From NCBI GenBank assembly GCA_021802505.1, contig JAJZXE010000001.1, forward strand, positions 35,683-99,682: a stretch of DNA of 64,000 nt, in the 5' to 3' direction. Below the pieces are notes generated by a model, which searched no databases, was not told the DNA's origin, and worked only from the letters and a program-made list of their open reading frames with translations. Numbering within the stretch: the first letter of the stretch is position 1; each line of letters starts with the position of its first letter. The stretch is from Nanobdellota archaeon. Lineage in GTDB: Archaea > Nanobdellota > Nanobdellia > Parvarchaeales > Parvarchaeaceae. Positions 1 through 64,000 of the stretch are shown here, piece by piece. The position numbers and the translations under genes were made by a program.

Positions 1-1
1 C

Positions 2-1534
2 GCGGTCAAATCGACACTGGGTCCTAGAGGAATGGACAAGATGCTCGTAGACAACATAGGAGACATAACTATAACAAATGACGGCGTCACCGTTTTAAAG
101 AACATGGAGATAGAGAACCCAGCGGCAAAGATGATAGTAGAGGTCGCAAAAACCCAGGAAGAAGAAGTGGGAGACGGTACGACTACAGCGGTAATCATAG
201 CGGGAGAGCTCTTGAAGAACGCGGAAACACTGCTGGACCAGAGTATACATCCGACTTTGATAGCAAGAGGTTACAGACTGGCGGGAAATAAGGCGCAGGA
301 GATTTTAGATAAGATAAAACTGAAGCTTGATCTTTCAAATAAAGATGATCTAGGACGAATAGTAAAGACTGCTATAATAGGAAAAAGCACCGGTGCCGAT
401 TCTCACATAGTGTCATTAATAGTAGAAGCCGTCCAGCATGTGAAATCAATGTCCAAAGATAACGATACTCTTGATTTGGATGATATAAAGGTCGAAAAGA
501 AGGTCGGCGGCGGATTGCTTGATTCAAGGATGATTAGTGGAGTTTTAATAGACAAGGAAAAAGTGCATCCGGATATGCCAGATGAGATCAGGAATGCAAA
601 GGTTGCACTGTTGAATCTTGCGTTGGAGATAGAGAAAACGAATATCGATGCGCAGATAAGGATAGAAAAGCCGGAGCAGCTGCAGGCCTTCCTGGACGAG
701 GAAGAGAACATGCTGAAAGAGATGGTTGAGAAGATAAAGGCTTCGGGCGCAAATGTAGTGGTAGTGCAGAAAGGCATAGACGATGCCGCGCAGCACTTCC
801 TTTCAAAAGCTGGCATCCTTGCGTTCAGACGGGTATCCGAAAGCGATATGAAAAAGATAGGAAAAGCCACAGGTGCAAAAGTCGTTGCGACTCTGGATGA
901 ACTTGGAGCGGACAGTCTGGGAGAGGCCGGTTTAGTGCACGTCGAAAAACTCGCGGGTGAGACTCTTGCATTGATAGAAGAGTGCAAAAATCCGAAAGCG
1001 GTTACAATTCTTATAAGAGGCGGGACTGAGCACGTCGTGGATGAGATACAGAGGGCCATTGAGGACAGTCTCGGCGATCTTAAATCTGTGATAGAGGATG
1101 CCGGTTCGATAGTTGCAGGAGGCGGATCAGCCGAATTGGAAGTTTCGAAGAATCTAAGGGATTTTGCAAAGGGATTAGAGGGCAGAGAGCAGCTTGCCGT
1201 TAATGCATTTGCAGATGCTCTAGAGGTGGTTCCAAAAACCTTGTCGGAGAATGCTGGTCTGGATCCAATAGATATACTCGTGGAGCTGAGAGCCGAGCAC
1301 CAGAAAGGCAAGACGTGGGCCGGTGTAAATTTACTTGATGTATATAAGCCGCAGGTATCTGATATGTATAAAGAAGGCGTCATCGAGCCTTTAAGAACCA
1401 AGAAACAGGCGATAAAAAGTGCAAGCGAAGTCGCTGTCATGATTCTAAGGATCGATGACATAATCGCAGCCGGCAAGTCTGCCAATCAGCAGCCGCAGAT
1501 GCCGCCGGGCGGAATGGGAGGATACGGTGATTAA
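2..1534 (+). CDS. ths: Thermosome subunit (group II chaperonin), 5' end cut by window edge
   Basis: Frame is open from base 2 ([17 protein letters not shown]...). Has GDGTTT nucleotide-binding motif, VAGGGSAE motif and a C-terminal GGMGGYGD tail. TAA stop at 1532-1534. Confidence 0.95.
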
Positions 1535-1535
1535 A

Positions 1536-1772
1536 ATGTCAGAAAATGTTTTGAGTAGGCCTTTGGATTTGTTGAATTCTGCCAGGGGAAAGATGGTTTT
1601 AGTGGAATTAAAAAACGGCCACGCAATAACCGGTAAGTTAATCGCGTTTGATGTCCATATAAATGTGACTCTGGAAAACGCGGAAGAAAAAAAGGATGCG
1701 GATACCTTGAGAAAATTGGGAAATGTCTTCATAAGGGGTGACACGATAATCCTTATCTCGCCGACTATATGA
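1536..1772 (+). CDS. Sm-like archaeal protein (SmAP/LSm)
   Basis: Sm1/Sm2 pattern: VLVELKNGHAITGKLIAFDVHINVTLENAEE ... NVFIRGDTIILISP. ATG at 1536 is preferred over the GTG at 1527 used by the ORF track. ATGA overlap with the downstream L37e gene, a conserved archaeal Sm-L37e pair. Confidence 0.9.
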   Translation: MSENVLSRPLDLLNSARGKMVLVELKNGHAITGKLIAFDVHINVTLENAEEKKDADTLRKLGNVFIRGDTIILISPTI

Positions 1773-1951
1773 GCACGGCTTCAATGGGTCTGCACAACAG
1801 AAAGCAGCCGCATGTCAGATGCAGGAGGTGCGGTAAGGAGTCTTATCTGAAAAGAAAGCATTACTGTTCGCACTGCGGTTATGGGAAGACAGCAAAGATA
1901 AAGGCATATTCCTGGAACAACAAGACAGCGAACGGAAAAAGAAAAGATTAA
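1769..1951 (+). CDS. rpl37e: 50S ribosomal protein L37e
   Basis: HVRCRRCGKESYLKRKHYCSHCGYGKTAKIKAYSW zinc-ribbon signature of L37e. 60 aa. Confidence 0.93.
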   Translation: MSTASMGLHNRKQPHVRCRRCGKESYLKRKHYCSHCGYGKTAKIKAYSWNNKTANGKRKD

Positions 1952-1955
1952 TAAA

Positions 1956-2672
1956 ATGTCAGAAAAGATAAAAGCAAAGGCTTTGATATTTGATTTTGAT
2001 AATACCCTGGTTGATACCCATACCGCTATAAGCGGTGCATATTCCGAAATAATAAAAAGGTTATCAGAGCGGTTCGATTTAGAAGATGAAAGACTTAAAG
2101 AGGAGATATTCAAGGCGCAGAGGGAAGTTATAGACGACGTTCCTCTGGAAAAAAGAGAATACGACAGGAAAAAAGTCATAAAAAAACTTAATGAAAATCT
2201 CGCTTTCGGGCTGGATGAGAAGGAAGTAAATGAACTGGCGGAACTGTTCTATGAGTTTATTCTTGAAAAGATAACCTATCCGGAGTACACGGAAGAAATA
2301 CTTGAGACATTGAAGAAAAAAGGCAAGAAACTGGGGCTTCTGACGAGTTCGGATGTAAGACCGGGGTTGAAAAAAGAGCGGCTTAACAGGCTTGGTTTTA
2401 CAAGGCTTTTTGATGCGGTTATAATCGCCGGGGAAACAATACCGCAGAGAAAGAACAGCCCGATACCGTTTATAGAGCTTTCCCGTCTTCTGGGGGTAAA
2501 ACCGGCAGAGACCGTTGTAATAGGTGACAGGGCGGATTCAGATATAGACAATGCAAAAGAGGCAGGCATGAAAGCCATTCTTATAAATAAGTATTTAGCG
2601 CCAAATCAGGGCAGATACGAACCGGATTATACCATACACGATATCAAAGAACTTCTTTATATCATAGACTGA
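1956..2672 (+). CDS. HAD-superfamily hydrolase
   Basis: Motif I LIFDFDNTLVDT (DxDxT), motif II LLTSS, motif IV VVIGDRADSDIDNA. Confidence 0.8.
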   Translation: MSEKIKAKALIFDFDNTLVDTHTAISGAYSEIIKRLSERFDLEDERLKEEIFKAQREVIDDVPLEKREYDRKKVIKKLNENLAFGLDEKEVNELAELFYEFILEKITYPEYTEEILETLKKKGKKLGLLTSSDVRPGLKKERLNRLGFTRLFDAVIIAGETIPQRKNSPIPFIELSRLLGVKPAETVVIGDRADSDIDNAKEAGMKAILINKYLAPNQGRYEPDYTIHDIKELLYIID

Positions 2673-2874
2673 TCCGCTTCAACCAATAACTTGAAGGAAT
2701 TTCTATAGTTTGCTGCAGATATTAGTGGGGTTGTACCTTTAGCGATATTGAAGACCATAAAATAAATTTCAATCTTTGTTCAATTTAGGTGTACTTTTAT
2801 ATGAGAGGGTTTCCAGCGAACTTGTTAAAGTAAGTGACCAAAATATAGATAAATAACAAATTCCTGCTGATATA

Positions 2875-4017
2875 ATGGCAGAATTGAATGTTACCCCCTG
2901 GGAAGTTTCGGGAGAGCTTAATGATGAGTCATATAACCGCTTGGTGAAAAAGTTCGGCGTAGACCTCATAAGTGATGCTCTTCTTGAAAGAATAAATATG
3001 ATAGCAAAGGGGAAATTACATCCATTTCTGAAAAAAAAGATATTCTTTGCACACAGGGAACTTAACCTTATACTGGATGATTATGAAAAAGGCAATCCAT
3101 TCTATCTGTACACAGGAAGGGGCCCGTCCGGAAAGATGCACATCGGCCATCTTTTACCTTTTACGTTTACACTGTGGCTGCAGAGGACTTTTAATGCTCA
3201 TCTGCTGATACAGTTGACAGACGATGAAAAGTTTCTTGTGAAAGATACAAGCAAGAAAGAGATAGCAGGTTTTACCAATGAGAATGTGATTGATATACTC
3301 AGTTTGGGCTTCGATCCAAAGAAAACACACGTTATATCGGATTATCAGCAGGCCAAGACGCTTTATTATTATGCTACAGACGTGGCAAAACATGTGACAG
3401 TTTCAACCATAAAGGCGGTATTTGGGATGACGGACAGCGATAACATCGGCAAGCTGTTCTTCCCGGCGATGCAGATAGTCCCTGCGTTCCTTCTGCCGGC
3501 GATAACCGGAAAAAAGATGCGGTGTCTTATACCGTATGCAATAGACCAGGATCCCTACTTTAGAGTCGCAAGAGACGTTCTTCCAAAGTTAGGGTATTAC
3601 AAGCCTTCTTCGATAATCTCCAAGTTTCTCCCCGCCTTGCAGGGCAATTCCGCAAAGATGTCCTCTTCAAAGGCCGAGAGTGCCATATTTTTGGATGACA
3701 GCAGGGAAACTGTCAGGAAAAAACTCATGAAATATGCCTATTCCGGGGGCAGGGACACCGCAGAAGAACAGCGAAAACACGGCGCCAATCCTGATATAGA
3801 CTTTTCTTTCCTGGAATACAGCTTTTTAGAGGAGGATCAGAAAAAGGTGGATGAGATTTACAGGAAATATAAATCCGGAGATATACTGAGCGGGGAAATG
3901 AAGGCAATTGCGGCGGATAAAATTTCAGATTTTCTTGAAGGTATACGGGAAAGAAGGGAAAGGATAAAAGAAAATTTAAACGATTACATGTTCGATGAGA
4001 GAAAACTTAATTTTTAG
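2875..4017 (+). CDS. trpS: Tryptophanyl-tRNA synthetase (archaeal/eukaryotic type)
   Basis: Class I motifs: TGRGPSGKMHIGHLLPF (HIGH) and KMSSSK (KMSKS variant). N-terminal VTPWEVSG...YNRLVKKFG is typical of archaeal TrpRS. 380 aa. Confidence 0.85.
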   Translation: MAELNVTPWEVSGELNDESYNRLVKKFGVDLISDALLERINMIAKGKLHPFLKKKIFFAHRELNLILDDYEKGNPFYLYTGRGPSGKMHIGHLLPFTFTLWLQRTFNAHLLIQLTDDEKFLVKDTSKKEIAGFTNENVIDILSLGFDPKKTHVISDYQQAKTLYYYATDVAKHVTVSTIKAVFGMTDSDNIGKLFFPAMQIVPAFLLPAITGKKMRCLIPYAIDQDPYFRVARDVLPKLGYYKPSSIISKFLPALQGNSAKMSSSKAESAIFLDDSRETVRKKLMKYAYSGGRDTAEEQRKHGANPDIDFSFLEYSFLEEDQKKVDEIYRKYKSGDILSGEMKAIAADKISDFLEGIRERRERIKENLNDYMFDERKLNF

Positions 4018-4142
4018 CTGTACGGCTTTTACTTTTTAGCAATGCAACAACATCGGCCGGTTCCACAGCCCGCAATCTATAGGCATTGTTTCTATTAACA
4101 AAAAGTATTTATATTAATAATTATATATAATTATTAGTAATT

Positions 4143-4364
4143 ATGGAAGAACAAAAATTTACAACGGTATCCATTCCCAAGCCTTTGGCGGATAAGGCAA
4201 AAAAATTTATAGGGGAAACAGGGTTTACTTCTCTTTCAAGTTTTGTTGAATATCTTTTAAGGGAAATAGTTTCCGAAAGCAGTGAAGAAAACAAGGGGAA
4301 GAAAGGAAAGGATGAAAAAGTCCTTGATCTTGAGGACAAGCTCAGAAGACTGGGCTATATGTAG
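4143..4364 (+). CDS. Ribbon-helix-helix (CopG/Arc-like) small protein
   Basis: TTVSIPKPLADKAKKFIGETGFTSLSSFVEYLLREIV fits a beta-strand plus two helices. Charged linker follows, with C-terminal tail LRRLGYM. A GGAGGT ribosome-binding site for the next gene lies directly after the stop. Confidence 0.55.
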   Translation: MEEQKFTTVSIPKPLADKAKKFIGETGFTSLSSFVEYLLREIVSESSEENKGKKGKDEKVLDLEDKLRRLGYM

Positions 4365-4372
4365 GAGGTAAC

Positions 4373-5203
4373 ATGGAAAATGAACAGAATGTAGCTAAAA
4401 AACAGAGAGTAGAGGGAGGATTAAGCCTGGATGCAAAAGAAGAGATAGCTCTGGTAGTGATAAAAGATGCGCTGAAAAGGTATACCAGGCCGACAGTTGT
4501 CTGGAGCGCAGGAAAGGACAGCACAGTGGTTTTGGATCTAGTAAGGAGGGCGTGCAAGGAATTAAACATGCAGCTGCCTCCAGCGCTGTTCATAGACCAC
4601 GGTCAGCATTACGACGAAACCATGAAAATGCTCGAGGATATCAGCAAAGAATGGAATTTCAAGATGGTTTACGCCAGGAACGACGACATATTAAATAACG
4701 TGGGAAAAGACAACATGATAAAACTCGCCAGCCTGAACAAGCTTAATCAGGATGAGGCGAAAAGGATAGGTTTTACCGGAGAGGAATTCGAATACAGCCT
4801 GGAAACGGAAGTTGGAAACCATCTGCTAAAAACCGTTGCAATGAATCTTGCGATAGAAAAGTACAGGTTTGACGCCCTGTTCACCGGCGTTAGGTGGGAT
4901 GAAAACGATGCGAGGTCCATGGAGGTCTTCATAAGTCCGAGGTCCAATCCCCAGCACGTAAGAGTACAGCCGATCCTGCCGTTTGCAGAGAGGAATGTGT
5001 GGGAATACACATTTAAGTACAATCTGCCGATGCACCCCTTGTATAAATTGGGATACAGGTCGATAGATGGGAAACTGGATTCAAAGAAAACCAGCGATCT
5101 GCCGGCATGGGAGCAGGATCTTGAGCACACCAAAGAAAGGGCGGGGAGATCGCAGGATAAGGAGGGAGTGATGGAAAAGCTAAGGCTTTTCGGCTACATG
5201 TAA
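4373..5203 (+). CDS. PAPS reductase / CysD-family PP-loop ATP pyrophosphatase-like protein
   Basis: PP-loop-like VVWSAGKDSTVVLDL. Length is right for the family, and the C-terminal ERAGRSQDKEGVMEKLRLFGYM resembles CysD-type tails. No CysN partner lies nearby. Confidence 0.7.
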   Translation: MENEQNVAKKQRVEGGLSLDAKEEIALVVIKDALKRYTRPTVVWSAGKDSTVVLDLVRRACKELNMQLPPALFIDHGQHYDETMKMLEDISKEWNFKMVYARNDDILNNVGKDNMIKLASLNKLNQDEAKRIGFTGEEFEYSLETEVGNHLLKTVAMNLAIEKYRFDALFTGVRWDENDARSMEVFISPRSNPQHVRVQPILPFAERNVWEYTFKYNLPMHPLYKLGYRSIDGKLDSKKTSDLPAWEQDLEHTKERAGRSQDKEGVMEKLRLFGYM

Positions 5204-5204
5204 A

Positions 5205-5642
5205 ATGGGACAAAATTCACTGTACGATTTATTGCTGGAGAAAAGCAAAGACGGCAAAAATGCGCTAAATGTCAGAAATAAACGCAGATACGCCGTTTTT
5301 TATACGGAAAATAAGGCAGGATACATCATAAATCAAAAGTACCTTGATGATTATAAATCCGCGAAGAAGGCGGTTTATTCCATTATACGCAGCGCCTTTG
5401 GATGCTACAAAAACGACAGGGCTAAAAACATTGAAATATTGGCTGACAGCTGCCGGGAAGCCGAAAGGCTTGAAAAAGCGAAAAAAGAACTCGAGGAAAG
5501 CTATGCTTTTAGAGGCACGGATGCTGGCTTTTATGAGGTGCCCATTCTGGGGAGCGCGTTGGATTTTTCCGTCAGCAACGTTTCCATTAAAGTCGTAGAT
5601 CCCTCGGAGTTCATAAAGATCATTGCGGATATGGCCAGCTAA
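5205..5642 (+). CDS. Hypothetical protein (third gene of the RHH / PAPS-reductase-like operon)
   Basis: 145-aa ORF. The ATG sits 1 nt after the upstream stop. I recognise no family. Confidence 0.45.
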   Translation: MGQNSLYDLLLEKSKDGKNALNVRNKRRYAVFYTENKAGYIINQKYLDDYKSAKKAVYSIIRSAFGCYKNDRAKNIEILADSCREAERLEKAKKELEESYAFRGTDAGFYEVPILGSALDFSVSNVSIKVVDPSEFIKIIADMAS

Positions 5643-5712
5643 CCTCTAAAACCGTATAAATATGCATAGGTAGTTATAAATATTAAAAAGAATTATTAAA
5701 GTAATTTACGAC

Positions 5713-5811
5713 GGCCTGGTAGCTTAGCCCGGCAGAGCACTGCTCTTATATGGGTATGCTCCAACATTTTAGGTAAAGCAGGGGTCCCGAGTCCAAATCT
5801 CGGCCAGGCCA
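5713..5811 (+). tRNA. tRNA-Ile (anticodon UAU) with a 25-nt canonical intron (5751..5775)
   Basis: Acceptor GGCCTGG/CCAGGCC, D arm GCTT-AGCCCGGCA-GAGC, anticodon stem CTGCT/AGCAG, loop C-T-TAT-A|intron|A, T arm CCGAG-TCCAAAT-CTCGG, discriminator A. Exon CTTA pairs with intron TAGG as the 4-bp splice helix. Confidence 0.8.
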
Positions 5812-5909
5812 TAATTTTCAGTGGTTTTGGTAGTGTTGGAAATTACGGTCTTAAGCACAAAGATTAAATACTTTTCCTGCTCATAGATACTCTGTTTCAT
5901 GGAGGTAAA

Positions 5910-6212
5910 ATGGAAAGAAACTTTTTGGAAAGAATAGTAAAAACGATAAAGCTTGTTGACGGTGCTGGTTATTCGGAGGAAACCGCCAAAAAACTGAATG
6001 TTATGTACTCTAAGTACGGAACGGGGGCGGTTCTGGACCTGGCAAACAAAATGCTGGAAGAACGCGCGGATAATATCCTTACAAGGTATAACTTAAAAAC
6101 CGTGAACGACACCGCAAAGGTGCTTACTTACCTGGAGTTGTATAACGAGATAAAAGAAAAAAGATCATTTTATGAAAGCAGGGAAAACGGCATAACGCGC
6201 CGATTAATCTAA
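5910..6212 (+). CDS. Hypothetical protein
   Basis: 100-aa ORF preceded by GGAGGT. No family recognised. Confidence 0.4.
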   Translation: MERNFLERIVKTIKLVDGAGYSEETAKKLNVMYSKYGTGAVLDLANKMLEERADNILTRYNLKTVNDTAKVLTYLELYNEIKEKRSFYESRENGITRRLI

Positions 6213-6353
6213 AATTGTCAGAAAGATAGCTTTATAAATAGATCCTTTCTTATAATGGAGTAGAGGAATGATGTTAGGGGGTTCTATTAGGAGTTTGTTT
6301 TTGATTCAAATATTCTCTTGTGGAAACTCTAAACTTCATTCTTAAGGAGGGAC

Positions 6354-6491
6354 ATGGCAAAATTCGAAAGACGAATGTATAAAGCTGTATGCTCTGATTG
6401 CGGGAAGGAAACGGAAGTTCCGTTCCAGCCACAGGAAGGCAGACCAGTTTATTGCAGAGACTGCTATAGCAAGAGAAAAGGAACTCAGTAA
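6354..6491 (+). CDS. CxxC-x17-CxxC zinc-ribbon small protein (45 aa, absent from the ORF track)
   Basis: Manual translation gives MAKFERRMYKAVCSDCGKETEVPFQPQEGRPVYCRDCYSKRKGTQ*. AAGGAGGG lies 3 nt upstream of the ATG. The pattern CSDCG...VPF.P..GRPVYCRDCY matches the widespread CxxC-x17-CxxC domain family. Confidence 0.8.
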   Translation: MAKFERRMYKAVCSDCGKETEVPFQPQEGRPVYCRDCYSKRKGTQ

Positions 6492-6498
6492 ATTCCTA

Positions 6499-6545
6499 TT
6501 TTTAGCTAAATAGTCTAAAACATTAAAGTTTATTTTATTTTTTTT
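6499..6545 (+). terminator. Oligo-T tracts downstream of the zinc-ribbon ORF (putative archaeal terminator)
   Basis: A T5 run at 6499-6503 and a T-rich stretch at 6529-6545 (including T8) lie in the convergent gap before lysS. Confidence 0.35.
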
Positions 6546-6548
6546 AAA

Positions 6549-7979
6549 TTAATCTTCCAAGGTTCTCAGCTGCGGGAACGGTATTATCTCCTTTATATTT
6601 CTTGAATCAGTACCTATCATCTGCAGCCTGTCTATGCCTATGCCGACCCCGCCGGCGGGAGGCATACCGTATCCCATCGCTTCTATAAAATCCCTGTCAA
6701 ATTCCTGCGTCTCGTCTATCCCCCTGTTTTTACGCCTCGCTTCCTCTTCAAATCTGGCTATCTGGTCGATCGGATCGTTAAGTTCCGAAAAGGCATTGGC
6801 GACTTCCATGCCCGCTATGTAGAGCTCAAATCTGTACACAAATCTCGGGTCGTCCTCCGTCTTTTTTGCGAGAGGAGATACCTCTATCGGAAATCTCGTT
6901 ACAAATACTGGATCGGAGATATTGTCGGAAATCTCCGCCTCGAATATGGCGTTTACCGCGTCTCCGTACGAATTAACCTTGTCATCGAGCTGTTTTCCTC
7001 TTTTTATTATTTCTTCCTCATTTTCAGTTTTTGTCCTTTCCTTTACAAGTTCTTCCATTGTTTTTATCTGGAATTTCGACAGGTCAATCATTTTTTCCCC
7101 GAATTTCACCTTGTAGGTGCCGTTTGCCGCGTATATGGATTCCTTGACTATCTCTTCTGTAAGCTGCAGCATCGTGCTTAAATCGCCGTAGGCCTGATAC
7201 GCCTCAAGCATTATGAACTCCGGATTATGCCTTACGTCAATCCCTTCGTTTCTGAAGTTTTTGCTTATGTCAAATACCCTCTCAAATCCGCCGACAAGCA
7301 GTCTTTTGAGGTACAATTCCGATGCTATCTTCAGGTAAAAATCCCTGTCAAGGGAATTATAGTGTGTAACGAAGGGCTTTGCATTAGCACCGCCTGGTAT
7401 CGGCTGCAGTATCGGTACCACCACCTCGGTGTATCCCCTTTTATCGAGTATATTCCTTATCTTTGAAAGCATTACGCTTCCTTTTTTTATCTTTTCAAGC
7501 GAGCTTCTGTTTATTATGAAATCAAGATATCTTTTTCTGTATCTTTTTTCCGTGTCTTCCAGGCCGTACCATCTAGAAGGCAGGGGCAGAAGCGATTTGC
7601 TTAGCAGTATGATGCTCTTGGCATCCACAGAGATCTCATTTGTTTTCGTCTTAATTATGGTTCCGTTTATTCCTATGATATCGCCGACATCGAGTTCCTC
7701 CGCTGTCTTTACGGAATCGCCGTCGACATGTTTCTCCGAAAAGTAAATCTGTATGCTTCCCTTCTCATCCTGTATATCTATGAATTTTATCTGCCCGTGG
7801 TCCCTTTTCGCCATTATTCTCCCGGCGATGTTTGTTTCCTTTCCTTCAAGCCTGTCAAATTCCTGTTTTATGTCTATTGAATGCAAGTCTACATCGAACC
7901 TTCCTCCATAAGGAGTTATTCCCTTGTTAAGAAGTTTTTTAAGTTTTTCAAGTCTTTCCTTGTCGAATTCAAATTCCAT
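6549..7979 (-). CDS. lysS: Lysyl-tRNA synthetase, class II
   Basis: N-terminal OB anticodon-binding domain (IAGRIMAKRDHGQIKFIDIQDEKGSIQIYF). Class II motifs FRNEG, ELYIAGMEVANAFSELNDP and GMPPAGGVGIGIDRL. 476 aa. Confidence 0.85.
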   Translation of the reverse strand: MEFEFDKERLEKLKKLLNKGITPYGGRFDVDLHSIDIKQEFDRLEGKETNIAGRIMAKRDHGQIKFIDIQDEKGSIQIYFSEKHVDGDSVKTAEELDVGDIIGINGTIIKTKTNEISVDAKSIILLSKSLLPLPSRWYGLEDTEKRYRKRYLDFIINRSSLEKIKKGSVMLSKIRNILDKRGYTEVVVPILQPIPGGANAKPFVTHYNSLDRDFYLKIASELYLKRLLVGGFERVFDISKNFRNEGIDVRHNPEFIMLEAYQAYGDLSTMLQLTEEIVKESIYAANGTYKVKFGEKMIDLSKFQIKTMEELVKERTKTENEEEIIKRGKQLDDKVNSYGDAVNAIFEAEISDNISDPVFVTRFPIEVSPLAKKTEDDPRFVYRFELYIAGMEVANAFSELNDPIDQIARFEEEARRKNRGIDETQEFDRDFIEAMGYGMPPAGGVGIGIDRLQMIGTDSRNIKEIIPFPQLRTLED

Positions 7980-9225
7980 GGTATTGTATAAACAGCGTTA
8001 CCAGGAGCGCGAGGCCCACCGCCATCGAATAGCCGAAAATCCCCTTCCTGGTATCTTTATTCCTTGAGATTAATCCTATAAATCCTTTCTCTATTATCGC
8101 GGCAAATATCGATATTCCCAAAAGCAGAGCCGTATAGCTAGCGCTTATCTGGTGATCCAAAAACAGCGTTCCGAGAGCGAATGCCGCTCCAACTATGTTG
8201 GCCAGCGCGGAAAGAAACATATCCACTATAAGAAGATTAGGAGCGATCACTGCGACTATCCTTGAGACAGAAAGGACTACAAAGAATACCGCCGCAAACT
8301 CGAATGTTTTTACCAGCGGAAAAGGGTTACTGGGCTTCTCCGCCGCCATATTTATGCTTTTTCTGCCGATAAGATAGATTATCAGCAGGCTGATCATCGA
8401 TACCGCGGTTACCGGTATCATGTAATAGACCACTTTTGACGAAAGAGTTACTATATATATAATAAGAAGGGCCTGAATCAATACCATGGGTATGTTCGCT
8501 ACGACTACGGTATTGTAGACAACCGCCTTTCCGAGTTTCTTGAATCTATTTCCCAGGCTTATCAGCGCAAACGTTATTGTTGTTCCTGTTATAAGGCTGC
8601 CTATCACCGTAGAGGCGAGAAGTCCGGAGCGGGATACACGCAGTACTGCATACTGGATGAAGAATACGGCTCCGACCAATACGACGAGAAGCCAGAACTG
8701 GAACGGATTAAAAAAATTGTACGGGCCCATGTACGAATTCGGAAGAAGCGGAAGTATAACCAGTGATATTATCAGAAGGTTTATGGCGGCGATGATCTCG
8801 CTTTTTTTAATGGACGTTATAAAGTAAAGAAATTCCCGTTTATAGAAGCTTATTGCGGTTATCAGGATAACCGTAATTATGGCGTATTCATAATAACCAA
8901 GTCCGACAAGCATCCCGGACATGAAAAGGATCATAGAACTTATGTATGTCGTTGCTCCGGGGTTTCTGGTTTTTGCGTTCTTTTCCATATATATGGACGT
9001 TGAAAATATTAGCATTGCAATGAATCCCATCAGCAGTATGGGCAGATAATTGAACGCTTCATAGAACAGTGAGAAAATATCGCCCAATAGGGCTATAAAT
9101 ATCGAAGTCCTGAAACCCATGAATATCTTTACCCCTCTCTGCATCCTGTATTCGTTTTCAAGCCCGAATACCGCGCCGAGCGCTATGGCAAGTATTATAT
9201 ACTCAAAAGTCAGGTCAACATTCAT
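7969..9225 (-). CDS. Polytopic membrane protein, MgtC/SapB-like N-domain plus DUF4010-like region
   Basis: About 12 hydrophobic helices. The N-terminal GLENEYRMQRGVKIFMGFRTSIFIALLG resembles MgtC-family openings. The family call is from memory. Confidence 0.5.
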   Translation of the reverse strand: MNVDLTFEYIILAIALGAVFGLENEYRMQRGVKIFMGFRTSIFIALLGDIFSLFYEAFNYLPILLMGFIAMLIFSTSIYMEKNAKTRNPGATTYISSMILFMSGMLVGLGYYEYAIITVILITAISFYKREFLYFITSIKKSEIIAAINLLIISLVILPLLPNSYMGPYNFFNPFQFWLLVVLVGAVFFIQYAVLRVSRSGLLASTVIGSLITGTTITFALISLGNRFKKLGKAVVYNTVVVANIPMVLIQALLIIYIVTLSSKVVYYMIPVTAVSMISLLIIYLIGRKSINMAAEKPSNPFPLVKTFEFAAVFFVVLSVSRIVAVIAPNLLIVDMFLSALANIVGAAFALGTLFLDHQISASYTALLLGISIFAAIIEKGFIGLISRNKDTRKGIFGYSMAVGLALLVTLFIQYHGI

Positions 9226-9266
9226 TACTATTCTAATAAATACGAATTAATATAGTTTGTTTGGCG

Positions 9267-10406
9267 TTATCCACTGTATAACTGTATAAATTCATCGGCT
9301 GCCTTTTCCCAGGTTATGTTATTAAGCTCCTTGTAGGCCTCTTTTGATATTTCGCTGTTCATTTCGCTGTAACTCAGCAATCCCGCTATAAGATCGGCCA
9401 TCTGCTGCACATCCCAAAAATCCACCTTAAGGGCATTTCTTATGACTTCGGAAACTCCTGATTGAGAGGACATTATTGTAGGAACCCTGGAGGCGATGGC
9501 TTCAAGGGCTACGATTCCGAACGGCTCCGAAATGGAAGGCATCACGAATACTTTTGCAATCGAATAAAGAAGCTCCACCTCTTCATCGGGCGCTCTCCCG
9601 AGAAATATGATGCGGTCGGCAAGCTCCAAGTTTATGGAGAGGTTTATCAGGTTCGCCATCTCGGATCCTTCTCCTACAATGTATAACACAGCATCTTTGT
9701 CTTTTTCGGAGACTATTTTAAATGCCCTTATGAGATTTTCTACTCCTTTCTGTACGGACAACCTGCCCACATATAAAATTACTTTTTTATTTGCATCTTT
9801 TTTTCTCACTATGCCGAATCTATCCTTGTTTATCGCATTGTATACCACCTTTATTTTCCTTTCGTCCATGTTATAGACTTTTACCAGTTCATCTTTCAGC
9901 CTCGCACTTACCGTTACTATCACGTCTGCGTTGTCCATAAGATCCTTTTCTTCCCTCTCTATCTCTTTCCAGGGATTGCCGGCCGTTCTATCGTACTCTG
10001 TACTGTGTATGGTTGCGATGAGCTTCTTACCCGTTTTTTTCTTTATTTCGATCGCCGCTCTTCCGGTTACCCAGTCGTTTGCGTGTATGACATCAAACGC
10101 GGTTTTTGACTGTAACTTCAGGGCTTTATTCTTGTATTCCTCGACTTCGTTGAATATGTTATTATAAAGTGTTTTTTCACTGCTGCTGTCATTCTTTTCA
10201 CCGCTTAAGGAATATATGCTCTTAAAACTCGTTCCTTCAAACGTGAGGAAATTTACACCCGGAATATCCAGGTGGTCTTTAAACGGCAGCACCAGATCTA
10301 TCTTTATCCCCTTTGCGGACAGTGCCCTGATTAAATTGTAGGAATGGGTTCCCAAACCTCCAACTGAATGAGGCGGAAATTCCCAGCCCAAGAAAAGAAT
10401 TCTCAT
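9267..10406 (-). CDS. Glycosyltransferase, GT-B fold (GT4 family-like)
   Basis: N-terminal MRILFLGWEFPPHSVGGLGTH. C-terminal EPFGIVALEA sugar-nucleotide-binding motif. 379 aa. Confidence 0.8.
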   Translation of the reverse strand: MRILFLGWEFPPHSVGGLGTHSYNLIRALSAKGIKIDLVLPFKDHLDIPGVNFLTFEGTSFKSIYSLSGEKNDSSSEKTLYNNIFNEVEEYKNKALKLQSKTAFDVIHANDWVTGRAAIEIKKKTGKKLIATIHSTEYDRTAGNPWKEIEREEKDLMDNADVIVTVSARLKDELVKVYNMDERKIKVVYNAINKDRFGIVRKKDANKKVILYVGRLSVQKGVENLIRAFKIVSEKDKDAVLYIVGEGSEMANLINLSINLELADRIIFLGRAPDEEVELLYSIAKVFVMPSISEPFGIVALEAIASRVPTIMSSQSGVSEVIRNALKVDFWDVQQMADLIAGLLSYSEMNSEISKEAYKELNNITWEKAADEFIQLYSG

Positions 10407-10476
10407 ACTTTATATCCTACTTTGTATTCTATCCTAAAGATGATATGTTTTTTACTCCTTAAATACTATCTATTGA

Positions 10477-12597
10477 ATGGAAAATTTGAGTGATTTTAAG
10501 GAACAGATACCGGAGGAGATATACAGAAATTTATCCGGTAGAATAGAGTTTTTGATGCCGCCGCAGGCCGAAGCAGTCAGAAAAGGCCTGTTCAGCAATA
10601 AAAATCTTGTAATCTCCGCACCTACGGCTTCTGGTAAAACCCTGATAGCGGAGATGGCAATACTGAATGCCTTTTCATCGGGAAAAAAATCGATTTATCT
10701 CGCGCCTTTGAGGGCTTTGATATCCGAAAAATATGAGGAATTCTCAAAGGAGCACGGCAACATAAAATCCCTGCTTTCCATAGGTGATTTCAATGAAAAA
10801 GACTACAACATAGACAGGTATGATGTCATATTTGCATCGACAGAAAAATTTGACAGCATCATAAGGAACTCGCTGCACAGGATAGGAAATGTCGGCTGTA
10901 TAGTGTACGATGAAGTACACATGCTTTCAGATATAGGAAGAGGACCTACGCTTGAATTTTTAATAACACTGAACAGGCTTCTTTTCCCGGATGCGCAGAC
11001 GATAGGATTGAGCGCAACGATAGGAAATGCGGATGAACTGGCGGAGTGGCTCTCCGCAGAGCTTGTAAAAAGCGATTTCCGGCCTGTTAAGCTTTCAAGG
11101 AAAAAATATCTTGAAGGAAAGCTCATAAACGGAAAAGAAGAAAAAATAAACAGCGGATACGATGACCCGCTTTCAAATATTGCGGCGTGGCTTTTTAAGA
11201 ACGGCAAACAGGCTCTGGTCTTTTCGCAGAACAAACGGTCGGTTGTAGCGAATGCAAAGACTATATCGGCATTGATAGGCGGCAGGCTTTCCGCGGAAGA
11301 CAGGGGAAAGCTTCTCCCGGTTTCAAAGGAGATACTTCATGTTTTGGACAGGCCAACTTCACAGTGCGAGATCCTTAGTGAATTGGTTAAAAACGGTGTA
11401 GCGTTCCATCACGCCGGGCTGGTGAACAGGCAGAGAAAGATGGTAGAGGAAAATTTCAAGAAGGGACTGATTAAGTTTATAGTCGCAACCCCTACTCTCA
11501 GTATGGGCGTAAATTTGCCCGCCAACACGGTCATAATAAATTCCATCAGAAGATACGGCGATTACGGCATGGAACTGCTGCCGGCCATAGAGATAGAACA
11601 GATGATGGGCAGGGCGGGCAGGCCAAAATACGATAGGGAAGGAACAGCGATAATAGTCGCAAGGAATGAGGGCGAACTTGAAATAATAGACGAGAAGTAT
11701 TTCAGCGGACAGATAGAACCAGTGACTTCAAAGTTCAACAGCGAAATAGCAATAAGGAAGTACACCCTTAATCTGTTCTGCCTCGGAATATACAATAATG
11801 AAGACAGGATATCCGATTTCTTCGATGAAACGTTCATGAAGTTCAGCGGCATAGATGTCTACGACAAAATAGACGATGCGGTTTCATTTCTTAAGGAAAA
11901 TAACTTTTTAACAGAGGAGGCCGGCAGGATTTCCGTGAGCAGGATGGGCAAGCTTGTAAATTCCCTGTATATTGATCCGCTGACAGGTTCTCTTTTCATA
12001 AAGTTCATCGAAAAGATAAAGAAAAAAGGGAATACGGACGAGCTGGATATACTGCACGTGCTATTCTGCAGCGAAGAATTCCGCAACATACGGACAAACC
12101 AGAAGGAATTCCAGAAATATGAGGAGGAAAGTTATGAACTGGATCTTTCAGCCGATGAAAACATAGTCGATTACGACAGGTTTATATCGGCGATAAAACT
12201 GGCCCACGTGATGCAGGACTGGATTTCCGAGAAGGGCGAAAAGTACATGGAGGAGGAATACTCTCTTTTGCCCGGGGAATTTTACAATATACTCGAGAAT
12301 ACAAAATGGCTCATTTATTCATTAAAGGAAATAAGCAGGGTCCTGGGCTTAAGGAGAAGGGACATAACCGAGATGGAGATAAGGCTCAGAAACGGCATAA
12401 AACAGGAGCTGATTCCGCTGGTATCCGTGCCCGAAATAGGAAGGGTAAGGGCCAGGAAGCTGTATACGGCGGGTATAACATCCTTGAAAGCATTGAAGGA
12501 ACAGGGAATTGAAAGATTAGCTGCGCTGCTGGGCAGGGGGACAGCACAGAAAGTGTATGCCTATCTGCATAAAAACGAGAATACCCTGCAGGGATAG
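10477..12597 (+). CDS. hel308: Ski2-like ATP-dependent DNA helicase Hel308
   Basis: Walker A APTASGKT, DEVH box, motif VI MMGRAGRP, and a C-terminal helix-hairpin-helix domain (IPEIGRVRARKLYTAGITSL). 706 aa. Confidence 0.88.
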   Translation: MENLSDFKEQIPEEIYRNLSGRIEFLMPPQAEAVRKGLFSNKNLVISAPTASGKTLIAEMAILNAFSSGKKSIYLAPLRALISEKYEEFSKEHGNIKSLLSIGDFNEKDYNIDRYDVIFASTEKFDSIIRNSLHRIGNVGCIVYDEVHMLSDIGRGPTLEFLITLNRLLFPDAQTIGLSATIGNADELAEWLSAELVKSDFRPVKLSRKKYLEGKLINGKEEKINSGYDDPLSNIAAWLFKNGKQALVFSQNKRSVVANAKTISALIGGRLSAEDRGKLLPVSKEILHVLDRPTSQCEILSELVKNGVAFHHAGLVNRQRKMVEENFKKGLIKFIVATPTLSMGVNLPANTVIINSIRRYGDYGMELLPAIEIEQMMGRAGRPKYDREGTAIIVARNEGELEIIDEKYFSGQIEPVTSKFNSEIAIRKYTLNLFCLGIYNNEDRISDFFDETFMKFSGIDVYDKIDDAVSFLKENNFLTEEAGRISVSRMGKLVNSLYIDPLTGSLFIKFIEKIKKKGNTDELDILHVLFCSEEFRNIRTNQKEFQKYEEESYELDLSADENIVDYDRFISAIKLAHVMQDWISEKGEKYMEEEYSLLPGEFYNILENTKWLIYSLKEISRVLGLRRRDITEMEIRLRNGIKQELIPLVSVPEIGRVRARKLYTAGITSLKALKEQGIERLAALLGRGTAQKVYAYLHKNENTLQG

Positions 12598-12666
12598 AGT
12601 CTGTTGCAGTAGCTTCTCCTTTAGACAAAACATATATATCAGGAGATTTCAGTATTATTATTAAGT

Positions 12667-13149
12667 ATGGTAACATCCGTTAAATCACAAGAAGCGCTTA
12701 AGAAGGGGATTACACGGGCAAGAGAAGTTCTCGATAATTTGCTTGCTGAAGAGATATTTGTGGGTGAGATAGAGGGAGAGTTTGATGTCGACCCTACTAC
12801 ACGTGTTAGGTTCAATAAAAATGGACTTGAAATGATTGAATTATTTGAAAACATACCAATAAACTATGACTACAAAATCTATTTGGAGAAGCTGTACTAT
12901 GGCAAAGGCGATGATTACATCGAGAATATTGACCCGAGAGCCATTATGACGACAAGATTGGTAAAATACGTAGATAAAAGAGGAGTTAATCCAGCTAGTG
13001 AATATTTCACTTTTTATCCTCCTACTAAAAGCATTAAATCGGCACTATTAACCGTACGTAAAAATCGTCCGCGTAAGCTAGATATATATAATCTGTATTT
13101 TGATGTACCATTCTGGACTGTAAGATTCTATTATAAGGATGAAGTCTAA
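12667..13149 (+). CDS. Hypothetical protein
   Basis: 160-aa ORF with an ATG start. No recognisable motif. Confidence 0.4.
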   Translation: MVTSVKSQEALKKGITRAREVLDNLLAEEIFVGEIEGEFDVDPTTRVRFNKNGLEMIELFENIPINYDYKIYLEKLYYGKGDDYIENIDPRAIMTTRLVKYVDKRGVNPASEYFTFYPPTKSIKSALLTVRKNRPRKLDIYNLYFDVPFWTVRFYYKDEV

Positions 13150-13214
13150 AATTCTTAATAAAATGTCTTGCCGAAATAGAAAGGTATTTGTTCAAGGCCG
13201 TTCATAAAGAGAAT

Positions 13215-13826
13215 ATGAAAATACTTGCAGCTTCGGACATACACGGCGATTTGCAAGCCGCAGAACTTCTTGCAAAGAAGGCAAAGAAAGAGAAAGCAGA
13301 CCTGATAATACTTGCCGGCGATTTATCCATATTCGGAAACGGGCTGGAAGGTCTTCTAAAGCCGTTTAAAGATGCGGATAAAAAGGTGGCTTTAATCCCC
13401 GGAAACCACGACAGCGAAGCCGATATATTCATGCTTAAAAAACGCTATCCGGATACGATATACGACCTTCATAATTACTCGTTTAGGATCGGAGATGTGG
13501 GCTTCTTCGGCTGCGGTCTCGCCAATATCGGTCCGAATGAGCTTTCCGAGGCGGAAATAAAGCAGAGGATACAGTCCTCCTATAATTATATAAAAGGATC
13601 AAAGAAAAAAGTCATGGTGGTGCACGTTCCACCGTATGACACTAAGCTGGATACTTTGGGGAGAACCATGAAGATAGGCAGTACGGCCGTAAGGGAAATG
13701 ATAGAAAAGACAAAACCGGATACCTGCATATGCGGCCACGTTCATGAGACCTTTAACCTGGAGGACGAACTCGGTGGGACAAAGATAATAAACGCTGGGC
13801 CGAAGGGAAAAATAATCGAGATTTAA
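13215..13826 (+). CDS. Calcineurin-like metallophosphoesterase
   Basis: Motifs ASDIHGD, LAGDL, PGNHDS, VVHVPP and CGHVHE. ATG at 13215 is preferred over the TTG at 13188. Confidence 0.8.
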   Translation: MKILAASDIHGDLQAAELLAKKAKKEKADLIILAGDLSIFGNGLEGLLKPFKDADKKVALIPGNHDSEADIFMLKKRYPDTIYDLHNYSFRIGDVGFFGCGLANIGPNELSEAEIKQRIQSSYNYIKGSKKKVMVVHVPPYDTKLDTLGRTMKIGSTAVREMIEKTKPDTCICGHVHETFNLEDELGGTKIINAGPKGKIIEI

Positions 13827-13915
13827 AAGTCTTTTTTAGCATCCACCCAGTATTTCATTTAAACCGCAGAATGCATGCAAGATTAAAATACTATCCGTGT
13901 AAAATACTCTGTGAG

Positions 13916-14007
13916 GGGCCCATAGTCTAGCCTGGACAGGACTGATGGCTTCGAATGCCGAGGATGGAAGTAACCATCCGACCTGGGTTCAAATCCCAGT
14001 GGGCCCT
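13916..14007 (+). tRNA. tRNA-Arg (anticodon UCG) with an 18-nt canonical intron (13955..13972)
   Basis: Acceptor GGGCCCA/TGGGCCC, D arm GTCT-AGCCTGGACA-GGAC, anticodon stem GATGG/CCATC, loop C-T-TCG-A|intron|A, T arm CTGGG-TTCAAAT-CCCAG. Exon CTTC pairs with intron GAAG. Confidence 0.88.
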
Positions 14008-14040
14008 AAGTTTTTATATGACATAACTTCTAAATATTCG

Positions 14041-14580
14041 ATGGAAATAAACGAAAAAGTAGAAGTCAGGAGAGAAGCATCGGATCTTTTAGCTTGTGTA
14101 CTTCATAGCAGAAGAGCGGGGTTATACTACCTGCACTGCGTAGTTGACGGCGCTGGTTTTGATATTAACACCCTGGAAAAAATCGATGTCGACCGCAGAA
14201 AGTACAGCCTTGAAAACTCTCTCTCCGGCATCGCATACACTCTGGAGGATTATATAAAACAATGCGACAGGCTTTCTTTTGCTGGTAATGAAAATAGGGA
14301 TTTTAGGCCATACAATATAAAACCTTACCTTAAAGAATATCTTCCGGATGCGTTATACTCGGTGGTTGAAGATATCAGGGAAACTTACGGCATAGCCGAT
14401 GACAGCGGTGTGCTCGATATAAAAATCAATGATAGTAAAAAAATCAAAAAAGATGCGCATAAGGAGAGAATCGACGGCCTTTTGAACAGACTTTTGGAGA
14501 TAGCGGACAGCACCGATTTTGTATCGGACCTGGAGGATTCCGTCTCTTTTGCTAGGGGAGTTTATCTTGTCGATGGTTAA
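14041..14580 (+). CDS. Hypothetical protein
   Basis: The ORF-track start at 13945 overlaps tRNA-Arg. The first internal Met (MEINEKVEV) is at 14041. No family recognised. Confidence 0.4.
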   Translation: MEINEKVEVRREASDLLACVLHSRRAGLYYLHCVVDGAGFDINTLEKIDVDRRKYSLENSLSGIAYTLEDYIKQCDRLSFAGNENRDFRPYNIKPYLKEYLPDALYSVVEDIRETYGIADDSGVLDIKINDSKKIKKDAHKERIDGLLNRLLEIADSTDFVSDLEDSVSFARGVYLVDG

Positions 14581-14613
14581 AAAATATAAATACTTGCCGC
14601 ATATCTGATACTT

Positions 14614-14886
14614 ATGGCTTTAGACGATTCGAAAAACAGCATAGCTAAATTGTTTCTTCATGACAAACCGTTCCTTCTTCTGAAGGTCATAAACGACAGC
14701 AAATCACCCGTTTATGCCGCGATGATATCCAAGAAAATAGACTGCAGTTACGCCTACATAGTAAGGCTGATAAAAGTCATGAACAAGATAGGGATCACTT
14801 ACTTTGAGGGCAGTAATCACAAGAAGATAATAAATCTGACCCAGAAGGGCAAGAAAATATTCAAGCTCCTGTCCGAGATAAAATAG
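14614..14886 (+). CDS. Small winged-helix DNA-binding protein (putative transcription regulator)
   Basis: 90 aa. PVYAAMISKKIDCSYAYIVRLIKVMNKIGITYFEG...INLTQKGKKIF fits a helix-turn-helix plus wing. Confidence 0.5.
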   Translation: MALDDSKNSIAKLFLHDKPFLLLKVINDSKSPVYAAMISKKIDCSYAYIVRLIKVMNKIGITYFEGSNHKKIINLTQKGKKIFKLLSEIK

Positions 14887-15354
14887 TTAATTTTCCTTCT
14901 CCACGGCTTTTGCATACTCCTCTATCTTGCTTAGAGTTCTGTCTATTATGTACGGTTTTATAAAGCCCGAAATTATCTCGTTGAGGCGCATGTTTTCCTT
15001 TATCCTGTAGGAGTTGTTCCTTTTTTCCACGATCCCTATGGATATCAGCTTTCTTAGATCTCTGAGTATATTCGCGTATACTATCCTTATCTTCTTTTTG
15101 TATAGTTCCTTTATTATCTCGTAACTGTCCAGCCCATCCGGCCTCTTCCTCCTCGCTTTTAACAATATATCAAGGATGTATACTATCGCTATCCTGCTTT
15201 CTCCCGGACTTATCAGCCCCAGGGATATGCAAAGTCTTCTTATGTTTGTGCTGTAATCGTTCGTTGGTCTTTCGAATTCGTTCAGGGCTATGCCGCTTAA
15301 AGGCCGGTCTTTATACAGCCTCTCGCGTATTTTTTTATTTTCTTTATTCTCCAT
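14887..15354 (-). CDS. Winged-helix domain protein (putative regulator)
   Basis: LDSYEIIKELYKKKIRIVYANILRDLRKLISIGIVEKRNNSYRI is wHTH-like. The start lies 3 nt downstream of the stop of the coiled-coil gene. Confidence 0.45.
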   Translation of the reverse strand: MENKENKKIRERLYKDRPLSGIALNEFERPTNDYSTNIRRLCISLGLISPGESRIAIVYILDILLKARRKRPDGLDSYEIIKELYKKKIRIVYANILRDLRKLISIGIVEKRNNSYRIKENMRLNEIISGFIKPYIIDRTLSKIEEYAKAVEKEN

Positions 15355-15357
15355 GGA

Positions 15358-16653
15358 TCATTTTTCTTTTTTCTCTTCCTGTGAATATAATTTGTTCTGC
15401 AGCCCCATTATATCGTCTTTTGTCGCGAACAGCGAAAGGCCGTTATTTACCCTGTTTATTGTTCCTTCCATCTCGTTTATCCTCTTATTAAGCTCGTTTA
15501 TCTTGCCGCTCAGGTCTATAAACTTGTTCATGTTGGAGTTTACCTGGTTGAACATGACCTCTATCTTTGAGGCCTGTGAATTTATCTTGTTCTCGCTGTC
15601 CTCTATGTTTTTGTACACGTTTTCCACGTTTTCAAACAGCTTGGAGGCGTTCTTTACGACCGAAAGTGAATTAACCCTGTTTGACAGCTCCGTAAGCGAT
15701 TTGGAAAGACCGGAATTGGTGTCGATTATCTTTTCAACCTCTCCCGCTATCACCTCCGTTTTGTCCTGCGTTTTCCTTAGCTCTATCACAAGCTCCGCAG
15801 GATTATAGGCGGTAACCGTTGAAAGCGTCGTTCTGGCGGTGTTCATAAATTCATTCAAGTGGTTCTGTGTATCGTTTATTCCTTTCTGTATGTTCTCAAA
15901 CTCGCTGCTTACGGTCTCTATCTTAAGGTTTAGTCCGTTTATCTCGACGGTAAGCGAATTTGCGGTGTTTATTATCTTTTCAAATTTGCTTTCAGATTCA
16001 ACCTTATACTTCTTAAGCTCGTTTATATCGTCCGAAAATGAATTTATCCCCGGGAGAGCGGAATAGACCGTATCATTCAGTTTATCGATCCTCTGCTGCA
16101 TTTCATTGTCCACCGCGGAAAGATTGGAGGCGGTGTCCTTTATGTTTGATATTACGATGTCATACTGGTGCGTTAGTCCGTTTATGGCTTCCTCCATCCT
16201 CTTCAGGTTGCTGCTGTAATCACTGTCCTTCATGTTTATCGCCTTTGCGATCCCGTTGAAGTTTTCTATTGCCTTATTGACGTTATTTGACATTTCTTCG
16301 ACATTTGAATGCAGAAGTTCGAATGAATCGTTCAATTTGTTTATCTTTGCCGCAGAATCATTGTAGGCGTCATTCATTTTTTCTATCGAGGAATTAAACG
16401 CACCGATAGCACCATTTAACGCATTTGACAGTGAATTTACGTCGGAATTTATCTTACTTATCTTGCTTTCAATTATACTGGAGTCAGTGATGCTGTTTAT
16501 TTTCCTGTCAAACATTATATTCTGCTGATTGAGAGTGTCTATCTTGCTGTAAAGATCAGAGATCAGGGTGCTTATTGAATTGTTGAATTTTTCAACATCC
16601 TGTATATAGGCTTCATGCCCGATACCAGGGTTTTGATTGATGCCGCTTTCCAT
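15358..16653 (-). CDS. Asn/Ser-rich long coiled-coil protein, function unknown
   Basis: 431 aa with almost continuous heptad-like periodicity (xINxLNxxxxxL repeats). No TM segment and no enzymatic motif. Confidence 0.6.
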   Translation of the reverse strand: MESGINQNPGIGHEAYIQDVEKFNNSISTLISDLYSKIDTLNQQNIMFDRKINSITDSSIIESKISKINSDVNSLSNALNGAIGAFNSSIEKMNDAYNDSAAKINKLNDSFELLHSNVEEMSNNVNKAIENFNGIAKAINMKDSDYSSNLKRMEEAINGLTHQYDIVISNIKDTASNLSAVDNEMQQRIDKLNDTVYSALPGINSFSDDINELKKYKVESESKFEKIINTANSLTVEINGLNLKIETVSSEFENIQKGINDTQNHLNEFMNTARTTLSTVTAYNPAELVIELRKTQDKTEVIAGEVEKIIDTNSGLSKSLTELSNRVNSLSVVKNASKLFENVENVYKNIEDSENKINSQASKIEVMFNQVNSNMNKFIDLSGKINELNKRINEMEGTINRVNNGLSLFATKDDIMGLQNKLYSQEEKKEK

Positions 16654-16699
16654 ATAAAGCTTACTGCTCTTTTTTATATTTAAACCTTTAAACTATAAC

Positions 16700-17599
16700 T
16701 CAATTTTGTAGCTCCATCCTCAATTTACATGCCTCGCATACCTCATTTATCGAAGGGAAACCGCAGTGTATACACCGGTTTATCTTAATTCCCTTTTTTG
16801 TGTCCGTGCTTTCCTTTATTTTTAGCATGCTCTCTATTATGTTTCTCTTTGATCCCTTAAACTCCGTTTCAAACTGCTTTATCTTTCTGGAGATAAGCCC
16901 TCTGAATCCAAAACCGGCGTATGGGCAGGGAGTGTGTATCGCGTTTATCCCGTTCAGTATCGAAAACAGCATCGTTTCTTTTTCACTCAAGAACAGAAAA
17001 GGCTTTATTCTCGGCACGAATCCCCCGTCTTTTACTATGCCGGAGTATGCCCCAAGCCTTATCATCTTTTCCAGATCATTTTGCACCAGGTTCATTACCA
17101 CATTCTCCGCTTCGTCATCCATATTGTGCGCTGTTGCAACCTTGTCGGCTTTTACTTCGGAAGCGGCGTAGTTTATCAGATATCTGCGGAGGACGCCGCA
17201 TGCCGAGCAGGGTATGCCTTTTCTTACTCCTGTTATATCATCCATCGTTTTTCCGGTAAAATCCTTGTAAGAGTATATTTTATAGTCTACGCCGTATCTC
17301 TTGCAGTACTCTTTCATTATTTCCATCGTTTTATCCCTGTATCCTTTTATGCCTTCATCTATCGTTATCGAAATAATCTTATTGGATTTCCTGAAATATT
17401 TTGAAATTATGTACAGAAGAGAAAGAGAATCCTTTCCTCCGGAATTTGCAACCGCTACGGTTTCCCCTCTTTTGATAAGTTTGTATTTTTTAATTGTCTC
17501 AAGCGTTATGCTTTCAAACCGCTCCTTGAAGTGTTCCCCGCACAGCGTTCCGTTGTTTGTAGACACCACTGCAGGTAAATTGCAGACTTCGCATTCCAT
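16700..17599 (-). CDS. tRNA 2-thiolation PP-loop ATPase (TtuA/NcsA/Ctu1-like)
   Basis: PP-loop SGGKDS. N-terminal CxxC...C..H and C-terminal CIHCG...CEAC zinc fingers, plus central Cys residues (PCSACG, PC). 299 aa. Confidence 0.85.
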   Translation of the reverse strand: MECEVCNLPAVVSTNNGTLCGEHFKERFESITLETIKKYKLIKRGETVAVANSGGKDSLSLLYIISKYFRKSNKIISITIDEGIKGYRDKTMEIMKEYCKRYGVDYKIYSYKDFTGKTMDDITGVRKGIPCSACGVLRRYLINYAASEVKADKVATAHNMDDEAENVVMNLVQNDLEKMIRLGAYSGIVKDGGFVPRIKPFLFLSEKETMLFSILNGINAIHTPCPYAGFGFRGLISRKIKQFETEFKGSKRNIIESMLKIKESTDTKKGIKINRCIHCGFPSINEVCEACKLRMELQN

Positions 17600-17802
17600 T
17601 ATCCCCCTGAAAAAACTTCTATTACGTTTATTTCGTCCTTTTCATCCACTTTTTCGTCTTTTGTGTATATCCTGCCGTTCTTTCCGATCAATATCACAGA
17701 ATCGTCGTTTAAATCCAGCTTCTCTATCAGTTCTTTGACCGATCCGGAGGAGAGACTAACCGCCTTTTCTCCGAAATTTACATTCTTTAATTTTACTTCC
17801 AT
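17599..17802 (-). CDS. Ubiquitin-like sulfur carrier / small archaeal modifier protein (ThiS/MoaD/TtuB fold)
   Basis: 67 aa ending ...VIEVFSGG*. The TAATG stop/start overlap couples it to the thiolase gene. Confidence 0.8.
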   Translation of the reverse strand: MEVKLKNVNFGEKAVSLSSGSVKELIEKLDLNDDSVILIGKNGRIYTKDEKVDEKDEINVIEVFSGG

Positions 17803-17804
17803 GC

Positions 17805-20150
17805 TTATTCAGTCAGATTATGCATGCTTTTAAGGTCATTCCCGAAGACCTTAAGCTCCGGAGGTATCTCAAGTTTAAGTCCCTCTCTTAAAGATAATCC
17901 CTTTTCTTTTTTGATAGCCCATACTTTACTGTTGAACTCCATAAGCTTTTCCCCGAGTTCGATGATCTCCATGTTTACTTCGCATTCATCCGGCATCCTC
18001 TGGTAGTGCACCGGCTCCTTTGAATAAAGCTCCCCCCACAGAGTTTCCGATATAAACGGAGTTATTGGTGCGATCAACAGGATCAGTCTTTTCAATACAT
18101 AGTTAAGCGTATAAACTGCGGACTGCTTATCCATCCCGGAAAATCCCTCGCCGTAAGCCCTTGCCTTGACGAGTTCTATGTAATGGGGCGCAAAAACGTT
18201 CCAAAGAAATTCCCTTATTTTATTTGAAGGAATAAACGGGTTTAACTCCTCATAGCCTTTTCTGCAATCGTTGACAAGCTTTTTGGTGTAATTAATTATC
18301 CATTCATCGCTTTTGCTGGTTACTTCTATTTCTTCACCGCGGTATGGAAACTGGTTTATCAATCTTGCGACGTTCCATAATTTTGTAAGGAATTTTGTGC
18401 TTCCCTGCAGTCTGCTTTCGGAAAACATAAAATTGCTGCCGGCCATCGCCTCCGATGCCGCCCAAAACCTAAAAGCGTCAGCACCGTATTTTTCTATCAC
18501 AGTTGTGGGATCTACGCCGTTCCCCCTGGATTTTGACATCTTCTCGCCGTGTTCATCCAACCCCATCCCATCCAGCCATGCTTTTTTCCAGGGGAGTTCT
18601 CCGGTGAGCAGATAGCACCTTAAAATACTGTAGTTAAGCCACGTCCTTATTATATCCACGCCCTGCGGCCGCAGTGTCATAGGGTATGTTTTGCCGTGGA
18701 AATCTTTATCCGATAGATACTTGGTAACATAGAGCGCAGATACGCTGGAATCCATCCATGTATCAAATGTCCTGTCATCCCCTGTAAACTCTTTTCCGCC
18801 GCATTTCCCGCATACGGCATTTTTGGGGGGAGATTCCCTCCACGGCCGGTAATACTTCCCTTTCTCGGGTACGTACGACTCACCGCAATCATTGCAGTAC
18901 CACAGCGGGATTTCGGTTCCGTAATACCTTCTTCTTGATATGGGCCAGTCGGAAGAGACTTTAAGCCAGTTTATAAGTATCTGTCTGTGCTGCGGTGGTG
19001 TTACTTCAAGTTTATGGGCCAGCTCTTCGAGTTTGTCCCTTATTTCAGTCACTTTTACATAATACTCATTTAATGGTATGATCTCTATAGGGGTTTTGCT
19101 CCTGTCGCACATAGGGGTCCTGTGCTTTATATTCTCTATTTTTTCTACAAAGTCGTTATCCTGGAGCAGTTTTATTATTTCCGTCCTTGCATTTTTTACG
19201 TTCAGGCCACTGAGTTTTTCCCCCGCCTTTTCGTTCATTCTTCCGTTTGTATTTATGGTTATATTTTCTTCCAGTTTAAGCTCCTTTATGATCTGTACGT
19301 CATTATAATCCCCGTAACTGCATATCATTACCGCTCCGCTTCCAAATTCCGCCTTTGCGTAGGCATGCGGTATTATCTTAACTTCTTTGTTATACAGAGG
19401 GGTTATCGCGGTCTTTCCCGCAAAATCCTTGAACCTTTCGTCGGCAGGGTTTACAAGTATTGCAGAACACGCCGCGAGCAGTTCCGGCCGGGTGCTCGCA
19501 ACAAGAATCCTGTCATCGGAGTCTTTTATTTTGAAATAAAAATACACCAGTTTTGTGTCTATTTCCGCATATTCTATTTCGGCATCCGCTATGGTCGTTC
19601 CGCAGTCTATGCAGTAATTGCTAGGCCTGGTCCCTCTCGTTATCATCCCTCTCTCCCACATCTCTATAAATGTGCTTTGCGTAAGTGCCCTATACTCCGG
19701 GGAGTCCGTTCTGTATATGTTATTAAAATCGCCGGAGTATCCGAATGAATGCAGTATCTCCAGCATTTCCTTCTCAAGCTCATCCAAGGAAGTTTTGCAG
19801 AGATTCAAGAATTCCTCCCTTTGCGTGTCCCTCATTCTTATGCCATATTTTTTCTCGGTGTATCTTTCAACAGGTATGCCGTTCCTGTCCATGCCGACCG
19901 GAAATAGCACCTCTCTTCCAAGCATTCTCTGCGCCCTGCCTATAATATCTATCTTTGAGTATTGGGCGGCTGCACCGAGGTGCCAGGGCCTGCCGGACGT
20001 ATACGGAGGCGGTGTATCAAGTGAAAATATCTCCTTTCCAGAATAGGGGGAAAAATTCCAGCTAAGCGAATTTACCCTCTCTTTTATCTGGTTCTCAAGT
20101 TCTCTGCTCCAGTTTTTTTTATCACCGGATAATTTGCCGTCTTCAGTCAT
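17805..20150 (-). CDS. valS: Valyl-tRNA synthetase
   Basis: PPPYTSG...HLGA (HIGH-region variant). Editing-domain signature ASTRPELLAACSAILVNPADERF. KMSKS motif present (GEKMSKSRGNGVDP). 781 aa. Confidence 0.75.
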   Translation of the reverse strand: MTEDGKLSGDKKNWSRELENQIKERVNSLSWNFSPYSGKEIFSLDTPPPYTSGRPWHLGAAAQYSKIDIIGRAQRMLGREVLFPVGMDRNGIPVERYTEKKYGIRMRDTQREEFLNLCKTSLDELEKEMLEILHSFGYSGDFNNIYRTDSPEYRALTQSTFIEMWERGMITRGTRPSNYCIDCGTTIADAEIEYAEIDTKLVYFYFKIKDSDDRILVASTRPELLAACSAILVNPADERFKDFAGKTAITPLYNKEVKIIPHAYAKAEFGSGAVMICSYGDYNDVQIIKELKLEENITINTNGRMNEKAGEKLSGLNVKNARTEIIKLLQDNDFVEKIENIKHRTPMCDRSKTPIEIIPLNEYYVKVTEIRDKLEELAHKLEVTPPQHRQILINWLKVSSDWPISRRRYYGTEIPLWYCNDCGESYVPEKGKYYRPWRESPPKNAVCGKCGGKEFTGDDRTFDTWMDSSVSALYVTKYLSDKDFHGKTYPMTLRPQGVDIIRTWLNYSILRCYLLTGELPWKKAWLDGMGLDEHGEKMSKSRGNGVDPTTVIEKYGADAFRFWAASEAMAGSNFMFSESRLQGSTKFLTKLWNVARLINQFPYRGEEIEVTSKSDEWIINYTKKLVNDCRKGYEELNPFIPSNKIREFLWNVFAPHYIELVKARAYGEGFSGMDKQSAVYTLNYVLKRLILLIAPITPFISETLWGELYSKEPVHYQRMPDECEVNMEIIELGEKLMEFNSKVWAIKKEKGLSLREGLKLEIPPELKVFGNDLKSMHNLTE

Positions 20151-20182
20151 TCTAAACTAAGATTGTTCTCGTTTTTATCTTT

Positions 20183-21514
20183 TTATTCGAGGGTTATCTC
20201 CTGCCCGTCAAGCAATATATGCGAATTTTTATTCAGTTCGTATCCGAATTCCCTTGCGAGTTCTATGTTTGCGCTTAATTTTTCTATGCCTCCGTGCGAG
20301 GGTATTATGTGTTTGGGCATAAGCATCTTAATCAGCAGTTTGTGATCATTCTTTGATGCGTGTCCGGATACATGTATGTTGTCCGCGACGTTTACATTGA
20401 GGCTTTCAAGCGCACTTTTGAGCATGTTCTTGTTTGCCTCATTTAACGGTGTCGGTATGGTTCTTGATGAAAAGATAACCCCGTCTTCGCTTGATAATCT
20501 GTACTGGTACTGCCCGGTGACAAGTTTGTCAAGAAATGCCCCCCGTTCACCCTGGTGACCGGTGCATATGACAACATATTTTCCCGGCCTTTCCGCAACG
20601 TGCTTAAGCATGCTGTTTATCAGATCTCTGCGTGTCGCGACTTCCGGAAGCGTGCCTTTGTTTATGACATTTGTGCTCATTGCAGCTTTTGTGTACATAT
20701 CCATGCTTCTTCCGAATATCATCACGCTTCTGTTCATTTTACGGCTTATTTCAACGATGTTTTTTATCCTAGCTATATGGGACGAAAACGTTGATATAAA
20801 GATAGTTTTGTTGTCAAGGCTCTTCTTTATTATGTCTTCAAGCATCGTTTTCACGATGCTTTCCGAGAAGGTATACCCGTCCACGTCCGCGTTTGTCGAA
20901 TCTGATATCAGTAAAAAAATGCCTTCCTTTCTTAATTCTTCGAGTTTTTCGTAATCCGGCTTTTTACCCAGTGTCGGGGTATTGTCAAATTTCCAGTCGT
21001 TTGCATAGATTATTACGCCGTGTTTTGTGTGCAGGGCTATCATCGAACTGTTCGGGATGGAGTGCGTTATATTCACCAGTTCAAGTTTTATATTATCCGA
21101 TATCTTGTATGGTGTTCCCGTATTGAGCTGCACAAGATTAAGAGACCTTACCTTGAAGTTTTTCATCAGGTTTTCTATGATCTTTATGGCGAACGGCGTC
21201 GCTATGACCGGGCATTTGTATTTTTGGCTCAGAAACGGCACCGCCCAGATATGGTCCAGGTGACCGTGCGTAAGCACTATTGCCTTCACCTTTTTGCCCT
21301 CCTTCATGAAGAAGTCCCTATCGTCAGGTATGACATTGTTGTCTATCAACGAAGTCAGGTCGTTTATTGTTATGTCGTTTTTGTCTTCCTCGAAATTAAC
21401 GAGTTTTTCTATGTCCGCACCCATGTCCGTGAGTATTATCTCACCGTCTACATCGATTGCGGTCATGCTTTTTCCTATCTTACTATATCCTCCAAATGCT
21501 TTTACCTTTATCAT
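20183..21514 (-). CDS. rnj: Archaeal RNase J (beta-CASP metallo-beta-lactamase ribonuclease)
   Basis: VLTHGHLDH motif, beta-CASP-type layout and the final HVSGHAS motif. 443 aa, typical of archaeal RNase J. Confidence 0.8.
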   Translation of the reverse strand: MIKVKAFGGYSKIGKSMTAIDVDGEIILTDMGADIEKLVNFEEDKNDITINDLTSLIDNNVIPDDRDFFMKEGKKVKAIVLTHGHLDHIWAVPFLSQKYKCPVIATPFAIKIIENLMKNFKVRSLNLVQLNTGTPYKISDNIKLELVNITHSIPNSSMIALHTKHGVIIYANDWKFDNTPTLGKKPDYEKLEELRKEGIFLLISDSTNADVDGYTFSESIVKTMLEDIIKKSLDNKTIFISTFSSHIARIKNIVEISRKMNRSVMIFGRSMDMYTKAAMSTNVINKGTLPEVATRRDLINSMLKHVAERPGKYVVICTGHQGERGAFLDKLVTGQYQYRLSSEDGVIFSSRTIPTPLNEANKNMLKSALESLNVNVADNIHVSGHASKNDHKLLIKMLMPKHIIPSHGGIEKLSANIELAREFGYELNKNSHILLDGQEITLE

Positions 21515-22422
21515 ATTCCTTTTATAAACTCACCTACGTTTTTATATTCTTTTTTTCTGGAAAGATCCCTAAGGAGTTTAACCACTCCGCTGCCATACTG
21601 CATGGCTTTTTTGTTTCTTTCCGTTATCGTTTTACTGAGCCCTAGCCTTTTCCCGGCCGAGCGCAATAAAACTTTATCATTACTTTCTGAAAATTCAACG
21701 CCTCCTGAAAGTGCTATGTCTATTACATTATCCGTTAAATACGGAAATATCATCGAAATGCCGAATTTTACAGCTATCGAATTCAGTCTCCAGAGATCAA
21801 ATGCAGGCATGTAAAAAAGCCGCTCGTCCCTGAATTCCCTCAGTTTTTCCCTGTCCATTTTTTTGTGTTTATAAAATCCGAAAAAAAGTTCATCGCTGCC
21901 GATGCCGCTAATTATTCTTCTGCATCCCAATTCTACCGCTTTTTCAATCGAAAGGAACTCTGTTATCCCCATTATTGTATTGTACGTGTCTATTCCGAGT
22001 GTTTTGAGCCCGTTTATCGCGCGGTAAACACCCTCTTCGTCTATGTTCACGCGGATTAACGGCGTTGCCAGTTCCCTGCTCAATATCTCTGCAAAATTTA
22101 GGTCCTCGCCGTTCTCCGTTCCTGCCGATATAAGTTTTACGTTTTTAAACTCTCTTATGGCTATCGCCGCAAGCACGGAGGAGTCTATGCCGCCGGATAC
22201 AAGGACGGAATCCGGTCTTGAATTTTTTATATTTGAGGTAAGCTCCTCAAGTATGTCCGTTTTAACCTCTTTATTCTTTCTCTCCACCTTTATGTGCAGA
22301 GAGCCGTTTTCCGCTCTTATTTTTGAATCTCCCGGAAATATCAGCTTTAAATTGAATATCTCTTTGTATCTTGAATAGGAGTTTACCCTGTCAGTGACCG
22401 CAGTTTCATTTCCTGTTTTCAT
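21511..22422 (-). CDS. Asparagine-synthase-related PP-loop ATPase (no glutaminase domain)
   Basis: VLVSGGIDSSVLAAIA PP-loop and SGIGSDELFFGFYKH, as in the AsnB C-domain. 303 aa. Confidence 0.6.
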   Translation of the reverse strand: MKTGNETAVTDRVNSYSRYKEIFNLKLIFPGDSKIRAENGSLHIKVERKNKEVKTDILEELTSNIKNSRPDSVLVSGGIDSSVLAAIAIREFKNVKLISAGTENGEDLNFAEILSRELATPLIRVNIDEEGVYRAINGLKTLGIDTYNTIMGITEFLSIEKAVELGCRRIISGIGSDELFFGFYKHKKMDREKLREFRDERLFYMPAFDLWRLNSIAVKFGISMIFPYLTDNVIDIALSGGVEFSESNDKVLLRSAGKRLGLSKTITERNKKAMQYGSGVVKLLRDLSRKKEYKNVGEFIKGI

Positions 22423-22756
22423 ATATCTTTATCTTAAGTTTATCCCCAACCTTTATATCATATTTTCTGTCAACCGGCAGTTCGAGGACATGTTTCGCGC
22501 CTTCCGGCCCGTTGTAAAGCCGCCATTTTCTCGCGATGGTCTGGTGCATAACCGTGAAATTTCCGTCAAGCCATACGACCCTTAATTCGAATCTTACGAA
22601 ATTCATGTGTATATCTTTTACGTCCGGAAGGAACGCCCCGTTGCCAGGTGCGGATACAAACATCAATCCGAGGATTTTACTAGACAGTTTCCCGCAGTAT
22701 TTAACCCCTCTTGCGATTGCTTTTTCGTTTTTGTAGAAATCACAGCTCTCTTTCAT
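22406..22756 (-). CDS. DUF192 family protein
   Basis: Pattern GLMF...HM..V.F.L.VVWLD....V...........GAKHVLELP...IKVGDKL is typical of DUF192/COG1430. Confidence 0.6.
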   Translation of the reverse strand: MKESCDFYKNEKAIARGVKYCGKLSSKILGLMFVSAPGNGAFLPDVKDIHMNFVRFELRVVWLDGNFTVMHQTIARKWRLYNGPEGAKHVLELPVDRKYDIKVGDKLKIKIYENRK

Positions 22757-22818
22757 TTTCTTTTCTCCATCCTGTATGCAGCATATCTCTCTCCACCCTT
22801 ACTAAAGTATTCATATCC

Positions 22819-23418
22819 TTAAAATTCAAGTTCCTTTGAAACAAAATCTTCAAGACTTATCTTTTCGAGTTTTTCCTTTTCCTCCTTCTTTGCCATATTC
22901 AATGCCAGAAGGAACAGGATCAATCCTATGCTGTTCCCGCTCTTATTGTTTCCCGGTATTATCAGATCGAGAAAGGCGGTGCTGTTGTCGGTGTTTGCTA
23001 TCCCGACAATAGGAACATTCGTTTTCTTTGCGTCGTTTATCGCCCTCCTGTTTGATTTTGGATCCGTTATAAGCAGCACCTTGGGCTCAAAGAAGTTCTT
23101 ATAGCTTATGTTTGTAAGGGACCCTGCGAGATATCTGCCGAAATTGACGCTTATATTCATTAATTTGGAAAAGTTGTATACCGAATAGTAAGCACTGTCA
23201 AGCGTTGAAACAAGCAGTACCTCTTTTCTTTTGTAGTTGTTAAGGAATTTTGCCGCAAGTTTTATCCTTTCATCTATGAGTTTTATATTGAGGATTGTGA
23301 ATTTGTTGGGTATCTTCTTAAATACAAACCTCTCGAACGCCTTGTTGTTGGCATTCGCCCCGATTCTCGTTCCGTACGTTTTATACGCTTCCAATTTGTC
23401 TATTTTTTTAAACACCAT
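22819..23418 (-). CDS. rps2: 30S ribosomal protein S2 (uS2)
   Basis: VLLITDPKSNRRAINDAKKTNVPIVGIANTDNSTAFLDLIIPGNNKSGNSIGLILFLLA. Sits in the conserved eno-rps2 arrangement. Confidence 0.9.
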   Translation of the reverse strand: MVFKKIDKLEAYKTYGTRIGANANNKAFERFVFKKIPNKFTILNIKLIDERIKLAAKFLNNYKRKEVLLVSTLDSAYYSVYNFSKLMNISVNFGRYLAGSLTNISYKNFFEPKVLLITDPKSNRRAINDAKKTNVPIVGIANTDNSTAFLDLIIPGNNKSGNSIGLILFLLALNMAKKEEKEKLEKISLEDFVSKELEF

Positions 23419-23419
23419 A

Positions 23420-24586
23420 TCAATTAAGCTCTATGAGCCTGTTTATTTTCTCTATCCTTTCTCCTCTATTAATTCCAACTTTTAAATACTTTGCGCTCAT
23501 GCCCGTCGCTATGTCCGATATTATCGGGATCGTCGTTTCTTCCGATCTGTGCGACACCACCTTGTCTATTTTAAATTTATCCGCAAGATCGGAGTATTCC
23601 TTCACCTTATACATCAGTGCCACCTGGTTTGGCTTTATAAGTGTCGCATTTATGTTTTGGTGCACTTTTTCCAGTCTTTCCGGAGTGGTCGCGGTAAGGT
23701 CATCGCCCACCACCAAGGAATTACTCAGGCTTTTAAGTATCTCGCCGTAATCCTCTGCTAGAGTTTCATCAACAGGGTCTTCTACAAAGAAAATATCAAA
23801 TTCCTCCGCCAGTTTTTTTGTCAGGTCTATCTGCTCCCCTCTGTCCAGTTCCTTTTTTCCGTATATCGGCCGCTTATACCGGTATTTTCCGTCTTTATAA
23901 AACGTAGACGCGGCGAAATCCAACCCCAGCCGTATATCCATGCTGGTTTCTGAGATTACGCTTTCGACCGCTTCCCTTACGAGTTTTATGGACTCATAGT
24001 TGTCCAGGCCGCTGATGAATCCGCCCTCTGGGTCGACCCCTCCGAGGAAACTGTCAGTTTTATTCTCCAGAAGCTCTTTCACCTTTTGGTATACTTTCAG
24101 GGTGGTTTTTATGCTGTCATAATTGTTTTCCGCGATGGTTGTTACAAGTATTTCCTGTATATCCATTCCCAATCCGGAAGCATGCATTCCCCCACCTATC
24201 ATCTTGCACACCGGAATGACCCTGTTCTTTTTTCCGAATAATTCGTACGGTTCAACACCCATCTCAGTGCTTAATCCATATATCAGTGCGTATGACAGTG
24301 AGAGAGACGGGCCTCCTATGAACTCCTGAGGAATCTCTTTTTCTACCGTGAATATGCCGTTTAAATCGTTAATCCTTCTGCCGATCAGCTTTTTAAGGTA
24401 TACATTGAAGCCGTTTATCTCTTCTTCCACGCCTTTTTTAAACTGGCTGACTTCATACCTGCTGTTGCTTTCCCCCTTCGGAGACGAGCCGCGAAACACG
24501 CCTTTATCTGTTTTTAGTACCACCTCAACCGTGAAGTTCGAATTGGCATTCAATATCTGCAGCGCCTTTATTTCTTTTATCTCCAT
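23420..24586 (-). CDS. eno: Enolase (short, divergent)
   Basis: Catalytic and metal positions can be aligned: IGGGMHA...QEILV, DPEGGF, LGLDFAAS, FFVEDP, VGDDL, LIKPNQ, SHRSEET, LKVG. 388 aa. Confidence 0.8.
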   Translation of the reverse strand: MEIKEIKALQILNANSNFTVEVVLKTDKGVFRGSSPKGESNSRYEVSQFKKGVEEEINGFNVYLKKLIGRRINDLNGIFTVEKEIPQEFIGGPSLSLSYALIYGLSTEMGVEPYELFGKKNRVIPVCKMIGGGMHASGLGMDIQEILVTTIAENNYDSIKTTLKVYQKVKELLENKTDSFLGGVDPEGGFISGLDNYESIKLVREAVESVISETSMDIRLGLDFAASTFYKDGKYRYKRPIYGKKELDRGEQIDLTKKLAEEFDIFFVEDPVDETLAEDYGEILKSLSNSLVVGDDLTATTPERLEKVHQNINATLIKPNQVALMYKVKEYSDLADKFKIDKVVSHRSEETTIPIISDIATGMSAKYLKVGINRGERIEKINRLIELN

Positions 24587-24606
24587 TTTTATTATAAAAT
24601 ATGCTT

Positions 24607-25128
24607 TTATTTAAGCATTTTTTCTATTTTAATTATTTTATCCGAAAAATCCACACTGTCGCCTTTTCCTGTCCCTTTGATTATCGCCGCGGCTTTCTCA
24701 ACGCATCTGCCTATTCCTCCGCTGTTATCTATCTGAAAAACGCTTTTTCCCGTGCTCACCGCCTCCATGTATGCGCCGTCTATCGCTTCGAACATAACAT
24801 TATCATATATTTTCAAAAGAGAGTACCCTCTTTTTTTAAGTCTTCTTGCAAGCAGTTCCGGATCCGTTCTCAGCACTATGATTAATTTTATGTCTTTTGA
24901 TCTTATAAAATGGGACAAATGCGAAACGACTATCGAATTGTCCTTTTTTAATCTTTTAAATGCGCGGTTTATCTCTCTTATTGTAACTTCTTTTTCCTCT
25001 GTCCTTCCCCCTAAAGCCTTTCCGAGATCTATGACATTGAATTTCATCTTTTTCGAGAGTTTCTCCGCCAGAGTGTGTTTTCCCGTTCCGGGTGTTCCCG
25101 TCAGTGCTATTATCATATTATTTACCAT
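24607..25128 (-). CDS. P-loop nucleoside kinase/NTPase, adenylate kinase 6 / Fap7-like
   Basis: Walker A LTGTPGTGKHTLA near the N-terminus. About 170 aa. Confidence 0.5.
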   Translation of the reverse strand: MVNNMIIALTGTPGTGKHTLAEKLSKKMKFNVIDLGKALGGRTEEKEVTIREINRAFKRLKKDNSIVVSHLSHFIRSKDIKLIIVLRTDPELLARRLKKRGYSLLKIYDNVMFEAIDGAYMEAVSTGKSVFQIDNSGGIGRCVEKAAAIIKGTGKGDSVDFSDKIIKIEKMLK

Positions 25129-25177
25129 TCATGAATGATTTTTAATCTATTTATAATAATAAGAGGCATATACTGAA

Positions 25178-26554
25178 ATGACTTCGGAAGAAAGCAAGTC
25201 GATTCTTAACTCAATTATCAAAGATTTAAACAGCAAAAATAAAGGTCGCCTGGAGGAGCTGATAGAAAGCGCGGAAATTGACGAATCAACGGCTTATGCA
25301 CTTAAAAATCTCGACAAAAAATACGTATATGAAAATTACAGGACAGAGGGGCTGGAAAGATACCTGCGCAGTATTCTTGATGACTGGGGAGGATACCCTT
25401 TGTTTAAGAATGTGGCTGCGGGCGGCAAAACCGGCAAAAAAGTCCTTTATGACCTTCTTCTGTCTCCCGTAAAGCTCGTTTCAAAGGTTTATGATTACAT
25501 ACTTTCGAAAACGAATAGTCATTTCATATCCACGGTTTCGATGGGGTTATTGGGAGGTGAGATAGGTAGCATCGCGGCATTTACTGGCGAAACGGCTTAT
25601 TACTCCGCAGCATTGCACATACCTTTTACCAGTTTATTTTCGGAGGAACTTGTATATAATTCCTCTTTTTTCGTACAAATCCCGCTTATAACCGGATTAA
25701 TATCGGCGTTGTTCGTAGGAGTTGTAGTCGGTGCAACCCCTCTTGTATTTAACCATAAGAAGATAGAAACGGACGAGATAGAGAAAGATATAAAAAAGTA
25801 TTCGGGGGAATTTAATGCGGTTTTCAGTAGGTACAACGATTCTTTTTTTAAATCAACAATAGAGCCCTCGCTTGTTAACATAAACTCCATTTACATGCTG
25901 TCTTCTTCAAAAGCATACGCAGAAATTTCCGGTTCGGAAGATAATCTTAGGAAATACGAAACAGCGATGCTTCCTTACATTGCACAGGTCATCAAAAAGG
26001 AGGTAAATCCCAGACTTATAATACACCGCTCCCCTAAAAATGTCGGCGGTTTTACGCTTGTTTACAACTCCTTGGCGGGTAAATTGATAAAAAAGAAATC
26101 ATACAGCCCGGTTTTTCTGAATACGGACAGATTGACGGCCGTTCCAGAGTATCTGTTTGCACTTTTCCATGAGATCTCGCACGGAGCGGGAGCTACAAGC
26201 GAACAGATGGCCAGCTATTATGCAGAAAAGGCGATGGAGGAAGCCCAGAAAGATTTTCCTCTGCAGGGTTATGATCTTTTTCTGTCAGTTAACAAACTCG
26301 AATCGGCGGTCGCGGCGCTTTCACAAAAATTTCATTCAAATACCGAGTTTTTCAGCGAACTCGACAGGTTAAACCTGCCCCGTTTCGTAAGGGAGTCATT
26401 TGATTACGGGTTTAATCCTCTTTTTTCCATAACGTTTCCGGTCAGCGAATCGCTGTACGGCGGCAGAATAGAGTCTAAATTTTCAGGACTTTATGCATCC
26501 GGGCCGTACATTGCAAAGAAAATGGTTGAAAAGGGCCTTGTTAAAACCTTTTAA
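25178..26554 (+). CDS. Hypothetical membrane-associated protein with HExxH motif
   Basis: 458 aa. Has central hydrophobic segments and ALFHEISHGAG (HExxH). No family recognised. Confidence 0.4.
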   Translation: MTSEESKSILNSIIKDLNSKNKGRLEELIESAEIDESTAYALKNLDKKYVYENYRTEGLERYLRSILDDWGGYPLFKNVAAGGKTGKKVLYDLLLSPVKLVSKVYDYILSKTNSHFISTVSMGLLGGEIGSIAAFTGETAYYSAALHIPFTSLFSEELVYNSSFFVQIPLITGLISALFVGVVVGATPLVFNHKKIETDEIEKDIKKYSGEFNAVFSRYNDSFFKSTIEPSLVNINSIYMLSSSKAYAEISGSEDNLRKYETAMLPYIAQVIKKEVNPRLIIHRSPKNVGGFTLVYNSLAGKLIKKKSYSPVFLNTDRLTAVPEYLFALFHEISHGAGATSEQMASYYAEKAMEEAQKDFPLQGYDLFLSVNKLESAVAALSQKFHSNTEFFSELDRLNLPRFVRESFDYGFNPLFSITFPVSESLYGGRIESKFSGLYASGPYIAKKMVEKGLVKTF

Positions 26555-26583
26555 TTCCTATTTGCGTTATCTTTAGTTATCGG

Positions 26584-28110
26584 ATGGAAAAGGAAAATAT
26601 TATAAGAATGCTGAATAAAACCGACAAAGCGGTCATGACGTCGCTTGTAAACGGGGAAATGTTCTCCACTGAAATAGAGACAAACAAGGCACTGGAAAGA
26701 TCCGCCGTCATAAATTCTGCGAGGAAGCTTCTTTCGCTCGGTCTCATAAGGATAGATAACATAACCAGTACGGGCGTGAGGCTGACTGCTCTAGGCAAAC
26801 AATATTTAACCGAAGGACTGCCGGAATACCGCGTTTTTAACTTCATAAAGAAACATGGTGCGGTAACCTACAAGCAGATTTTTTCCGGTCTTTCAATGGA
26901 TAAAAACGAACTCAACGCGGCGGTCGGCTCGCTTAAGAAATCTTCTTTTATAACTGTTGAAAAAGACAGGGTAACAATCAATCCGGATAAGGAAAAGGAA
27001 ATAGTGCGGAAGAATTCAATGCTTTCAGCGGTTGAAGGCGGACAGAGCATAGATCCAGAAGAAATTTCTGATCTTATAAAACGCGGCATTGTAGAACAGA
27101 TAGAAAGCATAAGGGAAAAGTTATCCATAACCGCGCTCGGAAAAGAAATAACAAAGGACAGGGAATTCGCCGAAGAATACCTGGATAAATTATCGGCAGA
27201 CAATATAAAAAACTGGGAAGGTCTTAGATTCAGGGAGTACAGCAGAAATCCGGAGATACTGAATTCCTTGTCCGGCAGGAGCAATATAAAAACCAAGTTC
27301 ATCTCGTTTATAAAAGATGCGATGGTATCAATGGGTTTCAGCGAAATGCACAGCAATTACGTTGAATCCTCATTCTGGAATTTCGATGTGATGATGTTCA
27401 GGCAGGATCATCCGGACAGAGACATACAGGATACCGTTTATTTAACCGCTGGAGGGGGAAAGATACCCGAAGGGCTGCTTCAGAGAGTGAAGAAAGTGTA
27501 TGAGAGGGGCTTCCGCCGCTCAAAATACGACGAATCGATAGGCTACAGAAAAGAGTTTGACGGGGCAAAAAGCAGTTCTCTCATAATGAGGGGGCATACG
27601 ACGGCCACGACCTTTCGTTATATCTATGAATTTATCTCAAAGAATAAGGATAAACCCGCAAAGTTTTTTTCCGTAGACAAGGGGTTCAGGAATGAAACAA
27701 TGGACAGCACCCACCTGCTGGAGCTTTATCAGATAGAGGGCATAGTTTACGGTGACAACCTCTCCGTCGCGGATCTTATCGGATACATTAAACAGTTCTA
27801 CAAACGCATAGGGATAGAAAAGATACGGCTAAAGCCGACTTATAATCCCTACACGGAACCGAGTTTGGAGATACAGGCATTTAGTCCAAAACTTAAAAGG
27901 TGGCTTGAGGTCGGAAATTCGGGTGTTTTCAGGCCTGAGACCCTCGAACCGTTCGGCATAACCAAGAATATCATCGCATGGGGTTTCGGCATGGAGAGGA
28001 TGCTTAATCTTAAGCTGGAAATGTCGGACATAAGGGATCTTTACGGGGCATACACCGACATAGATCTTCTGAGGGACATAAGCTCGGCCAAGATATTCAG
28101 TGAGTTTTGA
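26584..28110 (+). CDS. pheS: Phenylalanyl-tRNA synthetase alpha subunit
   Basis: N-terminal wHTH repeats and a class II catalytic core (FRNE, GNSGVFRPE, AWGFGMERM). 508 aa. Confidence 0.9.
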   Translation: MEKENIIRMLNKTDKAVMTSLVNGEMFSTEIETNKALERSAVINSARKLLSLGLIRIDNITSTGVRLTALGKQYLTEGLPEYRVFNFIKKHGAVTYKQIFSGLSMDKNELNAAVGSLKKSSFITVEKDRVTINPDKEKEIVRKNSMLSAVEGGQSIDPEEISDLIKRGIVEQIESIREKLSITALGKEITKDREFAEEYLDKLSADNIKNWEGLRFREYSRNPEILNSLSGRSNIKTKFISFIKDAMVSMGFSEMHSNYVESSFWNFDVMMFRQDHPDRDIQDTVYLTAGGGKIPEGLLQRVKKVYERGFRRSKYDESIGYRKEFDGAKSSSLIMRGHTTATTFRYIYEFISKNKDKPAKFFSVDKGFRNETMDSTHLLELYQIEGIVYGDNLSVADLIGYIKQFYKRIGIEKIRLKPTYNPYTEPSLEIQAFSPKLKRWLEVGNSGVFRPETLEPFGITKNIIAWGFGMERMLNLKLEMSDIRDLYGAYTDIDLLRDISSAKIFSEF

Positions 28111-28112
28111 AT

Positions 28113-29750
28113 ATGGTAATGTTAAATTATACGCTTGATGAAATGAATGAGGTTATGCACAGAAAATTAAAGATAGAAGACTATGACAGGCTTTCTTTAA
28201 AATGCGGGCTGGACCTGGATCACGGAGAAAGTGCGCTGAATTTCGAGCTTACTTCCGACAGGGTAGACGTCGTTTCCAGGTATTCCTTAGCCAGTATATT
28301 CGCAAGCCAGCTGGGAATAAACATTAAAAGACACCTTCTTATCGGAAGGAAAAATCCCGGAGTAGCGGTCGATTATACATCCAGGAGATTTGTAAACGTA
28401 ATTTATGTAAACTTAGATGGCAATATCAGAGATAAAATCGATGAGCTTATAGCCATTCAGGAAAGACTCGATAAAAATGTAGGGCGAAACAGGAGAAAGG
28501 CCGCAATCGGCCTGTTTGATTACAGTAAAATATCCTTTCCCATAAAATACCATGAAGTGGACAGTAATCAGATTAATTTTATACCACTGGAGTATCAATC
28601 ATCGATGGATTACGCTTCTATAATGAAGGAGCTTAAGCAGTCAAAGGAATATGGTAATCTATCCGGTAAAAAACCCATAGTCTGGTCGGATAAAACCGGA
28701 AGGATACTGGCCATGCCGCCGATAATAAATGCAGACAGTTATTCTATAACAAAGGATACCAAAGAGCTGCTCATCGATATAACAGGTACGGACAAAGAAA
28801 CGGTTAATGCCGTTACAAAGATCCTTATCTATAATCTGCAGTTCATCGGAAGCGTTTCTCTGGTAAAAGTTAATTATACTTCAAAGGAGATAGCGACAAA
28901 ACTTTCACTGGAAACGCATTCATTTCATTTAACTGAGGAGGTTGTTCGGTCCTTGCTGGGCACGAGCGTCAAAAAAGACAGTATAAGACGGATATTATTA
29001 TCAATGGATTATACCGTAATACAAAGTGGCAAAGATCTCATTGTTAGACCGCCGTTTTACAGGCAGGATGTAATGCACCAGGTAGATATAATAGATGATA
29101 TAATGCGTAACATAGGAGTAGATAGTATAAAGGATATTGTGCCGCATTCTTATACAGAAGGAGGATTCCTACCGAATCATTATACGCTGCAGAACATAAG
29201 GGAAATTCTTGTCGGTTTTGGTTATCAGGAGATCGATATAAACGCCCTCACCAACGAAAAATACCAGTTTGATAAGACGTTTATAAACGGACAAGATTAT
29301 GTAAGTCTCCTGCCACTGAAGAGCGGGGAAGTGACAATGGTGAGTAAAAACCTCTTTCCTGAGCTTTTACGGCTGATTTCAAACAATCTGCACAAGAAGT
29401 TCCCGCAGAATATTTTTTCCCTGTCAGAAGTAGTGGAAAAAGGAAATTCCGACGTAATATTCAGCAACAAGACAAAACTCTCCGTTGTATCCTGCCAGAA
29501 GGATGCAAATGTCACGGATGTGCTGTCAATAATCAAAAAGGTTCTTGCCGATGCGTTTCCTTTGAACGATCTTTCTACGGACTACATAGAAGAGGGATTC
29601 TCAAAAACCTTTATAACAGGAAGGGCATATACTCTTTATATGAACGGCAAACCGGTAGGGTTTGCGGGAGAGATTCATCCGAGGGCGCTTAACGCCTTTG
29701 GAATAGAACTGCCGACAGCCATTGCCGAAATATACGTTGACGGGTTGTAG
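28113..29750 (+). CDS. pheT: Phenylalanyl-tRNA synthetase beta subunit
   Basis: Immediately follows pheS. B3/4 and B5 domain-like sequence (RPPFYRQDVMHQVDIIDDIMR). ATG at 28113 is preferred over the TTG at 28107. Confidence 0.88.
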   Translation: MVMLNYTLDEMNEVMHRKLKIEDYDRLSLKCGLDLDHGESALNFELTSDRVDVVSRYSLASIFASQLGINIKRHLLIGRKNPGVAVDYTSRRFVNVIYVNLDGNIRDKIDELIAIQERLDKNVGRNRRKAAIGLFDYSKISFPIKYHEVDSNQINFIPLEYQSSMDYASIMKELKQSKEYGNLSGKKPIVWSDKTGRILAMPPIINADSYSITKDTKELLIDITGTDKETVNAVTKILIYNLQFIGSVSLVKVNYTSKEIATKLSLETHSFHLTEEVVRSLLGTSVKKDSIRRILLSMDYTVIQSGKDLIVRPPFYRQDVMHQVDIIDDIMRNIGVDSIKDIVPHSYTEGGFLPNHYTLQNIREILVGFGYQEIDINALTNEKYQFDKTFINGQDYVSLLPLKSGEVTMVSKNLFPELLRLISNNLHKKFPQNIFSLSEVVEKGNSDVIFSNKTKLSVVSCQKDANVTDVLSIIKKVLADAFPLNDLSTDYIEEGFSKTFITGRAYTLYMNGKPVGFAGEIHPRALNAFGIELPTAIAEIYVDGL

Positions 29751-29751
29751 G

Positions 29752-30186
29752 ATGAACTGTGAGATATGCGGGGCGTTTGAGGAGAACCTTTTAAAAACCG
29801 ACGTAGAAGGTGCAATACTTAACCTCTGCAGGGATTGTTCAAAATACGGCAGAGTTGTTGAAACTACTGCAGTTAGCAGCGGATCAAATTTGAATGAAAG
29901 GGACGAACCTCAGCTTAAGAGTAATTACGCCGAAATAATATCGGATGAACTGAGGAAAAACAACCTTTCAATAGCGGAATTGGCGGATAATCTGAAATGC
30001 TCGCCGAAGGACCTGAAAAAAGTAGCACTGGGCGAGATTCAGCCGTCGGATATACTAGTGAAAAAATTGGAGAAGTTTTTCAAAATCTCGCTTTATGAAG
30101 TGGATTATGTTTCTGACAGTAATTTTATAAGACATACAAACAGTCTATCATTCGGTGATGTTGTTGATATAAAAAGGAAGAAATAA
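29752..30186 (+). CDS. mbf1: Archaeal multiprotein-bridging factor 1 (aMBF1): zinc ribbon plus XRE-type HTH
   Basis: MNCEICG...CRDCSKYG zinc ribbon, then the HTH LRKNNLSIAELADNLKCSPKDLKKVALGE. ATG is 1 nt after the pheT stop. Confidence 0.8.
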   Translation: MNCEICGAFEENLLKTDVEGAILNLCRDCSKYGRVVETTAVSSGSNLNERDEPQLKSNYAEIISDELRKNNLSIAELADNLKCSPKDLKKVALGEIQPSDILVKKLEKFFKISLYEVDYVSDSNFIRHTNSLSFGDVVDIKRKK

Positions 30187-30199
30187 TTCTTATTAAAGA

Positions 30200-30282
30200 G
30201 CAGAGGTAACGAAGCGGTCAAACGTGTAAGGTTTAGGACCTTATGGCTCAGGCCTTCGAGGGTTCAAATCCCTCCCTCTGCA
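30200..30282 (+). tRNA. tRNA-Leu (anticodon UAG), long variable arm
   Basis: Acceptor GCAGAGG/CCTCTGC, anticodon stem TAAGG/CCTTA, loop T-T-TAG-G-A, variable arm TGGCTCAGGCCTTC, T arm GAGGG-TTCAAAT-CCCTC, discriminator A. Confidence 0.9.
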
Positions 30283-30316
30283 TATTATTTATATATTTTG
30301 TCTGCTTAAGTATAAT

Positions 30317-30829
30317 ATGCCAGTAAATACTTCCGTCAAAAAAAGGCTTGATTCATTGCTAAAGGAACAGAGGTGGAATGACTTACCCTATTACCATATA
30401 TACATGAACTTTCCGGAGGAGACAAGTGAGAAAGACGGACACAGGATAATATCAGATGCTGCAGATGAAAGCGGACTGGTTCTCACTTTTCACCAGCTTA
30501 GACAAGACAGGTCAGTCGCGAAAAAAGGCATAATCTACAAGGCTGCGGATATGTTCGACAGACTATTTTTTCCATTTCCATGGTCAGTGGCCGTCAGCCT
30601 ATCAATCTCTCGCACACAGGAACAAAGTCTATATTTCGAGATAGACAAGCATATTGAATCAAGAGCAAGGTCCTCCCTTATACACTTCTTTTCCAGTGTT
30701 TACGAAAAGACTTTTGATAGCAAAGAACAATTAGACTATTTCCTGTCTTCTCCCCCTTATTTGCTGAAGCCAGAATCTTCCAAACCTGGTGAGGACTGCG
30801 GAACTTTTTATTATAAGGAAAAAAAGTGA
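30317..30829 (+). CDS. Hypothetical protein
   Basis: 170-aa ORF. No family recognised. Confidence 0.4.
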   Translation: MPVNTSVKKRLDSLLKEQRWNDLPYYHIYMNFPEETSEKDGHRIISDAADESGLVLTFHQLRQDRSVAKKGIIYKAADMFDRLFFPFPWSVAVSLSISRTQEQSLYFEIDKHIESRARSSLIHFFSSVYEKTFDSKEQLDYFLSSPPYLLKPESSKPGEDCGTFYYKEKK

Positions 30830-30998
30830 AACTGGAACAGGTGCCGTAATACTCTCGAATTTTTCAGCCATTAAAACAAACTCGGCATTGTTTTAAATCT
30901 TCCGTAAACAAATTATGCTCTGTCCGGCACTGATAACCTTAAATACTAAAATTTACTTATCTTGTTAAGGATTAAAGCTGAGTTGTGAGGTGTGAAAT

Positions 30999-31403
30999 AT
31001 GGTAGATCTTTCGTTTGATAATTTCTTGAATTTATTCAAGAAGAATGTAAATGTAAATTCATCCGGTAAGGACAGCGATTACATTGAATTAGAGGTGGAC
31101 CAGGGTGATAAGCCGATGGCAAAGGTTTTCGTGAAGTATTATAATCTTAATAAGTTCGAGGATGCCAGTCCCGTTTTAAATGATATACGCTCGGGATACA
31201 CTCTTTCTTTCATAAAGGTGAAAGAGATACGGGAAAAAGGCGGTGTGGAAGAGCTCAAGCGGACTATTTCTAAACTCAAAAAGAGTGCAGATGCCGCAGA
31301 AGCACAGATAATAGGAGTTGATGAGGATTATCTGCTTGTAGTACCTGACTTTGTGAAAGTTGAAAAGGGAGAAGTCCTCAGTAATCAGGAAAACCGAGCC
31401 TGA
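30999..31403 (+). CDS. sepF: SepF-like cell-division protein (DUF552)
   Basis: 134 aa. DYIELEV......VFVKYYNLNKFEDASPVLNDIRSGYTLSFIKV...IIGVDEDYLLVVPDFVKV matches the SepF core pattern. Confidence 0.55.
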   Translation: MVDLSFDNFLNLFKKNVNVNSSGKDSDYIELEVDQGDKPMAKVFVKYYNLNKFEDASPVLNDIRSGYTLSFIKVKEIREKGGVEELKRTISKLKKSADAAEAQIIGVDEDYLLVVPDFVKVEKGEVLSNQENRA

Positions 31404-31409
31404 TTAGCT

Positions 31410-31721
31410 TCAGTTGCCGGAGTAATAAGCGGCATTTATAGCCTTTTTATCGGAATCCTTTGTTATACTCAGCATAGTCAGTGATTTAATCGGAGTCTCG
31501 TCTTCTTTTTCACCATCCACTTTTATCGCATTAAATGAAAATGAGATATCATCAAAGAATTCGGCTGCGCTTCTGTCCACTCCGACTGATTCGGGTTTCG
31601 CGGTGTTTAGTATGTCTTTAGCCTCGTTCAGGCTTTTCACCCTGTGAACCTGGACGGAATTGTTTATTATCACAGCTACTATCAGTCTTCCCTCATTTAC
31701 CGCTATTCCTGCTTTTGCCAT
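31410..31721 (-). CDS. Hypothetical protein
   Basis: 103-aa ORF overlapping the 3' end of the upstream methyltransferase gene by 29 nt. Confidence 0.35.
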   Translation of the reverse strand: MAKAGIAVNEGRLIVAVIINNSVQVHRVKSLNEAKDILNTAKPESVGVDRSAAEFFDDISFSFNAIKVDGEKEDETPIKSLTMLSITKDSDKKAINAAYYSGN

Positions 31722-32277
31722 ATATTTTTATAAGAAAAAGTTCTTCAAAGAAAAAATTAACCGAAGACAACTTTCTAAAACTAAATTTTAGACGCTTTAT
31801 CTCTTTATATACTTTATTGATGTCGTATGCGCTGGAAAGCACTAAAAATGCAGTACCCCGTGGTTTTAAATGCCGGTTTAATCCCCTTAATATCCTAATC
31901 GTAGTTTCATATCCCTCTGCGCCGCCGTTTAATGCAAGGTCCATCCAGTCTCTGTTTTTATCGCCCGGAAGGTAAGGTGGATTGGCATAAACAATATCGA
32001 ATCTTCTTTTTCCAAGTCCAGAAAAAAGATCGGATTTTATGCATTCAAAGTTCGTTATCCCGTTTTTAACAGCGTTATACTTTATTGCCTTTATAGCGTG
32101 CGGATTTATATCAATAAAGGTCACTTTTCTAGAGAGAGGTGCGGCGTTGATCCCTATTATCCCGGTGCCTGCGCAGATATCAAGCACATCTCCTCTCGCA
32201 TATTTTACCGCTTTCAGCAGAAGCATGCTGTCCTCCGAAGGCGGATAAACACTGTCAAATTCCTTTATCTCAAACAT
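31693..32277 (-). CDS. HemK/PrmC/Mtq2-like N5-glutamine (NPPY) methyltransferase
   Basis: SAM-binding motif VLDICAGTGIIG and catalytic motif ANPPYLP. 194 aa. Confidence 0.75.
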   Translation of the reverse strand: MFEIKEFDSVYPPSEDSMLLLKAVKYARGDVLDICAGTGIIGINAAPLSRKVTFIDINPHAIKAIKYNAVKNGITNFECIKSDLFSGLGKRRFDIVYANPPYLPGDKNRDWMDLALNGGAEGYETTIRILRGLNRHLKPRGTAFLVLSSAYDINKVYKEIKRLKFSFRKLSSVNFFFEELFLIKIYGKSRNSGK

Positions 32278-32312
32278 ACGAAACGCTTATTAATATATTC
32301 ATACTAGATTAG

Positions 32313-32783
32313 ATGATAAATATGAAAGAGTTCAGAGTATATTTATTGCTTGCCTTGCTGGTTGTACTGCTCGTGGGATTCATAGTCGCGGGCAAAACAT
32401 CTCCGGCCTATAAATCAGTCACAGCAGAGTCAATAAACTGCAATTCCGTAAACCTGGGTTTTAGTGCGTTTACAAGCGACAATGTAACGGCTACGGAAGG
32501 AACAAATACTTTTTTTCCCATTAAGGTCAACAACACCGGCAATGTAACAGAAACAATATCCCTGAGCGTAACGCCTGTAGGTAGTGTCCCTTTTTCTATA
32601 GAGTCGGCAAAACCCACAGATATCAATGCAAGCCAGAAGGGGTTTACAAGTTTCGGAGTTTATTCTCCGGCAAAAACAGGGACATACAGAGTTGTCGCAA
32701 ATGTATCCGCCGGTTATCTTAACTGTATAAATTACAAAACGATACCGATAAATGTGACTATACCCAAGAATACTACGAGTTAA
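32313..32783 (+). CDS. Secreted/anchored beta-sandwich-like protein with N-glycosylation sequons
   Basis: N-terminal hydrophobic signal/anchor LLLALLVVLLVGFIVAG. Several N-x-S/T sequons (NVT, NNT, NVS, NTT). Confidence 0.45.
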   Translation: MINMKEFRVYLLLALLVVLLVGFIVAGKTSPAYKSVTAESINCNSVNLGFSAFTSDNVTATEGTNTFFPIKVNNTGNVTETISLSVTPVGSVPFSIESAKPTDINASQKGFTSFGVYSPAKTGTYRVVANVSAGYLNCINYKTIPINVTIPKNTTS

Positions 32784-33118
32784 TGGAAAGCCAGATAATA
32801 AAAGACAGCGAAATAGCCGAAATAAAAGAGGATAACACTAGAGTAAGGTTTGTCGGCAAGATAATGTCTTTCGATGAAAAAACCGGAATGTTCGAGGTTG
32901 AGGACGGCAACAGCAGGGTGACCTGTCTTCCAAATTATCAGGAAAGCACGGTTTTTCAGGTTTCTGACCTTGTTATGGTTACCGGCAGGGTAATTGCTGC
33001 GGATTCTTCCTTTGAAGTAAGGGCCGACATAGCAGAAAAGATAAATATAAATGACTATAATAACTATAAGAAGTATTTAAAAATAAGGAATAACTTATTA
33101 ACTATTGATGGAAGCTGA
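32783..33118 (+). CDS. OB-fold protein (RPA-like small subunit candidate)
   Basis: 111 aa. VRFVGKIMSFDEKTGMFEVEDGNSRVTC....VSDLVMVTGRV is OB-barrel-like. Overlaps the PCNA start by 11 nt. Confidence 0.4.
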   Translation: MESQIIKDSEIAEIKEDNTRVRFVGKIMSFDEKTGMFEVEDGNSRVTCLPNYQESTVFQVSDLVMVTGRVIAADSSFEVRADIAEKININDYNNYKKYLKIRNNLLTIDGS

Positions 33119-33848
33119 ATTTAAGGACGCGGAGATTTTTAAGAAAATGATGGATTCGACCGGCAGTTTAATGTCGGATGTATCCATAGATTTCAACGAA
33201 GAAGGTTTTGCGATAAAGGCGATGGACCCTGCGAACATCGCAATGATTTTATTTGAGGCAAAGAAATCAATATTCTCAAGCTTTAACATAGACAAGCCGA
33301 TAAAGATATCGGTTTCTTTGGATGACCTGAACGGAATACTAAGGCTGGTCAGGAAAGACGATAAATTAAAGATATCTGACTCAAAAAACAAACTTATCCT
33401 GGATATAAACGGGAAAAACAGGCAGCATTTCACCATCCCGTTGATAGACGAGAATTACACCGCCCAGAAGATACCGCAGCTGAAATTCACGGCGGAGATC
33501 ACCGTGTTAAGCTCTCTTATCAAAGATTCCGTAAAGGCCGCGGCGCTGGTCGATGATTCGATTTATTTTACGGTTGACAGACCGAGATTTATAATAAGTT
33601 CAAAGAGCGAGGAAAAGGAGTTTTCACAGGAGCTCTCGATAAATGACAACAAGGAAATATTTGATATGAAATCCGAATCAACCACAAGATCAAAGTATTC
33701 GATAGATTACCTCTCGAAATTCCTGTACGTCGCAGATCCGGAAAAACCTATAAGGCTTTCATTCTCCAACAATTATCCACTTAAACTGGATTATGAGATA
33801 AACACGGACGCATCGATGTCATTTATTCTTGCGAACAGGCTGGAATAA
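33108..33848 (+). CDS. pcn: DNA polymerase sliding clamp PCNA
   Basis: MEAEFKDAEIFKKMMDSTGSLMSDVSIDFNEEGFAIKAMDPANIAMI... has typical PCNA length (246 aa) and pattern. ATG at 33108 is preferred over the TTG at 33105. Confidence 0.9.
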   Translation: MEAEFKDAEIFKKMMDSTGSLMSDVSIDFNEEGFAIKAMDPANIAMILFEAKKSIFSSFNIDKPIKISVSLDDLNGILRLVRKDDKLKISDSKNKLILDINGKNRQHFTIPLIDENYTAQKIPQLKFTAEITVLSSLIKDSVKAAALVDDSIYFTVDRPRFIISSKSEEKEFSQELSINDNKEIFDMKSESTTRSKYSIDYLSKFLYVADPEKPIRLSFSNNYPLKLDYEINTDASMSFILANRLE

Positions 33849-34286
33849 TCAGAAAACAACGAGCTCGTCCTCGTATACTGCTATGTCCCTTAACAGCGCC
33901 GGCAGAGAATAGAAGTCAACAGAAAGTATCTTTTCAGTGCCGGATCTGTGCTGCATAAGCGAGTTGGTCCTGTTTCTTGTCACAAGCAGTACTATGTTTT
34001 TTCCCGTATTTTTTAGGTTTTTTTCTATGAAATTATTGGCCCGTATCATCTGGTTTTTTATGAACTCCCTTTCTTTTTCAGGCGGGATATACGCGTGGTT
34101 TTTGCAGTCTACAAAGAACCTCCTTTTGCCGTCATAGGCTATAAAATCTATTTGAAATCTCCTGTCTGTCTTGAATCTTACGTCCTTTTTAACGGTGTAA
34201 TCGAACTTTTCAAACACCCCCGCGGTGTCATTTTCAAATTTTTTCCAGTCGTTGTTCTTTTTCTTAAACTCAACGTCGAAATACAT
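33849..34286 (-). CDS. PD-(D/E)xK restriction-endonuclease-fold protein
   Basis: FENDTAGVFEKFDY...QIDFIAYDGKRRFFVDCKNH fits the D...(D/E)xK core of Mrr/Hjc-like nucleases. Confidence 0.5.
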   Translation of the reverse strand: MYFDVEFKKKNNDWKKFENDTAGVFEKFDYTVKKDVRFKTDRRFQIDFIAYDGKRRFFVDCKNHAYIPPEKEREFIKNQMIRANNFIEKNLKNTGKNIVLLVTRNRTNSLMQHRSGTEKILSVDFYSLPALLRDIAVYEDELVVF

Positions 34287-34290
34287 AAAA

Positions 34291-34298
34291 TATATAAA
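34291..34298 (+). promoter_or_regulatory. TATA-box candidate for tRNA-Gly
   Basis: TATATAAA centred about 30 nt upstream of the tRNA 5' end (34325). Confidence 0.4.
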
Positions 34299-34324
34299 AG
34301 GGGCGTATTAATAAATGGTATCAA

Positions 34325-34410
34325 GCATCGGTAGTCCAGTGGTAAGACACTACCCTGCCAATTTTTATAGCAGTCCGGTGGAGACCCGGGTTCGAATCCC
34401 GGCCGATGCA
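34325..34410 (+). tRNA. tRNA-Gly (anticodon GCC) with a 15-nt canonical intron (34361..34375)
   Basis: Acceptor GCATCGG/CCGATGC, anticodon stem CTACC/GGTGG (one G.U), loop C-T-GCC-A|intron|C, T arm CCGGG-TTCGAAT-CCCGG. Exon CTGC pairs with intron GCAG. Confidence 0.88.
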
Positions 34411-34728
34411 TTACCCTTGCTTTTTCATTATGACTTTCAGATAAAGCCAGCTTTCCAGGTTTTTTATCGGTCTTATGATTGACCCGTTTCCCTTAATGGA
34501 CAGGGCCAACAAAACAAGACATACAGCCGTTAGAATGTATAAATACGGATATAAAACCCCCATGTAGCTCAATAGGACGGAGATTATTATCGTTATAATG
34601 AATCCTATCTCTTTCCTGTAGAAGTAAGTTATGCCTACACCCGCTATTATAAGGACGAAGAAAAAGTATGCCAGGTACGGATCCGTCTGCAGCATGGAGT
34701 TTATCATTATGTATAATATATTTGTCAT
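34411..34728 (-). CDS. Small membrane protein (3 predicted TM helices)
   Basis: 105 aa, mostly hydrophobic. ATGA-type overlap with the upstream pth2 gene. Confidence 0.45.
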   Translation of the reverse strand: MTNILYIMINSMLQTDPYLAYFFFVLIIAGVGITYFYRKEIGFIITIIISVLLSYMGVLYPYLYILTAVCLVLLALSIKGNGSIIRPIKNLESWLYLKVIMKKQG

Positions 34729-35093
34729 AGAAGCTTTAGCTTCGCCGTTATCTTATCAATTTCATCGGAATAATACGGCCCTATCCCGATGGCGGTTTCG
34801 CTTCCGGGCGGCACCTGCGTCTGTCCCGCATCCTTTACGGTTTCAAAAGGCATCCCGCTTCTTTCCAGTTTTTTCTTTATTTCGTTGAATTCTTCCGGTT
34901 TGTTGGTCTTGAGCACTATCTTTGTTTCCCCTTCCCTTATCCACGTTTCGGCTATTTCCGGATATAACTTTTTTGCACGTAAAAAGCTCATGAGACTGGC
35001 GTGCGAACCCTGTGCGATCATCTTTCCATTGCCCATCCCAAGGTCTTTTCTCAGTATTATGACCTGTTTTATCTCTTTTTTGGACTTTTCCAT
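34725..35093 (-). CDS. pth2: Peptidyl-tRNA hydrolase, archaeal type (Pth2)
   Basis: VIILRKDLGMGNGKMIAQGSHASL...KIVLK...DAGQTQVPPGSETAIGIGP. Confidence 0.9.
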   Translation of the reverse strand: MEKSKKEIKQVIILRKDLGMGNGKMIAQGSHASLMSFLRAKKLYPEIAETWIREGETKIVLKTNKPEEFNEIKKKLERSGMPFETVKDAGQTQVPPGSETAIGIGPYYSDEIDKITAKLKLL

Positions 35094-35145
35094 ATACTAT
35101 TTAAAACAGAAACATATAAATACGAATCTGATAATAAACTAACAA

Positions 35146-35331
35146 ATGGCAGAGGCTTTAGTCGAGAGCGAGAAGAATTTCTGTATATCGTGTGACAGGG
35201 ATATATCCATAATAGAGGATTCTGTTCTTTTTAACTGTCCCAACTGCAATTCAAAGATCGCAAGGTGCGGCAAATGCAGGGGAAGAGGAGTCACTTACAC
35301 GTGCAGGGTCTGCGGTTTTGTGGGGCCTTGA
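35146..35331 (+). CDS. Zinc-ribbon protein (COG2888-like) conserved upstream of aEF-1beta
   Basis: Four CxxC pairs (CISC, CPNC, CGKC, CRVC) in 61 aa. Sits directly upstream of ef1b, as in many archaea. Confidence 0.7.
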   Translation: MAEALVESEKNFCISCDRDISIIEDSVLFNCPNCNSKIARCGKCRGRGVTYTCRVCGFVGP

Positions 35332-35333
35332 AA

Positions 35334-35603
35334 ATGGGAAAAGTTGTTATAAAAATAAAGGCGCTTCCAAAGAGTACTTCTTCGAATGTGGATGAACTCA
35401 CTGAAAGCATAAAGAAATTTCTTTCAGGATACGGTTCGGTTTATAAGGTGGAGGTTCAGCCGCTCGCGTTCGGTCTAACCGTCATAATGATAACACTGGT
35501 GGCGGATGAGGATCAGGGGACATCAAAGCTGGAGGAGGCGTTTACTTCCTTTAACGATGCGAGTCTGAACATTTCGGAAGTAAGCCGTGCGCCGGATTTT
35601 TAA
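35334..35603 (+). CDS. ef1b: Translation elongation factor aEF-1 beta
   Basis: MGKVVIKIKALP....VDELTESIKK......KVEVQPLAFGLTVIMITLVADEDQG. 89 aa. An internal ATG is preferred over the ORF-track start at 35265. Confidence 0.85.
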   Translation: MGKVVIKIKALPKSTSSNVDELTESIKKFLSGYGSVYKVEVQPLAFGLTVIMITLVADEDQGTSKLEEAFTSFNDASLNISEVSRAPDF

Positions 35604-36677
35604 CTATTTTATATCCTTGGTTTCACCGAGAAAAAGTTTCTTGAATTTTTCTCTGTCTTTATAAGCTATTGAACCTCCGGATGCCTTGTCATGCCCCCCT
35701 CCTTCCCCCTTCATTTTGCTGAATATGTTTTTCAGGATAACGGGTAATTTTATATCAACCCCGTTGGCTCTTATATTAAGCCGCATGGTTCTTCCGTTTA
35801 TTTTTGTCATAAAAACCAGGATGTTGCCGTAATATGACTTATCAAAGCTGAGCTCTGTCACTAAAGTGGAGGAGTATCTTTTCTTCTTCGGGTCAAGCTC
35901 GTAAAAATACACTCTGCCGGTTTTCTCGGTGTTTTCCCTGAAATCCTCCTCGAGTTTTTCAAGCTCTTCCTTTACTTTCTTGTCCGCATATATAAACTTC
36001 TGATTGTTGAGTACGTCGGAAAGGGAAGAGGCATTTATAAGCATACCCAGCGCTTCATCGGCCCCGTCCCTGTTATAGACGGTAGTCATTGAACCCACCA
36101 TACTCGCCGCCTTTCCGAAATCATTGTCATACATAAATTCGTCTTTTCCGGTTTTTACATCATATTTGTTGGATACCCTCTGCACAAATTCCGAATTTTC
36201 CTTTCCGCCGGAATCTCCTATCAATCCTATGGTTGCGAGCCAGTCCAGGTCGTTTATCTCTTCTTTGAAAATATTGTATACTAAAAGGGAGCAGGGAGTA
36301 TATGTTTCATCACCCCATAACTTAGGATTTGCATATGCAATGTCCCCCGCGGATATTATCTGGTGATGGTCTATTATGCATAGGTTTTTATCTTTAAAAA
36401 GCGGAAGCTGATCCTCGCGTATCTGCATATCGCATACTATTATATTTTTGCTGTAATCCCGCATGTCCATCTTTTCGTAGTCTTCATAATTTGTAGGCCG
36501 GTAATAATAAATTCCCTTGCCCGCCTTTCTGACCGCAGAAGTCAACAGCGCCGCGCTTACTATCCCGTCCGTGTCAAAGTGATAAAACACCGTAAAATCG
36601 TTTTTATTTGAGATAAAATCCCTCACGCTTTTTATTCTTCTCAGTTTTTCTTCGGTATCCATAGAAATTATATACAA
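35604..36677 (-). CDS. DHH/DHHA1 phosphoesterase (RecJ/GAN/nanoRNase-like)
   Basis: Motifs HFDTDG, VCDMQ, IIDHHQ, IGLIGDSGG and the DHHA1 motif GEGGGHDKASGG. Confidence 0.8.
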   Translation of the reverse strand: MYIISMDTEEKLRRIKSVRDFISNKNDFTVFYHFDTDGIVSAALLTSAVRKAGKGIYYYRPTNYEDYEKMDMRDYSKNIIVCDMQIREDQLPLFKDKNLCIIDHHQIISAGDIAYANPKLWGDETYTPCSLLVYNIFKEEINDLDWLATIGLIGDSGGKENSEFVQRVSNKYDVKTGKDEFMYDNDFGKAASMVGSMTTVYNRDGADEALGMLINASSLSDVLNNQKFIYADKKVKEELEKLEEDFRENTEKTGRVYFYELDPKKKRYSSTLVTELSFDKSYYGNILVFMTKINGRTMRLNIRANGVDIKLPVILKNIFSKMKGEGGGHDKASGGSIAYKDREKFKKLFLGETKDIK

Positions 36678-36705
36678 ACGCAGATATAATAACTGCTTTT
36701 CAGGT

Positions 36706-38883
36706 TTAATTCAGTTTTTTAATCAGATCGTTTACAAGCCTGTAATACCTGGATCCGCCGGAGGAGTTTATCTCTGCCTTTATGGTCTGCAGAGGTATCA
36801 GGCGGTATTTTAAATATGACGTGCCTATACTGCTGTCAGTAGGTATGTAAATCTCGCTTATTCCCTTGGTGTAATTTGGTTTGTGTATTATATAATCCTC
36901 AAAATATGTTTCTTTTTCGAGCGCGGGAACGGTCATCGCCGCCATCGTGCTCCATCTCTCCTCCTTCTTTTTAAGGGCGAATTTTATACCGGGTTCATGG
37001 CAGTCTCCGGCCATCGCTATGTCTACAAGGTCTTTTCCGGTGTTTTTGATTATGTTCATAAGAGACGTTCTTGCATCCTGCCCTCCCCTATAACCGGCGC
37101 TGTGCAGTTGCAGCAGTCCGTAATTATCCAAATAAGGAGTCTGCCCTCTTTGAAGATAATCATCTACATATACAACCTCTTTTGTGCCATTATTCTCCAG
37201 TTTAGGCCCTATCATCTTACCCTCGCTTCCGTTACCGGTTGCCCTTTCATAGTGGTTTCCGCCCACGACATACGCCTTCTCGAAAAGAGGCGCAAGCGGC
37301 TTTAGGTACCCGCCAAGTCTCCTTTCCTGCTGGCCCAGATCTATGTCTGAATTACCGTATACAACTTCGTGCAAGGTATCAACGAACTCATTTCTTGCCT
37401 TTTCCTTGTCAGCTTCATTTAATATCTTTTCAAGTTTACCCATAAATTCCTCGGGACTTGGAGCCCGTGGAAGTGACATTTTAGTTCTCTGTGCCTTGTC
37501 ATTTCCGCCGTCGACCATATCGCCGCCGACGAAGAGAATCCTTTTATCTTTCGGTACTTGGCTTTTATTTATGATTTCTGGTACTTTTTCCATCGCTTCA
37601 TAATCCGAAGCGGCGTTGCCAACGTGCCAGTCCGAAATCTGTGTTATTTCATAAAGAGACCCTCTCTGTATATCCTTCTGTATTTTTGAGGGACTTATCT
37701 TGTTTTTTATCCCGTACATGTCAAGATGTTCAAGGTCTACACTGTTGTCTTTATACACTGACAGAAACGACACCCCGCTGTCCTCAAACTGCGATAATCG
37801 TTTTGAAACGTCTGTTTTATTAAGACTGGCTCTTAACCTGAACTGCTTGTCTATATCCATAAGAGGGCCCTGGTTAAGTATTAAAACAGGGGTTTTCCTG
37901 CTTTGATAATTCAGTGCGGTGAATTCGGTGGCAGAACCTCTTCCGGTTATGTAAATATCGGACAGTCTTCCATACTGCGCATCAAGATTGGCGTAGTCCA
38001 CTATCATGTTAATGTTTCTTTCACTCGGTTTTCCCTCGTTTAACCCGGCGGTCAGTGCATTTATTGCATGGAATACCTTTACTTTGAAGCCGTTTATTAA
38101 TATCTCCGCGTCCGGACTGTTGTCTTCCTTTTCTCCAAGGAAATTTTCAAACCTTTTGTAAACATGTACATTTCTCCCGTTTTTACCGTCGTTAAAAATA
38201 TTGTTAAGCAGATGCATGTATATGTCGTTTGCCTTGTCCTTTATCCCTTTTTTATCCGAGGTTTTCCATTGCGATGCCTTGAATTTGTACGTTTCTGGGA
38301 TTATCGACAGTATTCTTTCAATCTCATTTGGAACTTTATTCTCAATCTTGTTCTGTTTTTTATTTTTCTTGTTTATCTTGCTTTTTTCCTCGTCTTTTTT
38401 ATTCCTTCTGCTGAGTCTTTCCAGCGCTTCTATTATCATCTTTACGTTTTTATAGTCCGTAACGCCGTATACATAGTATATCGGAATATTTTTTTTGACA
38501 GCTTCGTAAACGATGCTTTTCATCTGTATTTTTGCGAGCTTTGCAGCCTCTGTTAAATCATCCACAGAATCAGAATCATCTTTTCCATTTTTAACCTCTT
38601 TATATATCTCTTCTCCATATTTCTCTTTGAGCCTGTCTTCAACCAGATCAAGCCGCTCACCCCTTAATCTGCTGTATTTGTCGGGTATAAACGCCAAACC
38701 CCCGTTTATTATTATACCGTCCATTTTTCCTTCGTAGTTTTTTATTATCTCCCCCAGATTATTAAGAATCTCCGGGTTGCTTACTTTTGTAGCCAGCTCA
38801 AGTTCAGACATTGTCAGAAGCCTTAAAGCAGCGTTAGAATCGTTGTTTTTATCAATTATCTCCTCAAGCATTTTTTCCCCCAT
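36706..38883 (-). CDS. Large uncharacterised protein with a C-terminal calcineurin-like metallophosphoesterase domain and a degenerate N-terminal copy
   Basis: The C-terminal half carries ordered motifs ISDWHVG, FVGGDMVDGGN, VVGGNHYE, LQLHSAGY and AMAGDCHEPG. The N-terminal half has a similar spacing of motif-like strings without metal ligands (DGIIINGGL, YYVYGVTDY, VFHAINAL, IYITGRGS). A Lys-rich linker lies between the halves. Confidence 0.55.
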   Translation of the reverse strand: MGEKMLEEIIDKNNDSNAALRLLTMSELELATKVSNPEILNNLGEIIKNYEGKMDGIIINGGLAFIPDKYSRLRGERLDLVEDRLKEKYGEEIYKEVKNGKDDSDSVDDLTEAAKLAKIQMKSIVYEAVKKNIPIYYVYGVTDYKNVKMIIEALERLSRRNKKDEEKSKINKKNKKQNKIENKVPNEIERILSIIPETYKFKASQWKTSDKKGIKDKANDIYMHLLNNIFNDGKNGRNVHVYKRFENFLGEKEDNSPDAEILINGFKVKVFHAINALTAGLNEGKPSERNINMIVDYANLDAQYGRLSDIYITGRGSATEFTALNYQSRKTPVLILNQGPLMDIDKQFRLRASLNKTDVSKRLSQFEDSGVSFLSVYKDNSVDLEHLDMYGIKNKISPSKIQKDIQRGSLYEITQISDWHVGNAASDYEAMEKVPEIINKSQVPKDKRILFVGGDMVDGGNDKAQRTKMSLPRAPSPEEFMGKLEKILNEADKEKARNEFVDTLHEVVYGNSDIDLGQQERRLGGYLKPLAPLFEKAYVVGGNHYERATGNGSEGKMIGPKLENNGTKEVVYVDDYLQRGQTPYLDNYGLLQLHSAGYRGGQDARTSLMNIIKNTGKDLVDIAMAGDCHEPGIKFALKKKEERWSTMAAMTVPALEKETYFEDYIIHKPNYTKGISEIYIPTDSSIGTSYLKYRLIPLQTIKAEINSSGGSRYYRLVNDLIKKLN

Positions 38884-38951
38884 ATTTACCTCCTGACTAT
38901 ACTTGTCTTTTCTGTTTTATAAATAATAGTTGAGTATTACTATGGTATTAC

Positions 38952-40244
38952 TTATATCTCGCTGAATCCTGTGTATCTTCTGAGCACATCGGGTATTTTT
39001 ATTATTCTATCTGCTTGCTGGTAAGCATCCATTATGGCTATCAGGGTTCTCTGCATCGGAAGACCGGTTCCGTCCAGCGTATAAACATAATCTTTGTTTC
39101 CCTGTTTGTCTGCGTATTTTATGTTCAATCTTCTGGAAATCCAGTCTGTTGTATTGTCGAATGAGCCCACCTCCCTGTATTTGCCCTGCGAATAAAGATA
39201 AGCTTCAATATCGTATTGTTTGATGTCCCTCACCCCCATATCCCCTGTAGAGCAGCTTACAACCCTGTAGGGTATTTTTAATTCCTGCCATATCTCTTCA
39301 ATGTTATTGACCATCTCTTCATGGAATTTTTTTGAGTCTTCCGGTCTGCACAGGACTATCTGCTCTGTCTGGTCGAATTGATGCAAACGGAATAGCCCTT
39401 TCGTATCTCTTCCGTGCGCGCCTGCCTCCTTTCTGAAGGCAGGACTAAATCCTATCATTTTAATCGGCAGTTCTTCCTCGTTTATCACGCTGTTGGTATA
39501 CTGTGCAATCATAGGGTGCTCTGTAGTGGATATGAGAAATCTCTCCTCCTCCCCTTCTTCTTCAACACCTGTAACTTTATACAGCGCATCCTCAAACGTA
39601 GCCATGTGTGCTATCCCCCCGTAAATTTCCCTTTTAATCATAAAAGGTGGAAGAATCGGAAGATACCCTTTTGAAGCCATCTTTTCTATGGAATACAGCT
39701 CTAATGCGAGTTCCAGCTGGACTAATTTGCCCTTTAAATATACGAACCGGCTGCCGGCAACTTTTGCTGCGCTTTCTATATCAAGCAATTTTCTTTCCAC
39801 TCCAAGATCAATATGGTTTTTTGTTTCGAAGCTTCTCTTTTCTATGTTTCCATATTTTCTGATTTCCACGTTATCATTGTCATCTCTGCCCTCCGGAGCC
39901 TCGTCGCTCACTACATTTGGAAGCCATAAGAAAAGATTCCTGGATTCTTCTTCATATTTCTCTAGCTCATCCTCCATGGTCTTTATCTGATCCATTATTT
40001 CTCTTACTTTTTTACGCTGGTTATCTTTAGAAGATACATTTTCTTTGTTTTCGGAGAATTCCTTGCTTATTACGTTTCTTTCATGCCTAAGCTCATCAAT
40101 TTTATTTCTTTCTTTTTTGATGAGGTCGTTCAGTTCTATCAGTCTGTCGACGGGATTTTCGGAGATCGGCTTTAAAAATCTTTTTTTTATAGATAATATA
40201 AGTGCATCCCGGTTTTCTTTGACATAATTTAAATCATAATTCAT
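38952..40244 (-). CDS. serS: Seryl-tRNA synthetase
   Basis: N-terminal coiled-coil tRNA-binding arm. Class II motifs (FRKEAGAHGRDTKGLFRLHQF, GTGLPMQRTLIAI). 430 aa. Confidence 0.9.
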   Translation of the reverse strand: MNYDLNYVKENRDALILSIKKRFLKPISENPVDRLIELNDLIKKERNKIDELRHERNVISKEFSENKENVSSKDNQRKKVREIMDQIKTMEDELEKYEEESRNLFLWLPNVVSDEAPEGRDDNDNVEIRKYGNIEKRSFETKNHIDLGVERKLLDIESAAKVAGSRFVYLKGKLVQLELALELYSIEKMASKGYLPILPPFMIKREIYGGIAHMATFEDALYKVTGVEEEGEEERFLISTTEHPMIAQYTNSVINEEELPIKMIGFSPAFRKEAGAHGRDTKGLFRLHQFDQTEQIVLCRPEDSKKFHEEMVNNIEEIWQELKIPYRVVSCSTGDMGVRDIKQYDIEAYLYSQGKYREVGSFDNTTDWISRRLNIKYADKQGNKDYVYTLDGTGLPMQRTLIAIMDAYQQADRIIKIPDVLRRYTGFSEI

Positions 40245-40291
40245 ATCAGAATATTATGATTTATCAATAAAAGCTTTTGTCTCACTAAAGC

Positions 40292-40299
40292 TTTTATAT
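40292..40299 (+). promoter_or_regulatory. TATA-box candidate for tRNA-Val
   Basis: TTTTATAT centred about 28 nt upstream of the tRNA 5' end (40324). Confidence 0.4.
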
Positions 40300-40323
40300 G
40301 TTACGGGATAAGTTTAAAATTAT

Positions 40324-40396
40324 GGGCCCGTGGTCTAGTGGTTATGACGTCTGCTTGACGTGCAGAAGGTCAAGGGTTCGAATCCCTTCGGGCCCA
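40324..40396 (+). tRNA. tRNA-Val (anticodon GAC), no intron
   Basis: Acceptor GGGCCCG/CGGGCCC, anticodon stem TCTGC/GCAGA, loop T-T-GAC-G-T, T arm AAGGG-TTCGAAT-CCCTT, discriminator A. Confidence 0.9.
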
Positions 40397-40453
40397 CTCC
40401 TGATACGGGCTAAGTTCACAGATTTACCGGATTCTTGTTTACACACAGTTGAA

Positions 40454-40957
40454 TTACAGGAGTTTTTGAAGGTTCAGCATGCCGTTCTGTATGTTTTTAT
40501 AGTTGTAGCCGAATTCGTCCGCAAACGCCAGAAGCTGGAAGAATGATTTTATGTCACTGGTATCCTCCGATCCCGATGAATATATGCAGTTTATGCCGTA
40601 GTCATTGCATATTTTTCCGTTTATCAGAAGGTTTTTATACACCCTGAAGATATTTTCACTTTTTACAAGCGATGAAAAGCTGAATATAACAAACATTTTA
40701 TTTTCCTTCAGTTTGCTGCATAGCCCCTTATTAAGCAGAAAACCGTTTTTTTCAAGGTCATACACCACCCTGGCTTTTCCCTTTCTTATCACAAAATCAT
40801 AGTCGTTTCCGGAATACGCGGTCAACTCACCGCTTTCTTTGCCGGTAAGGTTTCTAAGTTTACCATCTTTCAAAAGAAAAATTGAATCGAAGCCGAGCTT
40901 TGCCAGCCTTTCAACTACTCCATTCGAATCATTCCTTATAACGTCTGTCTTCATCAA
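40454..40957 (-). CDS. Possible RNase P protein component 3 (Rpp30/Rnp3), short form
   Basis: The C-terminal pattern FVIFSFSSL......R...N......C..YGINCIYSSGSED..DIKS..QLLAFADEFG resembles Rpp30 TIM-barrel strands. At 167 aa it is shorter than usual. Confidence 0.4.
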   Translation of the reverse strand: MMKTDVIRNDSNGVVERLAKLGFDSIFLLKDGKLRNLTGKESGELTAYSGNDYDFVIRKGKARVVYDLEKNGFLLNKGLCSKLKENKMFVIFSFSSLVKSENIFRVYKNLLINGKICNDYGINCIYSSGSEDTSDIKSFFQLLAFADEFGYNYKNIQNGMLNLQKLL

Positions 40958-41018
40958 TTATACTGGATTATGTTGTAAATAAAACTTTATATATAAGGAA
41001 ATAGAAAGCTATAAGAAT

Positions 41019-41207
41019 ATGGCAGAAAGATCAAATCCTGTTGCGGACAAGAGATTATTTTACGATGTATACGTGTGCAGAAACTGCAATGCAAAGATAA
41101 GAGTTTCCAGCCAGAAAGTTCTCAGAAGGGGCCAGGTGAGATGCAGGAACTGCGGGTCTTCAGTATTGAGGCCAAAACACAAAGAGTTAAGAAAGTTAAA
41201 GGTGTAA
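41019..41207 (+). CDS. rpl40e: 50S ribosomal protein L40e
   Basis: VCRNCNAKIRVSSQKVLRRGQVRCRNCGSSVLRPKHKE zinc ribbon. 62 aa. Confidence 0.85.
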   Translation: MAERSNPVADKRLFYDVYVCRNCNAKIRVSSQKVLRRGQVRCRNCGSSVLRPKHKELRKLKV

Positions 41208-41214
41208 ACATATA

Positions 41215-42468
41215 ATGTCCGTTTTAAGCTTGCTGTTGGCAAATGGCGATAATCTGCTTTTGACAGTGATAATACTGCTGATCTTCGGGCTGTTTGTAGT
41301 GGTAAAAAGAAAGAGATTTGATGTCGAAGGCAAGGTCGTTTTTCTTTACAAGACAAAAATCGGGCTTAAACTGATGAAAAGGCTTGCGAGATACAAACGG
41401 CTTGTAAATATATATTCGACAATAGGCGTTTTTGTGGCGATAGCCGGCGTAGGCTTTGTTCTGTATCTGTTTCTTCCGTATCTCTATCTCATGATAACAA
41501 GTCCCTCTACAACTTTTCCGGCGGTTGCTCCCCTGTTCCCTGTGTCTATATCCATTCACGGCATACCCGTTCTGGTGGGCGTACCGATACTCTACATACT
41601 TATAGCCATAATAGTGCTGGCGGCTCTGCATGAAGCTTCCCACGGCGTGGTAGCCCTGTCCAAAAACATAAAAATAAAATCCACCGGTTTCGGCTTCCTT
41701 TTCGGAGTTCTTCCCCTTGCTTTTGTAGAACCTGATGAAAAAAAGATCATAAAAGCAAAGCGTTTGGACCGTTTAAGAATATTTTCCGCCGGTGCATTTA
41801 CTAATGTGGTCCTTGGCTTTCTATTCTTGGGGTTATATCTGGTGCTTTCCCATTTCATTGTTTCCGCGAATATGGTCTCATACTCGCCGTATTACCTGGA
41901 TGTATCGACTGTTATAAACAACAGTCCCGCGAGCGCCGTAAACCTTCCGGTAAATTCAACGGTTTCCGAAATAAACGGAAACAAATTTTATTCGGAGCAG
42001 CAGGTGCTGTCCGATTTGAATGTAAAGCCGGGGCAGTATGTCAACTTTACGCTCGCAAACGGCAGCGTGTATTCCATGAAAACTACATATAACTCCTCAA
42101 TAAACAATACCTACCACAGTTACATCGGTGTTGGAGGCTTCTTCTCGCTGGCGAAGCCGCCCTCCTTTCTTATAGAACCGATTTCCGTTACGGCGTTTCC
42201 AAATAATTCTTTTCCGTCGCAGTCCCTTTACTGGATAGACGGTCTCTTTTTATGGCTCTGGGTCATATCTTTCAGCCTCGCGATAGTTAACATACTCCCG
42301 TTGTCATATCTCGTTGACGGCGGCAAGATATTCTTTGATGCAATAGGCTATGTGGTCAAAAACGAAAAGAAAGCGCTTTCTATACTGAATACGGTTGCTT
42401 TTCTTTTTATACTCCTGCTTATCCTTTTGAGCCCCATCGGATCTATAATATTCGCTTATCTGAAGTAA
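41215..42468 (+). CDS. Site-2 protease family (M50) membrane metalloprotease with PDZ-like insert
   Basis: HEASHG (HExxH) inside a TM helix. Multiple TM segments and a soluble insert. The late LPLSYLVDGGKIF resembles the second M50 motif (LDG). Confidence 0.75.
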   Translation: MSVLSLLLANGDNLLLTVIILLIFGLFVVVKRKRFDVEGKVVFLYKTKIGLKLMKRLARYKRLVNIYSTIGVFVAIAGVGFVLYLFLPYLYLMITSPSTTFPAVAPLFPVSISIHGIPVLVGVPILYILIAIIVLAALHEASHGVVALSKNIKIKSTGFGFLFGVLPLAFVEPDEKKIIKAKRLDRLRIFSAGAFTNVVLGFLFLGLYLVLSHFIVSANMVSYSPYYLDVSTVINNSPASAVNLPVNSTVSEINGNKFYSEQQVLSDLNVKPGQYVNFTLANGSVYSMKTTYNSSINNTYHSYIGVGGFFSLAKPPSFLIEPISVTAFPNNSFPSQSLYWIDGLFLWLWVISFSLAIVNILPLSYLVDGGKIFFDAIGYVVKNEKKALSILNTVAFLFILLLILLSPIGSIIFAYLK

Positions 42469-42519
42469 AACAAGACGCGAACAGAAAGAGTTAAATCCCC
42501 GCTTCTGCTTATATTAAGA

Positions 42520-43155
42520 ATGGCGGCAAAAAAAGTTAAAAGAAAGATCAAAGCAAAGAAGCCATCAAAGGCAAAATCAAAAAAGCCGGCCAGGGTGCGG
42601 GAAAAGAAGGTGATCGTAGACACTAAAAAACTCCTGCAGCTGGAGGAAGCGAGAAAATATGTCATTGATGTCGCGGCTGAGAAGGGCCTAGAAATATTCC
42701 AGTTTCTGATTTCAAGCGGAGAGATGGAGGAGAACCTTCTCGCAAAAAAACTGAAGTTTGAAAAAGCGAATGCAATAAGGAAATTTTTATACCGTTTGTA
42801 TAATAAAAATCTGGTTTCCTACAGGAAGGTAAGAAAGAACAACAAGGCGTGGTATACGTATTTTTGGAGCGCAAATCCGGAAAGGCTTGTATTCATAATA
42901 AGTGAGATGTACGAGGATGAAATAAAGCAGACAAATAAATCCATGGAGCTGAATAAGGCGGAGGATTTCTATGTGTGCGACATATGCAACCGCAGATACG
43001 AGGTGAATGAGGCCCTGCAGAACGATTTTAGGTGCAAGAATGACGGAGGTGTGCTTACCCACATCGAATCAGAAAAGGTACTTGAAGACAAGCAGAGCAG
43101 GATAGATTTTTTGAAAGGTAAACTAGACCGGGTAAAAAAGCTCGTAAAGCAGTGA
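42520..43155 (+). CDS. tfe: Transcription factor E (TFE alpha / TFIIE-alpha homolog) with a Lys-rich N-terminal extension
   Basis: Winged-helix region (LLAKKLKFEKANAIRKFLYRLYNKNLVSYRKVR...WYTYFW). Zinc-ribbon-like YVCDICNRRYEVNEALQNDFRCKNDGGVL. The first roughly 35 aa are about half Lys/Arg. Confidence 0.8.
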   Translation: MAAKKVKRKIKAKKPSKAKSKKPARVREKKVIVDTKKLLQLEEARKYVIDVAAEKGLEIFQFLISSGEMEENLLAKKLKFEKANAIRKFLYRLYNKNLVSYRKVRKNNKAWYTYFWSANPERLVFIISEMYEDEIKQTNKSMELNKAEDFYVCDICNRRYEVNEALQNDFRCKNDGGVLTHIESEKVLEDKQSRIDFLKGKLDRVKKLVKQ

Positions 43156-43446
43156 TTATTTAATGCCTTCAAGCACACAGTTATAGTTTAAATTTATCTC
43201 ATTTATATTTGTGCATGCCGCCGATGAAACCGAGTTTGTAGCGGCGCAGGAATAACCGAAGCTTGCGTTTTCCTTTATGCAGGTATTGCTCGTTATGGTG
43301 GAATTTGCTATCACATTGTGGCATTCTAGTTCACATATCCCTATCGCTATCTGCCGGTGGTTTTCATAGGGATTAGTATAGAATATCGCGGCGCCTATTA
43401 CAAGGGCTAGCAATACTATCAACACCGCATAATAACCTTTATCCAT
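43156..43446 (-). CDS. Small anchored/secreted Cys-rich protein
   Basis: N-terminal hydrophobic helix YYAVLIVLLALVIGAAIF, then eight Cys residues in about 65 aa. Confidence 0.4.
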   Translation of the reverse strand: MDKGYYAVLIVLLALVIGAAIFYTNPYENHRQIAIGICELECHNVIANSTITSNTCIKENASFGYSCAATNSVSSAACTNINEINLNYNCVLEGIK

Positions 43447-43514
43447 ACACTTAAATAATTATATGCGGTTTTAGTATAAAAAAACGTTAAAAATACACAG
43501 TTGTTATTATAACC

Positions 43515-43919
43515 ATGGCAAAGAGGGTGTCTGCTCTGGTAGTCCGTGAAAATAAGGTCCTGATGGTAAAATTAAAGGAATCGGACAAATACATGCCGAG
43601 AGCCACGTGGGTATTCCCGTTTTTGGACCTGAGCGAGGATAGCAGCCCCAGGAGGGAGATCCTTTATTTGATGGAAAAATTTGATATCAAAGTTAATCTG
43701 AGCGGCAGGGTATTCAAATACTATCCGAGTGAGAATCCGAAGCTTCTTTATTTTCTTTATGTAATGGAGCATGTAAGTGGAGAACCGGAGGTCCTTTCTT
43801 TTTTCCAGAGTTATAAATGGGTGCCAATAACCGACATAACTTCATACTCTACATCATTTATGGACAACAACGTCTCAAAATTTCTTGAAGAAAAGGCAAA
43901 GGAATACAATCAGGCCTAA
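43515..43919 (+). CDS. Nudix-fold-like protein with a degenerate Nudix box
   Basis: VSALVVRENKVLMVK...WVFPFLDLSEDSSPRREILYLMEKFDI aligns to the Nudix box, but several Glu/Gly positions are lost. Confidence 0.35.
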   Translation: MAKRVSALVVRENKVLMVKLKESDKYMPRATWVFPFLDLSEDSSPRREILYLMEKFDIKVNLSGRVFKYYPSENPKLLYFLYVMEHVSGEPEVLSFFQSYKWVPITDITSYSTSFMDNNVSKFLEEKAKEYNQA

Positions 43920-44590
43920 ACGTACATGTTCTGCTCTCCTCTGTCCTTTGGAACCTGACTGACTCTCTTAAGTATGTTGTTTATCTGAGTCAGTGTTTTC
44001 TTATACTCTGATACCAAATCCGAAGTATCGATCTTTACGTTTATGATATCCTCCAGTACGGATATCAGCGCCGCCGCCGCCATGCCGTCAGGGATATCTG
44101 CGTGCGTTTCCGCCATTAATACAACAAAAGGTATCTTCATTTTTCGGGATTTATGCGCAAGGTATGAATTAAAGCCCATCATCGCACCCTCCGGCAGTTT
44201 CTTACAGTTTTTGATCTCTTTTTCATTGTACGTGCTCGCGAAGTAAACTTCGCTTTTATCCTTCGATTCCTCTATTGCCAGTCCGTCGAGTGCTATTATC
44301 TGGTCCGCCTTCTTTTCCCTGTATATATCCATTATTTTATCCGATAATTCTGCTATTGCTTTGATCGGAAGCGGTATTTGTGACGTGATTATCGTAAATT
44401 CCTTTCCTTCAAGAATCCGTATCGGGGAAAGCATGTCTCCTTCCTTAACTATGGCAAACTGCGCCAGCTCGTCAAGATCTATTCCGCCGGTATCCTTTAC
44501 AACGCCTTTTTCTTCAAGAAACCGCGCGGCCAATACGGAAATATACCCGGCCGTCTGGAAAGCAGTAATTATTTTATTTTTTTCAGCCAT
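43916..44590 (-). CDS. PAC2-family (proteasome assembly chaperone-like) protein
   Basis: 224 aa. The N-terminal ITAFQTAGYISVLAARFL and overall pattern resemble archaeal PAC2/COG1938 proteins. The call is from memory. Confidence 0.45.
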   Translation of the reverse strand: MAEKNKIITAFQTAGYISVLAARFLEEKGVVKDTGGIDLDELAQFAIVKEGDMLSPIRILEGKEFTIITSQIPLPIKAIAELSDKIMDIYREKKADQIIALDGLAIEESKDKSEVYFASTYNEKEIKNCKKLPEGAMMGFNSYLAHKSRKMKIPFVVLMAETHADIPDGMAAAALISVLEDIINVKIDTSDLVSEYKKTLTQINNILKRVSQVPKDRGEQNMYV

Positions 44591-44630
44591 AACTTTTATA
44601 AAACCTCCGCGTTTAAATAACTGCCCATAT

Positions 44631-45455
44631 TCACAGACCTATAACTGAAAGTATCGGTATGTAACCTATGTAAATAAGGACGGTGATCGTCACAGGCAGT
44701 ATGAAGAAAATGGCCCAGTATACTCTGTTCCACCTCCATACCTTGTATCCGTCGAGGCCCACGAAAGATACGGAGCCCAGCGGCAGCATGTTGAACGCCG
44801 CGAGGTAAAAGCTTATGAACGCCCCCAAACCGGTTACTATGTAACCGAATGCGGCGGCAGGGCCGTTTGCGTTCGTCCCTATAAACATGTATAACAGGAA
44901 GAATAACCCGAGAAAAATAAATCCCGCAACTATATCTATGAGCGGCCCTGCCAGGGATATTTTTCCGTATCTTTCAGTGAATCCCTTCGGATCGGTATAC
45001 GGTTCCTGAGGATCCGGTTCGAAGATTGTCGCGCCAGGCAGGGCGAATACAAAACCTATAAGCAGCGCCATGACTACCGCGAGTATCAGGAAAAACGGGA
45101 ACATGCGGAACTGCGCCTCATATCCGTAGCTCTGCGCCACGAACTTGTGCATGAGCTCATGCAGTATAAACGCCGCGCCAAGTACTATAAATGAAGCCAG
45201 AAAATAAAGCAGAAAACCTTTTCCGCTTATGGGATAAAGCACCACTGCGAATGCAAAACTCAGTGCGACCCATGCTATCAGTATGTCTTCCACCTCTTTT
45301 GTGGAGAACCTGGAAGCAAAGTTCCTGAACTTTTTTCTGCCGCCGTTGTTATATCCCAAATTTGATTTGAAAGGTATGAACTCCCAGGGGTTTTTCTTTC
45401 TGTATATCCTGACCGATGGGCTTCCTCTCTTCACAATTTTCACTTCTTTTCGCAT
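44631..45455 (-). CDS. Membrane zinc metalloprotease (M50-related, HExxH)
   Basis: HELMHKF inside a hydrophobic segment. About 6 TM helices. 274 aa. Confidence 0.6.
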   Translation of the reverse strand: MRKEVKIVKRGSPSVRIYRKKNPWEFIPFKSNLGYNNGGRKKFRNFASRFSTKEVEDILIAWVALSFAFAVVLYPISGKGFLLYFLASFIVLGAAFILHELMHKFVAQSYGYEAQFRMFPFFLILAVVMALLIGFVFALPGATIFEPDPQEPYTDPKGFTERYGKISLAGPLIDIVAGFIFLGLFFLLYMFIGTNANGPAAAFGYIVTGLGAFISFYLAAFNMLPLGSVSFVGLDGYKVWRWNRVYWAIFFILPVTITVLIYIGYIPILSVIGL

Positions 45456-46231
45456 ATCTTCAATTTTAACAGTTCATTGTATATATCCTCTAATTCTTTT
45501 ATTTCGAGGTAAAATACCTTTCTTTTAAGATATTGTTTGTTTTCATATTCCTTAAGTTTATCCCTCAGCTCGTCTTTTGATTCAACATTCAGTTTTCCCC
45601 TGCTGTCCATGAGTGCGGAGTAAAGGTTCTTCTTTTTGTGCTGGAAAATCAGTCTTGCAAAGCCGAGAAATCCCTCGTCTATTTCGATGTTTTTCGGTCT
45701 TATCCTCAATATTATGGATTCCACCGCCGGTTTAGGCCGGAACGCATTCTTGCTCACCCTTGAGATAAATTCAATGCTGGATGTATACTGGGCAAAGACG
45801 GATATCATTGAGTAATCCCTTATCCCCGGGAAAGCAAGCATCCTCTCCCCGAATTCGAGCTGGTACATCAGCACCGCGAGCGAATCCTTCTTACGATTCA
45901 GAAAATAAATTATCTTTTCGGTTATAGGGGAGGAAATCGCATACGGGAGATTTGATATTATCTTGTTTGCGTCCCCCGGAAAAGCTATCTCCAGCGCATC
46001 AGCGTTTATAAATTCAATATTTTTATCATAGACGAGAGTCCTCGCGGAATCAAACAGGTTTGTATCTATCTCTATGGCATAGACCTTTTTTACAAGCGGC
46101 GCTATCCTTTTTGTAAGTCTTCCGTCGCCGCTTCCCACCTCTATTACTATGTCCTCGCTGTTTAGGAGGGATGCTTCGATTATCCTTTCAAATACTTTTT
46201 CATCCTTAAGGAATACTTTTGTATTGTTCAT
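45440..46231 (-). CDS. ksgA: 16S rRNA (adenine-N6,N6)-dimethyltransferase KsgA/Dim1
   Basis: VIEVGSGDGRLT SAM motif and NLPYAISSPI motif. 263 aa. Confidence 0.88.
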   Translation of the reverse strand: MNNTKVFLKDEKVFERIIEASLLNSEDIVIEVGSGDGRLTKRIAPLVKKVYAIEIDTNLFDSARTLVYDKNIEFINADALEIAFPGDANKIISNLPYAISSPITEKIIYFLNRKKDSLAVLMYQLEFGERMLAFPGIRDYSMISVFAQYTSSIEFISRVSKNAFRPKPAVESIILRIRPKNIEIDEGFLGFARLIFQHKKKNLYSALMDSRGKLNVESKDELRDKLKEYENKQYLKRKVFYLEIKELEDIYNELLKLKICEKK

Positions 46232-47367
46232 ACCAGTATCTTCAATACCTGCCCGTTTTTAACCGGCGCATCATTTTTTACCTTTAATGCTGTTTTGCAG
46301 TCTATGGCCCCCTTGTAATTTTTTGCTATATCCGAATGTATCATAGCTGCGACATCCTTTGGCGTGGCATCCTTTTTTACGAGATATGCGTCCGGTAATA
46401 CCCTGCTGAACCCGTCCGTTAATTTTTTATCATCTTCCACCGGGAAAACTACCTTGTAGCCTTTTAGTTCAAACACCAAATGGTTTATCGCCTTTCTTAC
46501 GCCGGTTCCGCCGTATTTTGTTATTATGCTTTCTATTATGTTTATCGCTTTGTCCTGTTCCGCGGTCATCTGTCTGATTTTCTCTATCTTGTCCCCGTTT
46601 AATCTTATAAAGCCTTTTTTCTCCGCCTCTTTCAGCGTAAGCTCCGCGGCGGCTGAGCACGCCATAAACTCATAATCAAACTCTTTCCTTAGTTTTTCCA
46701 TCCTGTACTCCAGGTCATTTACCGAATCCATCTTGTTGCAAAGTATCAGCATTGGCTTGTCTTTTTTCATTACCATCTCCGCGATATCCAGTGCCGTTTT
46801 ATCGTTTATTTCCTTTATATTAAGTTCTTTTACGGTTTCTTTCACGGTGGCGTAATTTATGTTTACCCCTGAGAGATTCTTGAATATTATATCTGCAATA
46901 TCCTCCTTGCCGACGTATCTAGACCGCAGTATTATTGAGGCCAGCCATTTTTTTATCTCGTTATCTACCATTCTTATGTCCGCCGCTGGATCGAAATTTG
47001 TCGTTTTATTTCCGCTTGAATCGGTATTGCCTGATATGTCTATAACCTCTATTATCGCATCCGCTTCCATTATATCGCTTAGAAATTTATTTCCCAGCCC
47101 CTTGCCCTCGCTTGCTCCTTCTATAAGCCCAGCAACGTCTATTACGTTGACTGGTATGAATCTGGTGCCGTCTACACACGGTGCATTATGCGGGTTGCAT
47201 TTGACGTTAAAAAATTTCTCTGGGCATTCCACGGTCGCATAGCCCACTCCTCTGTTCGGCTCTATGGTCGTAAAAGGCCTGTCTTCTATCTCCACCTCTT
47301 CAAGCGTCAACGCCTTGAACAAGGTGCTTTTTCCGACGTTCGTTCTCCCTATCACTCCTATCTTCAT
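46228..47367 (-). CDS. Obg-family GTPase/ATPase (YchF/DRG-like) with a C-terminal TGS-like domain
   Basis: G1 motif GRTNVGKSTLF, G3 motif DVAGL and G4 motif NKMD. 379 aa. Confidence 0.8.
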   Translation of the reverse strand: MKIGVIGRTNVGKSTLFKALTLEEVEIEDRPFTTIEPNRGVGYATVECPEKFFNVKCNPHNAPCVDGTRFIPVNVIDVAGLIEGASEGKGLGNKFLSDIMEADAIIEVIDISGNTDSSGNKTTNFDPAADIRMVDNEIKKWLASIILRSRYVGKEDIADIIFKNLSGVNINYATVKETVKELNIKEINDKTALDIAEMVMKKDKPMLILCNKMDSVNDLEYRMEKLRKEFDYEFMACSAAAELTLKEAEKKGFIRLNGDKIEKIRQMTAEQDKAINIIESIITKYGGTGVRKAINHLVFELKGYKVVFPVEDDKKLTDGFSRVLPDAYLVKKDATPKDVAAMIHSDIAKNYKGAIDCKTALKVKNDAPVKNGQVLKILV

Positions 47368-47714
47368 ATTATGATTATTGCACCTATTATTAAAGAAGGT
47401 ATTAAAAACAATACTGCGTAGTTTATCGCTCTCTGCAGATCGGATTTCCTTGCGGTGTAAACAGCCGAAAGTACTATATTAATCAGTGTCAGTACCCCTC
47501 CGGTTAAAAAATAATAGCTGTTAAATGAATACAATACTACTGAAAGGATTATCACCTCTGCTATTATAAGCGGATAAGAGAAAATCGTTTCAATCCTAAT
47601 CTTCTTCAGGCCGTTTTCCAGTTCTTCCCTTGCCGCTATTCCTATCAGGTAGCCGGCTATTATTGCAACGGCTACGATCGCAGTCAGTCCTGTTTCATGT
47701 AAAAGTGAAATCAT
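47364..47714 (-). CDS. Small membrane protein (about 4 TM helices)
   Basis: 116 aa, hydrophobic. ATGA-type overlap with the downstream GTPase gene. Confidence 0.4.
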   Translation of the reverse strand: MISLLHETGLTAIVAVAIIAGYLIGIAAREELENGLKKIRIETIFSYPLIIAEVIILSVVLYSFNSYYFLTGGVLTLINIVLSAVYTARKSDLQRAINYAVLFLIPSLIIGAIIII

Positions 47715-47779
47715 ATTTAATTACTATTAATTATTATTTAAATACGCGGATTTTATGCAATATAATATAATCAATCCAA

Positions 47780-49324
47780 ATGGAACAGCCTGCGAATGAA
47801 AGCGAAATAAATATAGAAGAGGAGCAGGGGTTAGTCGCTTCAAACAGCGTATTCGGTTTCCTTCGCTCAGGGTCGAAATTCTTCGTTTCATTCCTTATAA
47901 GTGTACTTCTTGTGAGGTTTCTCGGGCCCACTAATTACGGTTACTACACAATCGCGGTTCTTTACTGGGGGTTTGCCTCGACTATAGCGGGCCTGGGCGT
48001 CAATTCTCTGGTACAGTACGCTATATCCAAGTACCGCGCACAAAATTCCGCTCCTAAGCTTATGTGGGCGGTAAGGCACTATCTATTAATAGTTACGGTA
48101 TCGTCCCTTGCCGCTTCGGTCGTTTTCTTCTCTCTTTCAGGAGTGATAGCTTCGGTTTATCATTCAGTGGAACTGGGTTATCTTATAAAGGTGCTTGCCT
48201 TCGGGCTGGTTTTCTATTCCCTGGCGGGTAATTTTACTGAGCCTTCCTTTATAGGTTTCCAGAAAATGAACAACAGCTTCATAACCGGTGTTTTATACGA
48301 CTTTCTCAGGGTGATGCAGCTGGTCGTAATCTATCTCGGATTCGGGCTTATAGGTGCGATAAAATTCTACGATGTAATCTATCTTGCCACCTCTACCGTC
48401 GGCCTTTTCCTCCTGTACAGGTCAATAAAGGGTTTTCCAAAAGCGCTTAAACCCGGAAAGGAAGAATTATCTCACTTTTCAGGCTATAGGAATTTTTCAT
48501 ACGTCATATCACTGATATCCCTTTCGTACGGCCCTGTCATAGCCTTGTTTCTGGGAGCGGTCGCCCCCGACATTTCATCCGTCAGCTTTTACAGAGTGGG
48601 GCTGATAATGGCGGGAATGCTCGCTTTGCCCGCGTCCGCCGTCGGATCCGCTTTCTTTGCATCCATAACGAAGTTTTTTGAAAAAAAAGAATTTAACGGT
48701 TTTTACAGGATGCAGAAGAGTCTGATAAAATACTCCTTTTTGCTGACTTTTCCGCTGGTTATAGCGTCGATGGTCTCTGCACCAAAGCTTATTTCATACC
48801 TGTATAAGTCTACATTTACAGGCGCGGAAACCCCATTTATAATTCTTTTGATTCCTGTCCTCATCGTCAGTATATTCGGCCCGGTAACCCAGGTGTTAAG
48901 CGCCATCGGAAAACAGAAATACACGATGTATTCGGTAGTGACCGGTGCAGTGATAGGCATAATCTTAACAGTTACTTTGGTTCCCGTCTTTTATTCTGTA
49001 GGGGCGGCCATAGCGTATATGACCGTTACCCTTGCCACTTTGGCGGTAAACCTCAGGCTTGTCTCCAGGTATATAAAAATAATTATCCCTTACAGGGAGC
49101 TTGCAAAAGGTGCGTTATCTGTGACTGCAATGGCGATCTTCCTTTATTTCATGCTCAGGATCATAACCCGGCTCGCCTATCTCCCGCTTCTTTTAATTGC
49201 CGCTCTGTTATTTTATACGGTAGTGCTCTATCTGACCAAAACTATAAGCAATGGGGAGATAAGATTTATCATAAAAATCTTCAAAGCGGACAGATTTGTC
49301 AGAATGTTCTATAAAAAGTATTAA
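47780..49324 (+). CDS. MOP-superfamily polysaccharide/oligosaccharide flippase (Wzx/RfbX-like)
   Basis: 514 aa with about 14 TM helices. The N-terminal region (GSKFFVSFLISVLLVRFLGPTNYGYY) is typical of polysaccharide biosynthesis protein families. Confidence 0.7.
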   Translation: MEQPANESEINIEEEQGLVASNSVFGFLRSGSKFFVSFLISVLLVRFLGPTNYGYYTIAVLYWGFASTIAGLGVNSLVQYAISKYRAQNSAPKLMWAVRHYLLIVTVSSLAASVVFFSLSGVIASVYHSVELGYLIKVLAFGLVFYSLAGNFTEPSFIGFQKMNNSFITGVLYDFLRVMQLVVIYLGFGLIGAIKFYDVIYLATSTVGLFLLYRSIKGFPKALKPGKEELSHFSGYRNFSYVISLISLSYGPVIALFLGAVAPDISSVSFYRVGLIMAGMLALPASAVGSAFFASITKFFEKKEFNGFYRMQKSLIKYSFLLTFPLVIASMVSAPKLISYLYKSTFTGAETPFIILLIPVLIVSIFGPVTQVLSAIGKQKYTMYSVVTGAVIGIILTVTLVPVFYSVGAAIAYMTVTLATLAVNLRLVSRYIKIIIPYRELAKGALSVTAMAIFLYFMLRIITRLAYLPLLLIAALLFYTVVLYLTKTISNGEIRFIIKIFKADRFVRMFYKKY

Positions 49325-49347
49325 TCTATCCGTTTTTTATTATACCT

Positions 49348-50127
49348 ATGAAATTAAACACCCTGGCCGTAAATCTAGAATTTGATGAAAACGAGAGAAA
49401 ATTATTTGCGGACGGAAAGGAGGTTCCGTTTTCCACCAGAAAAGTGGGGGAAATGAAGGATGTGATATTCAATAAAGAATTCATAAACATCAAAAACAGG
49501 AACGATGTTCTTTACAGGATGTACAGGGCGGCCGGTGTGGACAAAAACGCAACGGTTTTTTCCGCCCATAACATAAGATATGATGTGACAGTGATAGAAA
49601 ATTATGATCTCGGAGGGGAATTCACAAAGACCCTCGGCCACTATCACCCCCTGGTTGAAAAAGGGCTGGCTTATCCGGAACTGTATGAGGTTATAAGCGG
49701 AGAGGTCGTTTATCTCCTTCAAAAAAGGAATGAGGACGGGAGTTTTGATCTGCAGTTAGTGCATGCAAAAGCCGGCGATAAGGTCATAATGCCGCCAAAT
49801 TACGGCCATTTTTCGATAAACGTCGGCAGCGATGTCCTTATAGAAGCAAACCTTGTAAACTCCACCTTTGATTCCGATTATAAAGCGGTGCAAAAGATGG
49901 GCGGCGGAGCGCTTTTCCTGCTTAAAAACGGAAATATGGTTTTGAACAGGAATTATGCGGAAATTTCCCTTAAGCACAGCGAGGCTGAAAAAATACCGTT
50001 CCTGGACTACTCAAAAAGCATCTACGACGAGTATATCTCCCATCCGGAGCATTTTATATTCCTTAACAAACCGGAATTTCTCCTGTGGAAACACGACTCC
50101 TGGGACATAGAAACGCAGGAGTTCTGA
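49348..50127 (+). CDS. pgiA: Cupin-type glucose-6-phosphate isomerase (cPGI)
   Basis: Matches the Pyrococcus-type cPGI pattern: GGEFTKTLGHYH......PELYEVISGEVVYLLQ...GDKVIMPPNYGHFSINVGSD. Confidence 0.7.
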   Translation: MKLNTLAVNLEFDENERKLFADGKEVPFSTRKVGEMKDVIFNKEFINIKNRNDVLYRMYRAAGVDKNATVFSAHNIRYDVTVIENYDLGGEFTKTLGHYHPLVEKGLAYPELYEVISGEVVYLLQKRNEDGSFDLQLVHAKAGDKVIMPPNYGHFSINVGSDVLIEANLVNSTFDSDYKAVQKMGGGALFLLKNGNMVLNRNYAEISLKHSEAEKIPFLDYSKSIYDEYISHPEHFIFLNKPEFLLWKHDSWDIETQEF

Positions 50128-50175
50128 TTTAGAAAGGTTTAATAATCATAAATAATTTGTCTATATATTTGACTT

Positions 50176-53100
50176 ATGGCTGATAACAATGAACTTGACA
50201 GGGTAAATGAAGAAGCTTTAAAGGAAGAGCAGAAGCTTGAGAAAGAGATAAAGAAAGAAGAGACAGAGATAAAGAAAGAGGAAAAGGAAATAAAGAAAGA
50301 AGAAGAGAGAGTAGAGACGCTAAAAAAAGAAGAGGAGAAAATCGAGCACATAAAAGAGGAAAGCTCTAAAAAGAAGATAAGTGAAGTGGAGATAGAACTG
50401 AATTTCTCCGCCTTTAACAAGATCGGCAGATCCGCCTACGATATTCTGATAAAGAAAAGAGTCCTTTTTTATCTTATTCTTATACTCGCGGTGACAGTCG
50501 GCTGGGCAGTGCACACCGCCAGCGTCCCTGCCCTTCTTAATCCCTTGCAGGCCAATTCCACCGTCATAGGCAATAATTATCTAGGAATGGGCGGCTCGCT
50601 TTCCGGTTTAGATCCGTACATATTTTACATACAGATGCAGAACGTATTAAAGACAGGGAATGTGCCCGCTGTAAATCATCTGGAGTATCTTCCGCTGGGC
50701 CTGCCGTCCAGAACGGATGAGTTGATGGTGTCCTTCTTCGGAGCGTATTCTGCGAGGTTGGTAGACCCTCTAGTCAAAGGCGCGGTTCCGATGACCTCCT
50801 TCATGTTTCTTCCGGCACTCTTTGCCGTCTTCTCTGCACTGCTGCTTTTCCTCATCCTGCTTGAATTATTCGGGGATTACTGGATGGCAAGCATAAGTGC
50901 TTTTATCCTGCCGGCGTTTCTCACTTTTTTAAGCCGCTCCACCGCGGGATTCTCGCAGAAAACCTCACTGGGTTTCATGTTTATACTGTTGACTATTTTC
51001 TTCCTTTCCAAATCCATAAAGTCAAAGAGGACTAGAAGCAAAATGATATACGGGCTTGCGACAGGCCTGGCGACGGGGTTAGCCACCGCGGCCAGCGGCT
51101 ACAGCAACTATCTTATTCTCATTGTCCCTCTCGTATACGTTTTCATGATCCTGCTGGGCTATGCAAAAAAAGGGGACATGCTCGCATACATCCTGTTTGC
51201 AATATGGGTACCCATAAAGGTAAGTTTTGTTACGTTTACGTTTTCGGACGTTATACACAGCGCCCTATACTATCCAATGCTTTTCACCTATGTATTGGTG
51301 CTGTTTAAATTCATAATCTATGACAGATACCGCAGAAAACTCAAGATACCTCTTATAAGCAACGGTTTTTCAGTTGCTATATACAGCATAATAACCTCTT
51401 TGGTCATCGTTGCACTGACCGGCCTGGCTACGCTGGAACACGCGTTTTCAAGAATCTCATCCGAATTTATCCACCCTCTGGGCGTCGGAATCGTAAATCC
51501 GGTGTCGCAGACCATAGCAGAATATGCTCCTCTTAATTTAGTGGAGAGAGTACAGGATTTTAATTTTCTTGTCGGGCCTCTCGGAATAAATTTCCTTTTA
51601 TTATGCGCTGGCGCGGTATTTCTTCTTTACATGGTGTTGAAGAGATTCAAGCACTGGTATATCCCGTTTTTGCTAGGTACGCCGTTCATACTCATGCTTA
51701 ACGGGGGCACATTCACTTATAATGCGACATCTTATTCCTTCCTGTTTGTGTTCCTTGCGCTTGAGTTTATCCCTCTTGCGTACGTGTTTCTGACCAAAAA
51801 TAAAGCCGGGTCCGGAAGAATACTGAGTATGATTATATTCCTTACGCTTATATCGCTGATAATGACAATAGTCCTGTGGACAATGAATGCCTCCGCTAAC
51901 AATTATAAATACGGCGCGGTCGCATTAACCGTCATATTAATAGCGGACTTCGCATTTGACAAACAGGAGGATTCAAACCTGATATCATTGCTTGCAATAA
52001 TTCCTTTTCTTTTCTTCATAATTACCGTCATTCTTTCGAACGTGGAAAGCAGGCTGCTTGAGCCCATAGAATTGACAGCGGCGATAATAATACCGTTTGC
52101 GCTTGTTTATTTCTTCAGGGAATCCATCGGAATAACTAAAAAGTTCGTCGGTTCCGCAAAAACCGCGAATGTAATCTCTGCGATAATAATCATAATAGCG
52201 GTTGTTTTAATCGCTGTTGATCTGCATTCCAGCCTTGTTCTGTCGTTCCACACGGCACAGTCCAGCGGCAGCGGCCTTTTGCTATGGGGCCCTACGCTGC
52301 AATGGGTCAGTCAGAACACTCCTACGAACACTTCTATAATCTCGTGGTGGGATTACGGTTATTGGGAGGAGGCGATTGCCAACAGGACGGCTGTTGCAGA
52401 TGGAAGCAACGCCTACGGCTACCAGTCAATGATAGCAAAATACTTCTTTGAAGCAACTTCTCCGTATGTCTATTCGACTTATCTGCATTTCATACACCAG
52501 CCGACTTATGCTGTAATAAGCGGAAGCGAGGTGGAGAAGTTTTCCGCGATATCCACAATTGCCCTTAAACCGACGTCTTTTACTCCGATGCAGCAGGTCA
52601 ACGCCACTATTAATACGCAGAACATTGGAAATAAGAGCTATAAATATATATTAGACTTTGGTGATACAAACGGCCAGTTCTCTCCGCTTTATTCCAATGT
52701 AACTATAGCGGGACTGCCGGGCAATGCCAACAACGATATCTTGGTTGAGATTATGATTCCGGTAAATGCAAGCAGCAGCGGATCTATAACCAGTATGGGG
52801 AATCCATACGGTATACTCTACAATGAGCTCACCGCCCAATTTTCGTCTCCTATGCCTCTGGATTATTACTGCATTTACAGCGTAGGCTGTCATAATATCA
52901 CGGACAAAGGCATACCGGGAGGGATGATGCTGCTTAACGCAACAAATTCTGTGGACCTGCACATAGGTGGATTTGCGCAGGCACCCGGCGGCTATGAAGT
53001 TCTTCCCATAAACATGTCACAGTTGGGCAACGGGCCGGCTTTGCTCTACATGCCGAATGAAACTCTGAATACGCTATTTGACAAGCTTTATCTTCTCAAT

Positions 53101-53355
53101 GAAAGCATTCCCGGATTCAAGTTACTCTACAGCGACAACCTTCCGGTTAATTCACTGTTAAGCATAGAAAATCAGGTTTTGACGAATGTAAATGTCTATC
53201 AGATCAATTACACGGCTTTAAGCAGATACATGCTGACAGGAGAATGCTCAGTTTCGCCATCGGCGGTAAATTACTGTGATAATCTCAGCTACTTGCCGGC
53301 TGTTTTTGCGAAAAACAGCAAACTTATAAACAATACGCCGATTAATTACTCATGA
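50176..53355 (+). CDS. aglB: Dolichyl-phosphooligosaccharide-protein glycosyltransferase AglB (STT3 homolog)
   Basis: WWDYGYW catalytic motif (ISWWDYGYWEEAI). About 13 or more TM helices, then a large sequon-rich C-terminal domain. 1059 aa. Confidence 0.9.
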   Translation: MADNNELDRVNEEALKEEQKLEKEIKKEETEIKKEEKEIKKEEERVETLKKEEEKIEHIKEESSKKKISEVEIELNFSAFNKIGRSAYDILIKKRVLFYLILILAVTVGWAVHTASVPALLNPLQANSTVIGNNYLGMGGSLSGLDPYIFYIQMQNVLKTGNVPAVNHLEYLPLGLPSRTDELMVSFFGAYSARLVDPLVKGAVPMTSFMFLPALFAVFSALLLFLILLELFGDYWMASISAFILPAFLTFLSRSTAGFSQKTSLGFMFILLTIFFLSKSIKSKRTRSKMIYGLATGLATGLATAASGYSNYLILIVPLVYVFMILLGYAKKGDMLAYILFAIWVPIKVSFVTFTFSDVIHSALYYPMLFTYVLVLFKFIIYDRYRRKLKIPLISNGFSVAIYSIITSLVIVALTGLATLEHAFSRISSEFIHPLGVGIVNPVSQTIAEYAPLNLVERVQDFNFLVGPLGINFLLLCAGAVFLLYMVLKRFKHWYIPFLLGTPFILMLNGGTFTYNATSYSFLFVFLALEFIPLAYVFLTKNKAGSGRILSMIIFLTLISLIMTIVLWTMNASANNYKYGAVALTVILIADFAFDKQEDSNLISLLAIIPFLFFIITVILSNVESRLLEPIELTAAIIIPFALVYFFRESIGITKKFVGSAKTANVISAIIIIIAVVLIAVDLHSSLVLSFHTAQSSGSGLLLWGPTLQWVSQNTPTNTSIISWWDYGYWEEAIANRTAVADGSNAYGYQSMIAKYFFEATSPYVYSTYLHFIHQPTYAVISGSEVEKFSAISTIALKPTSFTPMQQVNATINTQNIGNKSYKYILDFGDTNGQFSPLYSNVTIAGLPGNANNDILVEIMIPVNASSSGSITSMGNPYGILYNELTAQFSSPMPLDYYCIYSVGCHNITDKGIPGGMMLLNATNSVDLHIGGFAQAPGGYEVLPINMSQLGNGPALLYMPNETLNTLFDKLYLLNESIPGFKLLYSDNLPVNSLLSIENQVLTNVNVYQINYTALSRYMLTGECSVSPSAVNYCDNLSYLPAVFAKNSKLINNTPINYS
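50245..50307 (+). repeat. Three tandem 21-nt repeats encoding EIKKEE[T/K/E] heptads at the AglB N-terminus
   Basis: gagataaagaaagaagagaca / gagataaagaaagaggaaaag / gaaataaagaaagaagaagag, starting at 50245, 50266 and 50287. Confidence 0.8.
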
Positions 53356-53912
53356 AGATAATAATCTCCGGTTTGACTGCTTCCGGCAAGTCCAGCGTAT
53401 CGACGAGTCTGGCGCTGAATTTTGGAATAGAATACTTCTCTGCGAGCTCAAAACTTAAAAAACTCCTTCCAAAAAAAGATTTTGAGGTGTGGGAATCGCA
53501 GAAAGGCATAGCCGCGGTAAGGTTTAGATTAGCCAATCCGGAATACGATAAAAAACTGGATTCATATATTTTTTCGTTCCTTAAAACAAAGAAAGATGTG
53601 GTTCTTGACAGTTGGGTGGCTCCCTGGAAAATAAAGGATAAAGAAGCTGTCAAAATATACATAAAAGCGGATGAAAGGGTCAGAGCGCAGAGAGTAAGCG
53701 GCAGGGACAAAATAACTTTCCAGCAGGCGTTGAAATTCATGCGGGAAAAAGACAGGCTCACAAAAGAGATCTATAAAAAGATATACGGGATAGACATAGA
53801 AAAAGATTTAACCCCTTTTAACCTGGTGATAGATTCTTCAGACATGGAATTAAACGATATTGTGCAGTTATGCTCCGATTTTATACTAAAACAGAAAAAG
53901 ACAAAGCTTTAA
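53352..53912 (+). CDS. cmk: Archaeal-type cytidylate kinase (P-loop NMP kinase)
   Basis: MKIIISGLTASGKSSVS P-loop. 186 aa. The position directly upstream of cbf5 matches the conserved archaeal cmk-cbf5 neighbourhood. ATGA overlap with aglB. Confidence 0.55.
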   Translation: MKIIISGLTASGKSSVSTSLALNFGIEYFSASSKLKKLLPKKDFEVWESQKGIAAVRFRLANPEYDKKLDSYIFSFLKTKKDVVLDSWVAPWKIKDKEAVKIYIKADERVRAQRVSGRDKITFQQALKFMREKDRLTKEIYKKIYGIDIEKDLTPFNLVIDSSDMELNDIVQLCSDFILKQKKTKL

Positions 53913-53936
53913 TTTTTAACGCTGCAATCTAATCGG

Positions 53937-54947
53937 ATGAAACTGCCTTTGGAGAACTTAAAGCAGGAGGTCTTTTCCATCAGGGATGAAACGACTGACA
54001 GCAGTTACGGCAGGGCTCCAAAGGATAGAAGCATAGAAGAAAGGATAAACTACGGTTTTATACTTTTGGATAAACCCGCAGGAATAAGGTCAAAGACCGC
54101 GGCCTATATAGCCAAAAAGATTATGGCGGTATTTGCGGTAAAAAAGATCGGTTATTCAGGGACTTTAGAAAATTGAAGAAATCCCAACGTAACCGGTTTA
54201 TTGCCGCTGGCCATAAACAATGCTACCAAGGTCCTGCCGGTGCTTCTGTTCGGAGGAAAGGAGTACATAGCTCTGATGCACCTGCATAAGGAGATAGACG
54301 AGCAATTACTCAGAAATACGTTTAATAAATTTATAGGGAAGATAACACAGTTACCACCCGTACGTTCGCACGTGAAAAGACAGTACCGCCAGAGAGAAAT
54401 ATATTATTCGGATATACTTGAGATAAACGGGAGGGATGTTCTTTTTAAGGTCGGCGTCGAATCAGGTACATACATAAGAAAACTTATACATGATATGGGG
54501 GAGGAGCTTGAGGTGGGGGCGCATATGAGCGAATTAAGAAGGACAAAAGTTTCCACGCTTTCGGAAAGAGACAGCCTTGTAACGCTGCAGGATCTGGACG
54601 ATGCGGTCTACTTCTACAAGGAGGAAAATGACGGCAGGCTTCTGGACAGGTGTTTGGGCAGCATAGAATCGGCGATAGATTTCCTTCCAAAAATATTTGT
54701 ATCCGATACGGCCGTGGATCCGATCTGCCACGGTTCTCCTCTTGCCGTTCCGGGAGCGGTTAAGCTCACGGAATTTGAAAAAGATGAAACCGTGGCGATT
54801 ATGACACTGAAAGGAGAGATAATAGCCCTGGGCAAGGCGGTCCTGTCGGCGGATGAAATAAAAACCGCTAAAAAAGGCGTTGCTATAAAAACCGACAGCG
54901 TTATAATGAACGTAGGCACTTATCCGCCGTATAAAAAGATTAAGTGA
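53937..54947 (+). CDS. cbf5: tRNA/rRNA pseudouridine synthase Cbf5 (TruB family plus PUA domain), interrupted by an in-frame TGA inside a 12-nt insert
   Basis: LLDKPAGIRS...GYSGTLEN*RNPNVTGLLPLA...GKEYIALMHLH... with a C-terminal PUA domain (PICHGSPLAVPGAV...). The two ORF-track pieces (53937..54176 and 54201..54947) are in the same frame. Confidence 0.85.
54169..54180 (+). other. Putative bulge-helix-loop (relaxed BHB) micro-intron in cbf5 mRNA
   Basis: Excising aaaattgaagaa rejoins tta-g|at-ccc and gives GTLDPNVTG. Outer helix is GGGA(54159-62)/UCCC(54182-85). Central helix is CUUU(54163-66)/GAAG(54175-78). The junctions AG^A and AA^A have the same geometry as the tRNA introns in this window. 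Confidence 0.6.
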
Positions 54948-55023
54948 ACTACCCCGAGCTTCCGCAAGGGGCTTCTCGCTTCAATGCCTGAACTTGCATA
55001 AAGTTAAAGAAGATAAACTTAAG

Positions 55024-55031
55024 TTTATATG
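55024..55031 (+). promoter_or_regulatory. TATA-box candidate for tRNA-Pro
   Basis: TTTATATG lies 27-34 nt upstream of the tRNA 5' end (55058) and is embedded in the 16-nt palindrome ATAAACTTAAGTTTAT. Confidence 0.4.
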
Positions 55032-55057
55032 TGGTGATAGAAAATAAATTAAATATT

Positions 55058-55132
55058 GGGGTGGTGGTCCAGCTTGGTTAAGACTCTAGTTTCGGGTGCT
55101 AGAAATCCTGGGTTCAAATCCCAGCTACCCCA
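55058..55132 (+). tRNA. tRNA-Pro (anticodon CGG), no intron
   Basis: Acceptor GGGGTGG/CTACCCC (one G.U), anticodon stem CTAGT/GCTAG, loop T-T-CGG-G-T, T arm CTGGG-TTCAAAT-CCCAG, discriminator A. Confidence 0.88.
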
Positions 55133-55165
55133 TTATAAATTATTTATCCCTTCAGACAAAGACTG

Positions 55166-56302
55166 TCATCTTAAAGAATAGTTGCAAAGAGGATCAGAAG
55201 CGGTGGGGCCGTTTTCACTGCTATACGCCCTTGATCTGCTGCCCCCGCAGATGATTTTGTATTCACATGCACCGCACTGGCCTGACAGCTCCCTGTTCCT
55301 TATCGCTTTCAGTATTTTATTATTTCTGTATGTTTCTAGCAAGTCATCCGTTTTTACATTGCCCAAACACAAAGGAAGAAGGCCGCTCGGCTGCATTGCA
55401 CCGTTATAACTTACGAATATTATGCCATCTCCATCCATAGTGCCGCGCGCAGCTATGGTGGACAGTGATATCGGACTGCCTTCCAGACGGATAAGCTCTG
55501 AATGCAGTTTTTTGTAAGCATCGCCATTGAAATACTCTCCGTATTTAAGCCTCATTGCCGCCACTCTTCTTACAGACGGACCTTCGACGGTTCTCACCAC
55601 CAATCCATAATGCGATGCATCATATAAAAAGTTGCATACCCCCTCATATTCCTCAGGAGTTATGTCCTCTATTTCAAGGCCTCTGCCGATTTTTATGAGG
55701 AAAAACACCTCCCATGTTTTAATTCCCAGCTTTTTTATCAAGTGAAATATCCCTGGAAGTTCGTATATGTTCTTTTTCATCACTGTAGTATTGATCTGAA
55801 TCCCCAAACCCAAATTTACCGCATCATTTACTACAGCTAAGGTTCTTTCAAATGTGCCGTTTACTCCCCTTATGTTGTCATGCGTTTCCCTAGCCGCCCC
55901 GTCCAGACTTATTGATATTGAAGCCGTGCCGCAGTCCTTAAGCTTCATTAGCATCTCATGTGTGAGTCTGTCAGTCACTGCGGGCGAAACTGCGAATTTC
56001 AGGCCGGCTTTACCGGCATACTTTAGCAGTATAAATAGATCCCTGCGCAGCAGCGGATCTCCTCCGGTTAAAATCAGTACCGGTGGCGGCACCCCAAAGG
56101 ATGATATTTTGTCTATGAGTTCGAAGCCTTCTTCGGTGGTCAGTTCTCCCGGCAGAGGCGTACGGATCGCGGAGGCCCTGCAGTGTTTGCACGCCAGAAG
56201 ACACGCTCTCGTCGTTTCCCAAAAGACCAAAGCAGGTTTATTTGAAAAACTTATCGTATGATTTTTGTTAATTTCAATATTTTCATCTGTCATACACTTC
56301 AA
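55166..56302 (-). CDS. Radical SAM protein with a C-terminal SPASM domain
   Basis: CLLACKHCRA (CxxxCxxC) preceded by VFWETTRAC. The C-terminal Cys cluster CGACEYKIICGGSRSRAY...C is SPASM-like. 378 aa. Confidence 0.8.
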   Translation of the reverse strand: MKCMTDENIEINKNHTISFSNKPALVFWETTRACLLACKHCRASAIRTPLPGELTTEEGFELIDKISSFGVPPPVLILTGGDPLLRRDLFILLKYAGKAGLKFAVSPAVTDRLTHEMLMKLKDCGTASISISLDGAARETHDNIRGVNGTFERTLAVVNDAVNLGLGIQINTTVMKKNIYELPGIFHLIKKLGIKTWEVFFLIKIGRGLEIEDITPEEYEGVCNFLYDASHYGLVVRTVEGPSVRRVAAMRLKYGEYFNGDAYKKLHSELIRLEGSPISLSTIAARGTMDGDGIIFVSYNGAMQPSGLLPLCLGNVKTDDLLETYRNNKILKAIRNRELSGQCGACEYKIICGGSRSRAYSSENGPTASDPLCNYSLR

Positions 56303-56385
56303 AATAACGATGCATGCGCATATAATGTTTTTTGGATGACGAGCGGAGCACCGGAAAGTTATAAAATCAGTTTTTCATTGTAGAC

Positions 56386-57546
56386 TCAACTGCCCCTCAA
56401 AAGGGAAGTGGCTGTTATGGATATAATTATCGTCGCCAGTATTACTACAGAATAAGCTAAATCGCTTATAACCCCTATCTGCAGTGCAATGGTAGCGATT
56501 GCTATCCCTACGGCTCCCCTTCCGTTTATTACTGCGCTTATTTTTATCCTCCATTCTCTAGTTTTTATTTTCATTATCCTTTTTGAAAAGAAGAAATTCA
56601 ACAGAATTGAGAAGGTAATTACGGCCAATGCTATCAATATTATGGCGGGAATAATCGCCTCCAGTGAATGAAAACTCGAAACTTCCACTCCGGCTATTCC
56701 AAAGAACAGCGGTATGAAAAATCCGTCGTTCATTCTTTTAAGCGTTCTTCTTACTTTCTGGAAAAGAGTCCTGCCGATGAGCCCTTCGTGTATTATAAGA
56801 CCGGCAAAGAAAACGCCTATTATATAATTTACGCCTATCAACTGCGAGATCCCTCCAACAAACAGCCCGATAATTATTATGGTTGCATAGCCGAAATGTT
56901 CGCTTTTTAGCAGCTTTCCCGATTTTTTAAGGCGGTTTCTGAGGGTTTTTTTGCTTCTGTTCAGTATTTTATCGACGTTCAGGAATATAATCAGAAATAT
57001 TATAAAGTAAATTACAATAAGTATCGCATTAAATGCCGTTTTATACGCAAGTCCGAGGAGAAGAAAAGCAAGCACATCCGTTATAACTACGGATCCAACT
57101 ATTGTTATCCCCTTCGGGTCCCTTTCAAGCCTGTATCTCATTATAAGGATGGATATTATTGAAATGGAAGGGACGGCTATAGCGAGGGATACGATAAAAT
57201 CGGATCTCAAACCGAAGTGGAAAAGGGGAGCTGCAATCGCTACCGACAGCAGCAACGGAAGTATAAAGCTAGTTATCGTCATTTTGACAGAGGGTTTAAT
57301 GTACTTTATCACCGATTCGGTTTTCATTTCTATCCCGAGAAGGAATATTATGAAGAAAAGCGAAAGAGAGGACAGCGTTTGCAGTCCCGCGCTGTTTTGC
57401 ATTATATTAAGGATGAACGGCCCTATCAATAACCCTGCTATCAGATATCCGATTACAGACGGAAATTTTAATTGTTCAACTATCTCTCCGAGTATTATGG
57501 AAATCGAGAGTATCACTAAAATTTCTATTATAACGTTTAATACCAT
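56386..57546 (-). CDS. Monovalent cation:proton antiporter (CPA2 / Na+/H+ exchanger family)
   Basis: 386 aa with about 11-12 TM helices. The N-terminal LGEIVEQLKFPSVIGYLIAGLLIGPFILN is typical of Kef/NapA-type antiporters. Confidence 0.65.
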   Translation of the reverse strand: MVLNVIIEILVILSISIILGEIVEQLKFPSVIGYLIAGLLIGPFILNIMQNSAGLQTLSSLSLFFIIFLLGIEMKTESVIKYIKPSVKMTITSFILPLLLSVAIAAPLFHFGLRSDFIVSLAIAVPSISIISILIMRYRLERDPKGITIVGSVVITDVLAFLLLGLAYKTAFNAILIVIYFIIFLIIFLNVDKILNRSKKTLRNRLKKSGKLLKSEHFGYATIIIIGLFVGGISQLIGVNYIIGVFFAGLIIHEGLIGRTLFQKVRRTLKRMNDGFFIPLFFGIAGVEVSSFHSLEAIIPAIILIALAVITFSILLNFFFSKRIMKIKTREWRIKISAVINGRGAVGIAIATIALQIGVISDLAYSVVILATIIISITATSLLRGS

Positions 57547-57646
57547 ATTTATTGATTATTTAAAGAGTATAAATCAACCATTATATTATAAATACATTGC
57601 GCGGAATAGAAAGGGTTTTTATTGCGTGGCATTTTTAAATTATGAT

Positions 57647-57729
57647 GCAGAGGTAGCGAAGCGGTCAAACGTGTAAGGCTAAGGACCTTATGGCTCAGGC
57701 CTTCGAGGGTTCAAATCCCTCCCTCTGCA
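57647..57729 (+). tRNA. tRNA-Leu with anticodon AAG (A34); near-identical paralog of the tRNA-Leu(UAG) at 30200
   Basis: Same cloverleaf as 30200..30282 with 80 of 83 nt identical. The anticodon loop reads C-T-AAG-G-A between stem TAAGG/CCTTA. Confidence 0.8.
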
Positions 57730-57893
57730 GATTTATGGCTCTTATGGCTGTGTCAGACCGTATCTCTGGCGTTTGTAACCGAATCCAAAGACGAGACGAA
57801 AACACGGAAAAATCCTTATCTGCTAAGTAGCCTATCGGCGCGGTCTTCGTTATAATAAGGTATAAATACTTGACGGTCTAATAAAATAGAATT

Positions 57894-58187
57894 ATGTCAA
57901 TAACGGGAAATGGTCTGCACAAGCGCTCAAGGAAAAGGCTTAAGCTCGATATGAAGGAGAGGGGAAAGGTCGACATCAAAAAAGCGCTTCAGTCTTTTGA
58001 AGTTGGGGACAAAGTGATAGTGGATCCGGATTCAAGGGTGCAGAGGAACCTGCCGCAGAGGAGTTTCTTCGGTTCTGTCGGAGTAATCATCCAAAAAAAA
58101 GGCAAGGCCTACACGGTTGAGGTAAAACAGCAGGGCAGCAGACTTAAAAGGATAGATTTGCTTCCTGTTCATATAAAGAGACTTTGA
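57894..58187 (+). CDS. rpl21e: 50S ribosomal protein L21e
   Basis: KRSRKRL...FEVGDKVIVDPDSRVQRNLPQRSFFGSVGVI..KKGKAYTVEV. 97 aa. Confidence 0.88.
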   Translation: MSITGNGLHKRSRKRLKLDMKERGKVDIKKALQSFEVGDKVIVDPDSRVQRNLPQRSFFGSVGVIIQKKGKAYTVEVKQQGSRLKRIDLLPVHIKRL

Positions 58188-58189
58188 TT

Positions 58190-58513
58190 ATGGAATATGA
58201 AATAATAGATGAGAAATTCCTGAGCGAATCCGAGGTAAAGGAGAATTACCTTGAGTTTATAGACAAGGGTTCGGAACAGGGCAAGAAATTACTGGAGCAT
58301 ATACAGAAGAATATAAAAATAGACAGTTTTGAAAAGGCTTTTGAAGAGCTTTCCGCTCTGAATCTCAGCATAAGGGATGACTATCTCAGGATGATAATAG
58401 ACGTTACTCCCTCTTCGGTTGATCAGGTCAGGGCCATAATAGCACCCTTAAAATTAAACATAAAGGAAGATGATCTTAAATCAATTCTTTCTGTGCTGAA
58501 AAAGCATTTATAA
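58190..58513 (+). CDS. rpoF: DNA-directed RNA polymerase subunit Rpo4 (RpoF)
   Basis: About 107-aa helical protein in the conserved L21e-RpoF-DUF655 position. ATG at 58190 is preferred over the TTG at 58184. Confidence 0.55.
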   Translation: MEYEIIDEKFLSESEVKENYLEFIDKGSEQGKKLLEHIQKNIKIDSFEKAFEELSALNLSIRDDYLRMIIDVTPSSVDQVRAIIAPLKLNIKEDDLKSILSVLKKHL

Positions 58514-58535
58514 CTTCCAAATAATCCTTTATACT

Positions 58536-59066
58536 ATGGGAAAAGACGAATATGCCTATGTTTTGGAATACCTCCCTTTCGGGCTGCCGGATTCAAAGGA
58601 CAGGAAGGCTGAGGCGATAATACTTACAGATTCACTGGGCCTGCTGCTCGTAGCACTTAAAAAGGATGTGGCTGTAGAGGCCGGTGCAAAAGTTTACATA
58701 GGGGAGAACAAAAGAGAGGAGGTACACCACATAATACAGAGGACAACACCCGATAAATTAAACGGCAACGGCATGCAAATGCTTACGGAAAAAATAAACT
58801 CGATTGTGACCGAGAACGAGGAAAAGTACATAGGTATAATAAACAAATTGGGCTCTGTAAACGTAAGGCTTCATTCCCTCAGCCTTATTCCCGGAGTTGG
58901 AAAAAAGATGGTGCAAAAAATACTGGATGAAAGGAATAAGGGGGAATTTAAGTCCTATTCCGATTTTGATGAGAGGGTGGGCTTCGCTTCCGGTATAGCC
59001 AGAAGCATAGCAGAAAGAATAGAAGAAGAATTGGAAAACAGGGATAAGTACAAGATATTCACTTAA
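58536..59066 (+). CDS. DUF655 (COG1491) OB plus helix-hairpin-helix putative RNA-binding protein
   Basis: DEYAYVLEYLPFG opening and a C-terminal HhH (IPGVGKKMVQKILDER). Conserved partner of rpoF. Confidence 0.75.
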   Translation: MGKDEYAYVLEYLPFGLPDSKDRKAEAIILTDSLGLLLVALKKDVAVEAGAKVYIGENKREEVHHIIQRTTPDKLNGNGMQMLTEKINSIVTENEEKYIGIINKLGSVNVRLHSLSLIPGVGKKMVQKILDERNKGEFKSYSDFDERVGFASGIARSIAERIEEELENRDKYKIFT

Positions 59067-59178
59067 GGGGTTGTAGTCTAACCAGGCAGAATAGGCGGCT
59101 CCAGCTTGTCTGGAAAAATGACGTTAAGGATGATTAAGAAGAAACCGCTTGACCCAGGTTCAAATCCTGGCAACCCCA
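59067..59178 (+). tRNA. tRNA-Trp (anticodon CCA) with a 39-nt intron (59105..59143)
   Basis: Acceptor GGGGTTG/CAACCCC, anticodon stem GGCGG/CCGCT (one G.U), loop C-T-CCA-G|intron|A, T arm CCAGG-TTCAAAT-CCTGG. The D stem has a C.A mismatch, and the splice helix CTCC/GAAG has one mismatch. Confidence 0.75.
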
Positions 59179-59184
59179 GCTGTT

Positions 59185-59508
59185 TCAGTAGGCGTGTCCG
59201 CTCCAGAACTCGCATCTTATAGAGTCAAGGGCGCATAAATTTCTGTTTTTTATGTATTCAGGTATTTTCTCTTTTTTTAGATTATAGCCGATTGAGCTGA
59301 ACATTGATTCGATAAGCATGTTTTCCAGGTTTGATCTGGATACCACCGTGGCATTTTTTCCCTTTTCGTTTAAACCGCACTTAACCTGTTCAGCATAAAC
59401 TTTATAGGCAAATTCCCTTAGTTTTTTTGTAGTCAGCCCGCTCGCATCCCAATCAGGGTAGTAATCAACGTTTTCATTTGAATATGCAACTTTATATCCC
59501 TTTTCCAT
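59185..59508 (-). CDS. Hypothetical protein
   Basis: 107-aa ORF. No family recognised. Confidence 0.35.
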   Translation of the reverse strand: MEKGYKVAYSNENVDYYPDWDASGLTTKKLREFAYKVYAEQVKCGLNEKGKNATVVSRSNLENMLIESMFSSIGYNLKKEKIPEYIKNRNLCALDSIRCEFWSGHAY

Positions 59509-59651
59509 ACCAGAGTTAGATCGAATTCTCTATAAATCCTTTTAATCCCTGATATTTTATGTTTTCGCACGGCATGAAATAATTCTTAAAGCTTAAATAT
59601 AAGTTTACTTCATTAATAACTTTTCAGCGTGCGCTGCGTTTGCATCGGAAA

Positions 59652-60614
59652 ATGGAAGAAAAGGCGCTAACCAATAACGTGGTGATGATAAGGCCGCATA
59701 ATTTCGGCTTTAATGAGCAGACTGCACCTACGAATAAATTCCAGAGAAAAGCCAACGGCGCGGTCAATTCTAAGGCTTTAAGCGAATTTAACAACGCGGT
59801 TAAAAAGCTGATTAAGAACGGAATAAACGTGTTTGTATTTGATGACTTGGTGGATTTGGACACTCCAGATTCCGTATTCCCGAACAACTGGGTATCCTTT
59901 CATTCTGATGGTACGGTGGTATTGTATCCCATGCTGGCCAGGAACCGAAGAGCGGAAAGAAGAACAGACTTATTGTATACCCTGTCTGAATTGTACGGAT
60001 TTAATGTTTCCAGATTATTAAATCTGACTGATTATGAACACAAAGGCAAGTTTCTGGAGGGAACCGGCAGTTTAGTCCTTGACAGGGGAAATCACATAGC
60101 ATATTCCTGTCTGTCGGAAAGGACGGATTCAGAGGTTGTAGACAGGTTCTGCAGGTTCATGGGTTATACCGCTGTTAAGTTCAAAGCTTACGATAAAGAC
60201 GGTTTCACGATTTACCATACGAATGTTATAATGAACGTGTGCTCGGATTTTGTAATGGTGTGCTTAAATTCCATCCGGGATGAGGAGGAGAGGAACAGGG
60301 TCATAGATTCGATAGAGAGCTCAGGCAAAAGAATAATCGACCTGAGCCAGGATCAGATACAAAACTTCGCAGGAAACGCTTTGGAGCTCCTGGACAGAAA
60401 CGGCAGGAGGAAACTTGTTATCTCTAAGAAGGCATTTGACTCCCTTTCTACAGGGCAGAAGGCCTTGATCAGGAAATATGATGAAATGTTAACGGTTAAT
60501 GTAGACACTATAGAGGAATGCGGCGGAGGGAGCATAAGATGCATGCTTGCGGAGGTATTTCTTCCGATCAAAAAAGCGGCAAAAGGCAAAGTGACTTATA
60601 AAAGCAAAAGATAA
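59652..60614 (+). CDS. Amidinotransferase/arginine-deiminase-superfamily protein (COG4874-like)
   Basis: VVMIRPHNFGFNEQTAPTNKFQ opening and a C-terminal catalytic-Cys motif GGGSIRCMLAEVF. ATG at 59652 is preferred over the TTG at 59640. Confidence 0.65.
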   Translation: MEEKALTNNVVMIRPHNFGFNEQTAPTNKFQRKANGAVNSKALSEFNNAVKKLIKNGINVFVFDDLVDLDTPDSVFPNNWVSFHSDGTVVLYPMLARNRRAERRTDLLYTLSELYGFNVSRLLNLTDYEHKGKFLEGTGSLVLDRGNHIAYSCLSERTDSEVVDRFCRFMGYTAVKFKAYDKDGFTIYHTNVIMNVCSDFVMVCLNSIRDEEERNRVIDSIESSGKRIIDLSQDQIQNFAGNALELLDRNGRRKLVISKKAFDSLSTGQKALIRKYDEMLTVNVDTIEECGGGSIRCMLAEVFLPIKKAAKGKVTYKSKR

Positions 60615-60621
60615 CAGTTAA

Positions 60622-61755
60622 ATGGTAGGCATAGCAGATTTGCCATTGCATTACGGCAGGGTGCCGGATTATCTGCTCAGGACCATGAGAGAAATGACCG
60701 ATGTTATTTCCCATGTAATGTTAACCGAGTTCGGAGAGGACGAATTCATTAAGCGGCTGTCAAACCCATTCTGGTTCCAGGCATTTAATAATGCGGTAGG
60801 CATGGACTGGGATTCCAGCGGGTCGACTACTGTGCTGCTTTCTCTTCTGAAACAGACAATAACACCGGAGAAAGATAACATTGCAATTCTTGGCGGAAAA
60901 GGCAAAGCCGCTTTGAAAGTCGGCTCTGAATTGAATAGTCTGCCGTCAATTTTTGACGTAGACAAGAGTGATCTATACACTAAAAGCAGACTCTCAGCCA
61001 AGACAGATATGACGCTACTGCAGGATAAGCACCAGCTATACATACACTCTATGATAGTGACCAAAAGCGGGAATTGGCTGGTAATACAGCAGGGGATGAA
61101 CCCCGAGACAAAATTTGCAAGGAGGTACCATCTTTACAACACTTTAGATTTTGAAAACTCTCCGAATGAATCTATAACCGGTCAAAAAGGGAGTGCGATG
61201 GATATAACTGCAAAGGAAGTATCAGAAACTAGAAAAATCATCCTGGATCTGCTGAAGTCTAATGATAAAAATCTGGTAAGTGAATACAGGGAAGCCGTGG
61301 CAAAGCTTAAGGGCGAAACCACACTAAGCATGTGGGAGAAGAACGCTGCGATGGGAGCATTTGAAAGGGACAATAGCCTGGAATATTACTCCCCGATTTC
61401 GGTTGAAAAGCTAAAGGGAATGCTGTCTAAACTTAAAAATACCTATTTTTCTTCTCTTTCCGACGCCATGCTGAACGGCTTTTCTCCAAGCTTTGCACGG
61501 GCCATGACCCTGGTTTCCGATCTTATATACAATAAACCCCCTTCATTTTCAGATCCGGTAAATTATCCCTATGATCCGTTTAAGTATGCCTTTGCCATAG
61601 GAGGAAAGGACGGCATTCCCTTTCCTGTAAACAGGAAAGTAGCCGTGGAAGTCGCGGAGAGCATGCATCAGATAATAATGGATTCAAAGCTGGGGGATAA
61701 CAGGAAAAGAACCGCTTTTCGCAGGCTTTCCGCCCTCACAAAAAATAATGTTTAA
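60622..61755 (+). CDS. DUF763 family protein
   Basis: LPLHYGRVPDYLL...RLSNPFWFQAFNNAVGMDWDSSGSTTV matches the DUF763 N-terminal signature. Confidence 0.7.
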   Translation: MVGIADLPLHYGRVPDYLLRTMREMTDVISHVMLTEFGEDEFIKRLSNPFWFQAFNNAVGMDWDSSGSTTVLLSLLKQTITPEKDNIAILGGKGKAALKVGSELNSLPSIFDVDKSDLYTKSRLSAKTDMTLLQDKHQLYIHSMIVTKSGNWLVIQQGMNPETKFARRYHLYNTLDFENSPNESITGQKGSAMDITAKEVSETRKIILDLLKSNDKNLVSEYREAVAKLKGETTLSMWEKNAAMGAFERDNSLEYYSPISVEKLKGMLSKLKNTYFSSLSDAMLNGFSPSFARAMTLVSDLIYNKPPSFSDPVNYPYDPFKYAFAIGGKDGIPFPVNRKVAVEVAESMHQIIMDSKLGDNRKRTAFRRLSALTKNNV

Positions 61756-61780
61756 ATATTAGTTTGTTTTAACATATCGG

Positions 61781-63466
61781 ATGCAGTATAAATGGACTGT
61801 TCTGGCAAATACAACCATGGGCGGTTTGATGGCCTCTATAAATGCTACGATCATACTTATCTCTCTGCCTTCAATCTTTCGAGGGTTGAATGTAAATCCG
61901 GTGTCTCCCGGGAACTTTACGCTTCTTTTGTGGGTTCTTCTGGGATACATGGTCGTTACCGCGTCGCTGCTGGTGACATTCGGCAGATTGTCCGATGATT
62001 ACGGGAGAAAAAGATTTTATACCATAGGGTTTGCGATATTCGCCGCGGCCTCAATAGCACTGTCATTTACACCCTATAATTCCGGAACAAACGGCGTTTT
62101 ATTCATAATAATCTTCAGGTTGATACAGGGAGTCGGCGGCGGATTCATAATGGTGAACAGCACCGCACTTTTAACGGATGCTTTTCCGGACAACGAACGC
62201 GGAAAGGCATTGGGCACAAACCAGGTGGCTTTCTTAGCGGGCTCTTTTATAGGCCTGATTGCAGGTGGACTTTTGGCACCGTTCGATTTTCACCTTATAT
62301 TCATAGTGAACATACCGTTTGCGGTCCTTGGCGCGGTGTGGTCGTATTATAAATTAAAGGAGGAAAGAACCGTTAAGAAAAAGAAAGGGCTGGACTGGAA
62401 GGGGAACCTCGCGCTGTCCGGCGGGCTGGTACTTGTTGCATTGGGTTTCACCTATGCCTTGACGCCCTATAAAACGAATGCCCTGGGCTGGGCTAATCCC
62501 TGGGTAATAGCAAGTATGGCCGTAGGTACGCTCCTTATAATTTCATTCGTGTTCATAGAAAGAAAAGTCAAAAATCCACTGTTTAATCTGTCCTTATTCA
62601 GGAACATACAGTTCTCATTCAGTTCCATGGCCCTTTTTTTGAGTGCCTTGGCCAGGGGTGCAGTGATGTTTCTCGTTATAATCTGGCTGCAGGGAGTTTA
62701 TCTGCCGCTGCATCACTTTACCATCGCGGAAACGCCTTTTTGGGCAGGGATATACATGATACCTCTGATGGTGGGGTTCATAGCCTTAGGACCTATAAGC
62801 GGCGTTCTGACGGACAGATTCGGCGCAAGGGTCTTCAGCACTCTCGGCTTAGCGATAACCGCGGCCGGTCTTCTTCTGCTTTCACTGTTTTCCGCTAATT
62901 TTTCATATATCCCGTTTGCGATCGTACTTTTCATAATAGGCGCGGGTAACGGCCTGTTCGCCGCCCCAAATACAAAGAGGGCCATGGATGCTTTGCTCTG
63001 GAAGGAGAGGGGCGTGGGCAACGGGATAAGGACTACTTTTGCCAATATAGGGCAGATGATGAGCATGGCAATATTTTTCACGATTACCATAACGGTATTT
63101 TCGTTTGCTCTTCCCTCGCTTATAAACACGCAGCTTACATCTCTGAACGTGCCGCCGGCCTTGACCGCCCAGCTCGCCGCCGTGCCTGCTTCCGCATTTC
63201 TTTTTTCCGCGTTCTTAGGCATAAACCCGATAACCTCCTTCCTGGCACAGGCCCCAAAATCTTTAGTAGCGCAGATCTCAAATTCTTCTCTGGCTACCTT
63301 AAAATCCAGTACCTTTATACCCAAGATAATAGCCTCTCCGTTTATGCAGGGGCTGAGGACAGCGCTTTATATAGGGATAATCATTCTGATAATAGCGGCT
63401 GTGCTTTCTGCGTTTACCAAGCACGGAGTCGTTAAGGGCGCGGAAATGAGCCAGAATTACAAGTAG
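61781..63466 (+). CDS. MFS transporter, 14-TM DHA2 (EmrB/QacA-like) type
   Basis: 561 aa with about 14 TM helices. MFS motif A-like GRLSDDYGRKR and motif C-like region. Confidence 0.75.
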   Translation: MQYKWTVLANTTMGGLMASINATIILISLPSIFRGLNVNPVSPGNFTLLLWVLLGYMVVTASLLVTFGRLSDDYGRKRFYTIGFAIFAAASIALSFTPYNSGTNGVLFIIIFRLIQGVGGGFIMVNSTALLTDAFPDNERGKALGTNQVAFLAGSFIGLIAGGLLAPFDFHLIFIVNIPFAVLGAVWSYYKLKEERTVKKKKGLDWKGNLALSGGLVLVALGFTYALTPYKTNALGWANPWVIASMAVGTLLIISFVFIERKVKNPLFNLSLFRNIQFSFSSMALFLSALARGAVMFLVIIWLQGVYLPLHHFTIAETPFWAGIYMIPLMVGFIALGPISGVLTDRFGARVFSTLGLAITAAGLLLLSLFSANFSYIPFAIVLFIIGAGNGLFAAPNTKRAMDALLWKERGVGNGIRTTFANIGQMMSMAIFFTITITVFSFALPSLINTQLTSLNVPPALTAQLAAVPASAFLFSAFLGINPITSFLAQAPKSLVAQISNSSLATLKSSTFIPKIIASPFMQGLRTALYIGIIILIIAAVLSAFTKHGVVKGAEMSQNYK

Positions 63467-63516
63467 GCAAACTAAAAAATAAATGTTTTTTTTATCTGTG
63501 TTTTTAATTTTTTTGT

Positions 63517-64000
63517 TTATATGTGAAGGTAATTGATTTCTTCCGGTTTTACCGTATAGTTATTATCATATATCTCTCTTCCGCTTTCATACGCTTTTAT
63601 GAGGTAGCTGCCGCTCTCCACTGTAAAGTCACCAGTGCCGCTCTCCAGGCTCTCGTTTAGTGTGTAATTTCCTCTCTGTAATGATATGCTGAGATTTTTG
63701 ACCGTACTGTTTATGTAAAGCTCCGATATCTCGGAGGAGTTTATGGACCAAAGCGTTCCCAGATAAGCATTCTTTCCGCTGGTTATGTTTGCATATAGCA
63801 GCCCGTTGCCGTAAACTAGAGGGGAAACCACCGCATTGCTTATCCCTTCCTCGGTATTGCATCCGAAATCATATGCATCCTGCACGCCCTGGAAATTGTC
63901 CCCGTTCCAATACGCGAGCGACAGTGACAGCGATCCGTTTACAAGAGTCGTATTATATCCGTTGCCCGGCCCTCCGAGTATTATTCCCGCGTCATAAAAA
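63517..64000 (-). CDS. Extracellular protein fragment (N-terminus beyond window edge)
   Basis: The reverse-strand frame stays open from the GTG at 63885 to base 64000 (...GPGNGYNTTLVNGSLSLSLAYWNGDNFQGV-QDAYDFG...). It is Asn/Ser/Gly/Tyr-rich with N-x-S/T sequons, so the ORF-track start is probably internal. Confidence 0.45.
   Translation of the reverse strand, partial: FYDAGIILGGPGNGYNTTLVNGSLSLSLAYWNGDNFQGVQDAYDFGCNTEEGISNAVVSPLVYGNGLLYANITSGKNAYLGTLWSINSSEISELYINSTVKNLSISLQRGNYTLNESLESGTGDFTVESGSYLIKAYESGREIYDNNYTVKPEEINYLHI

What the first reader, a model, noticed from the sequence alone, without database searches (positions are those of the whole stretch)
54159..54185. cbf5 carries a 12-nt, stop-containing insert on the catalytic Asp codon that folds like a tRNA-type splice motif
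Seen in sequence:
- The Cbf5/TruB gene is split into two same-frame ORFs (53937..54176 and 54201..54947) by TGA at 54174..54176.
- Read through, the protein is ...KKIGYSGTLEN*RNPNVTGLLPLA... This breaks the universally conserved TruB/Cbf5 motif G-T-L-D-P-x-V-[ST]-G, whose Asp is the catalytic nucleophile.
- Deleting exactly 12 nt (54169..54180, aaaattgaagaa, or equivalently 54170..54181) rejoins tta-g|at-ccc. The result is GYSGTLDPNVTGLLPLA, with the Asp codon rebuilt across the junction.
- The flanks fold. Outer helix: GGGA (54159-62) with UCCC (54182-85). Central 4-bp helix: CUUU (54163-66) with GAAG (54175-78), giving C-G, U-A, U-A, U.G.
- The 3' junction lies in a 3-nt bulge AA^A (54179-81).
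- The 5' junction AG^A (54167-69) lies two nt 3' of the central helix, in an 8-nt loop.
- The tRNA introns in this window show the same geometry. tRNA-Gly has CUGC/GCAG, CA^A and UC^C. tRNA-Arg has CUUC/GAAG, GA^A and UA^A.

Established knowledge:
- The archaeal splicing endonuclease cuts BHB and BHL motifs regardless of RNA context.
- cbf5 pre-mRNA introns have been described in Crenarchaeota (Watanabe et al. 2002; Yokobori et al. 2009, from memory).
- ARMAN-type endonucleases are reported to accept relaxed motifs.

Inference: this is a 12-nt mRNA micro-intron outside Crenarchaeota, placed so that only spliced mRNA encodes an active enzyme. I cannot verify how its position or length compares with the crenarchaeal cases.
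Basis: partly seen in the sequence, partly recalled or inferred. Interest (0 to 1): 0.9.

Follow-up and report, generated by a model that had tools for sequence, protein, structure and literature searches.

The report
A 12-base intron inside cbf5
The gene for the RNA-modifying enzyme Cbf5 in this ultrasmall acid-mine archaeon (Parvarchaeota) is interrupted, exactly on the codon of its catalytic aspartate, by a 12-base insert. The insert looks like a tRNA-type intron and sits at the same nucleotide as the only protein-gene intron known in archaea, so that rarity now reaches a second, distant group.

Summary
cbf5 is split at TGA 54174-76, and removing 54169..54180 rebuilds GTLDPNVTG.

The fold alone is not significant: the same geometry occurs about 226 times per strand in the window and about 250 times in shuffles. 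The evidence is comparative.
- Eight syntenic Parvarchaeota orthologs (62-100% identity) carry an insert at the same nucleotide: 12 nt in seven, and 16 nt (frameshifting) in one, which forms a canonical bulge-helix-bulge in the splice register.
- Variation inside the 12-nt insert is confined to three loop positions.
- The six exon codons around it are frozen at synonymous sites. Only 3 of 136 comparable codons elsewhere are (P about 1e-10).
- Both exons are under purifying selection.
- Inserts of 13, 14 and 17 nt occupy the same site in an Aenigmatarchaeota MAG, an unclassified contig and a TACK MAG.

The position, between letters 1 and 2 of the catalytic Asp codon, is that of the crenarchaeal cbf5 intron (16-44 bp). 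The predicted cuts follow the same rule.

This is most likely a real endonuclease-type mRNA intron and a new member of a known kind.

Parvarchaeum (ARMAN-4/5) is reported to have a strict alpha4 endonuclease, not the permissive epsilon2 type, so cleavage of this loop-type motif is unexplained. Splicing itself was not observed.

The parts
53937..54168 (+). cbf5 exon 1. It covers the DKCLD domain and the start of TruB_N, and ends with the first letter (G) of the catalytic Asp codon.
   Evidence: ORF. NCBIfam Cbf5 profile positions 3-67. dN 0.10-0.40 with dS 0.75 to saturated against relatives.
54169..54180 (+). Predicted 12-nt intron AAAAUUGAAGAA (equivalently 54170..54181). It contains the in-frame stop TGA at 54174-76.
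   Evidence: Its removal restores GTLDPNVTG. Seven Parvarchaeota sequences carry a 12-nt insert here that varies only at insert positions 3-5, and one carries 16 nt.
54181..54947 (+). cbf5 exon 2. It starts with the last two letters (AT) of the Asp codon and ends at stop TGA 54945-47.
   Evidence: NCBIfam Cbf5 profile positions 74-317 for the called ORF. Codons 54183-54200 lie upstream of the first possible start (TTG 54201), yet vary almost only synonymously among relatives.
54159..54162 (+). Exon-exon helix h, 5' strand GGGA. It pairs with 54182-54185.
   Evidence: Paired 4/4 and invariant in all 8 intron-bearing orthologs, against 1-2/4 in 9 intron-less orthologs.
54182..54185 (+). Exon-exon helix h, 3' strand UCCC.
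54163..54166 (+). Central 4-bp helix H, 5' strand CUUU (exon). It pairs with 54175-54178.
   Evidence: 100% paired in relatives. U.G becomes U-A in L013. CUCU/AGAG in L022 is a compensatory change.
54175..54178 (+). Central helix H, 3' strand GAAG (intron).
54167..54174 (+). 8-nt loop holding the 5' splice site AG^A (cut after 54168). It takes the place of the 5' bulge, giving a bulge-helix-loop form.
   Evidence: The cut lies 2 nt 3' of the central helix, which is the rule stated for cbf5 and tRNA introns in PMC2738675.
54179..54181 (+). 3-nt bulge AA^A holding the 3' splice site (cut after 54180).
   Evidence: AAA is invariant in all same-site DPANN inserts examined, and is AGA in the TACK locus L103.
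54145..54155 (+). 5' strand of an 11-bp extension of the exon-exon helix. It pairs with 54189-54199 across a 3x3 internal loop.
   Evidence: z = -3.95 for the 66-nt fold, -5.4 for 106 nt. 88.6% of cells paired in relatives. Intron-less orthologs still pair 5-9 of 11, so this is largely a by-product of the coding sequence.
54189..54199 (+). 3' strand of the 11-bp extension helix.
34361..34375 (+). 15-nt intron of tRNA-Gly(GCC) (gene 34325-34410). It serves as an internal control with the same bulge-helix-loop layout: CUGC/GCAG, CA^A in an 11-nt loop, and UC^C in a 3-nt bulge.
13955..13972 (+). 18-nt intron of a tRNA best read as tRNA-Arg(UCG) (gene 13915-14008): CUUC/GAAG, GA^A, UA^A.
   Evidence: ARAGORN's alternative call is tRNA-Ser(CGA).

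Best explanation
The 12 nt at 54169..54180 are an archaeal endonuclease-type (bulge-helix-bulge family) intron in the cbf5 pre-mRNA of a Parvarchaeota archaeon.

Proposed mechanism:
1. In the transcript, exon bases GGGA/UCCC form the exon-exon helix.
2. Exon CUUU pairs with intron GAAG to form the 4-bp central helix.
3. The tRNA splicing endonuclease (EndA) cuts 2 nt 3' of that helix on each strand. One cut follows G54168, in an 8-nt loop. The other follows A54180, in the AAA bulge.
4. An RtcB-type ligase joins UUAG to AUCCC. This creates the GAU codon of the catalytic aspartate and removes the TGA stop.

Only spliced mRNA can encode an active, full-length Cbf5.

What is shown:
- the anatomy;
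- its exact register with the required deletion;
- its conservation and the constraint on it in relatives;
- the identity of the site with the crenarchaeal cbf5 intron.

What is inferred:
- that EndA and RtcB do the cutting and joining;
- that splicing occurs in vivo.

The intron seems ancestral to this Parvarchaeota group and lost in one sub-clade. Same-site inserts in other phyla look like separate gains.
For: 1. Register. The canonical cut rule, between bulge nt 2 and 3 (PMC2738675), applied to the fold, gives exactly the 12-nt deletion that restores GTLDPNVTG. The per-site chance of such a geometry is 4.2e-4.

2. Relatives.
- Eight syntenic Parvarchaeota loci (AglB-like gene, cytidylate kinase, cbf5) carry an insert at the same nucleotide.
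- L013 has 16 nt (UGUGAUUCACAAAGAA). This puts the two ORFs in different frames. In the splice register it forms a canonical hBHBh': CUUU [AG|U] GUG-AUU-CAC AAAG [AA|A] UCCC.
- That register is not L013's minimum-energy fold (-4.4 against -8.4 kcal/mol).

3. Constraint.
- Within the 12-nt inserts, only insert positions 3-5 (apical loop) vary.
- TCA GGG ACT TTA GAT CCC is codon-invariant in all 8 sequences. Only 3 of 136 other columns with an invariant amino acid are, which gives P about 1e-10 for six in a row.
- Intron-less orthologs vary freely at these sites, and only 1-2 of the 4 h pairs can form in them.

4. Not a pseudogene. dN is 0.08-0.40 with dS 0.75 to saturated in both exons. Codons between the stop and the next start codon change almost only synonymously.

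5. Same site in other lineages.
- 14 nt in L022, with a compensatory CUCU/AGAG central helix.
- 13 nt in the Aenigmatarchaeota locus L007.
- 17 nt in the TACK locus L103, where the canonical BHB is the minimum-energy fold at -13.5 kcal/mol.

6. Same genome. tRNA-Gly(GCC) uses the same loop-type motif.

7. Not an artefact.
- The N-terminal 79-aa piece is on 36 contigs from NCBI, JGI, ENA and Logan.
- A 90%-identical piece is annotated in ARMAN-5 as BJBARM5_0252.
- The C-terminal piece is on 25 contigs.

8. TGA is a genuine stop here. cbf5 itself ends with TGA.
Against: - No transcript evidence. No protein spanning the spliced junction at high identity was found in the 5.8-billion-protein collection. 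That test was weak, with only 15 candidates scored.
- The motif lacks the intron helix h' and is a bulge-helix-loop.
- According to PMC5829648, only (alpha-beta)2 and epsilon2 endonucleases cut such relaxed motifs.
- ARMAN-4/5 are reported to have a typical alpha4 enzyme (PMC3239211), and ARMAN-4's lacks the L3 loop.
- The splice-register fold is marginal in isolation: -4.4 kcal/mol, against a minimum-energy fold of -5.7 with an extra A-U pair.
- The core helices are invariant among the Parvarchaeota, so within the clade they show conservation rather than covariation.
- No EndA or RtcB gene was found among the 30 window ORFs scanned.
Confidence: 0.85

Rival explanations
1. The intron is real, but the canonical alpha4 EndA acting alone is not what removes it. 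One possibility is that this lineage's endonuclease has an unrecognised broader specificity or a partner subunit. Another is that a different nuclease and ligase pair excises the 12 nt.
For: Literature states that alpha4 enzymes cut only strict BHB motifs. It also states that the ARMAN-4 enzyme lacks the L1, L2 and L3 loops linked to broad specificity. The window motif has no h' helix.
Against: tRNA-Gly(GCC) in the same window has the same loop-type motif and presumably must be spliced by the cell's endonuclease. The cut positions follow the EndA ruler exactly at every same-site insert examined. The endonuclease of this particular genome was not examined.
Confidence: 0.08
2. There is no splicing. 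cbf5 is a split or decaying gene, and the two ORFs are translated separately (or not at all) into a catalytically dead protein.
For: Gene callers annotate two ORFs in every genome examined. Split genes are known in small DPANN genomes (own knowledge). No spliced product was seen.
Against: Both halves are under strong purifying selection. The DPNVTG codons lie between the stop and the first start codon, yet are conserved with synonymous changes. Neither fragment would carry the catalytic Asp. RNA-level freezing of six codons has no explanation under this model. The 13-, 14- and 16-nt versions all restore one ORF when removed at the same rule-defined sites.
Confidence: 0.04
3. Translational recoding: the ribosome reads through TGA or hops over the 12 nt.
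For: The 12-nt insert keeps the reading frame.
Against: Read-through would give GTLEN-X-RNPNVTG, with no Asp. A ribosome cannot assemble a GAU codon from G and AU that lie 12 nt apart. The 13-, 14-, 16- and 17-nt inserts at the same site change the frame. No matching take-off and landing codons are present.
Confidence: 0.02
4. Sequencing or assembly artefact.
For: None found.
Against: The identical split occurs on dozens of independent contigs from four sources and in eight diverged species-level relatives.
Confidence: 0.01

Closest known systems
Crenarchaeal cbf5 pre-mRNA intron (Watanabe et al. 2002; Yoshinari et al. 2006; Yokobori et al. 2009, PMC2738675)
   Same: Same gene. Same insertion point, between the 1st and 2nd letters of the catalytic Asp codon. 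Same predicted cut rule, between bulge nt 2 and 3. The motif is mostly 'unconventional' (relaxed) there too. The distribution is patchy, with apparent secondary loss.
   Different: The host is a Parvarchaeota (DPANN) archaeon, not Desulfurococcales or Sulfolobales. The length is 12 nt against the published 16-44 bp. The host endonuclease is reported as alpha4, not the hetero-tetrameric (alpha-beta)2 type that was proposed to have made the cbf5 intron possible. Sequence homology to crenarchaeal introns was not tested, because none were at hand.
Archaeal tRNA introns with relaxed bulge-helix-loop motifs (Marck and Grosjean 2003, as cited in the papers read here; PMC5829648)
   Same: A 4-bp central helix, a 3-nt bulge at one site, and the other site in a loop 2 nt from the helix. 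The size is near the lower end of tRNA introns (11-175 nt, PMC2738675). The window's own tRNA-Gly intron has the same layout.
   Different: It lies in an mRNA with no tRNA body. The exon parts of the motif are built from synonymous choices in the codons of a conserved protein motif.
BHB element in the 5' UTR of Haloferax volcanii HVO_1309 mRNA (PMC7714728)
   Same: A splicing-endonuclease substrate in an mRNA outside Crenarchaeota.
   Different: That element is in an untranslated region and does not interrupt a codon. It was shown experimentally, whereas this one was not.

Membership tests
Archaeal endonuclease-type (BHB/BHL) intron | A 4-bp central helix flanked by the two cleavage sites, each 2 nt 3' of the helix on its own strand | tested here: met
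   CUUU/GAAG, with cuts after 54168 and 54180. The same register holds in L013, L022, L007 and L103.
Archaeal endonuclease-type (BHB/BHL) intron | Two 3-nt bulges plus both outer helices h and h' (strict hBHBh') | tested here: not met
   In the window, h (GGGA/UCCC) and the 3' bulge AAA are present. The 5' site lies in an 8-nt loop with no h', giving the relaxed BHL form. In the splice register, the strict form is present in the 16-nt L013 insert and the 17-nt L103 insert.
Archaeal endonuclease-type (BHB/BHL) intron | Excision yields a functional product | tested here: met
   The spliced ORF is collinear with solved Cbf5 structures and passes the NCBIfam Cbf5 equivalog cut-off, 361 bits against 242.
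Archaeal endonuclease-type (BHB/BHL) intron | Cleavage by EndA and ligation by RtcB, with the spliced RNA present in cells | not testable with these tools
   No transcript data were available. The protein-database proxy found nothing and was a weak test. Neither EndA nor RtcB was among the 30 window ORFs scanned.
cbf5 catalytic-Asp-codon intron (crenarchaeal type) | Located in cbf5 between the 1st and 2nd letters of the catalytic Asp codon | tested here: met
   tta g|at ccc, compared with the statement in PMC2738675.
cbf5 catalytic-Asp-codon intron (crenarchaeal type) | Length 16-44 bp | tested here: not met
   12 nt in the window, and 13-17 nt in the other lineages.
cbf5 catalytic-Asp-codon intron (crenarchaeal type) | Host in Desulfurococcales or Sulfolobales with an (alpha-beta)2 endonuclease | tested here: not met
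   Source names give Candidatus Parvarchaeota / Parvarchaeum for the window protein and its relatives. ARMAN-4/5 EndA is reported as alpha4.
cbf5 catalytic-Asp-codon intron (crenarchaeal type) | Common descent with the crenarchaeal introns (sequence similarity of the intron) | not tested
   No crenarchaeal cbf5 DNA was available. One TACK MAG intron (L103) shares the GGGA...UCCC exon helix and a YYYU/RRRG central helix.
Cbf5/TruB pseudouridine synthase | The GTLDPxV[ST]G motif with the catalytic Asp | tested here: met
   Present only after removal of 54169..54180. It aligns to GTLDPKVSG of P. abyssi Cbf5.

The most novel reading that the evidence does not exclude
The catalytic-Asp codon of cbf5 may be a recurrent landing site for mobile BHB micro-introns across archaeal phyla.
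- Independent gains would have occurred in Crenarchaeota, another TACK lineage, Parvarchaeota, Aenigmatarchaeota and at least one further lineage.
- In Aenigmatarchaeota the gain looks recent, because nearly all relatives at 68-82% identity are intron-less.
- The intron-bearing Aenigmatarchaeota gene carries a second insert elsewhere in the gene that shares the sequence CCCU...GGGGAAAUC with the first.

In Parvarchaeota, an alpha4 endonuclease without any known specificity loop would have to cut a 12-nt loop-type motif in an mRNA. That contradicts the current rule that only (alpha-beta)2 and epsilon2 enzymes do so.
Probability: 0.35. Interest if true: 0.8.

Novelty: new member of a known kind. 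Interest (0 to 1): 0.6.

Why it matters
The cbf5 intron of Crenarchaeota is the textbook example, and until 2020 the only reported one, of a spliced protein-coding gene in Archaea (PMC7714728).

- **Origin of the intron.** The same nucleotide is interrupted in DPANN archaea, down to a 12-nt minimum. So the phenomenon is neither crenarchaeal nor tied to the hetero-tetrameric endonuclease that was invoked to explain its origin.
- **Endonuclease specificity.** It gives a sharp, cheap test: does a loop-less alpha4 EndA cut a bulge-helix-loop in an mRNA?
- **Gain against retention.** It raises the question of recurrent gain against ancient retention at one site.
- **Annotation.** Current pipelines mis-annotate cbf5 as two genes in these genomes. 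The N-terminal piece is named 'hypothetical protein' or 'tRNA pseudouridine synthase A'.

Tried and rejected
1. **Metagenome scan** with a protein alignment. The tool chose a peptide pattern spanning GTLD, so only intron-less or bacterial loci came back. It gave no information on introns.
2. **Junction-spanning peptide search** for spliced transcripts. It returned only the 79-aa N-terminal fragments from 15 scored candidates, so it is inconclusive.
It was rerun with exon 2 only.
4. **Pfam scan of 30 window ORFs** for EndA or RtcB found none. The scan was not exhaustive.
5. **Rfam** has no family at the insert. The junction motif RRRGAAATCCY occurs only once in the window, no more than chance.
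6. **The 11-bp extension helix** was considered as an intron-specific feature and downgraded. Intron-less orthologs keep 5-9 of the 11 pairs, so it mostly follows from the coding sequence.
7. **Literature searches** for cbf5 with Parvarchae*, DPANN, ARMAN or Bathyarchae* found no prior report. Baker et al. 2010 could not be read.
8. **Bootstrap tree with Biopython** timed out. It was redone with my own distance code.
9. **Search of PMC2724299** for a crenarchaeal cbf5 substrate sequence. The paper does not mention cbf5, so no crenarchaeal intron sequence was obtained.
Full report
**1. The observation**

- An ATG-initiated ORF at 53937..54176 encodes the N-terminal 79 residues of Cbf5 and ends ...KKIGYSGTLEN*.
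- TGA lies at 54174-76.
- A second ORF in the same frame, 54201..54947, carries the rest of the protein.
- Removing 54169..54180 (AAAATTGAAGAA) joins tta-g to at-ccc and yields a 332-aa protein with GYSGTLDPNVTGLLPLA.
- That protein aligns without a gap at the junction to Pyrococcus abyssi Cbf5 (2aus_C, residues 13-331; E = 3e-88).
- It passes the NCBIfam Cbf5 equivalog (361 bits, cut-off 242).
- The two separate ORFs cover profile positions 3-67 and 74-317. They miss exactly the Asp motif.
- TGA is a real stop in this organism, because cbf5 itself ends with TGA.

**2. The fold, and what chance would give**

RNAfold reproduces GGGA/UCCC, CUUU/GAAG and the 3-nt bulge AAA. It adds one A54167-U54174 pair. 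The splice register costs -4.4 kcal/mol against -5.7 for the minimum-energy fold.

The 27-nt fold is not better than shuffles (z = -1.4). A scan for the bare geometry finds 226 hits on the + strand, 222 on the - strand, and 219-284 in shuffled sequence. That geometry is 4 bp + 4 bp, a loop of 6-14 nt, and a 3-nt bulge. So the structure by itself proves nothing.

What is unlikely is its register. The published rule is cleavage between the 2nd and 3rd nt of each bulge, that is, 2 nt 3' of the central helix on each strand (PMC2738675). Applied to this fold, the rule predicts cuts after 54168 and 54180. That is exactly the deletion that rebuilds the Asp codon. The per-site frequency of the geometry is 4.2e-4.

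Longer contexts fold significantly better than shuffles (z = -3.5 to -5.4). The reason is an 11-bp helix, 54145-55 with 54189-99. Intron-less orthologs retain 5-9 of those 11 pairs, so this helix is mostly a consequence of the coding sequence.

**3. The organism**

Sources name the identical and near-identical proteins Candidatus Parvarchaeota / Parvarchaeum. A 90%-identical N-terminal fragment is BJBARM5_0252 of Ca. Parvarchaeum acidophilus ARMAN-5.

Two tRNA features fit what Fujishima et al. 2011 report for ARMAN-4/5. One is tRNA-Leu(AAG) at 57646-57730. The other is a tRNA readable as tRNA-Ile(UAU) at 5713-5811.

**4. Relatives: the decisive evidence**

*Distribution of split and intact genes.*
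- In the protein search, every hit of 62-100% identity to exon 2 is a truncated protein of 223-260 aa.
- A separate set at 63-66% identity is full length, 331-353 aa.

*DNA of eight intron-bearing loci* (window, L001, L018, L009, L017, L011, L015/L016, L013).
- All share the synteny AglB-like gene, cytidylate kinase, cbf5.
- All carry an insert at the same nucleotide.

*The seven 12-nt inserts.*
- They read AA[A/G][A/C][U/C]U GAAG AA.
- They therefore vary only at three apical-loop positions.

*The 16-nt insert of L013* (GCA_023269965.1, 62% identity).
- It reads UGUGAUUCACAAAGAA and puts the two ORFs in different frames.
- Removing it by the same rule restores one ORF.
- In the splice register it forms a canonical hBHBh': CUUU [AG|U] GUG-AUU-CAC AAAG [AA|A] UCCC.
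- Its minimum-energy fold is a different register, -8.4 against -4.4 kcal/mol.
- Its central helix has U-A where the others have U.G.

*Intron-less orthologs.* Three of them sit in the same synteny (L019-L021) and read GGT ACC TTA GAT CCA, GGC ACA CTC GAC CCA and GGT ACC CTA GAC CCG.

**5. Constraint**

- Synonymous sites are saturated across this clade. dS runs from 0.75 to saturated, with dN 0.08-0.40 in both exons. Both halves are therefore under purifying selection.
- Among 142 alignment columns with an invariant, degenerate amino acid, only 9 are codon-invariant.
- Six of those nine are the consecutive codons TCA GGG ACT TTA GAT CCC that flank the insert. The other three are isolated. That is 3 of 136 elsewhere, so six in a row has P about 1e-10.
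- These codons supply the exon strands of helices h and H. The synonymous choices GGG, GAU and CCC are exactly the ones that let GGGA pair with UCCC.
- Helix h is 4/4 paired in all eight intron-bearing genes and only 1-2/4 paired in nine intron-less ones.
- The codons for D-P-N-V-T-G-L lie between the stop and the first possible start codon. They change almost only synonymously. So they are translated, which requires removal of the insert.

**6. The same site in other lineages**

- **L022**, a Logan contig at 56% identity, has a 14-nt insert AGUAAUUCAGAGAA. Its central helix is CUCU/AGAG, which is U-A changed to C-G relative to the window, a compensatory change.
- **L007**, an Aenigmatarchaeota hot-spring MAG, has a 13-nt insert AACUUUAGGGGAA at the same nucleotide. 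It also has a second, 20-nt insert inside the GPT|SH motif. Removing both gives one 319-aa Cbf5 ORF.
- **L103**, a TACK-group MAG, has a 17-nt insert AGGCUCCUGCCGGGGAG. Its canonical BHB is the minimum-energy fold, -13.5 kcal/mol.
- In the search of 1.84 billion cluster representatives, about ten of the best 150 begin exactly at the V of V[ST]G. Names attached to them include Bathyarchaeia, Tardisphaera / TACK group and Aenigmarchaeota.

**7. History**

- A neighbour-joining tree places the intron-bearing Parvarchaeota as a paraphyletic grade, with the intron-less clade nested inside. Bootstrap support is 100 for the whole group and 64-73 for the nesting.
- This suggests one gain followed by loss, as was proposed for Desulfurococcales. 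The support is only moderate.
- In Aenigmatarchaeota the picture is the opposite. Of the 120 closest relatives of L007 (68-89% identity), only P0383 is truncated, besides L007's own ORF (P0316). The intein-bearing P0155, found in the representative search, is also truncated at VTG.
- That pattern points to a recent, separate gain.

**8. Comparison with what is known**

Yokobori et al. 2009 (PMC2738675) report the following.
- The cuts fall between bulge residues 2 and 3.
- Most motifs are unconventional.
- Sizes are 16-44 bp.
- The intron occurs only in Desulfurococcales and Sulfolobales. It is absent from Thermoproteales, Cenarchaeum, Nitrosopumilus and Korarchaeum.
- It was probably lost secondarily in some lineages.

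A 2020 paper still calls this the only BHB intron reported in a coding region (PMC7714728). My searches found no report for Parvarchaeota, ARMAN, DPANN or Bathyarchaeia.

The window therefore holds the same kind of element at the same site. It is new in host phylum and is the shortest so far.

**9. The weak point**

That enzyme (epsilon2) belongs to ARMAN-1/2.
- ARMAN-4/5 are reported to carry a single 177-aa alpha4-type subunit (PMC3239211).
- Kaneta et al. 2018 state that only (alpha-beta)2 and epsilon2 enzymes cut relaxed motifs. They also state that ARMAN-4 is the exception among DPANN alpha4 enzymes in lacking the L3 loop (PMC5829648).
- The 12-nt insert has no h' helix, so by that rule it should be a poor substrate.
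- Against this, tRNA-Gly(GCC) in the same window has the same layout: a 5-bp stem, CUGC/GCAG, an 11-nt loop holding CA^A, and the bulge UC^C.
- So either the enzyme is broader than assumed or another factor helps.
- I could not examine this genome's EndA. It is not among the 30 ORFs scanned.

**10. Verdict**

- The insert is most likely a genuine endonuclease-type mRNA intron (confidence 0.85).
- Splicing is inferred, not observed.
- It is a new member of a known kind, and it extends the archaeal cbf5 intron to DPANN archaea.
- The more novel readings are a recurrent insertion hotspot, mobile micro-introns, and a strict-type endonuclease cutting a loop-type mRNA motif. These are not excluded and are directly testable.

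Noticed in passing
L007 448-467 and 539-551 (JAVZIY010000069.1, Ca. Aenigmatarchaeota MAG): cbf5 in this MAG carries two micro-inserts: 13 nt at the catalytic Asp codon and 20 nt inside the GPT|SH motif. Both share CCCU...GGGGAAAUC, and removing both restores a single 319-aa ORF. Nearly all relatives at 68-82% identity are intron-less, so the inserts look recently gained and possibly related to each other.
   Followed up: partly
L022 375-388; L103 1177-1193: Same-site inserts of 14 nt and 17 nt. The 14-nt one is on an unclassified Logan contig and has a compensatory CUCU/AGAG central helix. The 17-nt one is in a TACK-group MAG, GCA_002507085.1, and forms a canonical BHB. Cluster names for similar truncated Cbf5 proteins include Bathyarchaeia and Tardisphaera, which lie outside the two crenarchaeal orders published.
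   Followed up: partly
window 13915-14008: ARAGORN calls this tRNA-Ser(CGA) with a long variable arm. Removing 13955-13972 by the BHB rule (CUUC/GAAG, GA^A, UA^A) leaves a 76-nt sequence whose anticodon loop reads UCG (Arg), which seems the better reading.
   Followed up: partly
window 5713-5811: ARAGORN calls this tRNA-Thr(UGU) with an intron inside the anticodon. A canonical 37/38 intron at 5751-5775 (CUUA/UAGG, UA^U, UA^A) instead gives tRNA-Ile(UAU), a tRNA reported for ARMAN genomes (PMC3239211).
   Followed up: partly
window 57646-57730: tRNA-Leu with anticodon AAG (A at the wobble position). Fujishima et al. 2011 noted this eukaryote-like trait for ARMAN-4/5, and it supports the taxonomic assignment.
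   Followed up: no
L015 and L016 3269-3955; P0155, P0142, P0147, P0150, P0196: In two Parvarchaeota relatives a free-standing LAGLIDADG_3 ORF (228 aa) sits directly downstream of cbf5. Separately, several Cbf5 homologs of about 730-840 aa match in two stretches. One of them is annotated as a LAGLIDADG homing endonuclease and looks intein-bearing. cbf5 seems to attract several kinds of insertion.
   Followed up: no
window 59067-59178: tRNA-Trp(CCA) has a 39-nt intron. Its central helix, CUCC/GAAG, would contain a C.A mismatch if the cuts follow the usual rule.
   Followed up: no
window 54156-54158: The Ser codon TCA just upstream of the GGGA helix is also frozen in all intron-bearing orthologs, while intron-less ones use TCA, TCC or TCT. 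In the fold it lies in the 3x3 internal loop. Its role is unexplained.
   Followed up: no
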